Source: Alphaproteobacteria bacterium (GTDB lineage Bacteria > Pseudomonadota > Alphaproteobacteria > UBA828). Taken from it: a stretch of DNA of 64,000 nucleotides. The notes beneath the pieces were generated by a model. That model worked only from the letters and a program-made list of their open reading frames with translations, ran no database searches and was not told the origin of the DNA. Below are positions 1 through 64,000 of the stretch, in pieces. The DNA lies in the NCBI GenBank assembly GCA_963422645.2, contig CAXXVO010000017.1, forward strand, positions 224,001 through 288,000. Reading direction: 5' to 3'. Within the stretch, counting starts at the first letter, position 1; each line of letters opens with the position of its first letter. The translations under genes and the position numbers were made by a program.

Positions 1-121
1 ACCCTGCCGCAGTCTCGCCCCATTCCTGCTCTTCGATAGGCGAGTGAGCCCGGCCCTGCGTCCGCGATTGATGCTACGCTGAGGCACACGCGACTCCACT
101 AACCGTCCGGGCCGCTTAGGG

Positions 122-2533
122 ATGAAGATCGCCGGCATCGTCCTCGGCAGCCTCGTGCTTCTTGCCGCCCTCGCCGGCGGTGCCATCGCGTTCGTGTTCT
201 TTCATTACGGCCGGGACCTGCCCGATCACAACCAGCTCGCGGCCTACGAGCCGCCGGTGATGACCCGCGTTCACGCCGGCGACGGGCGGCTGCTCGCCGA
301 GCACGCCCGCGAGAAACGGCTGTTCGTGCCCGTTGGCGCCATGCCGCGGCGGGTGGTTCAGGCCTTCCTCGCGGCCGAGGACAAGGCGTTCTACGAGCAC
401 TTCGGGGTCGATCCCATAAGCGTGGCGAACGCCGTGGTCACCAACCTCGTCAACATGGCCGGCAACGGCGACCGCCGGCCGATCGGCGCATCCACGGTCA
501 CCCAGCAGGTGGCGAAGAACTTCCTGCTCTCGGGCGAGCTCTCCTTCTCGCGCAAGATCAAGGAGGCCATCCTCGCCATGAGGATCGAGGACGCCTTCAC
601 CAAGGACCAGATTCTCGAGCTCTACCTCAACGAGATTTATCTGGGCGCCGGCTCCTACGGAGTGGCAGCAGCGGCGCTAAACTATTTCGACCGCTCCCTC
701 AACGACCTTTCGCTCGCGGAGATCGCCTATCTGGCAGCCCTGCCCAAGGCGCCCAACAACTATCACCCCATACGCAAGCGCAAAGCCGCCGTGGCCCGGC
801 GCAACTGGGTGCTGGGCCATATGGTCGCGAACGGCGCGGTAAGCGAAGCCGAGGCGGAGGCAGCGATGCAGGCGCCGCTCCGCACCCGAGATCGGGCGCC
901 CGAGACCTTCGTCGAGGCGCCGCATTTCGCCGAGGAGGTGCGGCGCTGGCTGCAGGCGCGCTACGGCGACGACACGCTCTACGAAGGCGGCCTCTCGGTC
1001 CGCACGACGGTCGACCCTGCGCTCCAGGCGGTCGCCGACCGGGCGCTGCGAGGCGGCCTCGTCGCCTATGACCAACGCCGCGGCTGGCGCGGACCGCTCG
1101 CGCAGATCGACCCGGCGGGCGATTGGCGGCAGGCGCTCGCGGCCGAGGAGCTTTCGCCGGTGCCGGCGCCTTGGCGCCTCGCGGCGGTGTTGGCTGTGGA
1201 GGCGGCCCGCGCGGAAATAGGCTTCGCCGACGGTGCCGTGGGCGCCATCGCGCTCGATGACCTCAGGTGGGCGCGCAAGGCACGGGGGAAGGGACGGCTC
1301 GGGCCGGAGGTTACTGCCGCGCACCAGGTGTTGAGCGCCGGCGACGTGGTGCCGGTCGAGCCGCTGGACGGCCGCGACGGCGCCTACGCGCTTCGCCAGA
1401 TTCCTGCGGCTTCGGGCGCCCTGGTGGCGCTGGATCCGCACACCGGGCGGGTGCTGGCGCTGGTCGGCGGCTTCGACTTCGCCACCAGCGAGTTCGATCG
1501 CGCGACTCAGGCGAGGCGCCAGCCGGGCTCCGCCTTCAAGCCCTTCGTCTACCTGGCGGCACTTGATCACGGCTACACGCCGGCCTCCATCGTGCTCGAC
1601 GCGCCGGTGGTGATCGACCAGGGCGAGCACCTGCGCAAGTGGAAGCCCGAGAACTACACCCAGCGCTTCTATGGCCCCAGCACGCTCAGGGTGGGCCTCG
1701 AGGAATCGCGCAACCTGATGACGCTCCGCGTCGCTCAGGACATCGGTATGAAGACCGTGGCCGACTACGCCGCGCGCTTCGGGCTCTACCAGGACTTGCC
1801 CGAGATGCCGTCAGCCGCGCTGGGCTCGATGGAGACGACGCCGCTCGACCTGGCCGCTGCCTACGCGATGCTGGTCAACGGCGGGCGCAAGATCGAGCCG
1901 GCCTTCGTCGAGCGGATTCAGGACCGCAACGGTCACACGGTCTACCGGCGCGACGCGCGCGAGTGTGACCGCTGCCGGCCCGGCGAATGGCATCACCAGC
2001 TGCCGCCCATCCTTCGCGACACGCGCCCTGTGATCGCCGATCCGCGCACCACCTACCAGGTCGTCTCGATGCTGGAGGGCGCGGTGCAGCGCGGCACCGG
2101 CCGCGCGCTCCGCGAGCTGGGCGCGCCCATCGGCGGCAAGACGGGCACCACCAACGAGTTCCGCGATGCCTGGTTCGTCGGTTTCACCCCCGACCTGGTC
2201 GCCGCCGCCTACGTCGGCTTCGACCAGCCGCAATCGCTGGGGCGCAGGGAGTCCGGCGGTCGCGTGGCGGCGCCGATCGTGCGGGATTTCTTCGCCGGCG
2301 CCTTGGCCGACAAGCCGGCCGTTCCCTTCCGGGTTCCCCCGGGAATCCGCTTCGTGCGGGTCGAACGCGGTTCCGGCGCGCTGCCCGGCCCCGCCAGCGA
2401 CGACGTGATCGTGGAAGCGTTTCTGCCCGGCACCGAACCGACGCAGCGGGCGGTACTGCGGGCAGCCGACAGCTCGGATGGCGGGCTCGAAGCCGGCGCG
2501 GTTCCGTTCGAGGGGCTGGGCGCCGTATATTGA
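122..2533 (+). CDS. mrcA: Penicillin-binding protein 1A (class A transglycosylase/transpeptidase)
   Basis: N-terminal TM anchor; GT51 motifs EDKAFYEHFGVD, GASTVTQQVAKN, RKIKE; transpeptidase SAFK and KTG motifs; lies upstream of prfB as usual in alphaproteobacteria. Confidence 0.95.
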   Translation: MKIAGIVLGSLVLLAALAGGAIAFVFFHYGRDLPDHNQLAAYEPPVMTRVHAGDGRLLAEHAREKRLFVPVGAMPRRVVQAFLAAEDKAFYEHFGVDPISVANAVVTNLVNMAGNGDRRPIGASTVTQQVAKNFLLSGELSFSRKIKEAILAMRIEDAFTKDQILELYLNEIYLGAGSYGVAAAALNYFDRSLNDLSLAEIAYLAALPKAPNNYHPIRKRKAAVARRNWVLGHMVANGAVSEAEAEAAMQAPLRTRDRAPETFVEAPHFAEEVRRWLQARYGDDTLYEGGLSVRTTVDPALQAVADRALRGGLVAYDQRRGWRGPLAQIDPAGDWRQALAAEELSPVPAPWRLAAVLAVEAARAEIGFADGAVGAIALDDLRWARKARGKGRLGPEVTAAHQVLSAGDVVPVEPLDGRDGAYALRQIPAASGALVALDPHTGRVLALVGGFDFATSEFDRATQARRQPGSAFKPFVYLAALDHGYTPASIVLDAPVVIDQGEHLRKWKPENYTQRFYGPSTLRVGLEESRNLMTLRVAQDIGMKTVADYAARFGLYQDLPEMPSAALGSMETTPLDLAAAYAMLVNGGRKIEPAFVERIQDRNGHTVYRRDARECDRCRPGEWHHQLPPILRDTRPVIADPRTTYQVVSMLEGAVQRGTGRALRELGAPIGGKTGTTNEFRDAWFVGFTPDLVAAAYVGFDQPQSLGRRESGGRVAAPIVRDFFAGALADKPAVPFRVPPGIRFVRVERGSGALPGPASDDVIVEAFLPGTEPTQRAVLRAADSSDGGLEAGAVPFEGLGAVY

Positions 2534-2557
2534 GCGTCCACCGGAAGGGCCCTGTCG

Positions 2558-3683
2558 ATGCGTGCTGAAATCCTGTCGCTTGCCGATGACATCAAGCAGT
2601 CGCTGACGCTGCTGAGGAGGCACCTTTGACCTCGACGGTGCTCGAGACCGCCTGGAGGCGCTGAACCGCAAGGCGGAGGACCCGGATCTCTGGGCCGATG
2701 CCAAGCGCGCCCGCGCGGTGATGCAGGAACGCACCCGGCTCGATGCGGCGGTCGCCACTTACCAGCGGCTGGAGCAGGAGCTTGAGGACGGCCTCGCGCT
2801 CGCCGAGCTTGCGGAGGAGGAGTCCGACGAGGAGGCCTACGGCGAGGCGGAGGCCGCACTTGCGGCGACCCGCGAGGAGGCGAAGCGGCGCGAACTGGAA
2901 AGCCTGCTCTCGGGCGAGGCGGACGGCAACGACGGCTTCCTCGAGGTTCATGCCGGCGCTGGCGGTACCGAATCGCAGGACTGGGCGGAGATGCTGCTAC
3001 GCATGTACATCCGCTGGGCGGAGCAGCGCGGCTACAAGGTCGAGTGGATCGAGGAGAGCCCCGGCGAGGAAGCCGGAATCAAGTCGGCGGTCATCAAGGT
3101 CTCGGGCGAGAGCGCCTACGGCTGGCTCAAGACCGAGAGCGGCGTGCACCGTCTGGTCCGCATCTCTCCCTTCGACGCGGGCGCCAGGCGCCATACCAGC
3201 TTCGCCTCGGTCTGGGTCTACCCCGTGGTGGACGAAACCATCGAGATCGAGATCGTCGAGAAGGACCTGCGGATCGACACTTACCGCGCCTCGGGCGCCG
3301 GCGGGCAGCACGTCAACCGGACAGACAGCGCGGTCCGCATCACCCACCTGCCGACCAACATCGTCGTCCAGTGCCAGGCTGAGCGCTCGCAGCACCGCAA
3401 CAAGGCGGAGGCCATGTCGATGCTCCGTGCCCGCCTCTACGAGCGCGCGCTGCAGGAGCGTGAGAGCGAGGCACAGGCGCTCGCCGAGCAGAAGAGCGAC
3501 ATCGGCTGGGGCCACCAGATCCGCTCCTACGTGCTGCAGCCTTACCGCATGGTGAAGGACGTGCGCACCGGGATCGAAAGCAGCAACCCCGACGCCGTGC
3601 TCGACGGGGGAATCGACCAGTTCTTGGCCGCATCGCTCGCGGCCCGCATCGGCGCCCCGGCGGAAAAAGCCGCCAAGAAATAA
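2558..3683 (+). CDS. prfB: Peptide chain release factor 2, with programmed +1 frameshift
   Basis: ATG 2558; in-frame CTT TGA C at 2624-2630 preceded by internal SD AGGAGG (2615-2620); the +1 frame continues into the ORF with SPF and GGQ motifs. Confidence 0.97.
2615..2630 (+). promoter_or_regulatory. RF2 autoregulatory +1 frameshift cassette
   Basis: AGGAGG-CAC-CTT-TGA-C. Confidence 0.95.
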
Positions 3684-3730
3684 GTGTCAGAGCGCGCTTT
3701 CGCCGGCAGTGCCTCAGTAGGACGATGATA

Positions 3731-3789
3731 AGGGCCGAGCCGCGAAGCAGCTCGGAGCGCGCGCCCGGCGCCTGAGGGAAATGAATAAG
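3731..3789 (+). repeat. Dispersed intergenic repeat family A, copy 1
   Basis: AGGGCC-hairpin then GAGCGCGCGCCCGGCGCCTGAGGGAAATGAATAAG; related copies at 23462 and 35260/35295. Confidence 0.75.
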
Positions 3790-3819
3790 TAGCGAGAAAC
3801 TCAGAGTGCGATAAGGGCG

Positions 3820-4893
3820 TTACCGCGAAGCACCCCGATCTTCTGCCAAGGCGCGCTCGATGGCGGGCCTGATCTCGCTGGCGAAGGCCCGAATGGTCCG
3901 CTCGGCCTGCGTCATGGTGGAGCCCGCGGCCTGGATGTTCAGCATCATGTGGCTCGCGCCTGAGGCGCGGATGTCGGCGGTGAGCCGTGCCGCGACCGTG
4001 GCGGCGTCGCCCACCGGCAGGCTCGCCGCCATCTCCTCCAACGGCGGCTCGCCGGAGAACGGGCGTTCGACGAGCATGCCGCCGTCCATCGCCTCCTGCC
4101 GGTTGCGCAGCGCGGCGGCAAAGCGCATCTGCTGGCGGGCGTTGACCAGGTAGTCCAACGTCTCCTCATCGCTCTCGGTCACGCAAACGAAGCGCAGGAT
4201 CCCGAGTTCGTGCGTCTCCCCGCCAAGGCCCTCGGCGGCGTAGGACGCATCGATGCGCTCCCGTTGCTCGGCCAGGTAGTCGGCGCCGAACCAGCGGCCG
4301 GTGATGATCGGCACGAAACCGCGCCGCGCCGCCAGCTTGTGGGTCGACTCGGAATCACCTGCGATCCAGATCGGTGGCACGCCTTCCGGCGGGCGCGTAC
4401 TGATGCTGGTCTCCGGCAGCGCGGTGAATTCGCCGTCGAAGCTGAAGGTCTCGCCCGCATACGCCCGGTCCATGAGCGCGAGGAACTCATCAAGCCGCGC
4501 CTTGGAATCGCCCAGATCGGCGCCGAAGCGCTCGAACTCGTAGGGCTGGTAGCCGCTACCCAGCCCCAGCAGGAAGCGATCCTCGCCCAGCAGCGCCTGG
4601 GTCATGCCGATCTCGGCGAGCAGCCGCACCGGGTGATAGAGCGGCACCACGATCACCGCCGGGCCGAGCTTGATCCGCGTGGTCAGGCCGGCGCAGTGAT
4701 TGACCATGACCAGGGGCGAGGGGCAGACGCAGTAGTTGGAGAAATGATGCTCGGCGAACCAGGCGGCTTCGAAGCCCGCCTCCTCGGCCCACTGCACCAT
4801 CTGCACCGCGTTGCCGAGCACCTCGGAGATCGCGCTTCCGCGGTCCCGATAGCCCATGAGACAGAACAAGCCGAAGCTGACCATGTCACTCAC
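3820..4893 (-). CDS. LLM-class (luciferase-like) flavin-dependent oxidoreductase
   Basis: AEEAGFEAAWFAEHHF, HPVRLLAE and LGLGSGY motifs. Confidence 0.9.
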   Translation of the reverse strand: MSDMVSFGLFCLMGYRDRGSAISEVLGNAVQMVQWAEEAGFEAAWFAEHHFSNYCVCPSPLVMVNHCAGLTTRIKLGPAVIVVPLYHPVRLLAEIGMTQALLGEDRFLLGLGSGYQPYEFERFGADLGDSKARLDEFLALMDRAYAGETFSFDGEFTALPETSISTRPPEGVPPIWIAGDSESTHKLAARRGFVPIITGRWFGADYLAEQRERIDASYAAEGLGGETHELGILRFVCVTESDEETLDYLVNARQQMRFAAALRNRQEAMDGGMLVERPFSGEPPLEEMAASLPVGDAATVAARLTADIRASGASHMMLNIQAAGSTMTQAERTIRAFASEIRPAIERALAEDRGASR

Positions 4894-4968
4894 CGATTGC
4901 AGGGGGGACGCTTGCGCCCGCGCGCCGGGGTAGCGGGATTGTAGCGCATGGCGCGCGTCGCAGCGTTC

Positions 4969-6219
4969 TCAGCCTCGCCGAACCTTCGTCAGGGCGGCGG
5001 CCACCACGCCTAGCAGCAGCAGCGCCGCGATCAGCCACATCACCGCGCGGGGGTCACCGTGATCGAGCAAGAGTCCCACGACCAGCGGCGCGACCGCGGC
5101 ACCCGTATCGAGGCCCGAATAGACGAAGCCGAACACCCTGCCCCTGGCATCGGCCGCCGCGGTCTCGCGCACCAGCATGTCGCGGGACGGAAAGGTGAGG
5201 CCGACCAGGATGCCCGCAAGCGCGAAGGGGACTCCCAGAAGCGCGGCCGGGAAGAGGCCGAAGCTGATGGCGACGAAGAACGCAGCCGCCGACACAAGGC
5301 CCGCGCCGATGACGAGCTGATGCCCCGAGTCCGTGCGCTCGGCCAGGAAGCCGCCGAGCAGCACGCCCCCCGATGCGCCGAAGAGGAACACCGAAAGCAG
5401 CGGCGCGCCCTCGGCAATCGGCAGGCCGTAGAGCTGGTCCATCAGCGCCGGGAAAAACGACTGCAAGCCGATGGTGGCGCCGCTCAGGAAGATGAAGAAG
5501 GCGAAGCAGAGCAGAACCGGAACCGGGATGAGCGGCGCGACACCCTGCCTCAGGGCGGCGAGCCAACCGCGCCCGTCCGCGACCGCCGCCCGGTCGTCAC
5601 CGACGCGCGGGCGGGGCACCGCCGGCGTCTCGTCCCGTGCGTCGAGGAACAGGTGCCGGTTGAACAGCAGCGCCAGGAGCAGGATCAGCCCGCCCGCGCC
5701 GGCGATCATCAAGGCGGAACGCCAGCCGAGCTCCAACGCGAGCCCCACCATGACGATGGGCGCAAGCGCGTAGCCGAGATTGCCGCCGAGCGTATGAAAG
5801 CCGTAAGCGCGCCCGTGGCGGGTGCGGCGGATGCTCGCGGTGAGGATCGAGAGATCGGCCGGGTGGAACACGCTGTTGCCGAGCCCCGCGAGCGCGGCGA
5901 GCGGGAACAGCATCCAGAACGCGGGTGCGAGACCCATCAGCACGATCGCGATGCAAAGCAGCGCAAGCCCGCTCAGCAGCACCACGCGCGCCGGGAAGCG
6001 GTCCACCAGGAAGCCCGCTCCAGTCTGCGCGATGCCGGAGGACACGTAGAACACGGTCATCAGCGTGCCGAGCTCGGTGTAGCTGACCGCGAACGCTTCC
6101 TTGAGGTGCGGAAAGAGCGGCGGCAGAGCGAGCTGGTAGAAGTGGCTCGCGCCGTGGGCGAGTGCGATCAGCCCCATGACGCGGGCCTGCCCGCGGCCGG
6201 ACGCCTCCTCAACAGCCAT
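4969..6219 (-). CDS. MFS transporter (Fsr-like)
   Basis: About 12 hydrophobic segments; GFLVDRFPAR motif A; GLGNSVFHP; start assigned at MAVEE. Confidence 0.88.
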   Translation of the reverse strand: MAVEEASGRGQARVMGLIALAHGASHFYQLALPPLFPHLKEAFAVSYTELGTLMTVFYVSSGIAQTGAGFLVDRFPARVVLLSGLALLCIAIVLMGLAPAFWMLFPLAALAGLGNSVFHPADLSILTASIRRTRHGRAYGFHTLGGNLGYALAPIVMVGLALELGWRSALMIAGAGGLILLLALLFNRHLFLDARDETPAVPRPRVGDDRAAVADGRGWLAALRQGVAPLIPVPVLLCFAFFIFLSGATIGLQSFFPALMDQLYGLPIAEGAPLLSVFLFGASGGVLLGGFLAERTDSGHQLVIGAGLVSAAAFFVAISFGLFPAALLGVPFALAGILVGLTFPSRDMLVRETAAADARGRVFGFVYSGLDTGAAVAPLVVGLLLDHGDPRAVMWLIAALLLLGVVAAALTKVRRG

Positions 6220-6352
6220 CGCGTCTCGTCCCGGAGGGGCGCCGCTCCCATAGCGGCACCGGGTGGCGCGCGAGAGTACGCTGGGGGCGCCCAAGGCAGC
6301 AACGAATCAGACGTGAAAGCGCTCTCTTGTCGCCACCAATCCCAAATTGTGC

Positions 6353-6380
6353 TTGACATAGGAGTAGGAATAGGTAGAGT
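6353..6380 (+). promoter_or_regulatory. Probable sigma70 promoter of the toxin-antitoxin pair, overlapped by TAGG direct repeats
   Basis: TTGACA (6353-6358), 16 bp, TAGAGT (6375-6380) in an AT-rich patch; spacer reads TAGGAG-TAGGAA-TAGG. Confidence 0.6.
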
Positions 6381-6421
6381 GAGCATTCTTAATACATTCA
6401 AACCTTACAGGAGCAACTCCA

Positions 6422-6844
6422 ATGTCAAAATACGAACCCTTGGAAACCTACCTGCGTGAGTCGGGGCGGGAGGTGATCTCAATGACGTTTGGCGATATCG
6501 AGAGGGTGATTTGCGCGGACCTGCCGCCCTCGGCCTTCAAGCATCGGCCGTGGTGGTCGAATAATCCCTCGAATAGTTCAATCACTCATTCCTGGCTCAA
6601 TGCAGGATATAAGACGGAGAATGTGGACATGGCCGGAAAGAACTTGGTGTTTCGCAAGGCCGCGCAATACGGGCCGGCGTCCAGGTCCGGTAGCGGGGAG
6701 CTTCGGGATCTGGCGGCAACCCCCCCCGTTGCCCAGGCCGAGTCTTTCACCCTCGTCTTCGGTGCGCTCAAGGGCACGGTGACGTTGAAGCCGGGGACTG
6801 ACCTCACCGAGCCGGTCGAGGCAGATTGGGAAGCCGGTCGGTAG
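6422..6844 (+). CDS. Putative antitoxin: DUF7662-like N-terminal domain plus VapB-like acidic C-terminal tail
   Basis: MSKYEPL...MTFGDIE...LPPSA...WWSN N-terminus; C-terminal FGALKGTV...DLTEPVEADWE; 6 bp upstream of a PIN gene. Confidence 0.7.
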   Translation: MSKYEPLETYLRESGREVISMTFGDIERVICADLPPSAFKHRPWWSNNPSNSSITHSWLNAGYKTENVDMAGKNLVFRKAAQYGPASRSGSGELRDLAATPPVAQAESFTLVFGALKGTVTLKPGTDLTEPVEADWEAGR

Positions 6845-6850
6845 CCCGCG

Positions 6851-7264
6851 ATGCCCGTCTACCTGCTCGACACCTGCGCGCTCATCTGGATCGCAAACGG
6901 CGATCCGCTGCAGGAGCCGGCCGCGAGCGCCTTGCGGGAGGCATACGCGGATGGCGGGGGCCTCGCCGTCTCCCCCATGACAGCGTGGGAAACCGCCATG
7001 CTCGTGGCGAAGAACAAGATTGCGCTCTCGATGGACCCCGAAGCCTGGTTCGACCGTGTCCTCGCTCTGCCGGGGGTGGCACTCGCGGCGCTGCCGCCCC
7101 CGGTGCTGATCCAATCGTGCGCCCTTCCCGGCGCACCGCCCGCCGATCCGGTGGACCGAATTCTCGCCGCGACGGCGCGGGCCTTCGGCCACACCCTGGT
7201 GACCCGCGACCGCCACCTGCTTGCCTACGGCGTGGAGGGGCACGTGCGGGTCATGGGGTGCTGA
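6851..7264 (+). CDS. vapC: PIN-domain VapC-family toxin
   Basis: YLLDTCALIW, SPMTAWE, DPVDRILAATA and LVTRD acidic PIN residues. Confidence 0.92.
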   Translation: MPVYLLDTCALIWIANGDPLQEPAASALREAYADGGGLAVSPMTAWETAMLVAKNKIALSMDPEAWFDRVLALPGVALAALPPPVLIQSCALPGAPPADPVDRILAATARAFGHTLVTRDRHLLAYGVEGHVRVMGC

Positions 7265-7386
7265 CGCGCGGCCACGCAGACTCCGCGCACGTACATTCGG
7301 GCGTATAGTTGCCGGGTCCCGGCTCCACTCCCGACCGGCGTTGCGCCGGCGGGCGGGGAGCGTCAGAAGGCAGAGGGAGGCGGGAG

Positions 7387-8289
7387 ATGGTCAAGATCGA
7401 ATGCGTGGTGGAGGCCAACAACTATCTCGGCGAAGGGCCGGTCTGGGACCCGGTGGAGGGCGTCCTCTACTGGGTGGACATGCTGGACAAGGAGGTCTGG
7501 CGCCTCGACCCCCGCACTGGCAAGACCCGCACCTGGACCCTGCCCAAGACCGTGGGCGCGTTCGCGCTCCGGGAGCAGGGCGGCGGCGTGCTGACCATGC
7601 GGGATGGCTTCTACTTCATGGACCTCGACAGCGGCGAGACCGAGCTGATCGCCCTGATCGATGCCGACGAGGCGCGCACACTCTTCAACGACGGCAAGGT
7701 AGACCGCCGCGGCCGCTTCTTCGCCGGCGGCGAGGACGAGATCTCGGAATCGCCGATCTGCGGCCTCTTCAGGCTCGACCCCGACCTCACCGTGCACGAG
7801 CTGGAGCGCGGCATCATCTGCAACAACGGGCCGAGCTGGAGCCCCGACAACAAGACCTTCTATCACACCGATTCCTACATGCAGGAGATCTACGCCTACG
7901 CCTACGACATCGAGACCGGCGCAATCTCCAACAAGCGGGTCTTCGCCAACACCCACGACGAGCCCGGCATTCCCGACGGCTCGACCATCGATGCCGAGGG
8001 ATATCTCTGGAACGCGCAGATCGTCTCCGGCCAGCTCGTGCGCTACGCGCCGGACGGCACCGTGGACCGCCGCGTGCCGGTGCAGACCAAGACCATCACC
8101 AGCATCATGTTCGGTGGCGACAACCTGGACGTGGCCTATCTCACCTCGATGGGCCGCACGGATTTCCTGGGCCCCGAGGCCCAGAAAATCTTCGGCGAGG
8201 CCTCCAAGCCGCAGCCCCACGGCGGCGGCATCCTCGCGGTCTCAGGCCTCGGCGTGCAGGGCCTGCCCGAGCCCCGCTTCGGCGGCTAA
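7387..8289 (+). CDS. SMP-30/gluconolactonase/LRE family protein
   Basis: LGEGPVWD, FNDGKVDRRGR, NGPSWSPD and PDGSTIDAEG motifs; SD GGAGG upstream. Confidence 0.92.
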   Translation: MVKIECVVEANNYLGEGPVWDPVEGVLYWVDMLDKEVWRLDPRTGKTRTWTLPKTVGAFALREQGGGVLTMRDGFYFMDLDSGETELIALIDADEARTLFNDGKVDRRGRFFAGGEDEISESPICGLFRLDPDLTVHELERGIICNNGPSWSPDNKTFYHTDSYMQEIYAYAYDIETGAISNKRVFANTHDEPGIPDGSTIDAEGYLWNAQIVSGQLVRYAPDGTVDRRVPVQTKTITSIMFGGDNLDVAYLTSMGRTDFLGPEAQKIFGEASKPQPHGGGILAVSGLGVQGLPEPRFGG

Positions 8290-8291
8290 TT

Positions 8292-11200
8292 CTATTCGCC
8301 TGCCGGCAGCCAGATCAGGCGGGGCGCGTCGACGAAGAGCAGGCCGCAGGTGATCCTGCGGTCCGGGAAGACCACAGCGAGCGCTGCGCGATAGCTCTCC
8401 ATCTGGATGCGATACGCCTCTGGCACGGCCTCATCCTCAGCTGGCGCACGGCCGGTCTTGTAGTCGAGCGCGATCAGCTCCCGCTCGCCCACCAGCAGCC
8501 GGTCGATCTGGCCGGAAATCACCCGATCGCCGACGACCGCGCTGATCGGGGCCTCAGCCAGGGCGTCGGGTGCGAAGAGCGCGGCGAACGCCGGGTCGGC
8601 GACCAGCGCAATCATGGCCTCCGCCAGCGCCTCGCGCTCGCCGTCGTCGAGGCTGAAGGAATTGAGCAAGTGGCGCGCAGCAGTCGGTCGATCCTTGGGA
8701 GGCAACGTCGGCAAGTGTTCGAGCAGCTTGTGTGCGGCATTGCCGCGCTCGCGCGCGTGCCGGCCGGCATCGTCGATGGGTGAGTGCGGCGCGGGCTCCG
8801 GGACCGCGCGGGAGGGCGCGAGTGGGCGAGGTGCCGGCGGCTCTTCAGCCGGCGGCACGAGCAGCTCGGGCGGTAGCGGCGGAGTTCCATCGGCTTCCGG
8901 CGCCGGCTCTTCCCGTGACGGCACCGGTGCCGATTGCAGCTCGGCATAGACCAGTCCCTCGCCCTCCGGCATCGCCAGAGGCTCGACTCCCTTCAGGCTC
9001 TCCAACCCTGAGCGCACCAGCGCGTACCAACAATCCTCGGGCGGCGTGTCCCGCCCCTGCCAGCCGCAGACATAGAGCCGATCTTCGGCGCGGGTCATCG
9101 CGACGTAGAGGAGCCTCCGGTATTCTTCCTCCTGTGCGGCGCGGGTGCGGGCGCGGGCTTCGCGGGCGAGCGGATCCTCCCGGCTCGCGCGGCCCGGCCA
9201 CAGCAAGCCTTCGACCCTGCCGACTCCGCCGTCCGCACGCTCCTCCTCGAGCCAGACCAAAGGGTCCCGACCTCTCGGCTTACGCATGGTATCGGGCAGG
9301 AAGACGACCGGCGCCTCCAGGCCCTTGGCGCCGTGCACGGTCATGATCCGCACCTCGTCGCGGCCCTGCTCGAAGTCTCTCTTGATCTCCGCGCGCCCGT
9401 CCTGGACCCAGTGCAGGAACCCCTGGAGCGAAGGCGGGTGCGTCCGACCGTAGGCGAGCGCGAGCGCCAGGAACTCCTCGATGGCGTCCCCCGATTCCGG
9501 CCCGAGGCGGCCGAGTAGCGCGGAGCGCCCGCCGCTTGCGCCCAGCACCTCGCTGTAGAACTCGAAGGGCGCTATCCAGTCCGCGGCGCCGCGAAAGGCG
9601 ACGAGCGCCTCGAATGCCTCGGCGAACGCGGGGCTCTCGTCTCGCCGCCGAGAGAGCGTCGCCCACAGGCTCGCGTCGCCGCGCTGGAACGCAAGGGCGA
9701 AGAGCGCATCCTCGTCGAGCCCAATCAGCGGGCTCTTGAGCACCGTGGCAAGGGTCAGGTCGTCGCCCGGCAGCAGGCAGAATTCGCCGAGCGCAATCAG
9801 GTCCATGACTGCGAGCTGCTCGGTCAGCACCATGCGGTCGATCCCCGCCACCGGCACGCCGCGCGCCTTGAGGGCCCGTAGCAGATGATCCACGAAGGGG
9901 CCGCGCCGGCGCACCAGCACCAGCACATCGCCGGGCCGAATCGAGCGGCCTCGAGCCTCCAGCCAGCCCTCGCTGCCTTCGTCCGCCTGCTCTTGCGTCC
10001 ACCCAGCCACGCGGTCCGCGATAAGCGCGGCGAGGCGTGCGGCTGGATCGTCGGCTCCCTCACGTTTCACCGGCGGCGCCCACGGCTCCAACGGTTCCTT
10101 TTCTTCAGGCACCAGCGGCAGCCACAGCTCGACCCTGCCGCCGGCGCCCGCGCGATGAACCTGGTGGCGGATCGGCACGGCCTCCGCGGTGACGCCGTCG
10201 CGCGCCGCAGGCTGGGCGAACACGGCGTCGACTGTGGCGAGCACCGCTGCGGTCGATCGGAAGGACTCTGCCAGGGGGAGCGATTCCCACGGCCTCTCGG
10301 CGGCCTGGGCCCGGCTCTGGAATTGCCGATGGGCGGCCGCCAGCGCGCGGGCATCGGCGCCCTGGAAGCTGAAGATCGACTGCTTCTCGTCGCCGACCGC
10401 GAAGAGGGTGCGCGGCGCGGCGCGGGCGCCTTCCCCGGCGAAGAACTCCTCCGCCAAAGCCGCGATCACGGCCCATTGGGTCGGGCTGGTGTCCTGCGCC
10501 TCGTCGATCAGCAGGTGGTCAAGGCCGCCGTCGAGCTTGTAGAGCACCCAGGGTGCGATCCCCGCGCGGGCAAGAAGGCTGCGGCTGATCGAGATCTGAT
10601 CGCCGTAGTCGAGCACGGCATGGCGCGCTTTCTCGGCTCCGTAGAAGCCGAGATGGCGGGCCGCAATCTCGATCAGGGCGGCAGTGCTTTCGGCAACGCG
10701 GGCGGCGTTCCAACGTTCGACGCACGCGACGACCCTCTCCTGCTCCAGGCCGAGCGCCTCTGTGGCGTCCGGGTGCGCATCGCCGAGCTTCTTGGTGACG
10801 AGGCTCTGGAGAGGGCCGCCGTCCTCACGCAAAAAGGCGCGGCGGTAGGCACCGAACCCCGCCGTCCGACCATCATGGTCCGCGTTTAGCCACGTCGCGA
10901 TCTTCTGTGCCCGTCTCTGGTCCGTCACTGTCCCACCGTCGAGGACGCGGGCGGCTCTGGTCAGCCTCGCCCCATCGAACGCGTCCTCGGCGCACACCTC
11001 GGCGAGCACGCTTTCGGGCGTTGCCCCCTCGGCCACAGCGAGGCGTTCCCGCATTGCCGCGATGGCGCCGGCGGTGCCGCCATGACGCTCCAGCACGGCT
11101 GCGAAACGATCCCGCGTACTGCTCACGTCCGCCAGCAGGGCGCCGAAACCTTCTTCGCCGATGACCGCAGTCATCGCGGCGAGGGCGGAGGCAAGGGCAT

Positions 11201-11720
11201 CGTCAACGCCGGGTCGGGCGGCGTGCAGCAGACGCGCGCGGGCCGCGCCCAGCAGCGTGGTGCTCATGCGCTCGTCGGCGATCTCGAAATTCGGCGCGAC
11301 GCCCGCCTCCAGCGGGAAGCGCCGCAGCAGCGACTGGCAGAAGGCGTGGATGGTCTGGATCTTGAGCCCGTCGGGCACGTCGAGCACGGCGGCAAAGAGG
11401 CGGCGCGCTCGGTCGAGCATGGAGCGCCGGGGCGGGGCGCCGGTCAGCACGGTCAACGCGGCCGAAAGCGCCTCGTCGTCCGCGACGGTCCAGCCCGCAA
11501 GCTCGCGCGTGATCCTGAGTGCCATCTCGGCGGCGGCAGCGCGGGTGAAGGTGAGGCAAAGGATTCGCTCGGGCGCGGTGCCGCCGAGCAGCAGGCGCAG
11601 CACGCGGTCTGTCAGCACCTTGGTCTTGCCCGTTCCCGCCGAGGCGCCGACCCAGACCGAGGCACCGGGGTCCGACGCCCTGTGCTGGGCCGGCGTCATC
11701 CCGGGCACGCGCGCGGCCAT
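8292..11720 (-). CDS. addA: Double-strand break repair helicase AddA
   Basis: ASAGTGKT, CLTFTRAAA, DEAQDTS, MTVHGAKGLE, YVAMTRA and C-terminal nuclease GQIDRL..DYKT. Confidence 0.96.
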   Translation of the reverse strand: MAARVPGMTPAQHRASDPGASVWVGASAGTGKTKVLTDRVLRLLLGGTAPERILCLTFTRAAAAEMALRITRELAGWTVADDEALSAALTVLTGAPPRRSMLDRARRLFAAVLDVPDGLKIQTIHAFCQSLLRRFPLEAGVAPNFEIADERMSTTLLGAARARLLHAARPGVDDALASALAAMTAVIGEEGFGALLADVSSTRDRFAAVLERHGGTAGAIAAMRERLAVAEGATPESVLAEVCAEDAFDGARLTRAARVLDGGTVTDQRRAQKIATWLNADHDGRTAGFGAYRRAFLREDGGPLQSLVTKKLGDAHPDATEALGLEQERVVACVERWNAARVAESTAALIEIAARHLGFYGAEKARHAVLDYGDQISISRSLLARAGIAPWVLYKLDGGLDHLLIDEAQDTSPTQWAVIAALAEEFFAGEGARAAPRTLFAVGDEKQSIFSFQGADARALAAAHRQFQSRAQAAERPWESLPLAESFRSTAAVLATVDAVFAQPAARDGVTAEAVPIRHQVHRAGAGGRVELWLPLVPEEKEPLEPWAPPVKREGADDPAARLAALIADRVAGWTQEQADEGSEGWLEARGRSIRPGDVLVLVRRRGPFVDHLLRALKARGVPVAGIDRMVLTEQLAVMDLIALGEFCLLPGDDLTLATVLKSPLIGLDEDALFALAFQRGDASLWATLSRRRDESPAFAEAFEALVAFRGAADWIAPFEFYSEVLGASGGRSALLGRLGPESGDAIEEFLALALAYGRTHPPSLQGFLHWVQDGRAEIKRDFEQGRDEVRIMTVHGAKGLEAPVVFLPDTMRKPRGRDPLVWLEEERADGGVGRVEGLLWPGRASREDPLAREARARTRAAQEEEYRRLLYVAMTRAEDRLYVCGWQGRDTPPEDCWYALVRSGLESLKGVEPLAMPEGEGLVYAELQSAPVPSREEPAPEADGTPPLPPELLVPPAEEPPAPRPLAPSRAVPEPAPHSPIDDAGRHARERGNAAHKLLEHLPTLPPKDRPTAARHLLNSFSLDDGEREALAEAMIALVADPAFAALFAPDALAEAPISAVVGDRVISGQIDRLLVGERELIALDYKTGRAPAEDEAVPEAYRIQMESYRAALAVVFPDRRITCGLLFVDAPRLIWLPAGE

Positions 11721-14704
11721 CAGTTGTCACTGCCGGGCACCGACCACTCCTTGTGCCGGGCGAGGTGGGCATAGTCGTTCCAGCGTGGGGCGAGTGCCGG
11801 GCGGGGCACCGGATGATAGGGGGTTGCCGGATCGTCGAAACGGGCGATCAACGCACGCAGGCCGTCCGCTGCTGCGTCCGCGAGCGCGCCCGCATCGCCG
11901 CCGATCGCGGTGATCTCGCCGGCGGTCTCGGCGCCGCTCAGCTTCCAGTAGGCGAGCGCCGCGACGTCAGCCGCAGCAACGCCTTTGAAACCGCCCGCCT
12001 CGGCAATCGCGGCCTCCAACGAGAGTTGCGGGCACCGGCCTTCGGTAACGTGTTTCTTTGGCGGAGTGCCGCCGGTCTTGTAGTCGATGATCTCCAGCGC
12101 GCCTGCTTCCGAGCGGTCGATCCGATCGGCCTTCGCCGTGAGGCGGAAAGGACCTGCCGGCCCCTCCAGGTCGAGGACGCCCTCCACCTCGGTCGCGAGC
12201 GGCAGCAAACCGGGTCGGCGATCCCGTTCGGTGTCGACAAACCAGCGCGCAAGCCGCTCGAAGCGCGGCAACCAGAAGGCGAGCACGCCGGGCCGCGCAC
12301 CTGCCGCCTCGAAGTGCGCCCGGCCGAGCTCCAGCAAGCGCGCCTCGACATCCGTAGGCAGCGCGTCCCCGTGTTCCCGCACGAAAGCGTCCAAAATCCG
12401 GTGGATGATGCTGCCGCGCTCCGCCGCGCTCGGGTCCGCGTCAACGGGGTCGAGCTTGAAGAGGCGAAGGATGTCGCGCGCATAGATGGAATAGGGGTCG
12501 CCGATCCAGGTCTCGATCCGCGTGACCGAGAGGCGCCTGGGCCGTGCTCTAACCGGCGGCGCGGGTGCCGGCGCTGGGCGCGGGCCGGGCAGTTCCGCCG
12601 GCCGGTCCAGGGCATGCCACCAGGTGAGCAGCGCCGGATTCATGGCGCGGAGCGCTGATGCTCTCTCCGGCCCGATGGCCAGCAAGGCATCGAGACGCTG
12701 GAGCCAGCGCGCGGGGATGGTCGGCGTGCCTTCGATGCGTCGCGCCCGCGTCAGATAGACCTCTTGTGTCCCACAGCATTGAACGAAGTCGTGGGCGGAG
12801 AGCCCGATGCGAAGCTCTGGCGGCGGCAGTCCGAAGTCCGCGCGCATAGGGCGGCTCATCCAGGGATCGCCCGCAGCCGCCGGCGGCCAGACCCCCTCGT
12901 TCAGCCCGCCCAGGATCATGCAGTCCGCGTGCTGCAAGCGGGCTTCCAGCGGGCCCCAGACTTGCAGGCGCGGGTGGCGGCCGAAGGCCGGGCGGACCAC
13001 ATGGTCCTCCATCAGCGCATCGAGCAGCGCCGGATAGTGGGTCGGCGCCACCGGCGGCAGCGCCGGCGCCGCCTCCAGGAGCCCGGCGACGAAGCGCGCC
13101 GCCTGCGCGCCGGCCTCACCCGACCAGAGCCGGGCGGGCCCGGCTTCGTCAGCAGTGGCCGCGAGCCATTCCGCGAACTCCACGTGGGCTTGCAGGAGCT
13201 TGCGCAGGTCGGCCTCGGGCAGCGCCATGAGGGCGGCGAAGGGCGCGGCGGCGACTTCCAGCCCTTCGAGCCAGGTGCGGATGGCAGCGTCGCCCTCCTT
13301 CAGCGCTGACCGCAGGCCGCTGAAGCCGGGCGCAGGCCGCGGGCCGCGCAGGATCGCTGATTCCATCGCCCGCACGGAATCGCGGAACGCGGCAGGCCGT
13401 TGGCCGCCAGCCGCGAGCGGATGCTTGAGCGCGGCCAGCAGCGGGACCGGCGCGGCCTCCTCGGCAATCATGCGCGCGGAGAGCCGCAGAAAGGCGCCGG
13501 GCGCCGTCTCCCCCAGCGGCTCGCCGGCGGAATCGTCCACCTCGATCCGCCAGCGCCTGAGCTCCGCCGCCACCCTGCGGGCCAGTGCGCGGTCCGCCGT
13601 CACCAGCGCTGCGGTGCGGCCCGGCATCTCCAGCGCGCGGCGCATGACGATGGCGATGACGCCCGCTTCCTCTTGCGGGCTCGCGCAGTCGATCCGGTGG
13701 AGGTCGCGGAGCGCGTCGGGTGCCGGCGGCGGCAGCGTGCGCCATGCGGTGATGGTCTCCGCCGGGCGCATGGCGTCGGCGATCAGCCGCGAACGGGCGC
13801 GGGCGGCGGCGGTACCCGCCCCATCGCCGCCCGGCCAAGGCTCAACGTCCTCGCGCGCTATGCCGATATGGTCGATCAGCCCTTTGAGTGCGTACTGCGG
13901 GTGGGTGGCGCCGATGGCTTCCCAGGTCTCGTCGTCGGCCTCCGTGTTGAGGCCGGGGAGGACGACGGCACCCTGCGGCAGGCGCGCGACGGTAGCCAGC
14001 AGGTCGCGCGTGGCCGGCACGCTCCCGGTGGAGCCTGCGGCGATCACCGGATACGCCGGCGGCTCCGCTGCCCATTGCGCGGCGAGGGCTTCCAGCAGGG
14101 CGTTGCGGCGCGCGGCCGGGTCCATCAGGCCCCGCTCCGCCAGATGTTCCGGCCACGTGTCCATGATGATCGCGAGGAAACTCAGCACCTGTTGCCAATG
14201 CGTCGCGTATTCCTCCGGTGCGAGGTCGCCGAGTCCAAGTGGGTTGCGCCGGGCGATCTGGATTTCGTCGAGCAGGTCTGCAAGCGCGCGCGCGAGCCGC
14301 GCGGCTTGATCCACCGCGCTTGCGCCGATCAGCGCCGCGCCGCCTGGCGTCTCGCCCAGCCTCTGGATCAGGCGAGTGAGTTGCAGCCGGCGCTCTAGCG
14401 GCGAGACAGCGTCTGGCAGGGTCTCGTCCTCTTCGTCGCCGAGGCTCGGCTCGTCCTCGTCGATGTCGCCGAGCGGGCGGATGCGCGGCGGCAGCAGGGC
14501 TTGCCCCGGCGCTGCGCGCAGGAAGGCGAGTCCAAGCGCCCGGCAGGCGCGTCGCGTCGGCAGCAGGATGGTGAGCCGGCTCAGTGCCAGCGGGTCGCTG
14601 GGGTCTAGCGGTACTGCCCGGCCCGACAGGATGCCGCCTGCAAGCGCATCGACGAACGACGCGTAGGGCGGCACCGTGTAGACGGTGGGCGCTCCCTTGC
14701 TCAT
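11720..14704 (-). CDS. addB: Double-strand break repair protein AddB
   Basis: LLPTRRA, AAGSTGS, GPLEARL and C-terminal PD-(D/E)xK ADRID..DYKTG; coupled to addA. Confidence 0.95.
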   Translation of the reverse strand: MSKGAPTVYTVPPYASFVDALAGGILSGRAVPLDPSDPLALSRLTILLPTRRACRALGLAFLRAAPGQALLPPRIRPLGDIDEDEPSLGDEEDETLPDAVSPLERRLQLTRLIQRLGETPGGAALIGASAVDQAARLARALADLLDEIQIARRNPLGLGDLAPEEYATHWQQVLSFLAIIMDTWPEHLAERGLMDPAARRNALLEALAAQWAAEPPAYPVIAAGSTGSVPATRDLLATVARLPQGAVVLPGLNTEADDETWEAIGATHPQYALKGLIDHIGIAREDVEPWPGGDGAGTAAARARSRLIADAMRPAETITAWRTLPPPAPDALRDLHRIDCASPQEEAGVIAIVMRRALEMPGRTAALVTADRALARRVAAELRRWRIEVDDSAGEPLGETAPGAFLRLSARMIAEEAAPVPLLAALKHPLAAGGQRPAAFRDSVRAMESAILRGPRPAPGFSGLRSALKEGDAAIRTWLEGLEVAAAPFAALMALPEADLRKLLQAHVEFAEWLAATADEAGPARLWSGEAGAQAARFVAGLLEAAPALPPVAPTHYPALLDALMEDHVVRPAFGRHPRLQVWGPLEARLQHADCMILGGLNEGVWPPAAAGDPWMSRPMRADFGLPPPELRIGLSAHDFVQCCGTQEVYLTRARRIEGTPTIPARWLQRLDALLAIGPERASALRAMNPALLTWWHALDRPAELPGPRPAPAPAPPVRARPRRLSVTRIETWIGDPYSIYARDILRLFKLDPVDADPSAAERGSIIHRILDAFVREHGDALPTDVEARLLELGRAHFEAAGARPGVLAFWLPRFERLARWFVDTERDRRPGLLPLATEVEGVLDLEGPAGPFRLTAKADRIDRSEAGALEIIDYKTGGTPPKKHVTEGRCPQLSLEAAIAEAGGFKGVAAADVAALAYWKLSGAETAGEITAIGGDAGALADAAADGLRALIARFDDPATPYHPVPRPALAPRWNDYAHLARHKEWSVPGSDN

Positions 14705-15444
14705 CCACTTTCTCCGCCCCGTTCGCGGGTGAGGTAGCGCTCGGCGGCTTCGAGGCCGTCCAGCGAGCCGACGTGGAGCATGTGGCCGCGATGCTCCAAC
14801 CCGAAGAGGCGGCCCGTGAGGATCGCCTCGTCATAGTGGCGGTTGAGCGAGTAGGCGCCGGCGGGCGCATCCGCAAAGAGACGGGGGTGTAGGACTTGCG
14901 TGCCGGTGAAGACGAAGGGCGCGGCCGGCGCCCTGCCGCGCCGGCTGAGCCGCCCGTCCTCATGGCGGAAGAAGTCGCCCGCGCCGTCGTAGCCCAGCGC
15001 GCGGGGCAGGGGGCAGATGAGGAGGAGCGCATCCATCGCCTCACCGTCCCAGGCCGCGGCCAGGCATGGCAGCGCCGGTGGGCCGCCCTCCGCCAAGACG
15101 ACGTCGCTGTTCACGACATAGAACGCGTCATCGCCGAGCCATGGGAGCGCGCGGCGCACGCCACCGCCGGTCTCCAGCCGCTCTTCTTCGCGCGAGAAGC
15201 GAATGCCGGGCGTGCCAAGCCGCTCCGTATGCGCGGCGAGGAAGGACTCGATCTGCGCCGCCAGGTGATGGGTGTTGACGACGATGTCGTCCACGCCGGC
15301 CCGTTCCAGGCTCTCCAGGGCGTGGGCGATGAGCGGCTTGCCGGCGACCCGAACGAGCGGCTTCGGAATCGTCTCACTCACCGCGCGCATGCGCGTGCCC
15401 AGGCCCGCCGCGAGCACCATCCCTCGCGAGGGCCGGGCGCTCAC
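14701..15444 (-). CDS. murU: N-acetylmuramate-1-phosphate uridylyltransferase (MurU-like nucleotidyltransferase)
   Basis: LAAGLGTRMR, PKPLV and ETGGG motifs; GTG start overlaps the upstream stop; follows amgK. Confidence 0.85.
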   Translation of the reverse strand: MSARPSRGMVLAAGLGTRMRAVSETIPKPLVRVAGKPLIAHALESLERAGVDDIVVNTHHLAAQIESFLAAHTERLGTPGIRFSREEERLETGGGVRRALPWLGDDAFYVVNSDVVLAEGGPPALPCLAAAWDGEAMDALLLICPLPRALGYDGAGDFFRHEDGRLSRRGRAPAAPFVFTGTQVLHPRLFADAPAGAYSLNRHYDEAILTGRLFGLEHRGHMLHVGSLDGLEAAERYLTRERGGESG

Positions 15445-16451
15445 GGTGCGGGACTCCGCACCTGCGGCGGGACCCAGCGGTCGAACCAGGCCCGCACCGG
15501 GGCGAGCGAGGGATGGACGAGATCGGCATCGAGGTGCTGCCACACCCTCGGCAAATGGGCGAGATAGCCGGGTTTGTTGTCCCGCTTCGCCAGCCGGTGG
15601 AAGACGCCGATGATCCGCACCGCACGCTGCGCGCCGAGAATGGCGTACGCCGCACGGAACGCAGCCTCATCGAGGTTGGGCGACGCGTTCAGATAGCGCG
15701 CGACCATCGCCGCCTCCAGGCCGGCGCCGAGGTCACGCCGCGCGTCCTGCAGCAGCGAGACCAGGTCGTATGCCGGAGGGCCTGCGCGCGCGTCCTGAAA
15801 ATCCAGCAGCCCGACCCGGCCGACCCCCGACGCGCCGCAGTCCCCGTCGCCCCGCGCCGGAAGCCACATCAGATTGCCGGCGTGAAAGTCGCGCAGGCAG
15901 AGCACCGCCGGGCCCCGTATCGCCTCTTCCAGCGGTTCGCACCACGCCGCCTCGAATTCTGCCGCCATCGAGGACTCCGCCGCATCTCCAATGGCAGTCT
16001 CCAGAAAGAGCGAGGCATCGCTCATCAGCCACGCGGGGCCGTAGTGAGGCAGATCGGGTGGCATCGGCCGGCGGCGGAGATCGATCAGAATATCGGTCGC
16101 CGCCTCGTAGAGCGTGCGTTCCAGGGAGGACGCGTCTGGACCGGCGAGCAGGGCTGAAAAAGAGTCGTCACCTAAGTCCTCGAGCAGAGCGAAGCCCAGG
16201 GCCTCGTCTGAGTCGAAGATTTCAGGGGCGCTGTAGCCCATGTCCCTAAGCAGCCGCGCGATCCGCGCGAAAGGGCCGATGGAATGCCCGGGCGGAGGGT
16301 CGTCCATGAGCACTATCGTGGTATCGCCCCGTGTGAGCCGCTCGTAACGCCGCGCCGAGGCGTCGCCGGCGAGCGGTCGGTACGCCGCATCGCCCCAGCC
16401 TGCGCGCGCTGCGAAGGCCTGGCGCTGCCTCTCGCGCTCGAGATCGCTCAC
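15441..16451 (-). CDS. amgK: Anomeric MurNAc/GlcNAc kinase (AmgK-like, APH family)
   Basis: LAGDASARRY, LLEDLGD, RDFHAGNLM and LLDFQDA motifs; tsaE-amgK-murU order. Confidence 0.85.
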   Translation of the reverse strand: MSDLERERQRQAFAARAGWGDAAYRPLAGDASARRYERLTRGDTTIVLMDDPPPGHSIGPFARIARLLRDMGYSAPEIFDSDEALGFALLEDLGDDSFSALLAGPDASSLERTLYEAATDILIDLRRRPMPPDLPHYGPAWLMSDASLFLETAIGDAAESSMAAEFEAAWCEPLEEAIRGPAVLCLRDFHAGNLMWLPARGDGDCGASGVGRVGLLDFQDARAGPPAYDLVSLLQDARRDLGAGLEAAMVARYLNASPNLDEAAFRAAYAILGAQRAVRIIGVFHRLAKRDNKPGYLAHLPRVWQHLDADLVHPSLAPVRAWFDRWVPPQVRSPAP

Positions 16452-16960
16452 CCGTCCGCCTCCAGATTTCGCGCGATAGTAACTGCAAGTGTTCGGGCGC
16501 GGGGTCCGTGGGGAGTGATCGTGACGAGCCGCGTCTCGTCGTTTTCGCCCGGCGCGAGGTGCAACTCCAGCCAGTCGGCAGGCATCATGGCACCCAGCTT
16601 CTCCGGCCATTCGATCAGCGAGATGGCGTTCGAGAACGCGTCCTCGATGCCGAGCTCGTAGGCGTCCTCCGGCCCATCCAGGCGGTAGAGGTCGAAGTGC
16701 CAGATCGCACCCGCCGCGTGCTCGTAGATCTGCACCAGGGTGAAGGTGGGGCTTGGAACCTCCTCCTCCGGCCGGCCGAGCCGGGCGCGGATGAAGGCCC
16801 TTGCGAAGGCGGTCTTGCCGCTGCCAAGCGGCCCACGGAGCCCAACTACGTCGCCCGACGCCGCGTGCGGGGCGCTGCGCTGCGCTAGCCGCTCGGTGTC
16901 CGCGAGGGCGTCCGCACGCAGGGTGAGGGGCTCGCGCGGCGTCGCGCTTTCGCTCTCCGT
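16448..16960 (-). CDS. tsaE: tRNA t6A biosynthesis ATPase TsaE (no ATG/GTG/TTG start upstream of the P-loop; ACG start proposed)
   Basis: Manual translation upstream of the listed 95-aa ORF gives GDVVGLRGPLGSGKTAFARAFI...VPSPTFTLVQIY, joining HFDLYRL and LIEWPE. Confidence 0.85.
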   Translation of the reverse strand, partial: TESESATPREPLTLRADALADTERLAQRSAPHAASGDVVGLRGPLGSGKTAFARAFIRARLGRPEEEVPSPTFTLVQIYEHAAGAIWHFDLYRLDGPEDAYELGIEDAFSNAISLIEWPEKLGAMMPADWLELHLAPGENDETRLVTITPHGPRARTLAVTIARNLEADG

Positions 16961-16979
16961 GGCGCTCGGCGCCCTATCG

Positions 16980-18275
16980 TCAGTATCGGTAGTGATCGGG
17001 CTTGAACGGCCCCTCTTGTGGCACCCCGATGTAAGCGGACTGCTTGTCCGAGAGCGCGGTCAGCTTCGCACCCAGCTTGCCCAGATGGAGCGCCGCTACC
17101 TTCTCGTCGAGGTGCTTAGGCAGGGTGTAGACGCGGTGCTCGTAGCTCGCGTGGTTCTGCCAGAGCTCCATCTGCGCCAGCACCTGGTTGGAGAACGAGG
17201 AGCTCATCACGAAAGAGGGATGACCGGTGGCGCAGCCGAGATTCACGAGACGGCCCTTGGCCAGCACGATCAGGCGCTTGCCGTCGGGGAACTCGACCTC
17301 GTCCACCTGCGGCTTGACCTCGTGCCAGGGGAAGTTGGCCAGCGCGTCGATCTGAATCTCGGAATCGAAGTGGCCGATGTTACAGACGATGGCGCGGTCC
17401 TTCATCTGGCGCATGTGGTCGATGGTGATGACGTCGACGTTGCCGGTGGCGGTGACGAACACGTCCGCCTCGCCGGCCTTGTCGTCCATGGTCGAGACCT
17501 CGTAGCCCTCCATCGCCGCCTGCAGCGCGCAGATCGGGTCGATCTCGGTCACGCAGACGCGCGCGCCCTGCCCGCGCAGCGACGCCGCACAGCCCTTGCC
17601 GACATCGCCATAGCCGTTCACCACCGCGATCTTGCCCGCGAGCATCACGTCGGTCGCTCGCTTGATGCCGTCCACGAGGCTCTCGCGACAGCCGTAGAGG
17701 TTGTCGAACTTCGACTTGGTGACCGAATCGTTCACGTTGATGGCGGGCGCGCCCAGGGTGCCCTTCTGCTCCATCTCGTAGAGCCGGAGCACTCCGGTTG
17801 TGGTCTCCTCCGAAATCCCCTTGATGTCCGCCATCAGCGAGGGGTGCTCGTCATGCATGAACTTGGTGAGGTCGCCGCCGTCATCCAGGATCATGTTGGG
17901 GCGCCAGCCGTCAGGGCCCTCGACGGTCCGGTCGATGCACCAGTCGTACTCCTCCTCGGTCTCACCCTTCCAGGCGAAGACGGGGACGCCGGCATCGGCC
18001 ATGGCGGCGGCGGCGTGGTCCTGGGTCGAGAAGATGTTGCAGGAGCTCCAGCGCACCTCCGCGCCCAGCGCCCTCAGCGTCTCGATAAGGACGGCGGTCT
18101 GAATCGTCATGTGGAGGCAGCCGGCGATGCGTGCGCCGGCCAGCACCTGCGCCTCGCCGAACTCTGCGCGGAGCGCCATCAGCCCCGGCATTTCGGTCTC
18201 GGCGATGGCGATTTCCTTGCGGCCCCAGCCGGCGAGCGAGAGGTCCTTCACCTTGTAGTCGGCGCCGTTCGTCAT
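16980..18275 (-). CDS. ahcY: Adenosylhomocysteinase
   Basis: [34 protein letters not shown] and C-terminal [10 protein letters not shown]. Confidence 0.98.
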
Positions 18276-18381
18276 TCTTGGTTCCTTGCCCGCCTGCGCG
18301 GCTTACCCGCCTCTGCCGGCGCGGCTTGTAGCACCGCCGCCGGGGGGTCACAACAGGCGTCACCCGTCACGGCATGCTGCC

Positions 18382-20184
18382 TCAAGAATCACCGGGAAAG
18401 GCGTCGATCAGCTTCGCGATGCGGCCTGCCTCGGTCTGGTTCAGCAACTCCTCCGCATGACGCGTTGCCACTGCGGCGTCGAGCGCGAGGATGCGTTGCT
18501 TCACGCGCGGAACATTCTGCGGCGCCATGGAGAGATCGCGCAGGCCGAACCCCAGTAACATCGCGGTAAAACGCGGGTTGCCCGCGAGCTCACCGCAGAG
18601 ATTGACCGGAATGCCGGCCCGCCGGGCGGCATCGGTGGCGAAGCGGATGAGCCGGAGCACTGCGGGATGGAGGGGGTCGTACAGGTGCGCGACCTGATCG
18701 TCGCCGCGGTCGGTCGCGAGCGTGTACATGGTGAGGTCGTTGGTGCCGAGGGAGAAGAAGTCGCAGGCGTCGGCCAGCGCATCGGCCGCGAGCGCTGCGC
18801 CCGGCGTCTCGATCATGATTCCGAGCGGCGGTGCATCGACGATCGCTACTCGCCTGCGGGTCAGCCGGCGGACCATCTTGTCCACGGCCTTCCGCACCTG
18901 CCTGATTTCCTCCACCGAAGTGATCATCGGCACCAGAATGCCCACGGGCCCGTGGGCGCCGGCGCGCAAAATGGCCGCGATCTGCGCCTCCAGCAGTGCC
19001 GGCGCCTTTAGCGAAAGACGGATGGCGCGGAGCCCGAGTGCCGGATTGACGCTTGGCGCGATGTGCTCGCCGAGGGAGTAGGCGAGCTTGTCCGAACCCA
19101 CATCGAGGGTCCGCACGGTCACCGGCGCCCCTTCCATGCCGGCGACGATTTCCTTGAGCGCGACGTACTGCTCGTCCTCGCTCGGCGGCTCCTCTCGGTT
19201 CATGTACAGGAACTCGCTGCGCAGAAGCCCGATTCCCTCGGCGCCCGCCTCCTGCGCCTGCGGCAGCTCATTCGGCAGCTCGATGTTGCATTGCAGGGTG
19301 ACGCGCGCGCCGTCGGACGAGACGGCCGCGACCCGGCGCAATCGGGCGAGCTGGCGCTCGCGGCGCTCGAGCGCGCGGCGGCGGCGCTCAAGACGGGCGA
19401 TCGTCTCCTCGCCGGGGTTGACCACGAGCCCGCCGCGCACGCCGTCCACTGCCACGATGTCGCCTGAGCGTACGGCACCGACGAGGTCCGCCACCCCTAG
19501 CACCGCCGGCAACCCGAGCGAGCGCGCCATGATCGCGGTGTGCCCCTCGGCGCCGCCGAGCGCTGCGGCGAAGCCGCCGATGCGCGCGGGGTCCATGAGC
19601 GCGGTGTCGGCGGGCGTGATCTCCTCGGCGATGATGATGGTGCCGGGAGGCAGGCCGGAAAACGCCTGGTAGCCCGCCCGGGTCAGGTTGCGCACGAGGC
19701 GCGCGCTCGCCTCGCGCACGTCGTCGATCTTGCCCGCGAGATAGGAATCCTCCATCCCGGCGAAGGCCTGCGCGATCTCCGAAAGCTGCACCTGGACCGC
19801 CGCCTCGGCGTTGATGCGCGCATCCCTGATGCGCATCTCGACGCCGCGCACGAGACGGGAGCCCGAGAGCATCAGGAGGTGCGCATCGAGCAGGTGGCGA
19901 AGCTGGCCTGCCACCTCCTCCGGCAGCGCCTCGGCCTGGGCCTGTAGCTGGCGGATCTGCGCTGCGGAGAGCGCAACGGCGTCGTGGAAGCGCGCGATCT
20001 CGGCTTCGACCGCGTCGTCCTCGATGCGGTACTCGGGCACGTCGATGAGGCCGCGCTCGACCACGTGCGCGGGCCCCACCGCGATGCCGGCGGATACGCC
20101 CAGGCCGCTGAAGCGCCGCTCTGGCCGATCCGCCAGTTCAAGGGCCAGAGCCCACGCGGAGGCGGTGCTTCCTTCAGTCTTCAT
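18382..20184 (-). CDS. ptsI: PEP-protein phosphotransferase (PTS enzyme I), no N-terminal GAF domain
   Basis: GHTAIMARS phospho-His motif, GIGLLRSEF, NPALGLRAIR, GTNDL and CGE. Confidence 0.93.
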   Translation of the reverse strand: MKTEGSTASAWALALELADRPERRFSGLGVSAGIAVGPAHVVERGLIDVPEYRIEDDAVEAEIARFHDAVALSAAQIRQLQAQAEALPEEVAGQLRHLLDAHLLMLSGSRLVRGVEMRIRDARINAEAAVQVQLSEIAQAFAGMEDSYLAGKIDDVREASARLVRNLTRAGYQAFSGLPPGTIIIAEEITPADTALMDPARIGGFAAALGGAEGHTAIMARSLGLPAVLGVADLVGAVRSGDIVAVDGVRGGLVVNPGEETIARLERRRRALERRERQLARLRRVAAVSSDGARVTLQCNIELPNELPQAQEAGAEGIGLLRSEFLYMNREEPPSEDEQYVALKEIVAGMEGAPVTVRTLDVGSDKLAYSLGEHIAPSVNPALGLRAIRLSLKAPALLEAQIAAILRAGAHGPVGILVPMITSVEEIRQVRKAVDKMVRRLTRRRVAIVDAPPLGIMIETPGAALAADALADACDFFSLGTNDLTMYTLATDRGDDQVAHLYDPLHPAVLRLIRFATDAARRAGIPVNLCGELAGNPRFTAMLLGFGLRDLSMAPQNVPRVKQRILALDAAVATRHAEELLNQTEAGRIAKLIDAFPGDS

Positions 20185-20473
20185 CGAAGCCACCGTCCAC
20201 GAGTGCCGTCAGCGCCGCCAGTGCCGCGTCCGCGTCCCTGCCCGCGGTCTCGATCTCGATCTCGCTGCCAGGCCCCGCCACCAGCATCATCAGCCCGAGG
20301 ATCGAGAGGCCCGAGACCCGCGTGCCGTTGCAGGAGACGGCGACGTCGACTTCGAAGCGCGAGGCGGTCTTGACGAATTTCGCCGCCGCGCGCGCGTGGA
20401 GCCCGCGCCGGTTGCCGATCAGGCATGTGCGGCGGTGGCTCCCTTCGCCGGGCTTGGTCGCCGCCTCGTTCAC
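20174..20473 (-). CDS. HPr/NPr phosphocarrier
   Basis: NRRGLHARAAAKFV and SILGLMML motifs. Confidence 0.95.
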   Translation of the reverse strand: MNEAATKPGEGSHRRTCLIGNRRGLHARAAAKFVKTASRFEVDVAVSCNGTRVSGLSILGLMMLVAGPGSEIEIETAGRDADAALAALTALVDGGFDED

Positions 20474-20877
20474 GCCTCGTCACCCTCAAGCAGCCGGCCC
20501 GCGACGTGGATATAGGTGCGCCCGGCCTCCTGCGCGGCGGCCACGGCGGCGCGCAGATCGCTGCCCGAGCGCACGCTCGCGAGCTTGATCAGCATCGGCA
20601 GGTTTACGCCGGCGATGACCTCGACATTCGCGCCCTCCATGACCGAGATGGCGAGGTTCGAGGGCGTCCCGCCGAACATATCAGTAAGCACGATCACGCC
20701 GTCACCATCATCGGTGGCGCCGATGGCGTCGAGAATGTCCTGGCGGCGCTGCTCCATGTCGTCGTCGGGGCCGATGCAGATGGCGCGCGTGCGGGGCTGC
20801 GGCCCGACGACGTGCTCGGTTGCCGCGACGAACTCCTCGGCGAGCCCTCCGTGCGTGACCAGAACGATGCCGATCAT
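20470..20877 (-). CDS. PTS mannose-family EIIA component (ManX-like)
   Basis: MIGIVLVTHG, DMFGGTPSN and GVNLPML motifs. Confidence 0.95.
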   Translation of the reverse strand: MIGIVLVTHGGLAEEFVAATEHVVGPQPRTRAICIGPDDDMEQRRQDILDAIGATDDGDGVIVLTDMFGGTPSNLAISVMEGANVEVIAGVNLPMLIKLASVRSGSDLRAAVAAAQEAGRTYIHVAGRLLEGDEA

Positions 20878-20881
20878 CGAC

Positions 20882-21793
20882 TCACCCCGCCGCCCGCCGC
20901 TCCGGCGCGCTCTCGGTGTCGAGATCGCGGTGGCGCAGCGTGATCTGCCAGCGCCCGCCGCCCAGCGTCTGGGCCAGATGCTCCGCCACGGCGACCGAGC
21001 GATGCCGCCCGCCCGTGCATCCAAGCGCGATCGTGAGGTAGGAGCGCCCGTCCCGCTCGAAGGCCGGAAGCAGCGGCCTGAACATCGCCACCATGCCCTC
21101 GAAGAACGAGCCGTAGGCCGGGTCGTCCCGCACGTGGCGCGCGACCTCGGGTTCGCGCCCGGTGAGCGGCCGGAGTGTCGGCACATGGTGAGGGTTTGTG
21201 AGGAAGCGGACATCGAACACGAAGTCGGCGTCCGGCGGCACGCCGCGGCTGTAGGCGAAAGAGAGCACGAAGATCGCGCGCGCCCGCTTGGACTCCGGCT
21301 CGAAGCGCGCAGCAATGATGCTGCGCAGATCGCGGACGGAAAGCCGGCTCGTGTTGAGGGTGATATCCGCACGGTCGCGGACCCAGCCGAGCAGTGCGCG
21401 CTCGCGCGCAATTCCCTCAACGACCGGCTGGTCATGCGCCAGCGGGTGCGGGCGGCGGGTCTCGCTGAAGCGTCGGCGCAGCACCTCGGTCTCGCAGTCG
21501 AGGAAGAGCAGGGCGATCTCGCCGGGCCCGCCCGTGCCGAGCAAGGGCTCGAGATAGCGCTCGATCTCGCCGGGATCGAATCCCCTGGTGCGTGAATCGA
21601 TGCCGAGCGCGAGCGCGCCCCGCTGCCCGTTCTCGCCCCGCGCTTGGACCAGTTCCGAGAGCATCGAGAGGGGCAGGTTGTCGATCGCCTCGTAGCCGAG
21701 GTCTTCCAGAATCTTGAGCGCCGTCGACTTGCCGGCGCCGGACATTCCGGTCACCAGAACGAGGGTGCGATCGCCGGAGGGCTCAATACCCAT
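20882..21793 (-). CDS. rapZ: RNase adapter RapZ-family P-loop protein
   Basis: VTGMSGAGKS, DNLP, ETRRPHPL, DVRFL and GCTGGRHRSV motifs. Confidence 0.95.
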   Translation of the reverse strand: MGIEPSGDRTLVLVTGMSGAGKSTALKILEDLGYEAIDNLPLSMLSELVQARGENGQRGALALGIDSRTRGFDPGEIERYLEPLLGTGGPGEIALLFLDCETEVLRRRFSETRRPHPLAHDQPVVEGIARERALLGWVRDRADITLNTSRLSVRDLRSIIAARFEPESKRARAIFVLSFAYSRGVPPDADFVFDVRFLTNPHHVPTLRPLTGREPEVARHVRDDPAYGSFFEGMVAMFRPLLPAFERDGRSYLTIALGCTGGRHRSVAVAEHLAQTLGGGRWQITLRHRDLDTESAPERRAAG

Positions 21794-22245
21794 CAGCCAG
21801 CCGAGCGTTCTGCCTGCGCCTGCTGGCCGACGGCAGCGACACGCGAGAGCGCGAGCCGAAGCTTCGCCGGCGTGGACGCCTCGAATGGGGCAAGCATCAC
21901 GTGCGCGATCCGATGACCGCAGAGTTCGACGGTCGCAGCCTCCGGCATACGCTCCACCGCGTCGGGCTGGACCAGGTCGACCACCAGCTGGACCGGGCAT
22001 TGATGCACGAACTCCATCGAGACGATCCCGATTCCTCGCACTTCGAGCAGTCCCGCGATACGCGACGGTGGCGCCGCGAGCAACGCCTCGCCGCTGCTCG
22101 TCAACGCAACTTGATCGTCAGCGACGAGTCGCGCGCCGCCCTCGATCAGGCGCAGCGCGAGGTCGGACTTGCCGGCGCCGGGGGCGCCGCGCAGCAGAAC
22201 GCCCTTGCCCGCCAGGGCGACGCAGCTGGCATGGACCAGAACCAT
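21793..22245 (-). CDS. hprK: HPr kinase/phosphorylase (short alphaproteobacterial form)
   Basis: VHASCV, GAPGAGKSDLAL, LVADD and LEVRGIGI motifs. Confidence 0.92.
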   Translation of the reverse strand: MVLVHASCVALAGKGVLLRGAPGAGKSDLALRLIEGGARLVADDQVALTSSGEALLAAPPSRIAGLLEVRGIGIVSMEFVHQCPVQLVVDLVQPDAVERMPEAATVELCGHRIAHVMLAPFEASTPAKLRLALSRVAAVGQQAQAERSAG

Positions 22246-22292
22246 CGGGCGACCGTGCGGCCCGGCGCGACGGCTGTCAATCGGCCGGGCTC

Positions 22293-22757
22293 TCACGCCC
22301 GCGAGGTGTCGGCCGCAGCGGTGAGCACGGCATAAAGCGCCTCCGCGTTGTCGGCGCCGCGCAAGCGCGCGCATACACGGTGGTCGCGCAGCAGGCGCGA
22401 GACCAGCGCCAGCGCCTTCAGATGATCCGATCCTGCAGAATCCGGCGCGAGCAGCAGGAAAATGAGGTCCACCGGCTTCCCGTCCACCGCGTCGAACTCG
22501 ATGGGCTCCCGCAGGCGGGCAAACACCGCCGAAAGCTGCGTCAGACTGGCGAGCCTGCCATGCGGGATTGCAACCCCGTCACCGACCCCGGTCGAGCCCA
22601 GACGCTCGCGTGCGAGCAGCAGGTTGAGGACGTCCCGCTCCTCATGCGCCGTCTGCGCCGCGGCGATGGCGGAAAGCTGCTGCAGCGCCTGCTTCTTGCT
22701 GCCTGCTTTCACGTCGTCCAGGACGCCGCTCAATGGCAAGAGGTCCGCAATCTCCAT
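22293..22757 (-). CDS. ptsN: PTS EIIA-Ntr
   Basis: RERLGSTGVGDGVAIPH, FDAVDGKPVD and HLKALA motifs. Confidence 0.95.
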   Translation of the reverse strand: MEIADLLPLSGVLDDVKAGSKKQALQQLSAIAAAQTAHEERDVLNLLLARERLGSTGVGDGVAIPHGRLASLTQLSAVFARLREPIEFDAVDGKPVDLIFLLLAPDSAGSDHLKALALVSRLLRDHRVCARLRGADNAEALYAVLTAAADTSRA

Positions 22758-22838
22758 TCCCCGGCCGCTCTGTTGGTTGCCGTAGAAGGCAGCGCTTGGT
22801 CGCCGGTGGTGGCGGCCGATGCTCGGCCGTGACGCCCT

Positions 22839-23195
22839 TCAGTCGGCCGTCTGCGGCGACGGCTCGGCCCCGTCCGGGGCCTTCGCGCCGCGCGGGGACT
22901 TGTGATGGTCACGCAGCTTGCGCTTGTGCCGGCGCATGCGCTTCTCCAGCCGCTCGGCCGCGATGCTGAAGCTCGCCGTCATGTCGGCAGCCGACGCGTG
23001 GCTCTGAAACCTGATGCCGTGGCCGACGTGGATCATAAGGTCGGTCTCGATCATCTGAGCCACCTTGGCGAATACCGCTTGCGCGTCGATGGCCGTGGAA
23101 AAGAATTTCCCGGCCGAGGTCTCGAGACGTCGCGTAACCTGGTCGCGAAAGCTTTCGTTGACGCTGACGTGCCGGCCTGTGATGGCGATCTGCAT
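22839..23195 (-). CDS. hpf: Ribosome hibernation promoting factor (short form)
   Basis: MQIAITGRHV...AAERLEKRMRRHKRKL S30AE fold; directly upstream of ptsN. Confidence 0.85.
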   Translation of the reverse strand: MQIAITGRHVSVNESFRDQVTRRLETSAGKFFSTAIDAQAVFAKVAQMIETDLMIHVGHGIRFQSHASAADMTASFSIAAERLEKRMRRHKRKLRDHHKSPRGAKAPDGAEPSPQTAD

Positions 23196-23294
23196 GATTA
23201 CCCCCGCAGTCTCGCTGCAAGGCCGATTATACGCGAGGTGGACCCAAGGCGGGAAGCGCGGCGGGCGATCCTATCGAATCCGGCGGGGCTCCGG

Positions 23295-23366
23295 TGCCGC
23301 CGGGAAGAATCGAACTTCCGGCCCCTCCCTTACCAAGGGAGTGCTCTACCCCTGAGCTACGGCGGC
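23295..23366 (-). tRNA. tRNA-Thr(GGT), CCA not fully encoded
   Basis: GCCGCCGTAGCTCAGGGGTAGAGCACTCCCTTGGTAAGGGAG...GTTCGATT...CGGCGGCA cloverleaf, followed by CCG. Confidence 0.95.
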
Positions 23367-23461
23367 GCGGGCGCGACCTTGCCACAGCGCCGGCCCCCCG
23401 GCAACGGCGAGCGGCAGTCTTGCCGCGAGCCACATGCATTCTCAGGATGTTGAGCTTCAGA

Positions 23462-23521
23462 GGGGCCGGCTCGCGATGCGAGCCGGAGCGAGCGCCCGCC
23501 GCCTGAGGGCAATGAATAAAG
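23462..23521 (+). repeat. Dispersed intergenic repeat family A, copy 2 (its tail is the IS66 target)
   Basis: Hairpin CCGGCTCGC-GAT-GCGAGCCGG then AGCGAGCGCCCGCCGCCTGAGGGCAATGAATAAAG. Confidence 0.75.
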
Positions 23522-25409
23522 GTAACTGCCCAGGTTCTTGCTGTGAAAATTCTCTGGGATTCGGCACAACGCTACCCACGCGACGCCCGTGTGCTCCTCT
23601 GGGGTCGCCGGGTTTCACAGCTCACGATGCCCCTCTTGCGGACTGCGACCGGTAAGCTACCCCGATGTGGCCCGAAGTCCGCCCGCGCGACGGGCACCGA
23701 TTTTCATTCTATGGGGTGGTCCAGCACGGCGTCGACCATGATCGTTTATGAGAATGGCTCCGCTGTTGGAGAACCCGTGCCAGGTGAGCTTACGCGCACT
23801 TGACGGTGGCGATGAGCCGATCCGATGGGCTGGTCAGGGCTTCGATGATATTCCAGCCCTGCTTTCTGGCGGTGGTGATGACGCTGCGCAGGATGGCGAA
23901 GTTCTCGGCCCCCTGCGCGGACCGGAAGCCCCCGGAGATCTTCTGGCGCAGCTTCATCATCCGAAGGTCGCGCTCGGCCTCGTTGTTCGTGAACCCGACC
24001 TCGAGGTCGATCAGGAACCGGAGCACCGCGCATTTGTGGTCGCGCAGCCTCAAGGCCAGATTGTGACCGATCCTTCGCTTCCGGCGCTTCTTCCTCTTGC
24101 CAGGCGAGAACGGTGGTTGGCTCTCGTGAAAGGCCAGCGCATCGGCGATGATCTCGTCGTATCGGCGCTCGATCAGCGCCACAAGCCTCGCCGGAACGGC
24201 GATATCCTTGTCCAGCGCGATGCGGGCGGCGCGATTGGCTCGGCGCAGGAGCTGCTGCATCCGCCGGGCCCAAGCCTCCCCTTCGATGTCCACCAGCGCC
24301 TGCAACTCCCGCAGGTGATGGGCGTTGCACAGGCCGTGCTCCACCCCTTCCATCGCGAAGTACGGCTTCCAGTGATCGTGCACGACGATGCCGGAGACAC
24401 CCGAGAGCAGGGCGCCGCGCTTGCCGCTGACCCGGTACGCCGCCAGCAGCGGCGTGCAGATCACATGAAGCCACTGCGTCTGACCGCCGATCCGCAAGCC
24501 GGTCTCGTCCATGTGTTTCACCCGCGCCGTGCCCGCCGCCAGGTCCTGTATGTGCAAGGCCGCGTCCCGCAGCCGCTCGGCCGCCCTCTCGCTCATCGTC
24601 GCCAACGTCGCAGCCGTCACCGGCGCGCCGAAGAGCTCGGCCATCACCTGCGACAGCCGATCCTCCGGCAGGAAGTGAGCGTGCTGAAGGTAGACCGCCA
24701 CCCCGGCAATGCGCGGGCCGTACTGCACCGGCGCCGACACCCCGTCGGGGAACGCCGCCCGGGTCACCGTCCCGCAATGCCCGCAGCACTTGGCATGCGC
24801 CCGGTGCTCGGTCACCTCCAGGGGGCTCGGCTCGGGCAGATCGAACACCTGGCGGGCGACGGGCGTTCCCGCCCTGGCCGCGTCCGAAAGCGGCGAACCG
24901 CATCCCTTGCAGGAAGCCGGGACGTGATCCTTCACCCGATCCGGGTGATCGGCGCGGCGCAGCGTCTTGCCCTTGTGGCCGGGCTGGCCACCGGGCTTGC
25001 GGCCCGATTTGCCGCGCAGGCTTCGGGTTCGCCGCTTCGAATTCGGCTTCCTCAGCCCATCGCTCGAAGGCGGCTTGCCGCTGTTGCCGCTGTTGAGGCC
25101 GAGACGGCGCTCCAACTCCTCGATGCGCTCGACGAGACGCGCGACTTGCTCTTCCAGCCGCGCGTTCTGCTGCCGAAGCCAGGCATTTTCCTCCCGAAGC
25201 CGGGCGTTCTCCTCCTCCAGGCGGGCGATCTTCTGCGCGGGCGTTTCGGGCGCTGCTCCCGTCGAAGGGCCGCGCGGCGACTCGGGATTGCTCATGTCGT
25301 TGTTGAGTCATTTCCCGAAATTCCCGTCAAGCCCTTTCCACCAACTCCGAACGAGAAACGCCTCAATCCACTGGCCCAAAATGACAAATCAGACGACCTG
25401 GGCAGTTAC
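23522..25409 (-). mobile_element. IS66-family insertion sequence, single-ORF (ISBst12-like) type, 1888 bp
   Basis: 14-bp perfect terminal inverted repeats GTAACTGCCCAGGT; 8-bp duplication GAATAAAG at 23514-23521 and 25410-25417. Confidence 0.95.
23790..25295 (-). CDS. IS66 family DDE transposase
   Basis: Coiled-coil N-terminus, NSGKPPSSD, GGQPGHKG, Zn-finger CxxC, HMDETG, CNAHHLREL and TNNEAERDLR. Confidence 0.96.
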   Translation of the reverse strand: MSNPESPRGPSTGAAPETPAQKIARLEEENARLREENAWLRQQNARLEEQVARLVERIEELERRLGLNSGNSGKPPSSDGLRKPNSKRRTRSLRGKSGRKPGGQPGHKGKTLRRADHPDRVKDHVPASCKGCGSPLSDAARAGTPVARQVFDLPEPSPLEVTEHRAHAKCCGHCGTVTRAAFPDGVSAPVQYGPRIAGVAVYLQHAHFLPEDRLSQVMAELFGAPVTAATLATMSERAAERLRDAALHIQDLAAGTARVKHMDETGLRIGGQTQWLHVICTPLLAAYRVSGKRGALLSGVSGIVVHDHWKPYFAMEGVEHGLCNAHHLRELQALVDIEGEAWARRMQQLLRRANRAARIALDKDIAVPARLVALIERRYDEIIADALAFHESQPPFSPGKRKKRRKRRIGHNLALRLRDHKCAVLRFLIDLEVGFTNNEAERDLRMMKLRQKISGGFRSAQGAENFAILRSVITTARKQGWNIIEALTSPSDRLIATVKCA

Positions 25410-25430
25410 GAATAAAGTATCAGTGAGGCC

Positions 25431-25490
25431 TTGACCGCCGCGGCGACTCCACTATATTGCGTCGCAACATGATGCTGCACTGCAATATGA
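25431..25490 (+). promoter_or_regulatory. Phasin promoter with PhaR-type TGC-N3-GCA operator sites
   Basis: TTGACC (25431)..TATATT (25453); TTGC-GTC-GCAA (25457-25467) and CTGC-ACT-GCAA (25475-25485). Confidence 0.6.
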
Positions 25491-25551
25491 CGCGTTTTCG
25501 TGGAGCGGCGCGCATCGCCTGGAACAATCCCCAACCGAGAGGGTGAAAGCG

Positions 25552-25968
25552 ATGACCACCAAATCCGAAACAGCGAGCAAGGCCACCGCGTCCGGCCCCA
25601 AGACCCCCTGGAACGGCGCCCTGCCCTTCGAGACCATTGCCGAGGAGAGCCGTGCGAGCTTCGGCAGCGTCGTCGAGGCTTCGACCATCGCAGCGAAGGG
25701 CTACGGCGCCATCGGCAACGCCTGGTTCGACTTCGCCAAGGAGGCGATGGCCGCCCAGGCCGGCGTGGCCGAGGCGCTGATGGGTGCGCGCAGCTGGGCC
25801 GAGCTCACCGAGGCCCAGACCGGGGCTGCAAAGGGTGCCTTTGAGCGCACGATGACGGCCGGCAACCGCATTGCGGACATGACCGTCAAGACCGCCGGCG
25901 ACGCGATGGAGCCGATCCGCGCACGCGCCGAGGATGTGGTCGAGCGCTACGGCAAGTCCGCCGTCTAA
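25552..25968 (+). CDS. Phasin family PHA granule protein
   Basis: Small Ala-rich helical protein with ARSWAELTEAQ and MEPIRAR patterns; upstream PhaR-like boxes. Confidence 0.8.
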   Translation: MTTKSETASKATASGPKTPWNGALPFETIAEESRASFGSVVEASTIAAKGYGAIGNAWFDFAKEAMAAQAGVAEALMGARSWAELTEAQTGAAKGAFERTMTAGNRIADMTVKTAGDAMEPIRARAEDVVERYGKSAV

Positions 25969-25989
25969 CGGCGCCCGACACCCCTTACC

Positions 25990-26021
25990 AAGGGCCCGGA
26001 GCCGCACGGTTCCGGGCCCTT
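25990..26021. terminator. Hairpin between convergent phasin and purN, probable bidirectional terminator
   Basis: AAGGGCCCGGAGCC-GCAC-GGTTCCGGGCCCTT. Confidence 0.75.
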
Positions 26022-26024
26022 CGC

Positions 26025-26678
26025 TTAAGGGCTTGGCGCCGGGTTGATGAGAGCACCGCCCGGTGCCTCCGCGTCTATGACGCAGCGCTCGCCCACGAGC
26101 GAAACGCGGCGCTCGGCAATCAGGCGAACGGCGAGCGGCAGGCAGCGATGCTCCTCGCGCAACACCCGGGCCGCGAGCGTCTCGACTGTATCGTCTGGCA
26201 AGACCGGGACTGCCGCTTGAACGATGATCGGCCCGTTGTCCACCTCGGGCCGCACGAAGTGGACCGTACAACCGGCAAAGCGAACCCCGGCCTCGATGGC
26301 CCTGGCGTGGGTGTCGAGCCCCTTGAATGCGGGCAGCAAGGAAGGGTGGATGTTGATCAGCCGGTCGCGCCAGCGCTCGACGAACTCGGCCGTGAGCACA
26401 CGCATGAAACCCGCAAGGCAGACCAGCCCGACACCGCTCGCCTCGAGCGCCTGGGAGAGCGCCTGCTCGAAGGCCGCGTGGGAGCCATACCCCCTGTGGT
26501 CGATCGCCCGATGGGGCAGGCCCGCGCGTTCAGCTCGCGTGAGTCCGAAGGCGTCGGCCCGGTTGGAAAGCACCAGCACGATCTCGCTCTCGGCTTCCGC
26601 GCGCGCGCAATCGTCGATGAGGGCCTGCAGATTGGTCCCGCTGCCCGAGATCAGGACTCCAACTTTCAGCTGCGCCAT
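26025..26678 (-). CDS. purN: Phosphoribosylglycinamide formyltransferase
   Basis: VLISGSGTNLQAL, LAGFMRVL, INIHPSLLP and GCTVHFV motifs. Confidence 0.97.
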   Translation of the reverse strand: MAQLKVGVLISGSGTNLQALIDDCARAEAESEIVLVLSNRADAFGLTRAERAGLPHRAIDHRGYGSHAAFEQALSQALEASGVGLVCLAGFMRVLTAEFVERWRDRLINIHPSLLPAFKGLDTHARAIEAGVRFAGCTVHFVRPEVDNGPIIVQAAVPVLPDDTVETLAARVLREEHRCLPLAVRLIAERRVSLVGERCVIDAEAPGGALINPAPSP

Positions 26679-26805
26679 GTGGTCTCCCGCCGACTTCCGG
26701 CCGCTGCCGGTCGCTTGGATGCAGACGCCATGATACCCTGCCGTCCGGGTTTCAGGCCGCCGCCGGCCGCAAGACGTGACGTCAGTGAGTACTCCGAGCT
26801 CAACC

Positions 26806-27996
26806 ATGTGTGGACCAGCCCGCATCGCGCTCTTGTGCGCGCTGGTGCTGCTCCTCGCCTGCGGCACGGCACGCGCGAATTCTGTGTTCACCGTGGCGCA
26901 CGTTCCCATCGATGCCGAGGCCGCATCGGCGGCGGAGGCGCGGGAGCTCGCCATCGCCGCGGGCCAACGCGCCGCGCTGGAGACCCTGCTGCGCCGCCTC
27001 ACGGTCGCGGGCACGGCTCTGCCGGCGCCTGCCGAAGAGCCCATCGCGGCGATGATGGCGGGCTTCGCGATCGATCGCGAGCTGGTCTCGACCACCCGCT
27101 ACCGCGCGTTGCTGACCGTGGATTTCGACCCGGCCGAGGTGCGCTGGCTGCTGCGCGAGAGCGGCATCGCCTATGCCGAGACCGTGAGCAAGCCCGTGTT
27201 GGTGGTGGCGGTTCAGCGCGACCCCGGCGGCATCCTGCTGTGGGAGGACGGCAATCGCTGGCGGCGGGCGTGGGAGGAGCGCCCCCTGCATGGCGGCCTG
27301 GTGCCTATCCTCCTGCCGCTCGGCGATGTCATCGATCTCGGCACGGTCGATGCCGCGCAGGCGTTGGCGTCGGATGCTGACACTCTCACCGCGCTCGCCG
27401 CGCTTTACGGCTCGAGCGAAGTCGCCGTCGCCATCGCCGGCCTTTCCGGCTCCGCTGCCGTCGCAAAACCGTCTGCGCCTGCCGCACCGGGGGCGGAGGG
27501 CGCCGACAACGATGCCCCGGCCGCAGGCCGCGCCCTTACGCTCTCGCTGCGCCGGATCGCTGAGGACGAGAGCCAGGCCATCCAGAAGACGCTGATCGGC
27601 CGCGCGGGGGAGAGCGAGCGGGCGCTGCTCAAGCGCGGCACCGACCGGGTCGTCACCCTGCTGGAGGATGACTGGAAGGCCACCAATCTGATCCGCTACG
27701 ACGAGCAGCGGGCGCTTCGGGCGACGGTGCCGATCGCCGGCCTCGGCGAATGGGTGTCGATCCAACAGCGCATTGCGGCGCTCGCCATGGTTGCATCGGT
27801 CGAAATCGACTCCCTCTCGCTGCGCGAGGGGCGGGTCACGCTCCGCTTTCACGGCACAGAGGACCAGCTCCGCCTCGCCCTCGGCCAGAATGACCTCGAT
27901 CTCGCGCCTGAGGCGGATAAATGGGTTCTGCGTCCCCGCGCCGAGCCGCCGAATCCGGTGGCGCCCGATGCGCTCGCGCCGGGTGAGGGCGAGTGA
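26806..27996 (+). CDS. DUF2066-family exported protein
   Basis: Signal peptide; VFTVAHVPIDAEA..AEARELAI pattern; conserved position between purN and hdaA. Confidence 0.8.
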   Translation: MCGPARIALLCALVLLLACGTARANSVFTVAHVPIDAEAASAAEARELAIAAGQRAALETLLRRLTVAGTALPAPAEEPIAAMMAGFAIDRELVSTTRYRALLTVDFDPAEVRWLLRESGIAYAETVSKPVLVVAVQRDPGGILLWEDGNRWRRAWEERPLHGGLVPILLPLGDVIDLGTVDAAQALASDADTLTALAALYGSSEVAVAIAGLSGSAAVAKPSAPAAPGAEGADNDAPAAGRALTLSLRRIAEDESQAIQKTLIGRAGESERALLKRGTDRVVTLLEDDWKATNLIRYDEQRALRATVPIAGLGEWVSIQQRIAALAMVASVEIDSLSLREGRVTLRFHGTEDQLRLALGQNDLDLAPEADKWVLRPRAEPPNPVAPDALAPGEGE

Positions 27997-28003
27997 GGCA
28001 CCC

Positions 28004-28708
28004 ATGGCGGCCAAGACAGAACTCGGATGGCAACGCACCTTCGACTGGGGCGTCCGTCCCGCGCTGGGACGGGAGGATTTTCTGGTCGCACCCTGCAACG
28101 AGGCTGCAGTCGCCTGGCTCGACCGTTGGCCGGACTGGCCAGGCCCCCCGCTCGTAATCTACGGGCCCCCCGGCTCAGGCAAGAGCCATCTCGCCGAAGT
28201 GTGGCGCAGGCGGAGCGGCGCCGAGATTCTCCCTGCGGCAGGGCTCTCAGAGGCGCAGCCCGAAGCCGGAAGGACGCCGGCGCTGGTCATCGACGGTCTG
28301 GGCGGGTCGGTCGACGAGCGCTCTCTCCTGCACATCTACAACGCCATCGCCGAGCGGGGCGGCCATCTGCTGCTCACCGCCCGAACCCCGCCGGCGCGCT
28401 GGCCGCTCACGCTCCCCGATCTTGCCTCCCGGCTGAGGCTCGCGCCGGCAGCGGCGCTCGGCCTGCCCGACGATGCGTTGCTCGGCGCCCTGATGCTCAA
28501 GCTCTTCGCCGACCGGCAGATCACGGTGGCACCCGAAGTGCCGGCCTACGTCGTGCCGCGCATCGAGCGGACCTTCGAGGCCGTGGCCCGCCTGGTCGAC
28601 CGCCTCGACCGAGCGGCGCTCGCCGAAGGCAGGGCGGTCACCGTGCCGCTCGTGCGCACGGTGCTTGCCCTGGGCGAGGGCGGATCCGAGGCACCGCCGC
28701 ACGCTTGA
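28004..28708 (+). CDS. hdaA: DnaA regulatory inactivator HdaA-like AAA+ protein
   Basis: REDFLVAPCNEAA, GPPGSGKSHL, PDLASRL and KLFADRQI motifs. Confidence 0.9.
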   Translation: MAAKTELGWQRTFDWGVRPALGREDFLVAPCNEAAVAWLDRWPDWPGPPLVIYGPPGSGKSHLAEVWRRRSGAEILPAAGLSEAQPEAGRTPALVIDGLGGSVDERSLLHIYNAIAERGGHLLLTARTPPARWPLTLPDLASRLRLAPAAALGLPDDALLGALMLKLFADRQITVAPEVPAYVVPRIERTFEAVARLVDRLDRAALAEGRAVTVPLVRTVLALGEGGSEAPPHA

Positions 28709-28813
28709 TTCACGGGACCACCCGGGCCCGCGCGATTTTGTCAGGGTGCCGTAATGACCGTATTGTAAGACGCCGCAAATCAAGCCAAGTAGAAGGGACG
28801 CGGGGGTAGCCGA

Positions 28814-30976
28814 ATGGCGGAAGCCAAGCGGGCCGAGCAGGCGGAAAGCTTCGCGCCGGCCGACAAGTTCATCAACCGTGAGCTGAGTTGGCTCGCCTTC
28901 AACGAGCGCGTGATGGAGGAGGCCGAGAACCTCGATCATCCCGTGCTCGAGCGGCTGCGCTTCCTCTCGATCTCCGGATCGAACCTTGATGAGTTCTACA
29001 TGGTCCGCGTGGCGGGCCTGCACGGTCAGGTCGAGGCGGGCATCCTCGAATCGTCCCAGGACGGCCTGAGCCCCGTTGCGCAAATCCGCGCCGTCATCGC
29101 GCGCGCCAATGCGCTGATGGCCCAGCAGCAGGAGCGCTGGCTCGCACTCCGCGGGGAGCTGGCCGAGGCTGGCATCACAATCCTCTCGGCCGACCGGCTC
29201 CGGGGCGACGAAGGGCGGTGGCTCGACGACTACTTCATCGATCGCCTCTTTCCGGTGCTGACACCGCTCGCCATCGACCCGGCCCATCCGTTTCCGTTCA
29301 TTCCAAATCTGGGTTTCAGTCTGGCGCTCGAGCTGGTGGAGGAAGGCACCCGGCGTCAGCTGCCGTCGTTGGTGCGCATTCCCAGCCAGGTGGAACGCTT
29401 CATCCGCCTGCCCGAGGGTGAACGGGGCGAGATCCGCTTCATCGCGCTCGAGGACGTGGTGGAGCTCTATCTCCACCGACTCTTCCCCGGCTATTCTGCG
29501 CGCGCGGTGGGTCAGTTCCGCATCGTCCGCGACAGCGATATCGAGCTGGAGGAGGAGGCGGAGGACCTGGTGCGCTCGTTCGAGAGCGCGCTCAAGCGGC
29601 GCCGGCGCGGCAGCGTCATCCGGCTTGAAGTGGATTCCACAATGCCGTTGAGCATGTTGGACTTCCTCGCCGACCAGCTTCACGTCGACCGGCGCGACGT
29701 GGTCAAGGTCGAAGGGATTCTGGGGCTTGCGGACACGTCCATGCTCATCAAGTGCAGCCGGGCCGACCTCGAATTCCGGCCCTACCTGGCGCGCTTCCCC
29801 GAGCGGATCCGGGATTTTGGCGGCGATTGCTTCGCCGCGATCAAGGCCAAGGACATCGTCGTCCACCACCCCTACGAGAGCTTCGACGTGGTCGTCCAGT
29901 TCCTGCGACAGGCAGCGCGGGACCCGGATGTGATTGCGATCAAGCAGACGCTCTATCGCACCAGCAACAATTCCCCCATCGTCAACGCGTTGATCGAGGC
30001 GGCGGAAGCGGGCAAGTCGGTCACCGCGCTGGTCGAGCTCAAAGCGCGCTTCGACGAGGCGGCGAACATCCGCTGGGCGCGCGATCTGGAACGCGCCGGC
30101 GCCCAGGTGGTCTACGGTTTCATGAACCTCAAGACCCACGCCAAGGCATCGTTGGTGGCCCGTCGCGAGGCTGACGGCCTGCGCAGCTACGTGCACTACG
30201 GCACCGGCAACTATCACCCGATCACTGCCGCGATCTACACCGACCTCTCTTTCTTCACCTGCGATCCGGCGCTCTGCCGCGATGCGGCGTTGCTCTTCAA
30301 CTACCTGACCGGCGGGGCGGCGCCCGAGCACTACGAGAAGATCGCCGTCGCCCCGCTCGGCATGCGCAGCGCAATCCAGGAGCTGATCGAGGCGGAGACC
30401 GCTCACGCTCTGGCCGGCCGGCCGGCGGCGATCTGGGTCAAGCTCAACTCCCTGGTCGATCCCGAGGTGATCGAGGCGCTCTACGCCGCCGCCGCCGCCG
30501 GGGTCTCCATCGACCTGGTGGTGCGCGGCACCTGCTGCCTCAAACCGGGGGTGCCGGGCCTCTCGGAGAACATCCGGGTCAAGAGCATCGTCGGGCGCTT
30601 CCTCGAGCACTCCCGCATCATGTGCTTCGGTGCCGGTCACGGCCTGCCTTCGCCCGAGGCCAAGGTGTACATCTCGTCCGCTGACTGGATGGGACGCAAT
30701 CTGGACCGGCGGGTAGAGGTCATGGTGCCGATCGAGAACCCGACCGTGCACGAGCAGATCCTCGACGAGATCATGACGGCGAACCTCAGGGACAACGAGC
30801 AGAGCTGGACGCTCGACGTCGGCGGCAACTTCTCGCGCTCGGGCCACGACGGCGAGCCCTTCAACGCCCACCATTTCTTCATGACCAACCCGTCGCTCTC
30901 CGGCCGCGGCACGGCGCGGCGCGAGCCGTGGCTCGCCGTGGCGAGTTCGGGCGGCGACGAGCCGGACGACGGGTGA
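28814..30976 (+). CDS. ppk1: Polyphosphate kinase 1
   Basis: [33 protein letters not shown] and RFLEHSR motifs. Confidence 0.97.
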
Positions 30977-32532
30977 CGGAGCAGCAGGCGGCGCCTCGCC
31001 TCGTGGCCGACGCGGCGACGCTCCCGGTCGCGGCCGGGGGTTTTCCGGCCGCAGCGCCAGTCGATGCGGCGGACGCGCCCTATGGCGTTCTCGACGTCGG
31101 TTCGAACTCGATCCGCCTCGTGGTGTTCGAGGGGCTCACGCGTGCGCCGGCGCCGGTCTTCAACGAGCGCGAACTCTGTGGCCTCGGCGCCACCCTGGCC
31201 GAGACCGGGGCGCTCGCGCCCGACGCGGTGGAGCCCGCGCTCGATGCGCTGCGCCGCTTCGCCGCCGCCGCCACAGCGCTCGGCGTCGGTCCGCTCGACG
31301 CGGTGACAACGGCCGCGGTCCGCGACGCGATTGACGGCGCGCGCTTCTGCGCTGCCGTGGCCCGCGAGACCGGCTTCTCGCTCCGGATCCTCACGGGCGA
31401 GGAGGAGGCACGCTACGCCGCGCTCGGCGTGGTCTCGGCCTTTCCTGCGGCGAGCGGACTGATGGCGGACCTGGGCGGCGGCAGCCTCGAGCTGGTTCGC
31501 TTGGAGCAGGGGCAGCTCGCAGAGCACGCAACGCTGCCGCTCGGCGTGCTCCGTCTCGGTAGCCTGGCGCCTGACCGCCGCTCCGCGCTCGCGGCCGAGC
31601 GGCTCAAGGCGTTGCCCTGGCTCGATCGGGTGCGTGGCGAGCCGGTCTATCTCGTGGGCGGTGCGTGGCGGGCGCTGGCCCGGCTTCGCATGGCGGCCGA
31701 GCGGCACCCCATCCCCGTCGTTCATCACTATCGCATGACGCCGGCCGAAGCGCGCGAGGCCACCAAGGAGTACGCCGCCGCCGATCCCGCGACGCTTCGT
31801 CCGGGGCCGGAGGGAATGTTGCCCAGGCGGCTCGCGACCGTGCCGAGCGGCGCGTGTGCGCTGAAGGCATTGCTGAAAGTGGCGGGGCCGGGCGAGGTGC
31901 TGTTCTCCGCCTTCGGCCTGCGCGAGGGCCTGCTTTTCGATAGGCTGCCTGCGGCGGTGCAGGCGCAGGATCCGCTTCACGACGCCTGTCGGGCGATCGC
32001 GCGGCGGGACGGCCGCTCGCTCGTCTATGCCGAGGCTCTCGCCTCCTGGCTTGCACGGTCGACGCTCCCTATTTTTGAGCGGCATCGGGCTGTCCTACCG
32101 GCGGCGGCGTTCCTCTCCGAAATCGCCTGGCGCCAGCATCCGGACCTGCGCGCGTCCGATGCCTTCGTGCGCATCTCGCGCGCTCCCTTTGTCGGCATCG
32201 ACCATGCGGGCCGGGTGTTTCTGGCGCTTGCCGTGGCCACCCGCTACAAGTCGCGCCTTCCCGTCGGGGCCGCCCGTCCGGTGAACCGACTGTTGCCGCA
32301 GGCGGTGCGGGCCGATGCCCGCGCGCTCGGGCTCGCGCTCAGGCTGGCCGAGCGGCTCTCCTGCGGGGAGCCGGCGGTGCTCGACGGCTCGCGGCTCGCG
32401 GCGGAGGACGGCCGCCTCGTGCTGCGGCTCGCGCCCGAGCACCGGCCGCTCGCATCGGGCAAGGCACGCACGGCGGCAGGAGCGCTGGCGCGGGCTCTGG
32501 GCCGCGCCATCACCTTCGAGGTGAATCGCTAA
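30973..32532 (+). CDS. ppx: Ppx/GppA exopolyphosphatase
   Basis: [30 protein letters not shown] and GLREG motifs; GTG start overlaps the ppk1 stop. Confidence 0.92.
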
Positions 32533-32597
32533 CCCGCACTCTTCGCCACGGTCAGAGCCTGCGCCCTCAACGGGACGGGCCAGGCAAAATACTTGGC

Positions 32598-32640
32598 GGG
32601 ATTCCCGGGATAAGTGGGATTAAGTGGGACAAGTGGGATT
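32598..32640 (+). repeat. GGGA(T) direct-repeat array, 9-10 bp period, copy 1
   Basis: GGGA at 32598, 32607, 32616, 32626 and 32635; shares the 16-mer CGGGATAAGTGGGATT with 56069-56084. Confidence 0.7.
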
Positions 32641-32838
32641 CCGGGCGGTAGCCGCTCGCCAAGAATGCGGCCACTCGTCCTGCCTCCACCTGCCGCGATC
32701 TGCGCGCTCTTCATGGCGCAACAGTGGAGCGCCCGCCGCGCGCCCTGCACCGCACCATGGTCCGGGCATCCCGATCAGGACACCGGGTGGCCTTGCGCGC
32801 GCTCTCGCGCTATGAGGAACTTCGCTGCTGGTGCTCGT

Positions 32839-32923
32839 GCGGGCGTGGCGGAAGCGGTAGACGCGCGGGTCTCAAAAACCCGTTCCTTCGGGAGTGTGAG
32901 TTCGAGTCTCACCGCCCGCACCA
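32839..32923 (+). tRNA. tRNA-Leu(CAA)
   Basis: GCGGGCGTGGCGGAA...CGGGT-CTCAAAA-ACCCG, long variable arm, GTTCGAGTC and encoded CCA. Confidence 0.96.
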
Positions 32924-32935
32924 AGCGCCAACTAT

Positions 32936-33012
32936 GTCGCTCACGGCAGCCGGCCTGCGGCCGGCGCCTGCGCGGCCTGTCGCGAGTCCGTCGAAGACGG
33001 ACCCGCTCTAGC
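32936..33012 (-). repeat. CTAG-anchored intergenic repeat family B, copy 1
   Basis: Reverse-complement homolog of 55804-55913; begins at the TAG stop of the glnT-like gene. Confidence 0.75.
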
Positions 33013-34315
33013 AATCCAGGGTGTTGCTGCGCTCCCAGTCGGAGATCGTGCCGGCGAATTCGTTCCACTCGCTCGTCTTGAGCTTGACGTAGCTCTTCAC
33101 GAAGCTCTCGCCGAAGCCCGCGCGCACCACCTTGTCCTTCTCGAAGAGCCTGAGCGCGTCGAGCAGGTTGAGCGGCAGCCTGCGCGCACCGCGCAGCTTG
33201 TGGCCCTCGGCATAGAGGTTGAGGTCGGTGCGCGCGCCGGGCTCGCGCTGGTTCTCGATGCCGTCGAGTCCGGCGACGACCACGCCCGCCTGCAGCAAGT
33301 AGGGGTTCGACGCGCCGTCCATCAGCCTCAGTTCGAAGCGCCCGGCATCGGGAATGCGCACCATGGTCGAGCGGTTGTTGCCGCCGTAGGCCACCACGTT
33401 GGGCGACCACGTGGCGCCGGAGAGCGTGACCGGCGCGTTGATTCGTTTGTAGCTGTTCACGGTCGGGTTCCAGAGCGCACAGAGCGCAGGCGCGCGCTGC
33501 ATGATGCCGCCCAGGAACTGATAGCCGAGCTCGGAGATGCCAAGCTCGCCCTTGGCATCGTGGAACAGGTTCTTCTTGCCGGAATTATTCCAGATCGAGA
33601 CATGGGCGTGGCAGCCGTTGCCCGTCAGGTTGGAGAAGGGTTTTGGCATGAAGGTCGCGCGCAGCCCGTGCTTCTCGGCCAGCGACTTCACCATGTACTT
33701 GAAGAAGACGTGGCGGTCGGCGGTGACCAGCACGTCGTCATAGTCCCAGTTCATCTCGAACTGGCCGTTGGCGTCCTCGTGGTCGTTCTGATAGGGGCCC
33801 CAGCCCAGGTCCAGCATGGCGTCGCAGATTTCGGAGACCACGTCGTAGCGGCGCATCAGGGCCGCCTGATCGTAGCAGGGCTTGGACTGGGTATCGAGCG
33901 GGTCGGAGATCGCGGTGCCGTCCGCGCTCACGATGAAGTACTCCGCCTCGACCCCGGTCTTGACCCGGTAGCCTTGCTTCTTCGCCTCGTCGAGCTTGCT
34001 CTTGAGCTTGAGCCGGGGCGTGTCCGGCATGGGCTCGCCGTTCATCCAGCAATCGCCGGCGAGCCAGCCGACATCCGGCTTCCAGGGCAGCTGGATCAGG
34101 CTCGCGGGGTCGGGCTTGACCAGCATGTCGGGATGGGCGGGCGTCGAATCGAGCCAGGCGGCGAAGGCGGCGAAGCCCGCGCCATCCTCCTGCATGCCCG
34201 CGATCGCCTGCGCCGGCACCAGCTTGGCGCGGAGCACGCCGAACAGGTCCACGAAGCTGATCAGGAAATAGCGAATCTTCTTCTGTTTCGCGGCCTGAGC
34301 CAGGTCCACGGCCAT
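33008..34315 (-). CDS. glnT: GlnT-type glutamate-ammonia ligase, probably gamma-glutamylmethylamide synthetase (GmaS)
   Basis: YFLISFVDLFG..RAKLVP, KPCYDQ, YQNDHEDANGQFEMN, SGATWSP and C-terminal TLDC. Confidence 0.88.
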   Translation of the reverse strand: MAVDLAQAAKQKKIRYFLISFVDLFGVLRAKLVPAQAIAGMQEDGAGFAAFAAWLDSTPAHPDMLVKPDPASLIQLPWKPDVGWLAGDCWMNGEPMPDTPRLKLKSKLDEAKKQGYRVKTGVEAEYFIVSADGTAISDPLDTQSKPCYDQAALMRRYDVVSEICDAMLDLGWGPYQNDHEDANGQFEMNWDYDDVLVTADRHVFFKYMVKSLAEKHGLRATFMPKPFSNLTGNGCHAHVSIWNNSGKKNLFHDAKGELGISELGYQFLGGIMQRAPALCALWNPTVNSYKRINAPVTLSGATWSPNVVAYGGNNRSTMVRIPDAGRFELRLMDGASNPYLLQAGVVVAGLDGIENQREPGARTDLNLYAEGHKLRGARRLPLNLLDALRLFEKDKVVRAGFGESFVKSYVKLKTSEWNEFAGTISDWERSNTLDC

Positions 34316-34356
34316 CACTCCTTACTCCCTTGTCTCGGATGCGCGTCGGCGGGCTG

Positions 34357-35067
34357 CTACCAGGGCAGCTCCCTGCCGTCATACTGGAAGAAGCGGCCGG
34401 TCTGGCCGCCGCCATAGTTCGCCACCACCTGGCGGATGCCGGCGATGCTGTCCACCTTGTTGACAGGCGCGTCGGGCCCGCCCATGTCGGTCACCACCCA
34501 GCCGGGATGGACCGCGATCGTGCGCACCCCGCGCGGTGCGAGATCGATGGAGAGTCCCTTGACCAGCAGGTTCAGCGCCGCCTTGCTCGAGCGGTAGGGA
34601 TAGAGACCGCCGTCGGCCAGCTCGGTGATGCAGCCCATGTGGGTCGACATGAAGAGGAGCAGCTTCATCTCGCTCGCCGCGACGTGGTCGACGAAGGCCT
34701 CGGTGACGCGGAGCGGCGCCATGGTGTTGATCTCGTGCACCTGCATCCAGGCGTCGTAGTCGATGCTACCGAAGGCGGCCGGCCCCATCGCGTCGATCGA
34801 GCAGCCGAGCAGGCCCGCGTTGTTGACCAGCATGTCGATCGGCGTGCCGCGAAACTCGTCTGCGAGCGCCGCGATCTGCTCCGGCTTGCTCACGTCGAGG
34901 GTGTGCAGCGTGATCGCGCCGTCGGAGCGCGCGGCGAGCGCGGCAAGCTCGGTGGCGGTCTCGGGCGTCCGGCAGCAGGCATAGATGCGCCAGCCGTCGC
35001 CCACGAATTGCCGCACAATTTCAAGGCCGAGCCCCCTGCTCGCACCGGTGACCAGCATTGACGACAT
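34357..35067 (-). CDS. SDR oxidoreductase (CsgA/C-factor-like)
   Basis: TGASRGLG, NNAG, YRSSK and HPGWVVTDMGG motifs. Confidence 0.92.
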   Translation of the reverse strand: MSSMLVTGASRGLGLEIVRQFVGDGWRIYACCRTPETATELAALAARSDGAITLHTLDVSKPEQIAALADEFRGTPIDMLVNNAGLLGCSIDAMGPAAFGSIDYDAWMQVHEINTMAPLRVTEAFVDHVAASEMKLLLFMSTHMGCITELADGGLYPYRSSKAALNLLVKGLSIDLAPRGVRTIAVHPGWVVTDMGGPDAPVNKVDSIAGIRQVVANYGGGQTGRFFQYDGRELPW

Positions 35068-35259
35068 CGCCAGAACCCTCCCTTGCCCTCAAGCGGCGGC
35101 AGAATAGCGAACCCCGCCGCACCGACAAGGGCAGAGGCTTGCGGGCAGAGCCCCACCGCACGCGGCAGCCGACGAAGCGTCTGCCAAGAAGAGGGCCGGA
35201 CCACAGGTCCGGACGGCGCGACCGCGCCGCGCGCCGAATGGCGCGTAAGCCAAGCGAAC

Positions 35260-35329
35260 GGAGTGAGCGCCCGGCGCCTGAGGGAAGACATAAAGAGCGA
35301 GCGCCCGGCGCTTGAGGGAAATAATTAAA
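35260..35329 (+). repeat. Dispersed repeat family A, copies 3 and 4 in tandem
   Basis: GGAGTGAGCGCCCGGCGCCTGAGGGAAGACATAAA followed by GAGCGAGCGCCCGGCGCTTGAGGGAAATAATTAAA. Confidence 0.75.
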
Positions 35330-35356
35330 TCAGCGCCCGGCGCCACGTGCGTGCGA

Positions 35357-35404
35357 CCCCTCCTCACCCCGACCCTCTCCTCCCCAGCAGGGAGGAGAGG
35401 GAGA
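35357..35404. repeat. REP-like CCTCACCCC-CCCTCTCC...GGAGAGGG palindrome
   Basis: CCTCACCCCGA leader then hairpin CCCTCTCCTCCC-CAGCA-GGGAGGAGAGGG. Confidence 0.7.
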
Positions 35405-35572
35405 AATAGTCGGCGCCGTCTTCGTCCCCCCTCCGCCCAGCGGGGGTCTCCAAGTGATCCGATACGTTCTTCCTGCCGCCTACGTCATGCGCTTTGCCCG
35501 ATCTGGACCCTATAGGTCCGCGTGGCCATACTGGCGGCATAGGTTCGGCGCCAGGGAGAAGGAGCGCAATTC

Positions 35573-36709
35573 ATGTCGTCCATTCCGTCCGCCCTGGAGA
35601 TCACCAGGGACATCGTCCGCATGGACACCCGCAATCCCCCTGGCCGCGAGGTGGAGTGCGCCCATTATCTGGGCGACCTGCTGAGCGCCGCGGGGATCGA
35701 GGTCTCCTACCACGAGTTCGCGCCGGAGCGGACGAGCCTGGTCGCGGTGCTGCGCGGCGAAGGCGGCAACGGCAAGAAGCCGCTCTGCTTCGGCGGGCAT
35801 ATCGACGTGGTGCCGCTCGGCGCCAAGGAGTGGTCGGTGGACCCCTTCGGCGCCGACATCGTGGACGGCAAGCTCTTTGGCCGCGGCACCACCGACATGA
35901 AGGCCGGCATCTCCGCCTTCGTCCACGTCGCGCTGAAACTCGCAGCCGAGGAGAAGCGCGGCGCGGCTGACATGGTGATGGCGATCTGCGCTGGCGAGGA
36001 GACCGGTTGCGAAGGCTCCTACCACCTGGCCGAGATCGGCGCGCTCGGCGAGGCCGGCGCCATCGTCATCGCCGAGCCGACCTCGAACTACCCGATCCTT
36101 GGCCACAAGGGCGCGCTCTGGCTGAAGGTGGAGACCGAAGGCGTCACCGCCCACGGCTCGATGCCCGAGCACGGCGACAACGCGCTCTACAAGGCGGCGC
36201 GCTCGGTGACCGCGCTCGAGGAGTTCGATTTCAACGTGATGCCCCACGAGCTGCTCGGAAGGTCGACCCTCAACGTCGGCACCATGCAGGGCGGGCTCAA
36301 CCTCAACTCGGTGCCGGATCATGCCGAGTTCACCGTCGACATCAGGACGCTGCCCGGGCAGGACCACGCAGAGATTTTCTCGGGCCTGGAGGGCTACCTC
36401 GGCGACGAGAACAAGATCGCCCGCGTGGTCGATTGCGGCGGTGTGCACACCCCGCATACCCACCCGTGGATTCAGGAAATCTATGCGGTGATGGAGCCGA
36501 TCCTCGGTGAGAAGATCGAGCCGCGCGGTGCGCCATACTTCACCGACGCCTCGGCGCTGATGCCGGCCTACGGGCGCCCACCGACGATAATCCTCGGACC
36601 CGGCGAAATGCACATGGCCCACCAGACGGACGAGTACTGTCCCGTGGCTCACGTCGAGCAGGCGGCGGAGACCTACGAGATACTGGCCCGCAACTGGTGC
36701 GGCTACTGA
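35573..36709 (+). CDS. M20 metallopeptidase (ArgE/DapE-like deacylase)
   Basis: GHIDVVP, GRGTTDMK, GEETG, AEPT and AHQTDE metal ligands. Confidence 0.92.
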   Translation: MSSIPSALEITRDIVRMDTRNPPGREVECAHYLGDLLSAAGIEVSYHEFAPERTSLVAVLRGEGGNGKKPLCFGGHIDVVPLGAKEWSVDPFGADIVDGKLFGRGTTDMKAGISAFVHVALKLAAEEKRGAADMVMAICAGEETGCEGSYHLAEIGALGEAGAIVIAEPTSNYPILGHKGALWLKVETEGVTAHGSMPEHGDNALYKAARSVTALEEFDFNVMPHELLGRSTLNVGTMQGGLNLNSVPDHAEFTVDIRTLPGQDHAEIFSGLEGYLGDENKIARVVDCGGVHTPHTHPWIQEIYAVMEPILGEKIEPRGAPYFTDASALMPAYGRPPTIILGPGEMHMAHQTDEYCPVAHVEQAAETYEILARNWCGY

Positions 36710-36834
36710 GCGGGTGCCGGAGGGCGCGGACGGAGCGCTTGTGGACTCGAGCGCGGGCGCGGTTGTACGCTTCCGGCAGGGATTGAGCCGTGCGGGCCGC
36801 TAAGGGCCCCGGCTTCGATGGGGAGGCAACCTCC

Positions 36835-37593
36835 ATGAAGATCATGATCATCAACCCCAACTCATCGCAGGACATGACCGACGCCGATGCCGTGGCCGGG
36901 CGCTCGGTTGCGCGGGAGGGGACCGAAGTCGTGGCGGTGACGCCCGACTACGCGCCGGCCTCGATCGAATCCTTCTATGACGAATACCTGTGCGTGCCGG
37001 GAATCCTGAACGAGATCCGCAAGGGCGATCAACAAGGCTTCGACGCCTACATCATCGCCTGCTACGGCGACCCAGGCCTGCACGCCGCGCGCGAGATGAC
37101 CGACAAGCCGGTGATCGGGATCGCGGAAGCCTCGCTCTACATGGCCTGCCAGCTCGCGGCGCGGGTCGCGATCGTCACCATCATCCCGCGCTTCCGCGTG
37201 CCGGTTGAGGACATGGTCGCGGGCTACGGGCTCAGCAGCAGGGTGATCGTGCGCACCTCGCCGGTCTACGTGCTCGACGTTGAGCAGGACTACGAGGGCT
37301 CGCTCGAGAAGCTGCGGCAGGAATGCTATCGCGCCCGCGACGAGGACGATGCCGAGGCGATTTGCCTCGGCTGCGCCGGCTTCGCGGAGTTCGCCGACGG
37401 GCTCGAAGCCGAGCTCGGCATCCCGGTGCTCGACGGGGTTGTGTGCGCCACCAAGATGGCCGAGGGCATCGTCGAGATCGGGCGCAAGACGAGCAAGTGG
37501 AAGACCTACAGGTTCCCGGAGCAGAAGTCATTCACCGGGATGTTGCAGCAGTTCGGTACCGAGGCTACGGCCGGTAGGGCCGCCGCCGAGTAA
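36835..37593 (+). CDS. Asp/Glu/hydantoin racemase family (allantoin/hydantoin racemase-like)
   Basis: IINPNSSQDMT; catalytic cysteines in IACYGDPG and LGCAG. Confidence 0.9.
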   Translation: MKIMIINPNSSQDMTDADAVAGRSVAREGTEVVAVTPDYAPASIESFYDEYLCVPGILNEIRKGDQQGFDAYIIACYGDPGLHAAREMTDKPVIGIAEASLYMACQLAARVAIVTIIPRFRVPVEDMVAGYGLSSRVIVRTSPVYVLDVEQDYEGSLEKLRQECYRARDEDDAEAICLGCAGFAEFADGLEAELGIPVLDGVVCATKMAEGIVEIGRKTSKWKTYRFPEQKSFTGMLQQFGTEATAGRAAAE

Positions 37594-37657
37594 GCACCGG
37601 CCGCCCGGTGCGAACCGGGCGCCGTCACCGAATTATGGGAGGCTAAAGGAGGCAGAG

Positions 37658-38962
37658 ATGGACAGCGCACACCTTGACAAGAGGCACGAGAAGTTCTGCG
37701 ACGACGCCGAGACACGCTCGCGCTCAGCGGCCGGGCTCGACCGGCGCGAGTTCATGGCGGCGGCAGGCGCCACGGCCGTGGTTGCCGCGGCCGGCCTGGC
37801 GGCGACCGAAGCCGAGGCCGCATTCTCCGACCGGGTTGCCGGCATCACCCAGGACGAACCGATGGAGATCATCGGCACCGGGGTCTCCGCGCAGGAGCGC
37901 TTCTTCAGGAAGTTCGAGGAGATGAGCGGCGGGCTCCAGGTCACCGGGCAGGTCGCGAGCCTCGCCGATTCGGTCCAGAAGTGGATGACCGGTGGTTACG
38001 AGACCTTCTCGATGATCGAGACCAACGCCTTCCGCACGCCGGCGCTCCGGGAGGCGGAGACGATTGCGCCGATCCCGGTGGAGAAGATCACCAACTGGGA
38101 GTTCGCCGATACACTCTTCTCCGACCCCGCTCACGTCGGTGCCGATCACACCAGCGGCTGGCCGGTCGAGATGGTCTATTGGGACGACACCCGCACCTCG
38201 TTCGGGATGCTGCCCCAGATCTACAACATGGATGCGCTCGGCATCCTCCCTCACAAGTTCGCCGAAACCCAGACGGATCGGCTCACGCCGGACACGCTCG
38301 GGGTGCTCTACGAGGGCCAGTGGCGCGACGTGGACGTGCGGGGCAAGGTCTCGATCCAGAACGAGGACCTGATCGGCCCGCCGCGCTGCGCGAGCTATCT
38401 GGTGAAGAACCGCAAGATGGACCCGGTCACGGTCGGCTACGGCGATCTCGAGCCGGACGAGCTCAAGAACGTCATCGACTTCTTGATCGGTGCCAAGCAG
38501 GACGGCGTCTTCCGCGCGCTCTGGACCAACTACGGCGAGGCGGTGAACCTGCTCGCCTCCGAGGAGGTCTGGGGCATCGACTGCTGGAACCCGGTGATCG
38601 AGGACGTGAAGAAGCGTGGCATTCCCTGCTTTTATGTCGACGTCTGGGAGGGCACCGGAGCCTGGTATTACGGCATGTGCCTCTCCAGCGAGGCGCCGCA
38701 GCCCGAGGTCGCCATGGCCTATATGGACTGGTGCCTCGAAGGCTGGCGCGGCGCGGCCGATGCCGAGCAGGGCTACTATTCGCCTTGCCCGGACACCGCG
38801 CGGAACTACATGACCGAAGAGGCGTGGCTGAAGTGGTACGAGGGGCGCGGGCGCGACACCGGACCCAAGCTCCGGCGCCAATCCAACATCGCCTACTGGA
38901 TGATCTGGCCGCGCCAGATCACGCTCTTCATCAAGGAGTGGAACCGCTTCCTCGCCGCTTGA
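37658..38962 (+). CDS. Tat-exported ABC substrate-binding protein (PotD/PotF-like)
   Basis: LDRREFM twin-arginine signal with AEA cleavage site; SD AAGGAGG; C-terminal AYMDWCLEGW..EQGYY. Confidence 0.75.
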   Translation: MDSAHLDKRHEKFCDDAETRSRSAAGLDRREFMAAAGATAVVAAAGLAATEAEAAFSDRVAGITQDEPMEIIGTGVSAQERFFRKFEEMSGGLQVTGQVASLADSVQKWMTGGYETFSMIETNAFRTPALREAETIAPIPVEKITNWEFADTLFSDPAHVGADHTSGWPVEMVYWDDTRTSFGMLPQIYNMDALGILPHKFAETQTDRLTPDTLGVLYEGQWRDVDVRGKVSIQNEDLIGPPRCASYLVKNRKMDPVTVGYGDLEPDELKNVIDFLIGAKQDGVFRALWTNYGEAVNLLASEEVWGIDCWNPVIEDVKKRGIPCFYVDVWEGTGAWYYGMCLSSEAPQPEVAMAYMDWCLEGWRGAADAEQGYYSPCPDTARNYMTEEAWLKWYEGRGRDTGPKLRRQSNIAYWMIWPRQITLFIKEWNRFLAA

Positions 38963-39098
38963 GGAATCTCTCTCCTCGCCCCGCCGGCACCGGGTCGTGC
39001 CGGCGGGGCAACGCGCTCCCAGGCGCACGTGAGGGCGCGGGCCTCTGCGCGTTCCTCAGGCGGACCCTTCGAGCCGTCCCCGCATATCGGGAGCATTC

Positions 39099-41141
39099 AT
39101 GAGCCTTCGCATCGCCATCGATACCGGGGGAACGTTTACGGACGTTATCGCAATTGACGAGAAGACGGGCGAGCAGCTTGCCATCAAGACGCCGAGCACG
39201 CCCGACGATCCGAGCCGGGGTCTGATCAACGGGATTCAGGAAGTCGTCGGCGAGACCGACGCACAACTAAGCCAGATCCTGCACGGCACCACGACGGCGA
39301 CGAATGCCGTGCTCGAGCATCGTTTCGAAGGGCTCGGCCTGCTCGTGACATCCGGCTTTCGCCACATCATCGAGATCGCGCGCCAATCCGTGCCCGACGG
39401 CTACGGCAACTCCTTCTTCTGGGTGAAGCCGCCCAGGCTCGTGCCGCTTCATCTGGTCCAGGAGGTGACGGAGCGCATGAGCTACGACGGCTCCGTCATG
39501 ACGCCTCTCGACGAGAAGAGCGTGATCGAAGCGGTGGACCATCTCGTCGATTTCGGCGCCACGCGCATCGCCGTCTGTCTGCTCCATTCCTATGCGAACC
39601 CGGCGCATGAACAGCGTGTCGGTGCGATCATCGAGGAGAACTTTCCCGACGCCTTCGTGTCCCTGTCGTCGGTCGTCCTGCCTGAGTACCGCGAGTACGA
39701 ACGCGCGATGACGACGTTGATCGACGTGATGGTCAAGCCCTACTGCCAGACCTATCTCGGTCGCGCCCGCGACAGGATCGCGGAGGGCTCGGGCGACAAG
39801 CCCTTCCTGATCATGCAGTCCAATGGCGGGATCGTCTCCAGCGAGGCCGCCGGCGAGAAGCCGGTGACGATGCTGCTCTCGGGGCCGGCGGGGGGCGTCC
39901 TCGGCGCCACCCATATGGCGAACCTCGCCGGCTACAGCGATATCCTGACGCTCGATGTCGGCGGCACATCCACCGATGTCTCGCTGGTGCGCGGGCTCAC
40001 GCCGCAACTCTCGACACACACCACGATCGAGCACTATCCGGTCAAGACGCCCATGCTGGATGTCGTGGCCGTCGGCGCCGGCGGTGGATCGCTCGCCTGG
40101 ATCGATCCCTACGGTGCGCTCAAGGTCGGCCCGGAGAGCGCGGGCGCCGATCCTGGACCCATCTGCTATCGGCGCGGCGGAAGCGAGCCCACGGTGACGG
40201 ACGCGGGCGTGGTGCTGGGGCGCTTGCCGGGAGCGTTGATCGGCGGCGGTCTCAAGCTGGACGTCGATGCCGCGCGCGGCGCCTTCGAGACGCTCGGGAA
40301 GAAACTCGGCCTCTCTGCGGAGGAAGCGGCCGCCGGTGTCCTCGAGATTGCTGCTTCCAACCAGGTGCAGGGCATTCGCAAGGTGACGACGACGCGCGGG
40401 CTCGACCCCGGCGACTACGCGATGATCGCCTTCGGCGGCGCGGGCGGCCTGTTCGCCGCCGATGTGGCGGACTTCCTCGGAATCAAGGTCGCGGTCTCGC
40501 CGCCCAATCCGGGCAACCTCTCCGCCTTCGGCCTGCACGTCTGCGATATCAAGCGCGACTACGTGCGCACTCTGGTGCGCCAACAGTCGACCGCCTCGGT
40601 CGATAAGCTTGACGGGTTATGGGCTGACCTCGAACGGCTGGGTTGCGACGAGATCGCGGCCGAGGGCGTGGCGCGCGAGGCGATCCAGCTCGAAAGGAGT
40701 GCCGACGTTCGCTACGTCGGTGAAGGCCACGAGGTGCTGGTCTCGATCCCGGCCGGCCTTTCCGGCGCCGAAGCCGTCGAGCACATGTGGTCGGACTTTC
40801 ACCGGGTCCATGACGACACCTTCGGCTTCCATTACAAAGGCAGCCAGGATGTCGAGGTCGTAAGCCTGCGCGTGCAGGCGATCGGGCGCATGCACCGCCC
40901 TGCCGTGCGCACGGTCGAGCCGGGTTCGGACTCGTGCAGCCCTGCCGGGTCGCGCGATGTCTACTGGCGCGGCCGGGGTTGGGTATCCTGCCCCATCTGG
41001 CGCCGGGAGGGCTTGTCCCGGAACTTTGCCACGCAGGGGCCGGGTATCGTCGAGGAGTACGGCTCGACCCTCGTGGTGCCCGAGGGCTGGGCCCTCAGGA
41101 ATGACGATTACGGCAACCTCATCCTGGAGAAAGAGGCATGA
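39099..41141 (+). CDS. Hydantoinase A / 5-oxoprolinase-family ATP-binding subunit
   Basis: IDTGGTFTD, HGTTTATNA, SGPAGG, DVGGTSTD, GAGGGS and AGADPGP motifs. Confidence 0.94.
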   Translation: MSLRIAIDTGGTFTDVIAIDEKTGEQLAIKTPSTPDDPSRGLINGIQEVVGETDAQLSQILHGTTTATNAVLEHRFEGLGLLVTSGFRHIIEIARQSVPDGYGNSFFWVKPPRLVPLHLVQEVTERMSYDGSVMTPLDEKSVIEAVDHLVDFGATRIAVCLLHSYANPAHEQRVGAIIEENFPDAFVSLSSVVLPEYREYERAMTTLIDVMVKPYCQTYLGRARDRIAEGSGDKPFLIMQSNGGIVSSEAAGEKPVTMLLSGPAGGVLGATHMANLAGYSDILTLDVGGTSTDVSLVRGLTPQLSTHTTIEHYPVKTPMLDVVAVGAGGGSLAWIDPYGALKVGPESAGADPGPICYRRGGSEPTVTDAGVVLGRLPGALIGGGLKLDVDAARGAFETLGKKLGLSAEEAAAGVLEIAASNQVQGIRKVTTTRGLDPGDYAMIAFGGAGGLFAADVADFLGIKVAVSPPNPGNLSAFGLHVCDIKRDYVRTLVRQQSTASVDKLDGLWADLERLGCDEIAAEGVAREAIQLERSADVRYVGEGHEVLVSIPAGLSGAEAVEHMWSDFHRVHDDTFGFHYKGSQDVEVVSLRVQAIGRMHRPAVRTVEPGSDSCSPAGSRDVYWRGRGWVSCPIWRREGLSRNFATQGPGIVEEYGSTLVVPEGWALRNDDYGNLILEKEA

Positions 41142-43057
41142 GCGCAGTCACGGCCAAGGACGCGGGGGCGCCGCTCGGCCCGATCGAGCTTGAGGTCATT
41201 ACCGGCACGATCCGCACCGCCGAGCTGGAGATCGAGGCGGCGGTCGAGCGGACGGCGCGCTCGCCGATGATCAGGGACCAGCACGACTATCGCGTGGCGC
41301 TCTTCGACGCGCGCGGGCGCAAGCTGACGGGGCGCTCCTACGCCGCGCTGGTCGAGCCGGTGTTCGAGTACTTCGATGAGGGCGACATCCACCCAGGAGA
41401 CATCTTCTTCTGGAACGACCCCTACAACAGCGCGGGCGGCATCGGGCACATCCCCGATCTGTGCACGACCATTCCTATCTTCTACGGCGACCGGCTGATC
41501 GGCTTCAGCCAGGTTTTCGGCCACCACGACGATGTCGGCGGCTCGGTGCCGGGCAGCCTGCCCGCCAATGCCACCGACATGTGGACCGAGGGACTGGTGG
41601 TTCCCCCCATCAAGATCTACGAGCGGGGGAGGATCAACGAGGCCGTCTTCAAGATCATCTCGCGCAATTCGCGGCTTTCGGAGCATCTGCGCGGCGATCT
41701 CGATGCCGAAATCGGCGCCGCCAGGCTCGGCAGCCAGCGCATCGTTACGTTGGCCGAGCGCTACGGCGTGGATGCCCTTGAAGCCGCCTACGACGCGATC
41801 ATCGAGAATTGCGCCGAGACCATTCGCCGCGAGCTACTCCCCAAGATTCGCGACGGGGTCTACGCCTGGGAGGACTACATCGAGGACGACGGCGTCGAAG
41901 GGCCGCAGATGCATGCGCTGCGCCTGACGATGACCAAGACCGTCGACAAGATCGTGCTCGACTTCACGGGCACATCGAAGGAGGCGAAGGGGCCGATCAA
42001 CTGGCCCATCGACTACGCGGATGGAAAATTCGCGCGCAAGTGGATGGGTCCGGTGCTCCGCTCGCTCGCGGCGACGCCTGAGCGGGCGGCCGAGATCGAC
42101 ATGAACGAGGGCGTTCTCGACGTCATCGAGCTGAAGTTTCCGCCCAAGGGAACGCTGGTGACGCCGAGCTTCGGCAAGGCCACGGGCCTGCGCTTCTTCC
42201 CCCTGCTGCGCTCGCTCGGGATCTTCGCGGCGCTGCTGGCCAAGGCGACCGACGGGCGCATGCCGGCCGATCACGAGACGATCCGGATCTGGGGTCTGCA
42301 CGGCGGGCGTATCGGCCACGACTTCTTCCTGTTTCGCGAGGTGCTGGGCGGTGGTGGGCCGGGGCGCCCGTGGGCGGACGGCAGCGACGTCGTTCACGTG
42401 GTGCCGAACTCGCGCAACCTGCCCGCAGAGTTCTCGGAGACCCGGTACCCCGTCATCATCGAACGCTTAGGCCTGGCGACGGACTCAGGCGGTGCTGGCT
42501 GCCGTCGCGGCGGGTTTGGCTATGACAAGCAGGTGAGGGCGCTCGAAGACTGCGAGGCGCTCTCCAACGCCGACCGCGCAATGATCAACACCTACGGCGT
42601 CAACGGCGGCAAGTACGGCGGCACCTACGGCCTGGAAATCGACAATCCAGACGGCACACAGCGCAAGATCGCCGGCATGGACGACCGGGTTCAGGTCGCT
42701 GCCGGCTCGACGATCAGAATCCGGACGACAGGGGGTGGTGGCTGGGGCGACCCGCTGGCGCGAGAGCCGGAGATGGTTTGCTACGACGTTCAGTGCGGCC
42801 TCGTTTCGGAGCAGGCGGCGCGCGAGGACTACGGCGTCGTGCTCGGGCGCGAGGGCCGGCGCTATAGAGTCGACCAGGATGCGACGGATCGCCTGCGCGG
42901 GCGCATGAGGGCCGCGCGCGGGCCGCTCCCCATGTTCAGCCGCGGGCCCTATTTCGAGCAGATGAAGCGCGACCAGGCGATCGCGCGGCCAGAGGGCTTC
43001 GACGACCCGGACGACGGCTGGCTCGCCGACGGCATGGTTCCGGAGGCGGCGGAGTGA
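41138..43057 (+). CDS. Hydantoinase B / 5-oxoprolinase-family subunit
   Basis: NDPY..GHIPD, HHDDVGG..PGS, DSGGAG..RGG and GGGGWGDP motifs. Confidence 0.94.
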   Translation: MSAVTAKDAGAPLGPIELEVITGTIRTAELEIEAAVERTARSPMIRDQHDYRVALFDARGRKLTGRSYAALVEPVFEYFDEGDIHPGDIFFWNDPYNSAGGIGHIPDLCTTIPIFYGDRLIGFSQVFGHHDDVGGSVPGSLPANATDMWTEGLVVPPIKIYERGRINEAVFKIISRNSRLSEHLRGDLDAEIGAARLGSQRIVTLAERYGVDALEAAYDAIIENCAETIRRELLPKIRDGVYAWEDYIEDDGVEGPQMHALRLTMTKTVDKIVLDFTGTSKEAKGPINWPIDYADGKFARKWMGPVLRSLAATPERAAEIDMNEGVLDVIELKFPPKGTLVTPSFGKATGLRFFPLLRSLGIFAALLAKATDGRMPADHETIRIWGLHGGRIGHDFFLFREVLGGGGPGRPWADGSDVVHVVPNSRNLPAEFSETRYPVIIERLGLATDSGGAGCRRGGFGYDKQVRALEDCEALSNADRAMINTYGVNGGKYGGTYGLEIDNPDGTQRKIAGMDDRVQVAAGSTIRIRTTGGGGWGDPLAREPEMVCYDVQCGLVSEQAAREDYGVVLGREGRRYRVDQDATDRLRGRMRAARGPLPMFSRGPYFEQMKRDQAIARPEGFDDPDDGWLADGMVPEAAE

Positions 43058-43923
43058 AGCCAGCGCTCTTCGACTATGTGGCGCCACAAAGCATCGAAGA
43101 AGCGCTCGAAGCCCTAGCGAGCGACGAGATGGCGAGGCCGCTGGCGGGCGGCCAAAGCCTGATCCCCACAATGAACTTCCGTATCGCGGCGCCCTCCAGG
43201 CTGGTGGATCTTGCCCGGATCGACGCGCTCAAGGGACACGCGATCGAGGGCGATGTCATCCGCGTGGGCGCGATGACCCGCCAACGGGATCTCGAACGCG
43301 ACGGAGAGGTTCGGCGGGCGAACCCCCTGATCGCCGAAGTCCTGGGCAACGTCGCGCACATCGTCATCCGCAATCGCGGCACGGTGGGCGGCAGCATCGC
43401 CCATGCCGACGCCGCGGCCGAGCTCCCCTGCATGCTGGTGGCGACGGGCGGCTCGGTCGTCGCGCGCAGCGTCGCGGGCGAGCGGACGATTGCTGCCGAT
43501 GACCTTTTCCACTTTCACATGACGACGGCGCTTCAGCCGGGTGAGCTGCTGACCGAGGTGCGCATACCGACCCTTCCCCCCCGTACGGGTTATGCGTTCC
43601 AGGAGGTCGCGCGCCGCCACGGCGACTATGCCCTCGCCGGTGTCTGCGCGCTGGTGACGCTGAGGGACGGCGTCTGCACCGCCGTGCGCCTCGCAGCCTG
43701 CGGCGTGGCTTCGAAAGCGACGCGCCTCGCCGAGGCCGAGAATGCCTTGCGGGACGCCGCACCGGAGGGAAGCGCGCTCGCGGGCGCGGCCGAAGCGGCG
43801 CGCACGTATTCGACGTCGGGCGACGATAGACAGGCCAGCGCGGAATACCGCAAGGACCTCGTTGCGGCGCTGGTCCGGCGCACCGTCGCCAAAGCCGCCG
43901 ACCGGGCAGGGGAGCGGGCGTGA
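43054..43923 (+). CDS. Molybdenum hydroxylase FAD subunit (CoxM/CutM-like)
   Basis: MKPALFDY, LAGGQSL, IRNRGTVGGS and RRHGDYA motifs. Confidence 0.93.
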   Translation: MKPALFDYVAPQSIEEALEALASDEMARPLAGGQSLIPTMNFRIAAPSRLVDLARIDALKGHAIEGDVIRVGAMTRQRDLERDGEVRRANPLIAEVLGNVAHIVIRNRGTVGGSIAHADAAAELPCMLVATGGSVVARSVAGERTIAADDLFHFHMTTALQPGELLTEVRIPTLPPRTGYAFQEVARRHGDYALAGVCALVTLRDGVCTAVRLAACGVASKATRLAEAENALRDAAPEGSALAGAAEAARTYSTSGDDRQASAEYRKDLVAALVRRTVAKAADRAGERA

Positions 43924-44456
43924 TGGCGAGGTCGACTGCGCGCAAGAAGCCGCTCGGGCGATCTCCCGACCCGCAGGTACCGGTATCCATGACCGTCAAC
44001 GGCGAGCGGGTCGAGCGCGAGGTCAGCCCCCGCATGCTGCTGAGCGACTTCATTCGACACGAGCTGGGCCTGACGGGAACCCATGTCGGCTGCGAACATG
44101 GCGTCTGCGGGTGCTGCACGGTGATCATCGACGGCAGGGCCGGGCGGTCCTGCCTCGCCTTTGCGGTACAGGCGGACGGGGCAGACATACGTACGATCGA
44201 GAGCGTTGCTTCCGCCGACGGCACGCTGCATCCGGTCCAGCAGGCCTTTCGCGAATGCCACGGGCTGCAATGCGGCTATTGCACGCCCGGTTTCGTCATG
44301 TCGATCATGGACTACCTGGAAGACAACCCGGACCCGGACCTTTCGGAGGACGCCATTCGCGAGGTCCTGTCGGGCAATCTGTGCCGCTGCACCGGCTACA
44401 AGAACATCATGGCCGCCTTCCGCCGCAGCGCGGAACTGATGCGCGAAGCGCGCTAG
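43923..44456 (+). CDS. Molybdenum hydroxylase 2Fe-2S subunit (CoxS/CutS-like)
   Basis: GCEHGVCGCCT, QCGYCTPG and NLCRCTGY motifs. Confidence 0.95.
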   Translation: MARSTARKKPLGRSPDPQVPVSMTVNGERVEREVSPRMLLSDFIRHELGLTGTHVGCEHGVCGCCTVIIDGRAGRSCLAFAVQADGADIRTIESVASADGTLHPVQQAFRECHGLQCGYCTPGFVMSIMDYLEDNPDPDLSEDAIREVLSGNLCRCTGYKNIMAAFRRSAELMREAR

Positions 44457-44475
44457 AGAAACGGGGGTCAGAACC

Positions 44476-46875
44476 GTGTCGACGCGCCAGTTCGGCGAAC
44501 CGATCGAGCGCAATGCCGACCCTGCCCTGCTGCGCGGCGAGGGCAGCTTCATCGACGACATCGATCTTCCCGGCGCGCTCCATGTGGCGTTCGCGCGCAG
44601 CACTGTCGCAAGGGCAAGGATCCTCTCGGTCGACACGTCTGCCGCCGAAGCCCTCGACGGCGTGGTCAAGGTCTACACCTGCGACACCATTGGCGCCCTC
44701 GATGCCGACTTGCCCCTGCTGATCCCGAACCCCGACCTCACCCACCCCAGGACGCAGCGTCCGCTTGCCCGCGACGACGTGTTCTACGTTGGGCAATGCA
44801 TCGCCATGGTGGTGGCGGTCGACCGTTACGTCGCCGAGGACGCGGTGCGCCTGATCGATGTCGACTACGACCCCCTGCCGGTCGAGATGGACCTGGAAAA
44901 GGCGGTGGAGGACGACGCGCCGCCGGTTCACTCCGACGTGCCCAATAACACCGCCGGCAAATTCCGGGTTGAGACTGGAGACACGGACGCGGCGTTTGCG
45001 AAGGCCGAGCACATCACGCGAATCAAGATTCGCCTCGAGCGCAGCACGGCCGCGCCGATGGAATGCCGCGCGATCGCGGCGCGCTGGGAGGCTGTGACCG
45101 GCGAGCTCACGGTCTGGGACAGCACGCAGTCGACGTTGTCCGTGCGTGGCGCCCTGGCCACCGTGCTCCAGATCGATGAGGACAAGGTGCGCGTGATCGC
45201 GCCCAACGTGGGCGGCGGCTTCGGCCAGAAGATCATGATGTTCTACCCTGACGAGCTGCTGGTTCCGCTGGCAGCGATGGAGCTCGGGCGCCCGGTCAAG
45301 TACATCGAGGACAGGGTCGAGAACTTCATCGGCGCGTCCCAGGAACGGACGCAGATCCACACCCTCGAGCTCGCGGCCATGAATGATGGCCGGGTGATCG
45401 GCCTGAAGGACGACTTCCTGCACGATACCGGGGCGTTCATTCCCTACGGCATCGCCGTCGCCCAGGTGAGCTCGACCTCGATCGCGGGCCCCTACCGCAT
45501 CCCGAGTTTTCGGGTCACCTTCCGCCCCGTCTACATGCCGACCGTGCAGGTGACCCCCTATCGCGGGTGCGGCAGGCCCCATGCCTGCTACGCTATCGAG
45601 CGTGCCATGGACCAGCTCGCCGGCGAGCTTGGCCTCGACCGCTTCGAGGTGCGGCGGCGGAACTTCATCGGAAAGGACGAGTTTCCCTACCCGCGCGAGG
45701 GCGTGATCTTCGCCGACGGTCTGCAGGTCATCCACGACAGCGGCGCCTACGAGGAGGCACTCGAGAGGCTGAGCGAGGCGATCGATATCGAGGGCTTCCG
45801 CGCCGAGCAGGCGGCCGCCCGCGAGGAGGGACGATATCTCGGTCTCGGCTTCGGGTTCTATGTCGAGGGAACGGGGCTCGGCCCCTACGAGGGCGGGCAC
45901 ATCAAGATTCACCCGATCACCGGCAAGGTCTTTGTCAGCACGGGTTTGACTGATCAGGGTCAGGGCCACGAGACGGTGTTCGCTCAAATCGCCGCCGAGC
46001 AGACAGGCGCACGTGTCGAAGACGTGATCGTCGTCGAGGGGGACACCGGCGCCTTCGGATGGGGAGTGGCGACCTTCGCGAGCCGCGCCGCGGTGTGCAG
46101 CGGCAATGCGATCCACATGGCTGCTGTGAAGGCGCGCGCGCAGATCGTCGAGGCCGCAGCCAACATGATGGAGTGCAGCCAGGCGGATATCGAGCTGCAC
46201 GATGGTGCGGCGTGGGTGAAGGGGACCGACCGCCGGGCGACGCTGGCGGAAATCGCGACCGCGACCAACCCGCTGCGCTACGCCTTCAACAAGCCATCGG
46301 CCAGCGCCACGCAATTCGCGCCAGCGAGCCGGCACGACGGGCCGCAGCTTGCCGAGGGCAGAACGCCGGGCATCGAAACCACCGACTACTACAGCCCGCC
46401 GCATGCGACCTGGGCCTTCGGTGCCCATGCAGCCGTGATCGAGGTCGATCCCGAACTCTGCACGATCGACGTGAAGCGCTACGTCTGCATTCACGATTGC
46501 GGGCGGATGATCAACCCGATGATCGTGGACGGCCAGGTCATGGGCGGGATCGCGCAAGGCGTGGGCGGCGCGTTCTATGAGCGCTGCGAATTCGACGAAG
46601 AGGGAACCCCGCTCAACGCCAATTTCATGGATTTCCTGATTCCATACGCGACCGAGGTGCCCAACGCGGAGATCATTCACTCGGAGACGCCGTCTCCGCT
46701 CAACCCGCTCGGCGTCAAGGGTGTGGGCGAAGCCGGTACCATCCCGGTCGCGCAGGTTTACGCGTCAGCGGTGGAGGATGCCCTGCAGCCCTTCGGGATC
46801 GCGCCGATCCGCGAGGCGCCGCTGACGCCCGACGCGATCCACCGGATGCTGAAGCAGGCGCGCGACGCCGCCTAA
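44476..46875 (+). CDS. Molybdenum hydroxylase large subunit (xanthine dehydrogenase/CoxL family, not form I CO dehydrogenase)
   Basis: GGGFGQK, active-site loop PYRGCGR, QGQGHET and KGVGEAG. Confidence 0.92.
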   Translation: MSTRQFGEPIERNADPALLRGEGSFIDDIDLPGALHVAFARSTVARARILSVDTSAAEALDGVVKVYTCDTIGALDADLPLLIPNPDLTHPRTQRPLARDDVFYVGQCIAMVVAVDRYVAEDAVRLIDVDYDPLPVEMDLEKAVEDDAPPVHSDVPNNTAGKFRVETGDTDAAFAKAEHITRIKIRLERSTAAPMECRAIAARWEAVTGELTVWDSTQSTLSVRGALATVLQIDEDKVRVIAPNVGGGFGQKIMMFYPDELLVPLAAMELGRPVKYIEDRVENFIGASQERTQIHTLELAAMNDGRVIGLKDDFLHDTGAFIPYGIAVAQVSSTSIAGPYRIPSFRVTFRPVYMPTVQVTPYRGCGRPHACYAIERAMDQLAGELGLDRFEVRRRNFIGKDEFPYPREGVIFADGLQVIHDSGAYEEALERLSEAIDIEGFRAEQAAAREEGRYLGLGFGFYVEGTGLGPYEGGHIKIHPITGKVFVSTGLTDQGQGHETVFAQIAAEQTGARVEDVIVVEGDTGAFGWGVATFASRAAVCSGNAIHMAAVKARAQIVEAAANMMECSQADIELHDGAAWVKGTDRRATLAEIATATNPLRYAFNKPSASATQFAPASRHDGPQLAEGRTPGIETTDYYSPPHATWAFGAHAAVIEVDPELCTIDVKRYVCIHDCGRMINPMIVDGQVMGGIAQGVGGAFYERCEFDEEGTPLNANFMDFLIPYATEVPNAEIIHSETPSPLNPLGVKGVGEAGTIPVAQVYASAVEDALQPFGIAPIREAPLTPDAIHRMLKQARDAA

Positions 46876-47450
46876 CTACGGCGCCCAATCAGCAGCCCGA
46901 ACAACCGCTTGATCCACGCTGCGATGACGACACGCGTGAGTTGCGTGCCCTCGATAGCCTGGGGTGGCTCCTGAACATCGGCCTCGGCCTCGTGCCCGCG
47001 TTGGGCGAGCTTGTCGCGGAGGTTCTCCGCAAACTGTGCGGTGAGGTGGTTGGCGACATCCTGGATGATTCCGCCGCGGCCCATCTGCGCGAGCGCGCCG
47101 GTCAGGCGGATGGTGCCGTGGAGCCTGACCTGGGAGCCACCATCTCGCTCGTGGATTTCGTAGGCGATGCTCGCCTTTGCACGGTTGTTGCCTCGCCGGT
47201 CGATTCCAGAGGCTTCGATCCTCGCGCTGCGGGCCTCGTGGTCGGTCTCGACGATGGCGGCCGCGCCCTCGAAGGCGGCCGTCACTGGCCCGAGCTTCAC
47301 CGTCACCTTGCCCGTGTAGGTCGACTCACCCGTCTGGGCGAGAAGTTCCGCGCCGGGCATGCAGGTCACAACCTCGGGCACGTCCTGGAAGAAGGTCCAG
47401 ACGCGGCTGGGTGGCTGGTCGATGTCGAACGACGTCTCGATATTTGGCAC
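46872..47450 (-). CDS. CoxG/SRPBCC family accessory protein
   Basis: VVTCMPGA, VKLGPV and GALAQMGRG patterns; convergent with the large subunit. Confidence 0.88.
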   Translation of the reverse strand: MPNIETSFDIDQPPSRVWTFFQDVPEVVTCMPGAELLAQTGESTYTGKVTVKLGPVTAAFEGAAAIVETDHEARSARIEASGIDRRGNNRAKASIAYEIHERDGGSQVRLHGTIRLTGALAQMGRGGIIQDVANHLTAQFAENLRDKLAQRGHEAEADVQEPPQAIEGTQLTRVVIAAWIKRLFGLLIGRRS

Positions 47451-47524
47451 GTCATGGCCTCGCGGTTAGGGCGTGCGTGGCGCTATCCTGGAATTCTCAC
47501 CGATGCCATGGCGAGAAACGCGGG

Positions 47525-48955
47525 CTAATCGAAGCGCGCGGGCGCGGGGCTCACCACGCGGGTCTCGCCGCCCTCGGCGACTTCGAAGACGGCAAGGCCC
47601 CGTTCCGCGATCCCCTCGTCGTCGAAGCGAAACAGCCCGTCCGCGCCGAGAAAACCGCCCCGGTTGCCGATGGCCTGCGGACCGAACGAGTTGCCCGCAC
47701 GCGCGAGTGCCGCCGCGAGCGCGGTCGCGTCATAGGCGAGGGTGGCGATCGCGCCCGGCGGCTCTCCAAAGATCCGGTGGTAGCGTGTCTCGAAGGTCCG
47801 TCGCGCGGCAGGGTCGGGCCCCGCGAACCAGCCGCCCGCGAGCGCCGGCTCGCCGAGCGTCGCTGGTTCTTCCCAGAGGCCGGTTCCGAGGATGCGAATC
47901 TTGGCGGGGTCGATGTCGTAGTAGGGCAGCAGCGGCGCGACCTGCCGCAGCCGGGCGCCGCCATCGGCCAGCAGCACCGCATCGAAGGGCAACTCGCCCA
48001 GCGTGTCGAGCGTCTGGAGCCGTTTCATGCGGCGTCGGGCAGCGGCATCGTTCTGGCGGGCCAGCGTCCTTCGCTCGTCCTTCAGGGCCTGGGCGCGCCG
48101 GTCGAATTCGGCGAGCTCGCGTACCACGTCCGCAGCATCGGACCCGTCGGGGGCGTAGGTGCGAACCCGTGTGAGCGAGAGGCCCGTGAGCGCCGCGGCT
48201 GCCCAGGCTTCGTCCGCCACCGCCGCGCCGTATCGCGTCTCGGGCGCCAGCAGGGCGATTCGTCGGTGCCCGTTGCTCGCCGCATGGGCGAAGACCCGCC
48301 TGATCTGTGTGCGCGGCGTGTGGCCCAGCAGATAGACGCCCTCGCTTGCCACCGTCCGGTCGGTCGAGAAGGCCACCACGGTGACGCCGTGAGCCCGGGC
48401 ATCAGTGGCGACGGCGTTCACTCCTTCGGCAAACAAGGGACCGAGGATTAGATCGACGCCGTCTTTGAGGAGCGCGAGCGCGGCACGCTCCGCGCCCGGC
48501 GCCGTACCTCCCGTGTCGCGTGGCAGTATAAGAAAGCGCTCGTCGGCCGTGTCGAACAGCGCGAGCTGCGCGGCGTGCAGCAAGGATTCTCCTGCCGCTG
48601 CGTAAGGGCCGGAAAGCGGCAGCAGGAGCCCCACCCTGGCGGCGGGTTGTGCCGTCCCGGGCGCCGCAGCCTCACTGTCCTCGTCCGTGGAAGGCTCGCC
48701 GGCGGCTGGCGCCGTGTCGTCCGTGGCGAGGGCAGAAAGTGTCCCATCCGCCGGCGTTTCCAGCGGAGACAAGCGCTCGGGCGCTACCGCTCCTGTTTCG
48801 GCCGCCGCGCCCGGCGACGTCTGGCCTTCGGGCGGCGGCGGCGGTACGCTCGGCGCGGCGCAGGCGCCCGCAAGGAGGATCAGCAGCAGAGCGGCGCCAG
48901 CCGATCCGATCCGCCGGCGCCGGCCGGCTGCGGAGAAGGTGCGAGGTCGATCCAT
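47525..48955 (-). CDS. Penicillin-binding protein activator (LpoA/LppC-like lipoprotein)
   Basis: Lipobox LAGAC, VGLLLPLSG, LILGPLF and GADGLFRF..G..ERGL; divergent from rsmI. Confidence 0.85.
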   Translation of the reverse strand: MDRPRTFSAAGRRRRIGSAGAALLLILLAGACAAPSVPPPPPEGQTSPGAAAETGAVAPERLSPLETPADGTLSALATDDTAPAAGEPSTDEDSEAAAPGTAQPAARVGLLLPLSGPYAAAGESLLHAAQLALFDTADERFLILPRDTGGTAPGAERAALALLKDGVDLILGPLFAEGVNAVATDARAHGVTVVAFSTDRTVASEGVYLLGHTPRTQIRRVFAHAASNGHRRIALLAPETRYGAAVADEAWAAAALTGLSLTRVRTYAPDGSDAADVVRELAEFDRRAQALKDERRTLARQNDAAARRRMKRLQTLDTLGELPFDAVLLADGGARLRQVAPLLPYYDIDPAKIRILGTGLWEEPATLGEPALAGGWFAGPDPAARRTFETRYHRIFGEPPGAIATLAYDATALAAALARAGNSFGPQAIGNRGGFLGADGLFRFDDEGIAERGLAVFEVAEGGETRVVSPAPARFD

Positions 48956-49889
48956 GTCCGAGGAAGCTCCCGCGACGCCCGCAGGCGCGGGGCAGACTAG
49001 GCGCGACGACCCGGTGAGTAAACCGCAGCCGAGCGCGGAGCCGGGCCTTTGGCTGGTGGCGACGCCGATCGGCAATCTGGGGGATATTTCGAAGCGGGCC
49101 CTGGCCGTGCTGGCATCCGTCGATCGCGTCGCTTGCGAGGACACCCGCCGGACTGGACGACTCCTCTCCCGCCACGGCATCGAGGCTCGCCTCATTTCCT
49201 ATCACGAGCACAACGCGGCGCGGGTCCGCCCGACGCTGATCCGTGCGCTCCGGGGCGGTGGCTCAGTGGCCCTGGTCTCGGACGCCGGCACGCCGCTGAT
49301 CTCCGACCCCGGCTACAAGCTGGTCCGTGCCACTCTCGATGCCGGCGTGCGCGTGACCGGCTGCCCCGGCCCGAGCGCGCCGTTGCTGGCGCTCATCCTC
49401 TCCGGCCTGCCTACCGATCGGTTTTATTTCGGCGGCTTCCTGCCTCACAGGGAGGGGCCGCGCCGGCAGGCGCTCGCCGGGCTCCGGCCTCTCGACGCCA
49501 CACTCGTCTTCTTCGAATCGCCCCGCCGGCTGGCTGCGGCGCTGGCAGACATGGATTCGACGTTCGGCCCGCGTCCGGCGACTGTGGCGCGCGAGCTGAC
49601 CAAGCTGCACGAGGAAGTGCGGCGCGGAACACTCGACGCGCTCGCAGGTCATTACGCAGTTGCCGGCGCGCCCAAGGGCGAGGTCGTGATCGTCGTGGGC
49701 GGCTGGGGCGACTCGGTGCAGCCGACGCTCTCGGACGCGGATATCGACGAGCGCCTGGATGGCCTCCTCGCCGACGGTAGCGTCCGCGACGCGGCGACGA
49801 CGCTCAGCGCCGAGACCGGGTTGCCACGCCGCGAGCTCTATGCCCGTGCGCTGGCGCGGGCACGGGAGGGATGCGCGGTCGATTCATAG
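48954..49889 (+). CDS. rsmI: 16S rRNA C1402 2'-O-methyltransferase
   Basis: LVATPIGNLGD, CEDTR, SDAGTPLISDPG and RELTKLHEE motifs; start uncertain (48954 or GTG 49013). Confidence 0.95.
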   Translation: MSEEAPATPAGAGQTRRDDPVSKPQPSAEPGLWLVATPIGNLGDISKRALAVLASVDRVACEDTRRTGRLLSRHGIEARLISYHEHNAARVRPTLIRALRGGGSVALVSDAGTPLISDPGYKLVRATLDAGVRVTGCPGPSAPLLALILSGLPTDRFYFGGFLPHREGPRRQALAGLRPLDATLVFFESPRRLAAALADMDSTFGPRPATVARELTKLHEEVRRGTLDALAGHYAVAGAPKGEVVIVVGGWGDSVQPTLSDADIDERLDGLLADGSVRDAATTLSAETGLPRRELYARALARAREGCAVDS

Positions 49890-50263
49890 AGGCGCGACGG
49901 GCGGCCTATGAGCGTGGCCTTGCGGCGGAGCGGCTTTGCGCGCTGCGACTCCGGCTCATGGGCTGGCGTATCCTCGCGCGGCGCTACGCCACCCCTGTGG
50001 GCGAGCTCGACATTGTCGCGAAGCGCGGCGCGTTGATTGCATTCGTCGAAGTCAAGTATCGCAAGGAACATCAGGGCATTCTCGAGACAATCAGTGCGCA
50101 TCAGCGGCGCCGAATTGAGAATGCGGCGACCATTTTCTTGTCGCGCAATCCGAAATGGCGCAAGCTTTCATTCCGATTCGATTTGATGGTGGTGAGCCCT
50201 TGGCGATGGCCGAACCACCTGCCCGACGCGTGGCGCCCCAACCGCAGCGGGGCAGTTCTCTGA
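49871..50263 (+). CDS. yraN: YraN family protein
   Basis: GLAAE, GELDIVAKR, FVEVK and RFDL motifs; follows rsmI. Confidence 0.9.
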   Translation: MRGRFIEARRAAYERGLAAERLCALRLRLMGWRILARRYATPVGELDIVAKRGALIAFVEVKYRKEHQGILETISAHQRRRIENAATIFLSRNPKWRKLSFRFDLMVVSPWRWPNHLPDAWRPNRSGAVL

Positions 50264-50892
50264 CAGTATTAACCCGGCGCCCGAGCCGGAAGGCAGGGCT
50301 AGCCCTTGTACTTGTGCTCCTTTTGGCCGGCTCTCTCTCCCTCTCCGCCTGCGGCGAACTCCTGATTGGCGCGGCAGCGACGACGGGCGTCGCAATCGCC
50401 GAGGAACGCTCAGTTGGCGATGCGGTCGACGACCTGACCATTCGGGCCGAGCTCAACCACCTCTTCTTCCGAGACAATGTCGAGCTTTATCGGGATGTGT
50501 CGTTCAGCGTGGTCGAGGGTCGTGTTCTGCTCAAGGGCACCCTATCCACGCCTGAGAACCGCATCCATGCGCTTCGGATCGCCTGGCGCGCTGCCGGCGT
50601 TCGCGAGGTAATCAACGAGATTCAGGTAACCGACGACAGCGGGATCCTGGATTACGCGCGGGACACGTGGATTTCGGCGCTGCTCAAGGCAAAGCTCTTG
50701 GTGGATGGCGATGTCCTCTCCATCAACTACAGCGTGGAGACGGTCAACGGCACCGTCTTCCTCTTGGGTATCGCGCAGGACGAAACTGAGCTCGCGCGGG
50801 TTACCGAGCATGCCCGTGGCATCGAGGATGTGAAGCGCGTCGTGAGCCATGTGGTGATGAAGGACGACCGCCGCCGCCCGATAACACCTTGA
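50206..50892 (+). CDS. Dual-BON domain lipoprotein (DolP/YraP-like), paralog 1
   Basis: Lipobox LSAC, ERSVGDAVDD, EGRVLLKG and NGTVFLLG; start uncertain. Confidence 0.85.
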   Translation: MAEPPARRVAPQPQRGSSLTVLTRRPSRKAGLALVLVLLLAGSLSLSACGELLIGAAATTGVAIAEERSVGDAVDDLTIRAELNHLFFRDNVELYRDVSFSVVEGRVLLKGTLSTPENRIHALRIAWRAAGVREVINEIQVTDDSGILDYARDTWISALLKAKLLVDGDVLSINYSVETVNGTVFLLGIAQDETELARVTEHARGIEDVKRVVSHVVMKDDRRRPITP

Positions 50893-51566
50893 TGACCGGC
50901 CCGGCGATTGCCAGCGCAGACCGCACGGGTGACCGAAGCCTGCGCCCGTGGCGCCGCGTAGGGCTGGGCGCCGGGCTCGTCCTCGCCCTGGCCGGTCCTC
51001 TATGCCTCGCCGGTTGCGCGGACGTCATCCTTAGCGCGGCCACCACGACGGGCCTCGCGGTCGTCGAGGAACGCACGGTCGGCGACGCCGTCAAGGACCT
51101 GACCATCCAGGCGGAGCTCAACCATCTCTTTTTCCAGGACGATCTCGCACTCTACAACGACGTGTCGCTCAGCGTGGTGGAGGGGCGCGTCCTGCTCAAG
51201 GGCAGCGTGCCGACGCATGAGGACCGAATTCGTGCGGGCTGGGTCGCCCGGCAGGCCTCGCGCGCTCAGGAGGTGATCAACGAGCTGCAGGTGACCGGCG
51301 AAGGCGGGATCCTGGATTATGCAAAGGACAGGTGGATATCGTTGCTGCTAGAGACCAAGCTGCTCTTCGATATAGACATCCTGTCGGTCAATTACGACAT
51401 CGCGACCGTCAACGGCACGGTCTACCTCTTGGGGATTGCGCAGGATGAGGGTGAGCTGGAACAGGTCAAGGAGCACGCCCGGAGCGTCGATGGCGTCGAG
51501 CGTGTCGTGAGCCACGTGATCATGAAGGACGACCCCCGCCGCCCGGCACCACCTGATGCCCGGTGA
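50892..51566 (+). CDS. Dual-BON domain lipoprotein, paralog 2
   Basis: Lipobox LAGC; colinear and highly similar to the preceding gene. Confidence 0.87.
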   Translation: MTGPAIASADRTGDRSLRPWRRVGLGAGLVLALAGPLCLAGCADVILSAATTTGLAVVEERTVGDAVKDLTIQAELNHLFFQDDLALYNDVSLSVVEGRVLLKGSVPTHEDRIRAGWVARQASRAQEVINELQVTGEGGILDYAKDRWISLLLETKLLFDIDILSVNYDIATVNGTVYLLGIAQDEGELEQVKEHARSVDGVERVVSHVIMKDDPRRPAPPDAR

Positions 51567-52383
51567 CACGATCGAAGGTGCGCTCCGCGCGGTTGGCACT
51601 CTCGCGGACGAAGAGATCGACCTGGCCGATGCCGCGCTGCTGCTCGGCGCCCTCGACCTGCCGGGCGCGTCGCTCGATGGCTACCGGGCCCATGTCGGCC
51701 GCCTCGGCGACGATGTGGCGGCCCTCGCCCCCACTGGCGAGCCGCTGGAGCGCCGGCGCAGGCACCTCAACGCCGTGCTCTTCGAGGCACACGGCTATGC
51801 CGGCGATACCGAGAGCTACGATGCTCCCGAGAACGCGAATCTGCTCCAGGTCATCGACCGCAGGGTCGGTCTCCCGGTCAGCCTCGGCATCCTCTATATC
51901 CACGCCGCGCGGGCTCAGGGCTGGGCGGTGAACGGGCTGGCTTTCCCCGGTCACTTCCTGGTGCGTATGGACGAAGGCGACCGCCGCGTGATCGTCGATC
52001 CCTTCCACCAGGGCCAGGCGCTGGAGGCCGGCCACCTGCGCGGCCTGCTCAAGCAGTTTCAGGGCGCGGATGCGGAACTCGGTCCAGTCCACTACGCGCC
52101 GGTCGGCAACCGGGCGATCCTTCTCCGGCTTCAAAACAACATCAAGTCTCGGGCGCTGCAGGCGGGCGACGGGGCACGCGCTGCCGCAATCCTGGAGCGG
52201 ATGCTGCTGATCGCGCCGGAGGCCGGCGGCCTCTGGCATGAGCTCGGCGTGGTGCGTAGCAGGCTTGGCACCATCAAGGGTGCGGTCGAAGCGCTGGAGC
52301 GGAGCCTCACCTGCTCGCTGCCTGAGGCCGTGCGGCCGCGTGTCGAGGCGGCGCTTGCGTCTCTTGCGACCAGCTTGCACTAG
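51556..52383 (+). CDS. SirB1/transglutaminase-like protein with TPR C-terminus
   Basis: [25 protein letters not shown] and RLQNNIK motifs. Confidence 0.88.
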
Positions 52384-52412
52384 GCGGTGAGAGGCGCAAT
52401 GGGGTCCAGGAC

Positions 52413-53360
52413 ATGAGCCTCGCCGTGGCCATTCAGATGGACCCGATCGAGGCCATCGACATCGAGGCCGACAGCACCTTCGTGCTCGCTCTGGAGGCGC
52501 AGGCCAGGGGCCATCGGCTGCACCACTACCTGCCGCAGCATCTTTCATTGACCGCGGCCGGCGCGGTGGCGACGGTGCGACCCCTCGAGGTGCGCCGGAA
52601 GGCCGGTGATCACTTCTCCCTCGACGCGCCGGAGACCGTCGATCTGGCCACCATGGACGTCGTCCTGATGCGCCAGGACCCGCCCTTCGACATGGCCTAC
52701 ATAACGGCCACCCATATCCTGGAGCACATCCAGCCTGAGACGCTGGTCGTCAACGATCCGGCCCAGGTGCGGAACGCGCCGGAGAAGCTCTTCGTCACGC
52801 GTTTCAAGGAGCTGATGCCGCCCACACTGATCACTGCCGAGCGCAAAATGATCGTCGATTTCCGCGCTCAGCACGGCGACATCATCCTCAAGCCCCTCTT
52901 CGGCAACGGCGGTGCAGGCGTGTTCCACGTCGGGCCCGGGGACGAAAACCTCAACGCGCTCATCGAGATGTTCGGCACATACTTTCGCGAGCCGATCATC
53001 GTCCAGGCCTATCTGCCGGCGGTCCGCGACGGTGACAAGCGCATCATCCTGGTGGATGGCGAGCCGGTGGGCGCCGTGAACCGGGTGCCGGCCGCCGGCG
53101 AGGCGCGCGCCAACATGCACGTCGGCGCCCGTCCCGACAAATCCGAGTTAAGCGATCGCGACCGCGAGATCTGCGCGGCGATCGGCCCGGCACTCAGGGA
53201 ACGCGGCCTGATCTTCACCGGGATCGACGTGATCGGCGGCAATCTCACCGAGATCAACGTCACCTCGCCCACCGGTATTCAGGAGATCAACCGCCTCGAC
53301 GGCACCTGCCTCGAAGCCCTGATCTGGGATGCGATCGAGGCCCGGCTCGCTCAGGCGTAG
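52413..53360 (+). CDS. gshB: Glutathione synthetase
   Basis: [22 protein letters not shown] and EINVTSPTG motifs. Confidence 0.97.
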
Positions 53361-53392
53361 CCTTGCGTTCAGGCCGCCTCCTGCGCCTCACC

Positions 53393-53788
53393 CTATAAGC
53401 GTTCTCGCTTGGGCGGCCCCGGGTCGCCGATGCTCCAGCCGGCGCCATCCACCGCGATCTCGGTCTCGGCAGCGACGGTGCCCGGATCGAGGCAGAGCAC
53501 GTTGACGCTGTAGCAATCGGGCGCCGAGCGCGGCGAGTAAAAGGACTTCACGCCGCACACCCCGCAGAAGAGGTGCTCGGCAACACGCGTGCCGAAGCGG
53601 TAGCTGGTCAGCGTGTCCGCGCCCGAAAGCAGGGTGAAGCGCGATTTCGGCACCACCAGATGGCGGTAGCCTGACTTCCGGCAGATCGAGCAGTTGCAGT
53701 CGTGCACCTCGATCTCGGCCGGGGCCTCGCAGCTGAAGCGCACCGCGCCGCAGTGGCAGCCGCCCCGGTGGGTGACGAGCGCCGTCAA
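53393..53788 (-). CDS. GFA/CENP-V family protein
   Basis: HRGGCHCGAVRF, CNCSIC and FCGVCG zinc motifs; TTG start inferred. Confidence 0.88.
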   Translation of the reverse strand: MTALVTHRGGCHCGAVRFSCEAPAEIEVHDCNCSICRKSGYRHLVVPKSRFTLLSGADTLTSYRFGTRVAEHLFCGVCGVKSFYSPRSAPDCYSVNVLCLDPGTVAAETEIAVDGAGWSIGDPGPPKRERL

Positions 53789-53905
53789 TGGTCGCGGTTT
53801 GTCGCGCCGGTGGCAGGTACGGAGGGCAACACGCGCATCTCGACCCTCTCTCCTGCGCGTCGCGCAAACGCCCGCCGTGAATTTCAGCGGGCGCGGGCCG
53901 GGGAC

Positions 53906-53980
53906 TGGAGCGGGCGATGGGATTCGAACCCACGACCCCAACCTTGGCAAGGTTGTGCTCTACCCCTGAGCTACGCCCGC
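53906..53980 (-). tRNA. tRNA-Gly(GCC)
   Basis: GCGGGCGTAGCTCAGGGGTAGAGCACAACCTTGCCAAGGTTG...GTTCGAATCCC...CCA. Confidence 0.97.
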
Positions 53981-54361
53981 AAGTGCCCAGCCCCGTGCGC
54001 CGCGATAGTACGCGATCGGCGCATCCGTACAAGCGCAATCCCGGTGACACAATTCGGACCGAAAAGGGTATGCGCGACTCCTGCATCCTGCTCCCCGGGC
54101 AGATGGCGATTGACGCTGGCCTGCGGCAAGGGTAGGAGGGACGCGGGCCGAGGACGCCGCGTCGCACGCGCGTCCCGATTTGGGCCCGACGGCGGGTCAT
54201 TCGTCGGCCGCATTGCGGCCACCTCGCCGGCGAAGGAGCAAATATCCTGCATCGCGTCATCGGTCCGCGACATGCGGCTGGGTGCCACGCCGGCGTCCGT
54301 GCCGTGTTGTCACGCGAAGGCCCGCAGGATGCGGCATGGATGCCGCAATGGAGGAAATTTC

Positions 54362-55807
54362 GTGGAATTGAATGAAGAATTTACGGATCTCGGCTTGAGC
54401 GAGCCGCTGCTCGCCGCCGTTGCCGAGGCCGGCTACGAGACGCCCACGCCGATTCAGCAGAAGGCCATCCCGCTGGTCCTGCGCGGTGTCGACGTGCTGG
54501 GCTGCGCCCAGACCGGCACGGGCAAGACCGCGTCCTACGCGCTGCCGATCATCGACATATTGAGCTCCGGCACGGGCAAGTCGCGCATGCCGCGCTGCCT
54601 GATCCTGGCGCCGACGCGAGAGCTCGCACAGCAGATCGCGGACAACTTCGCAACCTACGGCGCCAAACACAGCCTGCGCCAGGCGCTGCTCATCGGCGGC
54701 GAGGGATTCACGCTTCAGGAAGCCGCGCTCGGCAAGGACCCCGACATACTGATCGCCACGCCCGGCCGCCTGATCGACATGTTCGAGCGGGGCCGGATTA
54801 TGCTGGGCGGCGTCAAGGTGCTGGTGATCGACGAGGCCGATCGCATGCTCGACATGGGCTTCATCCCGGATGTCGAGCGCATCGTCCAGACGCTCCCGCG
54901 CATCCGCCAGACTCTCATGTTCTCCGCCACGCTCGGGCCCGAGATCAAGCGGCTCGGCAAAGAGTTTCTGATCAACCCGAAGGAGGTGAGCGTCGCGCCG
55001 TCGGCCACGGTGGCCGGCACCGTCAGCCACGCGATGATCCTGGTTGACCCTGAAGAGAAGCGCGTTGCGCTGCGTGTCCTGCTCCGCGACGAGGCGGTGC
55101 AGAGCGCGCTGATCTTCTGCAACCGCAAGAGGGACGTCGATATCGTCTGCGCTTCGCTCCAGCGCCACGGCATGGACGCCCGCGCGCTGCACGGCGACAT
55201 GGTGCAGTACCGCCGGACCGAGACGCTGGCGGCATTCAAGGGCGGCGAGGTCAACCTCCTCGTCTGCAGCGACGTGGCCGGGCGCGGCCTCGATATCGAG
55301 GCCGTCTCCCACGTCATCAACTTCGACGTGCCCCACAATCCGGAGGACTACGTTCATCGCATCGGCCGCACCGGCCGGGCTGGCCGCGAAGGCCGGGCGA
55401 TCACCTTGGCCACGCACGAGGAAGCCGAGGCGGTGGACGCCATCGCGGCGCTCGTCAATGCCACGATCCCGCTCACGACCGCCGATGGCGAGCCGGCCGA
55501 GCTCGACTCCGCCCTCCGCGATCGCGGGCGTCCGCGCCGCGGCCGCCGGGGTCGGGATGAGCCCCGCACGACCGAGAAGCGGCCCGCGCGCAGTCGGACG
55601 CGCAGCACGGCGGCCGCCGAGAGCCGGCCCAAACGGGAGAAGAAGCCCGCGGGCACCGCGGAGGCAAGTGAGAGCCAACCTGCCCGCAGGGCGACCGAGA
55701 AGAGCACACCTGCGCGCGGGGACGAGCCAGTTACGGGGCTCGGCGATCACGTGCCAGCGTTCCTCAGCGATCCCTTCCCGGTTCTGCCGCCCGGCGCGGA
55801 GCGCTAG
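54362..55807 (+). CDS. DEAD-box RNA helicase (RhlE-like)
   Basis: Q motif, AQTGTGKT, PTRELA, DEAD, SAT and HRIGRTGRAG; basic disordered tail; SD GGAGG upstream of GTG. Confidence 0.95.
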   Translation: MELNEEFTDLGLSEPLLAAVAEAGYETPTPIQQKAIPLVLRGVDVLGCAQTGTGKTASYALPIIDILSSGTGKSRMPRCLILAPTRELAQQIADNFATYGAKHSLRQALLIGGEGFTLQEAALGKDPDILIATPGRLIDMFERGRIMLGGVKVLVIDEADRMLDMGFIPDVERIVQTLPRIRQTLMFSATLGPEIKRLGKEFLINPKEVSVAPSATVAGTVSHAMILVDPEEKRVALRVLLRDEAVQSALIFCNRKRDVDIVCASLQRHGMDARALHGDMVQYRRTETLAAFKGGEVNLLVCSDVAGRGLDIEAVSHVINFDVPHNPEDYVHRIGRTGRAGREGRAITLATHEEAEAVDAIAALVNATIPLTTADGEPAELDSALRDRGRPRRGRRGRDEPRTTEKRPARSRTRSTAAAESRPKREKKPAGTAEASESQPARRATEKSTPARGDEPVTGLGDHVPAFLSDPFPVLPPGAER

Positions 55808-55951
55808 AGCGCGTCCGACTTAGACGGACGCGCGAGAGGCCGCGACCGCGGCCCGCCGCGAATGCGGCGCCCTCGCGGAGGTGTCGGCCGCAGGCCGGCT
55901 GCCGTGAGCGACAAGACGTAAGAGCGTTTCCGTGTAAAGCGGAAACGCTCT
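55804..55951 (+). repeat. CTAG-anchored intergenic repeat family B, copy 2, plus terminal palindrome
   Basis: Starts at the helicase TAG; homologous to 32936-33012; hairpin AGAGCGTTTCCG-N7-CGGAAACGCTCT at 55921-55951. Confidence 0.75.
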
Positions 55952-56049
55952 CGCCCGCACACCACACCGCAGTCACGGCCGGCGTCGCGTCCCGCGTGTC
56001 TTGCGGAAGCGGACGACGCCAGAGAACTTTGGACTCATCTTTTTTCTGC

Positions 56050-56084
56050 GGGATTCGCCGGGATTGAGCGGGATAAGTGGGATT
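56050..56084 (+). repeat. GGGA(T) direct-repeat array, copy 2
   Basis: GGGAT at 56050, 56060, 56070 and 56079. Confidence 0.7.
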
Positions 56085-56174
56085 CGGTAGAGCGGGTGGC
56101 GGCCGGTGCAGGCGGCAGCCACTCGACCGGGGAGCACCTCCCCGCGTCAGCCGTCGCGCGGCCAAGTACGGCGG

Positions 56175-56708
56175 TTAAAGCTCGTTCTTGTAGAAACGGC
56201 CGTCCTTCATGATGACCGGAATGTGGCGGCCCTGCTCCTGAAGCAGTCCGAGATCGCTGAGGGGGTCACCGTCCACCACCAGGATGTCCGCCAGCGCCCC
56301 CGGCGCGATGGTGCCGAGCTCGCCTGAGCGCTGCGTCAGCGCGGCGTTGATCGAGGTTGCGGAGCGCAGCACGTCCACAGGTGCAAGCACCTCGCTCCGG
56401 ATCAGGAACTCCTGGCTCTGCCGGTCCTGCAAGGGCCCGAGCAGGTCGGTGCCAAAGCCCATGGGCACGCCGGCGGCCTGGCAAACCTCGAGCGAGCGCA
56501 GCCCGTCGTTGCCGAGATCCTGAAGCTTGTCGGCGAATACCTTGCGCAGACCGAACTCGGCGCCTGACTCCAGCATCGCGAATAGCGTAACCAGCGTCGG
56601 CACGACGAAGGCGCCGGCCTCTGCGGCGGCCTCCGCCGCTTCTGCGTCGATCTGGGTGCCGTGCTCGATCGAGCGCACGCCGAGCGCGGCGCAGCGGCGC
56701 ACCGCGCT
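56175..56708 (-). pseudogene. 3' part of a metal-dependent amidohydrolase interrupted by the Mu-like element
   Basis: SAVRRC..GVRSIEHG, FGTD and ADILVVDGDPL; joins in frame with 61248-61948. Confidence 0.92.
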
Positions 56709-56978
56709 TGTAGGGGGACGAAAGTCATTGCGAATCCGGAAGATGCCGGGAAGAAGGCGGAAGAAGGCGGACGGTCAAGGGGTTGGCGGCGTTTCCGGGG
56801 TCTGGCGGGCCGGACGAAAGTCTTTGCGAATCCGGCCCGGAAAGGGCCGTGAATTGGCTGGAAACGGTGATTTTCGGGGCGTTTCAGGGGTGCTGAAAGG
56901 CCTGTAAATCGGGGCGGTTCCGGGGGTGCGGATTCGCCGGTAAATCGGGGTGCGGCGCGGTGCTTCGCCTCGCCCGGT

Positions 56979-57917
56979 CTACGATGCCGGCGTTGTCCCC
57001 GCGCCGGCCTCCTTCCCTTCGAGATCGGTGCGCCGCGGGTCGCGTGCGATCTCTTCATCGGAGAACGGCTTTCGCCCGGGGTTCTCGACCTCCCAGTTTT
57101 CCATCCATGGCAGCGACTGGCATCCGCAGTTGATCGTCTCGGCGGCGGGTCCGGCGGGATCGCGGGGGTACATGAGCGAAGCGCCGCCGACGTCGAAGGG
57201 CCTGGCGGCTTCCCTGGTCTGTCCGTCGACGGCGTCGTGGGCGATGCGGCTTCTGAGCTTTCCGGAGCGTCGCCACTGCTTCCTCAGCCCCGGCAGGATC
57301 CCGGCGGCCTGCTCCATGCGCTGCTGTCCGGCCATGGAGTATGCGCGGCCGAGCTCGGTCCGCACGATTGTCAGGGCGCGGGACCTGCCGCCGGTCTTGA
57401 GGATGGCGGCGACGCGTCCGGTGGTCTCGCCGACGGGGACCGAGCCGGCCATGGCGAGGCCGAGTTCGGTATTGACGCGCTCGGCAAGCGTCGTGGAGAC
57501 GTCCTTCATCCTGTCGGTGAGGAAGGATCGCATGGCGAGGAGCTGGCGGGTGTCGACCTCGGGCAGGACGGCGGCGATGCGGAAGTCGGGGGCATCGAGG
57601 CGCATGGCGGCGTCGACGGGGGCGTCCATGGTATCGATGCCGGCGTCCCAGGCGCGGGTTGCGCCCTCGGCCATGGCCCGCCCGGCGTCTGCGCCGAGGC
57701 TGTCGAGGGCGTCCCGGACGGAGGCCTGGAGGGATGGCAGCGCCCACGCCTGGTAATCGGAGGGCGCGCCGGCGAGGGTGGCCCGGATGTCGCGCTCGGC
57801 GCGCCCGAGGATGCGGCCGACCTCGGCGGCGGTGTCCTTCTGGATGCGGGGCAGGGCGCGGGCGCGGCGGGATCGCTCGCCCTTGAGCCTGCGCTCGCGC
57901 TGACGGTCGGTAGCCAC
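56979..57917 (-). CDS. Phage minor head protein (Mu F / SPP1 gp7 family)
   Basis: RALTIVRTELGRAY, KQW, R.AH..DGQ and MYPRDP..ETINCGC; follows the portal gene. Confidence 0.85.
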   Translation of the reverse strand: MATDRQRERRLKGERSRRARALPRIQKDTAAEVGRILGRAERDIRATLAGAPSDYQAWALPSLQASVRDALDSLGADAGRAMAEGATRAWDAGIDTMDAPVDAAMRLDAPDFRIAAVLPEVDTRQLLAMRSFLTDRMKDVSTTLAERVNTELGLAMAGSVPVGETTGRVAAILKTGGRSRALTIVRTELGRAYSMAGQQRMEQAAGILPGLRKQWRRSGKLRSRIAHDAVDGQTREAARPFDVGGASLMYPRDPAGPAAETINCGCQSLPWMENWEVENPGRKPFSDEEIARDPRRTDLEGKEAGAGTTPAS

Positions 57918-57920
57918 GTG

Positions 57921-59351
57921 CTACGCCTCGCCGTCGTCGTCGTCCTCGTCCTGCGGGGGCTCGCGGAAGGCGTCTTCTTCGGCCCGTCCGGCGGCGTCTT
58001 CGCGCGCCGCCTCGAGTTCGGCGTCGGCGTCGATCTCGACGCCGAGGCGCCCGGCGACGGCGGCGATGACGCGGAGCGCGGTGGCGTCCGAGAGCAGGCC
58101 GCGCTCGATGGCGAGCGCCGCGGCGCCTGCGGTCTGGGCGAGCGCGGCGGCGTGTCGGGAGGCGTCGGCGACCACCATCTCGGGCCATTCGACGGAGACG
58201 GCGAGGGCGGGGTCTGCGGGATCGGGCCATGATGCGCCGGAGGGGTCGAGCCTGCGGGCGATGGCGTAGTCTGCGGCCCGGCGCAGGATCTCGGTCCACA
58301 GCCTCTGGCGCATCTTGAGGGTCTTGAAGGCGGGATCGCCCATCTCTGCGGCGGTTGCGCGGTTGACGTCGCCGCCGCCGCCGAACCAGTGCTCGGGCAT
58401 GCCGGCGCCGCCGAGCAGGTGGTTGCGGAAGAGGCGGGATGTTGCGTCGAGGTCGCGGCCGCCGAGGTCCGGGGCGAGGGGCTGCCAGGTCTCGCTCTCG
58501 TTGTGGACGCGGACGGTTCCGGGCGTGGGCGCCGTGGCCCTTGCGGCGCGCTCCTCGACCTCTTCCTGACTGGCGCCGGTCATGGTGACGTCCCAGACGA
58601 AGGCGCGGAGGAAGTGGGCGCGGTCGATCTCTCCGAAGAGGTGTCGCTCGTATCCGTCGAGCCAGTCGATGGCGGCGAGCAGGTCGGAGCGTCCGCGGGA
58701 TGCGCCGGGCCTGGCGTTGGCGCGGAAGTAGAGGATGTCGCCCGAGGTCATGGTCTCGCGGATGGCGCGGGCGGCGGGCGCGAGGGCGGTCTCGGGTCCG
58801 CCGATGGCGGTGCGGTAGCGCCGGGCTTCGCCCCTGCGGTCCTTCTTCGTCACGATGCCGATGGGGCGGGACGCGTTGTCGGGGTCCATGACCACGGTCT
58901 CGACGGCGTCGGGGTCGAGCCACGCCATGCGGACGTGACCGGAGGCGGGGTCTGCGAAGACGGGCCATGCGGTCTCGCCGGCGAGCGCGAGGTCGCGCAT
59001 GAGCTCGGGGAGGCGGAGCGGCATGTCGGTGACGGGATCGCGCCACCATGCGTCGAGCCATTCCTGGGCGTCCGGATCGGGGACGCGCACGCGCACGCCG
59101 TCGGCGAGGAGGAAGGCGATGGGGAGTTCGACCAGTTGCCGGGCGAGGAGGTTGGTCTCCCAGAGATGGGCGGCGAGCTTCCTCATCCTGCTCTGGGTCA
59201 GCGGCGAGAGGTCGCGGCGTCCGTCTCCGGTGAGCGGGCGCCACTGGTCCTCGTCCCTGTCGATTCCCTTCCCCGCCGCCTCCCGGAGGGCGGTAGCGTG
59301 CGGCGGGGCGCCGCCGAGCATGCGGATGAGGGCGGAGCGGATCACCGCCAC
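57921..59351 (-). CDS. Phage portal protein
   Basis: 476 aa between terminase and minor head genes; GRSDL, PEHWFGGGGDVNRATA and acidic tail. Confidence 0.75.
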   Translation of the reverse strand: MAVIRSALIRMLGGAPPHATALREAAGKGIDRDEDQWRPLTGDGRRDLSPLTQSRMRKLAAHLWETNLLARQLVELPIAFLLADGVRVRVPDPDAQEWLDAWWRDPVTDMPLRLPELMRDLALAGETAWPVFADPASGHVRMAWLDPDAVETVVMDPDNASRPIGIVTKKDRRGEARRYRTAIGGPETALAPAARAIRETMTSGDILYFRANARPGASRGRSDLLAAIDWLDGYERHLFGEIDRAHFLRAFVWDVTMTGASQEEVEERAARATAPTPGTVRVHNESETWQPLAPDLGGRDLDATSRLFRNHLLGGAGMPEHWFGGGGDVNRATAAEMGDPAFKTLKMRQRLWTEILRRAADYAIARRLDPSGASWPDPADPALAVSVEWPEMVVADASRHAAALAQTAGAAALAIERGLLSDATALRVIAAVAGRLGVEIDADAELEAAREDAAGRAEEDAFREPPQDEDDDDGEA

Positions 59352-59675
59352 ATCCCCTCCCCGGGCCGCCCGAACATGGTGAGGGGCTGGCGCCCGGCAA
59401 GGCGGGAGGGTGTGAAGGCGTCGCGGGGATCGCCCTGCGCCCAGGCGCCGGCCGGGGGCGGGCGGCTTTCGGCGGCAGCCGCGCAGGCCAGCGCTGCGGC
59501 CCAGAAGCGGTCGGCATGGCCGTCGGTCTCGCCGTCGGCGGCGAGGCGGGGGCTGCCGGTGGGTCCGACGGTCTTGCGCACGGCGTGCAGGTCGGCGCGG
59601 AGCACCGGGTCGCCGGAGGGCACGCGGATGGTGCGGTCTTCGAAGCGCTCCTTCAGCGCGGTGGCGAGGTCGATA
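59342..59675 (-). pseudogene. C-terminal fragment of a Mu gp28-like terminase large subunit
   Basis: DLATALKERFEDRTIRVP...DLHAVRK...GHADRFWAAALA; ATPase domain missing. Confidence 0.8.
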
Positions 59676-59893
59676 CCTCCGGCAAGCACTACGTCACCTT
59701 CGAGGTCGCCTCGAGCAGGCTATTCTCGTCGCCGAAGCGGTATTTCGACAGAGTCCTATCCACTATTCACTATAAAGGATGGCAGCCGCCGTTCTCCGGC
59801 GCGGTCTACGTCCGCGCTAGATTCACGACCCTGCCGAGGGACGCAGGATCACGAGGCCCCTGGTCGGTCACCTACACCCATCGGGCGTCCTAG
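59676..59893 (+). pseudogene. 3' remnant of a phage gene (possibly tail-fibre C-terminus)
   Basis: Open frame without a credible start ending TAG 59893; VYVRARF..GPWS resembles an FN3-like strand; followed by SD AGGAG. Confidence 0.4.
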
Positions 59894-59907
59894 GAGATTC
59901 GACGGCG

Positions 59908-60531
59908 GTGCCCGGCGTGAGAGACCCCCGCGAATCAACCCCGGTCGAGCCCGGAGAGGGTTCCACCCCCCCCATTCGCGTCGTCCGCGCAGCCATCGGC
60001 CCTCGAGCAATGGCCGAGGTCGAGCGAGCCGTCAACGGGCTCGCGCTCGCGCGCCGGGGCCCCGGCGCGGACGACTGCTACGAGGCATGGCTGCCCGACG
60101 GGATGCTCCCGGCAGACTGCACCGACGCCCTGGACGCCCTCGCCCGCAACTACGCCCGCGAGGTGCTGAACGCACGCGCGGACACGCCCTCGCCCGCCGT
60201 CTGCAACTGTTACTTCGCAGGACAGGCCTGCCTCTGGCACGTCGACCAGTACGCAGGGCGGGGAGTTCCCGACACCCTCGACCGGACCGTCTCCGCAAGC
60301 CTCATCGTCGAACGCGCCGCAGCCGGCGGCGACATGGTCTTCCAGGACCCGGGCCGGAAACGCCGCCCCGTACGGATCGACCCGCCGCCGGGATCGCTCG
60401 TCCTCTTCCCCGCAGACTGGTGGCACAGGGTCGCACCCGCCACCGCCGGCATCCGCCGCTCGCTCGTGCGATGGTGGGCGCAGTCGAACGGAGAGAGGTT
60501 CTCGTCCCTCGCCCGGCCCGACGGAGGATGA
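59908..60531 (+). CDS. 2OG-Fe(II) oxygenase (prolyl hydroxylase/PKHD-like)
   Basis: WHVD (HxD), GGD, GSLVLFP...HRVAP and RRSLV (R-x-S); start uncertain. Confidence 0.85.
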   Translation: MPGVRDPRESTPVEPGEGSTPPIRVVRAAIGPRAMAEVERAVNGLALARRGPGADDCYEAWLPDGMLPADCTDALDALARNYAREVLNARADTPSPAVCNCYFAGQACLWHVDQYAGRGVPDTLDRTVSASLIVERAAAGGDMVFQDPGRKRRPVRIDPPPGSLVLFPADWWHRVAPATAGIRRSLVRWWAQSNGERFSSLARPDGG

Positions 60532-60535
60532 CACG

Positions 60536-61078
60536 GTGATCGACATCCAGGACGCGATCCGCCGGCTCATGGCGCACGACGGCCTGCGTCCGCCCCACGG
60601 CTTCCTGCCGGGCTCCTTCCCCGGCGGCATCGACACGATGTTCGACGAGGCGACATGGAAGGCCTACGGCTGGAACCCGATCCCCGGCCTGCCGGACTAC
60701 GGCCCCGACCCGGACGCCAGCCCCAAGCCGGCATGGGCCATGATCGCCGAAGCGGGCGAGCGCGCCGCCGCCGAAGACCTCCGGCAAGAAAGGGCGCAAG
60801 GGCTCGACCGGGAGGCAACCCGCCGCATCCGGAAGGCCTACGGGGCAAGGAGCTGGGAGCACGAGGCCAGACGGCGGCTGCGCGGCGCCGCCACCGAGGA
60901 GCAGGACGCCGAACGCGACCGCCTGCGCCGGCTCTGCCGCGCGCTCCGCAAGCGCATCGAAACCATGGACGCGGGCGCGCTCGAGCGCTTCGACGCAGCC
61001 GACGACAGACACTGGCGCCCGCCCGAAGCCGGGCCCGCCCAGCCCCCCGCGCCCGAGGCGGAGGAGAAGGCGGAATAG
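60536..61078 (+). CDS. Phage protein, putative tail-fibre assembly chaperone (DUF4376-like)
   Basis: SD GGAGG; PKPAW, helical EATRRI and C-terminal FDAADDRHW pattern; last gene before the right end. Confidence 0.55.
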   Translation: MIDIQDAIRRLMAHDGLRPPHGFLPGSFPGGIDTMFDEATWKAYGWNPIPGLPDYGPDPDASPKPAWAMIAEAGERAAAEDLRQERAQGLDREATRRIRKAYGARSWEHEARRRLRGAATEEQDAERDRLRRLCRALRKRIETMDAGALERFDAADDRHWRPPEAGPAQPPAPEAEEKAE

Positions 61079-61247
61079 AACCCTTGCAGGGGCCGTGCAC
61101 ACCGAATTCCGCGCCCCTGAACGGCCCGTGCATGGCCGATGCAGAGGCCGTTTTTCCAGCCCGAATCAGCCCCGAAAATCAGCCTGTTTTCCAGGCCATT
61201 CGCAAAGACTTCTGGCCGCGATTCGCAAAGACTTCTGGCCGGCTACA

Positions 61248-61948
61248 GCGCTCGCCGTGTGCGCATGGGCCATCACATAGGTGCGCCGGGTCGCCGCCTC
61301 CTCCACGCCGACCCTGATTTCCTCGTCGGAGTACTGGTCCATCCAGAGGGGATCGGTCGGCGAGAGCACGCCGCCCGACACCATCATCTTGATCTGGTGC
61401 GCTCCCTTGCGAAGCTCCTCCCGCACCACCTGGCGCACCGCATCGACGCCGTCGGCCACCTGCGAGACGATCCCGTGATAGCCGGCGCAGCCGCAGGGCT
61501 CGAAGCGGGTCTGGTTGCGCATGTCGCCGTGGCCGCCGGTCTGGCTGATGGCCCGGCCGGAGAAGAGCACCCTCGAGCCCGCGATCAAGCCTTGCTCCAC
61601 GGCGAGCGCCAGCCCCAGGTCGGCGCCGCCCGCATCGCGCACCGTGGTGAAGCCCCGCTTCAGCGAGCTTTCGAGGCTGAGCCTTGCGTGCTGGTAGATC
61701 AGGGACGCCGGCATGTCGTCGAGCGACGGGATGTTGAGGTCAACGAGGAGAGCGTGGAAATGGGCATCGATCAGGCCCGGCATCAGCGTTCGCCCGCCGC
61801 AGGCTACGCGTTCCGCATCGGCCGGTGCGCGGACCGCGCCGTCGGCGACCTCCTTGATCCGGCCCTCCTCGACCACCACGGCCGCGTTCTCGCGTGGCTC
61901 GGCGGAGACCCCGTCGAACACTCTGCATCCCTCGAAGATGATCGTCAC
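61248..61948 (-). pseudogene. 5' part of the interrupted amidohydrolase (Xaa-Pro dipeptidase-like)
   Basis: MPGLIDAHFH, GFTTVRDAGG, SQTGGHGD, IKMMVSGG and MAHAH; broken at TASA. Confidence 0.92.
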
Positions 61949-61980
61949 GGCGCCATTCTCCCCTTTGCTCAATCCGCCCT

Positions 61981-63741
61981 TTACCAGGCGAGCCCGTAGG
62001 CCGGTCGCCGCGGGTCCGCCCCGCCCGAGAGCGTGCCCCCTTCGCCCTCCTTGACCAGCACGCACATGGCGCCGGCGGGCCAAGCCCACTCCGGCCACCA
62101 CTCGACCCCGTGGCCCCAGGCGGCGAGTGTGTCGCCGGCTGCCTCCGAGATGCGCCCCTCCAGCATCAGCTTGCCCGGATGGTACTCGTGCGGCTCGAAG
62201 GAATTGGGGAAGCTCATGGTCGCAAACCTTGGCGCTTCCACCGCGGCCTGCGGGTTCATGCCGTAGACCACGATGTTCACGAAGGTCTGGAGCATCGCCT
62301 GGATCTGAACGTCGCCGCCGGGCGTGCCGAAGGGCATGACGAACCCGTCTTCGCCCATGGCGAGCGCCGGGTTTGGCGTGAGCCGCGGCCGCTTGCCGGG
62401 CGCCACGCTCGAGGCGTGCGCGGGATCGGCCCAGGACTGCGCGCCGCGCGAAGAGGCGCAAAGCCCGGTGCCCGGAATTACCGGCGAATCGAATGAGATA
62501 TCGCTCGGCGTCGCCGAGAAGACGTTGCCTTCGTCATCGATGACGCAGACGTAGGAGGTGTCGTGCGCGGCCTCCACGGGCCCCGTTGAGGCCGCTCCCT
62601 GCGCGCAGGCGAGCGTCGCCAGTCCTTGCGCCGGGTCGCCCGCCGGCGGCATCTCGAGCCATGCCTCGCCGGGCCGGATGAGGGCGCGGCGGCTGGCGGC
62701 GTAGTCGTCGGAGAGGAGCGCCGCCGTCGGCACGTCGACGAAGCGCGGGTCGCCGATCCAGCGCTCGCGGTCGGCAAAAGCTAATTTCAGCGCCTCCGCC
62801 ATCATGTGCAGCGCTTCCGGGCTGTTGTGGCCGTGCGCGGCCAGCGCCTTCGTGTCCAGCAGGCGAAGCGCCTGAAGCAGCGTCGGCCCCTGGCACCAGG
62901 GGCCGCAGGCGTAAACGTCGATGCCCTCGATCGTGACCCGCTCGGGCGGCTCCACCGCCACCCTGAAGGAGGCGAGGTCGTCGGCCGTGAGCAGGCCGCC
63001 CTTCTCCCGGTGGTGGTTCACGATGGCGGCGGCGATGTCGCCCCGGTAGAAGGCCGCGCGGGCGGCATCGAGCCCGGCCCCGCGGTCGTCGCCGGCAGCG
63101 CGCTCCTCGTCCGCCATGTACTGGAGCGAGCGCCCGAGGTCGGCCTGCACAAAGAGATCGCCCACGGCAGGCGGCCGGCCGCCGGGCAGATAGATTTCGG
63201 CGTTCGACGGCCAGCGGTTGTACGCGTCGGCCTTCTTGGCGATGACGCTCGCCATCAGTGGGTACATCACGAAGCCGTCGCGTGCGAGCCGGATCGCGGC
63301 CTCTGCCACCTCGCCGAAGGTCATGGTGCCGTGGCGTTCCAGCGCGGTGATCCAGGCGTCCGGCGCGCTCGGCACGACTGTGCGCAGCGGGCCCACCGGG
63401 ATGTGACCGTCGTGCTCGCGCACGAAGAGATCGGGCGTAACCGCCGCCGGCCAGGTGCCGAGCCCGCTAATGGTCTCCACCTGCCCGGTCTTCGCGCTGT
63501 AGAGGATGATCGGCGCAACGCCCGCGACGTTGACGAGATCACTGTGCACGACACCCAAAGCGATGCCCGCGGCGACGCCCGCATCGATGGCGTTGCCGCC
63601 CGCCTCCAGGATCGCGAAGCCTGCCTGTGCGGCGAGGTAGTGTCCGGCCACGATCGCGTGCCGGTGGCCGCGGATCACCGGCCTGAGCGCGTCGATCGCC
63701 TCCGGGTCGAACAGCGCGTACTCGCTCCTGCGTTCGCTCAT
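61981..63741 (-). CDS. Gamma-glutamyltransferase family protein
   Basis: GGNAIDAGVA, nucleophile Thr in HDTSY, PGKRPRLT, FGTPGGD and ADPRR. Confidence 0.93.
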   Translation of the reverse strand: MSERRSEYALFDPEAIDALRPVIRGHRHAIVAGHYLAAQAGFAILEAGGNAIDAGVAAGIALGVVHSDLVNVAGVAPIILYSAKTGQVETISGLGTWPAAVTPDLFVREHDGHIPVGPLRTVVPSAPDAWITALERHGTMTFGEVAEAAIRLARDGFVMYPLMASVIAKKADAYNRWPSNAEIYLPGGRPPAVGDLFVQADLGRSLQYMADEERAAGDDRGAGLDAARAAFYRGDIAAAIVNHHREKGGLLTADDLASFRVAVEPPERVTIEGIDVYACGPWCQGPTLLQALRLLDTKALAAHGHNSPEALHMMAEALKLAFADRERWIGDPRFVDVPTAALLSDDYAASRRALIRPGEAWLEMPPAGDPAQGLATLACAQGAASTGPVEAAHDTSYVCVIDDEGNVFSATPSDISFDSPVIPGTGLCASSRGAQSWADPAHASSVAPGKRPRLTPNPALAMGEDGFVMPFGTPGGDVQIQAMLQTFVNIVVYGMNPQAAVEAPRFATMSFPNSFEPHEYHPGKLMLEGRISEAAGDTLAAWGHGVEWWPEWAWPAGAMCVLVKEGEGGTLSGGADPRRPAYGLAW

Positions 63742-63743
63742 GG

Positions 63744-64000
63744 CTACTCCTGATTCGCGAGGTCGACGAGGCAGGCGGCCAGCGTCCGGGCACCCGCAGC
63801 AAGGTCGGCCGGCGTCGCGTTCTCCGCCTCGTTGTGGCTGACGCCCCGCTCGCAGGGCACGAAGATCATGCCGGTAGGGCAAAGGTGATTGATGTGGCCT
63901 GCATCGTGGCCCGCGCCGGAGGGCATGCGCATGACCGGATGGCCCAGGCTCGCGGCATAGCCCTCCACCATGTCGATCAGGGTGGGGTCGAACACCAGAG
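63744..64000 (-). CDS. Zn-dependent hydrolase (allantoate amidohydrolase / N-carbamoylase, M20), 3' part only
   Basis: SGAGHDA and MIFVPC..GVSHNEAE motifs; runs off the window edge. Confidence 0.88.
   Translation of the reverse strand, partial: LVFDPTLIDMVEGYAASLGHPVMRMPSGAGHDAGHINHLCPTGMIFVPCERGVSHNEAENATPADLAAGARTLAACLVDLANQE

What the first reader, a model, noticed from the sequence alone, without database searches (positions are those of the whole stretch)
56704..61252. A 4.5-kb transposase-less mini transposable phage inserted cleanly into an amidohydrolase gene
Seen: the element runs 56709 (TGTAG) to 61247 (CTACA) and is flanked by a 5-bp duplication GCGCT. Removing it and one duplicate rejoins 61948-61248 with 56703-56175 into a 1230-bp in-frame gene (..HAHTASAVRRC..SIEHG..). 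Cargo is a terminase C-terminal fragment, full-length portal, minor head protein, 2OG-Fe(II) oxygenase and a tail-chaperone-like gene. There is no transposase, repressor or capsid gene. Known: TG...CA ends with 5-bp duplications characterise the Mu/Tn7 DDE superfamily. Inference: this is either a deletion remnant or a natural non-autonomous mini-Mu/satellite mobilised in trans. The undecayed ends and host gene halves suggest a recent event.
Basis: partly seen in the sequence, partly recalled or inferred. Interest (0 to 1): 0.9.

Follow-up and report, generated by a model that had tools for sequence, protein, structure and literature searches.

The report
Gutted Mu-like phage copy, one of many
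A 4.5-kb stripped-down copy of a Mu-like "jumping" phage with no transposase of its own sits inside a bacterial amidohydrolase gene, is missing from that exact site in sister samples, and is one of about forty such gutted copies in a genome where no intact helper phage was found.

Summary
TGTAG (56709) and CTACA (61247) ends, a GCGCT 5-bp duplication, and a host gene that rejoins into a 1230-bp open frame are all present. Contigs from two other sequencing runs cross the site without the element and carry a single GCGCT, so the insertion is real and polymorphic.

The element is the two outer arms of a Mu-like transposable phage joined at 59673/59675 with one filler base. The left arm holds the left end, the F-like head gene, the portal and the last 110 codons of terminase. 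The right arm holds the tail-tip gene's 3' end, a 2OG oxygenase, a 180-aa ORF and the right end.

It is not alone. The genome holds 88 such ends. Twenty end pairs are bounded by different 5-bp duplications and span 0.9 to 22.7 kb. All lack the phage centre, and each examined one has its own deletion junction.

A full-length relative (43.6-kb viral contig) carries transposase A, ATPase B, Gam and Mor between the arms. None of these was found in this genome.

Related mini-elements occur in two other genomes. In one, the same ~1.3-kb unit sits at three sites.

Still open: whether this copy arrived already deleted (about 0.5) or shrank in place (about 0.4).

The parts
56704..56708 (.). Left copy of the 5-bp target-site duplication, GCGCT
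   Evidence: The empty-site contigs show 5 letters that fit either side of the joint, so the empty site carries one copy.
56709..56978 (+). Left (attL-like) end. Terminal TGTAG, with two copies of a 24-nt repeat at 56716-56739 and 56812-56835, 96 bp apart
   Evidence: 24 ends of this type ('LA') occur in the genome.
56979..57917 (-). F-like head-morphogenesis gene (312 aa), reading towards the left end
   Evidence: PHROG 2468 at 2.4e-31; Pfam Phage_Mu_F at 1.4e-5, below its cut-off. 44.8% identical to the F-like protein of the full-length relative G041 in the best genome copy. 7 further ungapped full-length copies lie in the genome; pN/pS is about 0.5 in most pairs.
57921..59351 (-). Portal gene (476 aa)
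   Evidence: PHROG 10963 at 6.6e-58. About 54% identical to the portals of IMG/VR contigs G041 and G042. pN/pS 0.13-0.34 against the 2 other ungapped full-length copies.
59345..59673 (-). 3' remnant of the large terminase gene (residues 423-532 of the 532-aa protein in sister copies)
   Evidence: The sister copies at C13, C6 and C9 continue into the full gene past this point.
59673..59675 (.). Internal deletion junction. The left arm ends at 59673, 59674 is a single filler T, and the right arm starts at 59675
   Evidence: no microhomology and no IS remnant. The junction is unique in the genome.
59675..59893 (+). 3' end of the long tail-tip (GpJ-like) open frame, which is 1444 codons in sister copies
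   Evidence: (FNIII-A_GpJ 3.8e-12 in the full frame). The right-hand parents continue upstream into that frame.
59908..60531 (+). 2OG-Fe(II) oxygenase gene (207-aa ORF), cargo of the phage's right arm
   Evidence: Pfam 2OG-FeII_Oxy_3 at 3.7e-10; PHROG 61 at 8.8e-14. 8 tblastn hits in the genome.
60536..61078 (+). 180-aa ORF of unknown function in the right arm
   Evidence: No hit in Pfam, PHROGs or NCBIfam. Atlas leads at 0.88-0.89 only.
61079..61247 (-). Right (attR-like) end. Terminal TGTAG on the minus strand, with two adjacent repeats whose core motifs lie at 61221-61234 and 61198-61211
   Evidence: 41 ends of this class occur in the genome, 12 of them of this exact subtype.
61248..61252 (.). 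Right copy of the 5-bp target-site duplication, GCGCT
61248..61948 (-). 5' part of the interrupted amidohydrolase gene
   Evidence: Pfam Amidohydro_1, profile positions 1-156, 1.6e-19. In-frame rejoin.
56175..56703 (-). 3' part of the interrupted amidohydrolase gene
   Evidence: Pfam Amidohydro_1, profile positions 166-340, 2.1e-10. In-frame rejoin.

Best explanation
The element is a non-autonomous, internally deleted copy of a Mu-like transposable phage whose genome has two divergent arms.

In the intact phage, as seen in a 43.6-kb relative, one operon runs: transposase A, ATPase B, Gam, GemA, Mor, lysis, small and large terminase, portal, F, then the left end. The other operon runs: capsid, tail, tail tip, accessory genes, then the right end.

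Here only the outermost 2,965 bp of the left arm and 1,573 bp of the right arm remain. They are joined by a non-homologous join with one filler base.

Both ends keep their terminal TG/CA and their pairs of 24-nt repeats, which are the presumed transposase-binding sites. The unit was therefore a competent substrate for a Mu-type DDE transposase. That enzyme joined the two 3' ends to a target with a 5-bp stagger, inside the amidohydrolase gene.

The transposase must have come from a full-length genome of the same phage family, because the element encodes none.

My preferred reading is that the copy was already deleted when it integrated. Either it was mobilised in trans as a mini-element, or it was made 'dead on arrival' from a full-length donor.

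Shown: the anatomy, the family, the empty site, and the lack of a helper in the assembly. Inferred: which enzyme acted, that the repeats bind it, and when the deletion happened.
For: Ends, duplication and rejoined gene.

Empty site. X1 has a 3675-bp contig at depth 10.8, equal to its flank depth of about 11. X5 (another study, 2015) has a 766-bp contig. X4 has a 1194-bp contig running from 29 nt inside the right end into the flank, so that site is occupied.

Family. There are 88 ends: 24 LA, 20 LB, 41 right ends and 3 other. 20 same-contig pairs have 19 distinct 5-bp duplications (GCGGC occurs twice) and span 893-22,672 bp. The central base of the duplication is G or C in 20 of 20 pairs; chance is 3.6e-4 at 67% GC. 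Position 2 is a pyrimidine in 15 of 20 and position 4 a purine in 13 of 20. This matches the Mu target preference as I recall it.

Mu kinship. Sister copies carry Portal_Mu (6.6e-78), Phage_Mu_F (2.4e-22), GemA (9.1e-25) and Phage_Mu_Gp27 (4.5e-32). The full-length relative G041 has Gam (2.5e-39), GemA, a weak Mor match (23.8 bits, just under its cut-off), gp27, a 420-aa HTH+AAA_22 protein and a 592-aa IS481-like DDE protein. Its homology to G042 stops about 140 bp past F.

Support for 'arrived deleted':
- In another genome (G043) one mini-element of about 1.1-1.3 kb sits at three loci. Two have perfect own duplications, ATCGC and ACGAG; the third has GACAC on the left flank and CGACA on the right as printed, which I read as a one-base alignment offset. 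That genome has no detectable Gam, A-type or Tn5.2-type transposase.
- G028 has a 6-kb two-ended derivative with duplication CTGGT, 98-99% identical to a transposase-less ~20-kb copy at another locus.
- The junction here is clean, with no IS remnant.
- The nearest left-arm copies listed by the genome blast are 99.1% (C7, over 1,612 bp) and 98.65% (C13, over all 2,965 bp) identical, while the flanks of the empty and occupied alleles differ by 0-2 bases in 766-3675 bp. This points to a donor outside this genome.
Against: - This particular junction occurs only once in the genome. The exact-match scan of the JGI metagenome contigs found none, so there is no proof that the 4.5-kb unit ever moved as a unit.
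- None of the junctions I examined in this genome is shared between copies.
- Some sister copies were plainly eroded stepwise. A 10-nt stub of another transposon's end (TGAGCGCGCG) sits at the junction of the 893-bp copy. 9 of the 20 pairs hold IS21 and 6 of 20 hold Tn5.2 genes. In-place shrinkage therefore does happen here.
- No helper was found.
- No listed contig bridges 59674 in the runs. 753 pieces were not shown, so this was not tested.
Confidence: 0.5

Rival explanations
1. A full-length phage genome of about 40 kb integrated at this GCGCT site by its own transposase. It was later cut down in place by one illegitimate deletion of roughly 35-39 kb that removed everything between the terminase and tail-tip genes. 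The 4.5-kb unit never moved.
For: - The junction is unique, and no examined sister junction is shared.
- Deletion and rearrangement are rife in this genome. It has 66 full-length IS21 copies and 31 matches to the Tn5.2 transposase.
- 48 of 88 ends are unpaired, and many abut IS21 or Tn5.2.
- A 10-nt Tn5.2 stub sits at one sister junction.
- Differences between portal copies are mostly synonymous (pN/pS 0.13-0.34, 3 pairs). This is expected if the copies were seeded by functional phages.
- From memory, survivors of Mu induction are known to carry deleted prophages. I did not check this.
Against: - It needs two events within the short time since the occupied and empty alleles split.
- It needs about forty full-length insertions, none of which survives intact.
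- Very small two-ended copies (893, 1127 and 1567 bp) keep both tips.
- Related genomes show the same mini unit at several sites.
Confidence: 0.4
2. A resident transposase moves the TGTAG elements. The best candidate is the 5.2-kb transposon here called Tn5.2, which encodes an IS481-like DDE transposase and an AAA_22 ATPase. These are the closest things to MuA and MuB in the genome.
For: - Profiles built from three phage A and B proteins hit the Tn5.2 proteins first. For A the hit is E=0.05 (12.8 bits); for B it is 8.3e-5.
- Both the phage A protein and the Tn5.2 transposase hit NCBIfam IS481, at 1.9e-13 and 1.6e-31.
- Tn5.2 copies are 99.4-100% identical, which suggests it is active.
Against: - The Tn5.2 ends (TGAGCGCGCGCGG.. 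and ..CGCACGCTCA) share no motif with the TGTAG ends.
- The A hit is not significant.
- G043 has multiplied TGTAG mini-elements but no match to the Tn5.2 transposase.
Confidence: 0.05
3. The 4.5-kb unit is an assembly artefact: a larger prophage collapsed at 59674.
For: No contig among those listed bridges 59674. Contigs stop at 59673 and start at 59675.
Against: - Collapse needs a shared repeat. The two parental sequences share no homology at the join, and there is one filler base.
- Contig breaks at that point are what a de Bruijn graph gives where repeated arms diverge.
- The assembly resolves 66 IS21 copies and 5.2-kb repeats.
- Both ends face each other across matching duplications, and the empty site matches exactly.
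Confidence: 0.03

Closest known systems
Bacteriophage Mu and laboratory mini-Mu derivatives
   Same: TG..CA termini and 5-bp target duplications at unrelated sites. A G/C-centred target (20 of 20). Asymmetric ends with spaced repeats on one side and adjacent repeats on the other. Mu-family genes in sister copies and relatives: Portal_Mu, Mu F, gp27, GemA, Gam, and a weak Mor match. Like mini-Mu, it keeps both ends and lacks A and B.
   Different: Mini-Mu's are engineered, as stated in passages of PMC8705779 and the listed abstract of PMC3145075. This one is natural and keeps random pieces of both arms. The parent phage has its early, lysis and packaging genes reading towards the left end, and its capsid and tail genes reading towards the right end. 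Mu is co-linear, as I recall. Pfam DDE_2 and Mu-transpos_C do not match anything here, although those models rang in no control genome either.
IMG/VR contig UViG_3300029651_000002 (G041, 43.6 kb) and Microcystis phage Mae-JY22 (PP438414.1)
   Same: These are the closest sequenced full-length relatives. Their portals are 53-54% identical and the G041 F-like protein is about 45% identical. Gene order is the same: terminase, portal, F, phage end.
   Different: They carry the centre that is missing here: a 591-592-aa DDE protein, an AAA_22 ATPase and, in G041, Gam, a weak Mor match, capsid and tape measure. Their end sequences differ. G041 starts TGAACGGGAGTGAGATAAAT. They are therefore not the cognate helper.
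Non-autonomous deletion derivatives of DNA transposons (Ds of Ac, internally deleted P elements, bacterial MITEs)
   Same: Both ends are kept and the transposase is lost through internal deletion. There are many copies with different target duplications, and the insertion is polymorphic. In G043, a short unit multiplied as such.
   Different: The parent is a 40-kb tailed phage, not a small transposon. In this genome no examined copy shares its deletion with another, whereas a typical MITE family is uniform in structure. No autonomous partner was found in the genome.
Phage satellites (P4, PICI, PLE)
   Same: It depends on another phage's proteins and carries a few head genes.
   Different: It has no integrase, primase or replication module, and no helper-interference genes. 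Gene content varies from copy to copy. It integrated by transposition, not by site-specific recombination.

Membership tests
Mu-like transposable phages | Termini 5'-TG...CA-3' | tested here: met
   TGTAG and CTACA. 88 family ends found with a TGT[AG]G-anchored pattern, all 88 starting with TG.
Mu-like transposable phages | 5-bp target duplication at many unrelated sites | tested here: met
   GCGCT here. 20 same-contig pairs with 19 distinct 5-bp duplications (GCGGC twice) at 20 different sites. The empty site has one copy.
Mu-like transposable phages | Target preference N-Y-(G/C)-R-N (consensus recalled, not from a call) | tested here: met
   Centre is G/C in 20 of 20, position 2 is Y in 15 of 20, position 4 is R in 13 of 20. 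The site of this element, GCGCT, fits the centre only.
Mu-like transposable phages | Several transposase-binding repeats in each end, arranged differently in the left and right ends | tested here: inconclusive
   The sequence pattern is present: two 24-nt repeats 96 bp apart on the left, two adjacent on the right. Binding cannot be tested here.
Mu-like transposable phages | Encodes a DDE transposase (A) and an AAA+ target-capture ATPase (B) | tested here: not met
   None in the element. No homologue of the relatives' A or B in the genome by tblastn, 3-sequence HMMs or a profile. Both are present in the full-length relative G041.
Mu-like transposable phages | Mu-type morphogenesis and regulatory genes | tested here: met
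   In this copy the evidence is modest: F is below the Pfam cut-off, and the portal is recognised by PHROG only. It is strong in sister copies and relatives: Portal_Mu, Mu_F, gp27, GemA, Gam.
Mu-like transposable phages | Virion DNA carries varied host DNA at its ends (headful packaging) | not testable with these tools
   Only indirect evidence: G041 and G042 lose homology about 140 bp past F, as expected of different flanks.
Non-autonomous (mini / MITE-like) transposon derivative | Both ends intact and no transposase | tested here: met
Non-autonomous (mini / MITE-like) transposon derivative | The same deleted unit at several loci with different duplications | tested here: not met
   The junction at 59673/59675 is unique in the genome, and the metagenome-contig scan found none. 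The feature is met for a related mini-element in G043, with three loci.
Non-autonomous (mini / MITE-like) transposon derivative | Insertion polymorphism with a precise empty site | tested here: met
   Joint 56703>61248 in X1 and X5; occupied in X4.
Non-autonomous (mini / MITE-like) transposon derivative | An autonomous partner with the same ends is available | tested here: not met
   None in the assembly. The end pattern was absent from the viral and metagenome contig collections. It was present in only 2 other genomes, neither with a detectable A-type gene.
Phage satellites (P4 / PICI / PLE) | Own integrase, replication module and helper-interference genes | tested here: not met
   No such family hit for any of the five ORFs.
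Tn7 / Tn5053 / Tn552-type transposons | TnsB/TniA-type transposase with a TnsC/TniB ATPase inside the element | tested here: not met
   Absent from the element. The cargo is made of phage structural genes.

The most novel reading that the evidence does not exclude
This genome, together with G028 and G043, may record a natural population of helper-dependent 'mini-Mu' elements, that is, hyperparasites or dead-on-arrival offspring of a two-armed transposable phage.

They would spread or be spawned whenever a full-length phage supplies A and B. Possible routes are transduction in the helper's headful capsids, or abortive replicative transposition followed by end joining.

That would make transposable phages a source of Ac/Ds-like or LINE-truncation-like families of non-autonomous elements in bacteria. 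It would also make them a driver of gene disruption that outlasts the phage itself.
Probability: 0.35. Interest if true: 0.8.

Novelty: new variant of a known kind. Interest (0 to 1): 0.62.

Why it matters
Transposable phages are usually found as one or a few prophages per genome, and mini-Mu's are known as laboratory constructs.

Here about forty transposase-less, two-ended or one-ended derivatives litter one genome. At least one insertion is polymorphic between samples and knocks out a host gene. Related genomes show the same mini unit multiplied.

If these copies move or are spawned in trans, then a tailed phage behaves like the autonomous partner of a family of non-autonomous transposons. 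Such a phage could leave long-lasting mutagenic debris in hosts that no longer carry it.

The finding also supplies natural minimal ends for a new Mu-like transposition system: about 200 bp on the left and about 115 bp on the right. It also documents an unusual two-armed Mu-like genome layout.

Tried and rejected
- Pfam DDE_2 (PF02914) and Mu-transpos_C (PF09299) found nothing in the genome. Neither model rang in any of the 14 control genomes, so this says little. I relied on relatives' proteins instead.
- The rve search (114 matches) led to IS21 and to a 5.2-kb transposon, Tn5.2. I first suspected Tn5.2 of being the phage's own A-B module. I rejected this because it has sharp ends of its own, lies in either orientation, and also occurs outside the elements.
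- Small contigs C1, C2 and C20, and two stray DUF3486 genes on C10 and C13, hold no helper.
- The 15 kb inward of each of the 48 unpaired ends held IS genes, known arm genes, or frames that I did not scan against any family library. None matched the relatives' A, B or Gam proteins in the genome-wide searches.
- The 22.7-kb 'element' is a patchwork. Its capsid module recurs at C16:155565-173421 between two IS21 copies, next to an ORF that looks by eye like a tyrosine integrase (no family search run).
- The INPHARED phage collection gave one portal hit only.
- In IMG/VR, 4 loci matched the portal and 2 distant loci matched F.
- The exact left end found nothing in genome contigs, and the exact junction found nothing in metagenome contigs. 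The degenerate end pattern was absent from the metagenome and viral contig collections.
- In one search, the portal matched 1 of the 40 other genomes searched: 0 of 20 in the genus, and only G028 overall. In one search (49 genomes of the order including this one), it matched 1 of the 48 others, again G028.
- No RNA holder was listed for the stretch.
- No listed contig bridges 59674. 753 pieces were not shown, so support for the junction from reads remains untested.
- Four literature searches found no report of natural mini-Mu families (listings only). I read passages of PMC8705779, which calls mini-Mu's engineered. Subscription papers and supplements were not seen.
- The 180-aa ORF has Atlas leads below 0.9 only.
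- Junction analysis of sister copies gave mixed results. I do not trust the apparent 28-nt and 21-nt overlaps, which may be alignment spill.

Full report
**1. The observation**

The sequence shows TGTAG at 56709-56713 and CTACA at 61243-61247. GCGCT lies directly outside both ends, at 56704-56708 and 61248-61252.

Cutting out 56704-61247 in a script rejoins 61948-61248 with 56703-56175. The result is a 1230-bp frame of 409 codons with only its terminal stop. The two halves match consecutive parts of Pfam Amidohydro_1, profile positions 1-156 and 166-340.

- an F-like head-morphogenesis gene;
- a portal gene;
- the last 110 codons of a large terminase;
- a 2OG-Fe(II) oxygenase;
- a 180-aa ORF.

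The 180-aa ORF has no family hit at all and only weak Atlas leads. 'Tail-chaperone-like' is therefore unsupported.

A 14-nt core motif, AAGTCNTTGCGAAT, occurs four times in the 64-kb window, against 0.02 expected by chance. All four copies lie in the two ends. Two are 96 bp apart on the left and two are adjacent on the right.

**2. The insertion is real and polymorphic**

I laid Logan contigs of four runs on 55500-62500.
- X1: one 3675-bp contig at depth 10.8 joins 56703 directly to 61248. Its flanks have depth about 11.
- X5 (another study, 2015): one 766-bp contig makes the same join.
- In both, 5 letters fit either side of the joint. This is the empty site with a single GCGCT.
- X4: no such joint. 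A 1194-bp contig runs from 29 nt inside the right end into the flank, so that site is occupied.

All three runs carry the same organism label. No listed contig bridges the internal junction at 59674, but 753 pieces were not shown.

A collapse artefact at 59674 is unlikely. The sequences that meet there share no homology and are separated by one filler base.

**3. It is one member of a large family**

Blast of the 4,539-bp unit against its own genome (5.9 Mb, 23 contigs) gave dozens of hits. They start at position 1 or end at position 4539 and break off at many different internal points.

A pattern search found 88 ends:
- 24 of this left type (LA);
- 20 of a second left type about 72% identical (LB);
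- 41 right ends in four subtypes that share the last ~118 bp;
- 3 others.

Twenty left-right pairs on one contig are bounded by perfect 5-bp duplications, 19 of them distinct (GCGGC occurs twice). They span 893 to 22,672 bp.

The duplications have G or C at the centre in 20 of 20 pairs (chance 3.6e-4). They have a pyrimidine at position 2 in 15 of 20 and a purine at position 4 in 13 of 20. This is the Mu target preference as I recall it.

Among the 48 unpaired ends, six left-right pairs on different contigs have matching duplications, against 1.05 expected. Only 1 of 500 random draws reached six. Some partners have therefore been separated by rearrangement.

Many unpaired ends run straight into IS21 or Tn5.2.

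**4. What the family is**

Sister copies extend further inward.
- The left arm reads, towards the left end: GemA, an HNH protein, an SLT lysozyme, Mu gp27, large terminase, portal, F.
- The right arm reads, towards the right end: a GpJ-like tail-tip frame (1119 or 1444 codons), then either a glycine-rich protein and a 298-aa protein, or the 2OG oxygenase and the 180-aa ORF.
- The LB portal is a clear Portal_Mu (6.6e-78), and the LB F is Phage_Mu_F (2.4e-22).

The closest full-length relative is a 43.6-kb IMG/VR contig, G041, which CheckV rates 95% complete. It has the same two divergent arms with the centre still present.
- One operon holds a 592-aa IS481-like DDE protein, an HU-like protein, a 420-aa HTH+AAA_22 protein, Gam, GemA, a weak Mor match (23.8 bits, just under its cut-off), lysis genes, gp27, terminase, a portal 53% identical to ours and an F-like protein about 45% identical to the best genome copy. 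This operon reads to one end.
- The other operon holds capsid, tube, tape measure and tail tip, and reads to the other end.

G041 and a second contig, G042, lose all similarity about 140 bp beyond F. This is what different host flanks of a transposable phage would give.

The 4.5-kb unit is therefore the outer 2,965 bp of the left arm joined to the outer 1,573 bp of the right arm. Roughly 35-39 kb, including A and B, are gone.

**5. No helper was found**

The following searches found no A, B, Gam, capsid or tape-measure homologue in the genome, although portal, terminase and F controls scored strongly:
- tblastn with all G041 proteins and with Microcystis phage Mae-JY22 proteins;
- HMMs built from three A, three B and three Gam proteins;
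- a profile search.

The best 'A' hit is the transposase of the unrelated 5.2-kb transposon Tn5.2, at E=0.05. Its ends (TGAGCG...CGCTCA) do not resemble the TGTAG ends.

The assembly is rated 99.6% complete. An episomal or unassembled phage cannot be excluded.

**6. Did it move as a mini-element, or shrink in place?**

For arrival in deleted form:
- The junction is clean, with one filler base and no IS trace.
- The nearest left-arm copies listed by the genome blast are 99.1% identical over 1,612 bp (C7) and 98.65% identical over all 2,965 bp (C13). The occupied and empty alleles differ by only 0-2 bases in their flanks. The donor therefore seems to lie outside this genome, and little time has passed since insertion.
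- Very small copies keep both tips.
- In genome G043 (a MAG found through the end pattern), one mini-element of about 1.1-1.3 kb sits at three loci. Two have perfect own duplications, ATCGC and ACGAG; the third has GACAC on the left flank and CGACA on the right as printed, which I read as a one-base alignment offset. No Gam, A-type or Tn5.2-type gene was detected there.
- In G028, a 6-kb two-ended copy with duplication CTGGT is 98-99% identical to the arms of a ~20-kb copy at another locus that itself lacks terminase and early genes.

For in-place shrinkage:
- None of the deletion junctions I examined in this genome is shared, including this one.
- One sister junction carries a 10-nt stub of Tn5.2.
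- 9 of 20 pairs hold IS21 and 6 of 20 hold Tn5.2 genes.
- The genome has 66 full-length IS21 copies.
- Differences between portal copies are mainly synonymous, with pN/pS 0.13-0.34 in 3 pairs. F is nearer 0.5 in most pairs. The copies therefore descend from phage lineages that were still functional while they diverged.

Several models fit these data: a master copy that spawns deleted offspring, serial infections followed by decay, and trans-mobilisation. I put arrival in deleted form at about 0.5 and in-place deletion at about 0.4.

**7. Comparison with what is known**

The element works like a mini-Mu. It has two Mu-type ends, no transposase, and a 5-bp staggered insertion. It fails the membership test for an autonomous Mu-like phage only on the A/B feature. 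It also fails the 'same unit at several loci' test for a classical MITE family.

It is not a satellite of the P4 or PICI kind.

My four literature searches (listings) and the passages of PMC8705779 that I read show mini-Mu's only as engineered tools. I found no report of natural families of this kind. Subscription journals and supplements were not searched.

**8. Verdict**

This is a genuine, recently inserted, non-autonomous remnant of a Mu-like transposable phage. It is notable less in itself than as one of about forty such copies, with parallels in two other genomes and no helper in sight. I rate it a new variant of a known kind, with interest 0.62.

Noticed in passing
G000:C8:807700-812891 and about 7 further full copies (for example C8:135589-140777, C13:183975-189163); none in the window: A 5,192-bp transposon, here called Tn5.2, with ends TGAGCG...CGCTCA. 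It encodes a 205-aa HTH protein, a 524-aa IS481-like DDE transposase, a 277-294-aa AAA_22 ATPase and a 289-aa DUF3991-Toprim protein. Copies are 99.4-100% identical. There are 31 tblastn matches to the transposase, 14 of them full length. It is often nested in the TGTAG elements, in either orientation.
   Followed up: partly
G000 genome-wide; for example C9:570772, C19:136610, C10:36829: There are 66 full-length IS21-family copies (IstA/IstB confirmed by NCBIfam). In three separate LA elements the left-arm homology stops at the same position, 198 nt from the tip. Each of the three holds IS21, in two orientations, and several LB elements hold it close to the left tip. I did not map the exact insertion points, but this hints at a target hot spot in the phage's left end.
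   Followed up: partly
window 55803-55951: A repeat of about 150 bp with 63 blast hits in the genome lies just upstream of the interrupted gene. A contig of run X4 skips 55807-55971 (165 bases), with 19 other letters in their place. The window has both this repeat and the phage element; X1 has the repeat only, and X4 the element only. That pattern needs recombination between strains or independent events.
   Followed up: partly
L036-L038 (IMG/VR UViG_3300029651_000002, 43.6 kb): The full-length relative has an unusual two-armed layout for a Mu-like phage. The early, lysis and packaging genes, portal and F read to one end. The capsid and tail genes read to the other end. Its 592-aa putative transposase matches Pfam rve not at all, and matches NCBIfam IS481 only below the cut-off.
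   Followed up: partly
L040, L041, L044 (MAG OZ241868.1 = G043): Three copies of one mini-element (1284, 1291 and about 1080 bp; 86-93% identical) with TGTAG...CTGCA ends. Two have their own perfect 5-bp duplications; the third needs a one-base shift to fit. There are also two further left ends, and one larger remnant (terminase fragment, portal, F, left end) at G043:C1:1245379-1248992.
   Followed up: yes
L028 (G028:C8:198308-204364) and G028:C7:67143-87049: A two-ended element of about 6 kb with duplication CTGGT is an internal-deletion derivative of a copy of about 20 kb on another contig. The ~20-kb copy itself lacks terminase and early genes and has a damaged left tip.
   Followed up: yes
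L012:499-1395 (G000:C6:103120-104016) and 28 further tblastn hits: In the other right-arm type, the gene next to the right end is a 298-aa protein with no Pfam or NCBIfam hit. By eye it shows a GGGIDS stretch and a CxxCxxC stretch that recall PP-loop enzymes such as QueC. That is recollection, not a test. It sits where Mu keeps its DNA-modification gene.
   Followed up: no
G000:C16:155565-173421: A prophage remnant holding Dam methylase, capsid, head-tail genes, a tube-like gene and the start of what looks like a tape-measure gene. It is bracketed by two inverted IS21 copies and lies next to an ORF that looks by eye like a tyrosine integrase (no family search run). Its module is 90-98% identical to the middle of the 22.7-kb 'LB element' on C8, which is therefore probably a recombinant patchwork.
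   Followed up: partly
G000:C1:18366 and C1:27807: Two identical right-type ends of a third, more distant subtype face each other with the same 5-bp flank (GCAGG). C1:17642-18366 looks like a 725-bp mini-element without a matching duplication. This may be an inverted duplication or a contig artefact.
   Followed up: no
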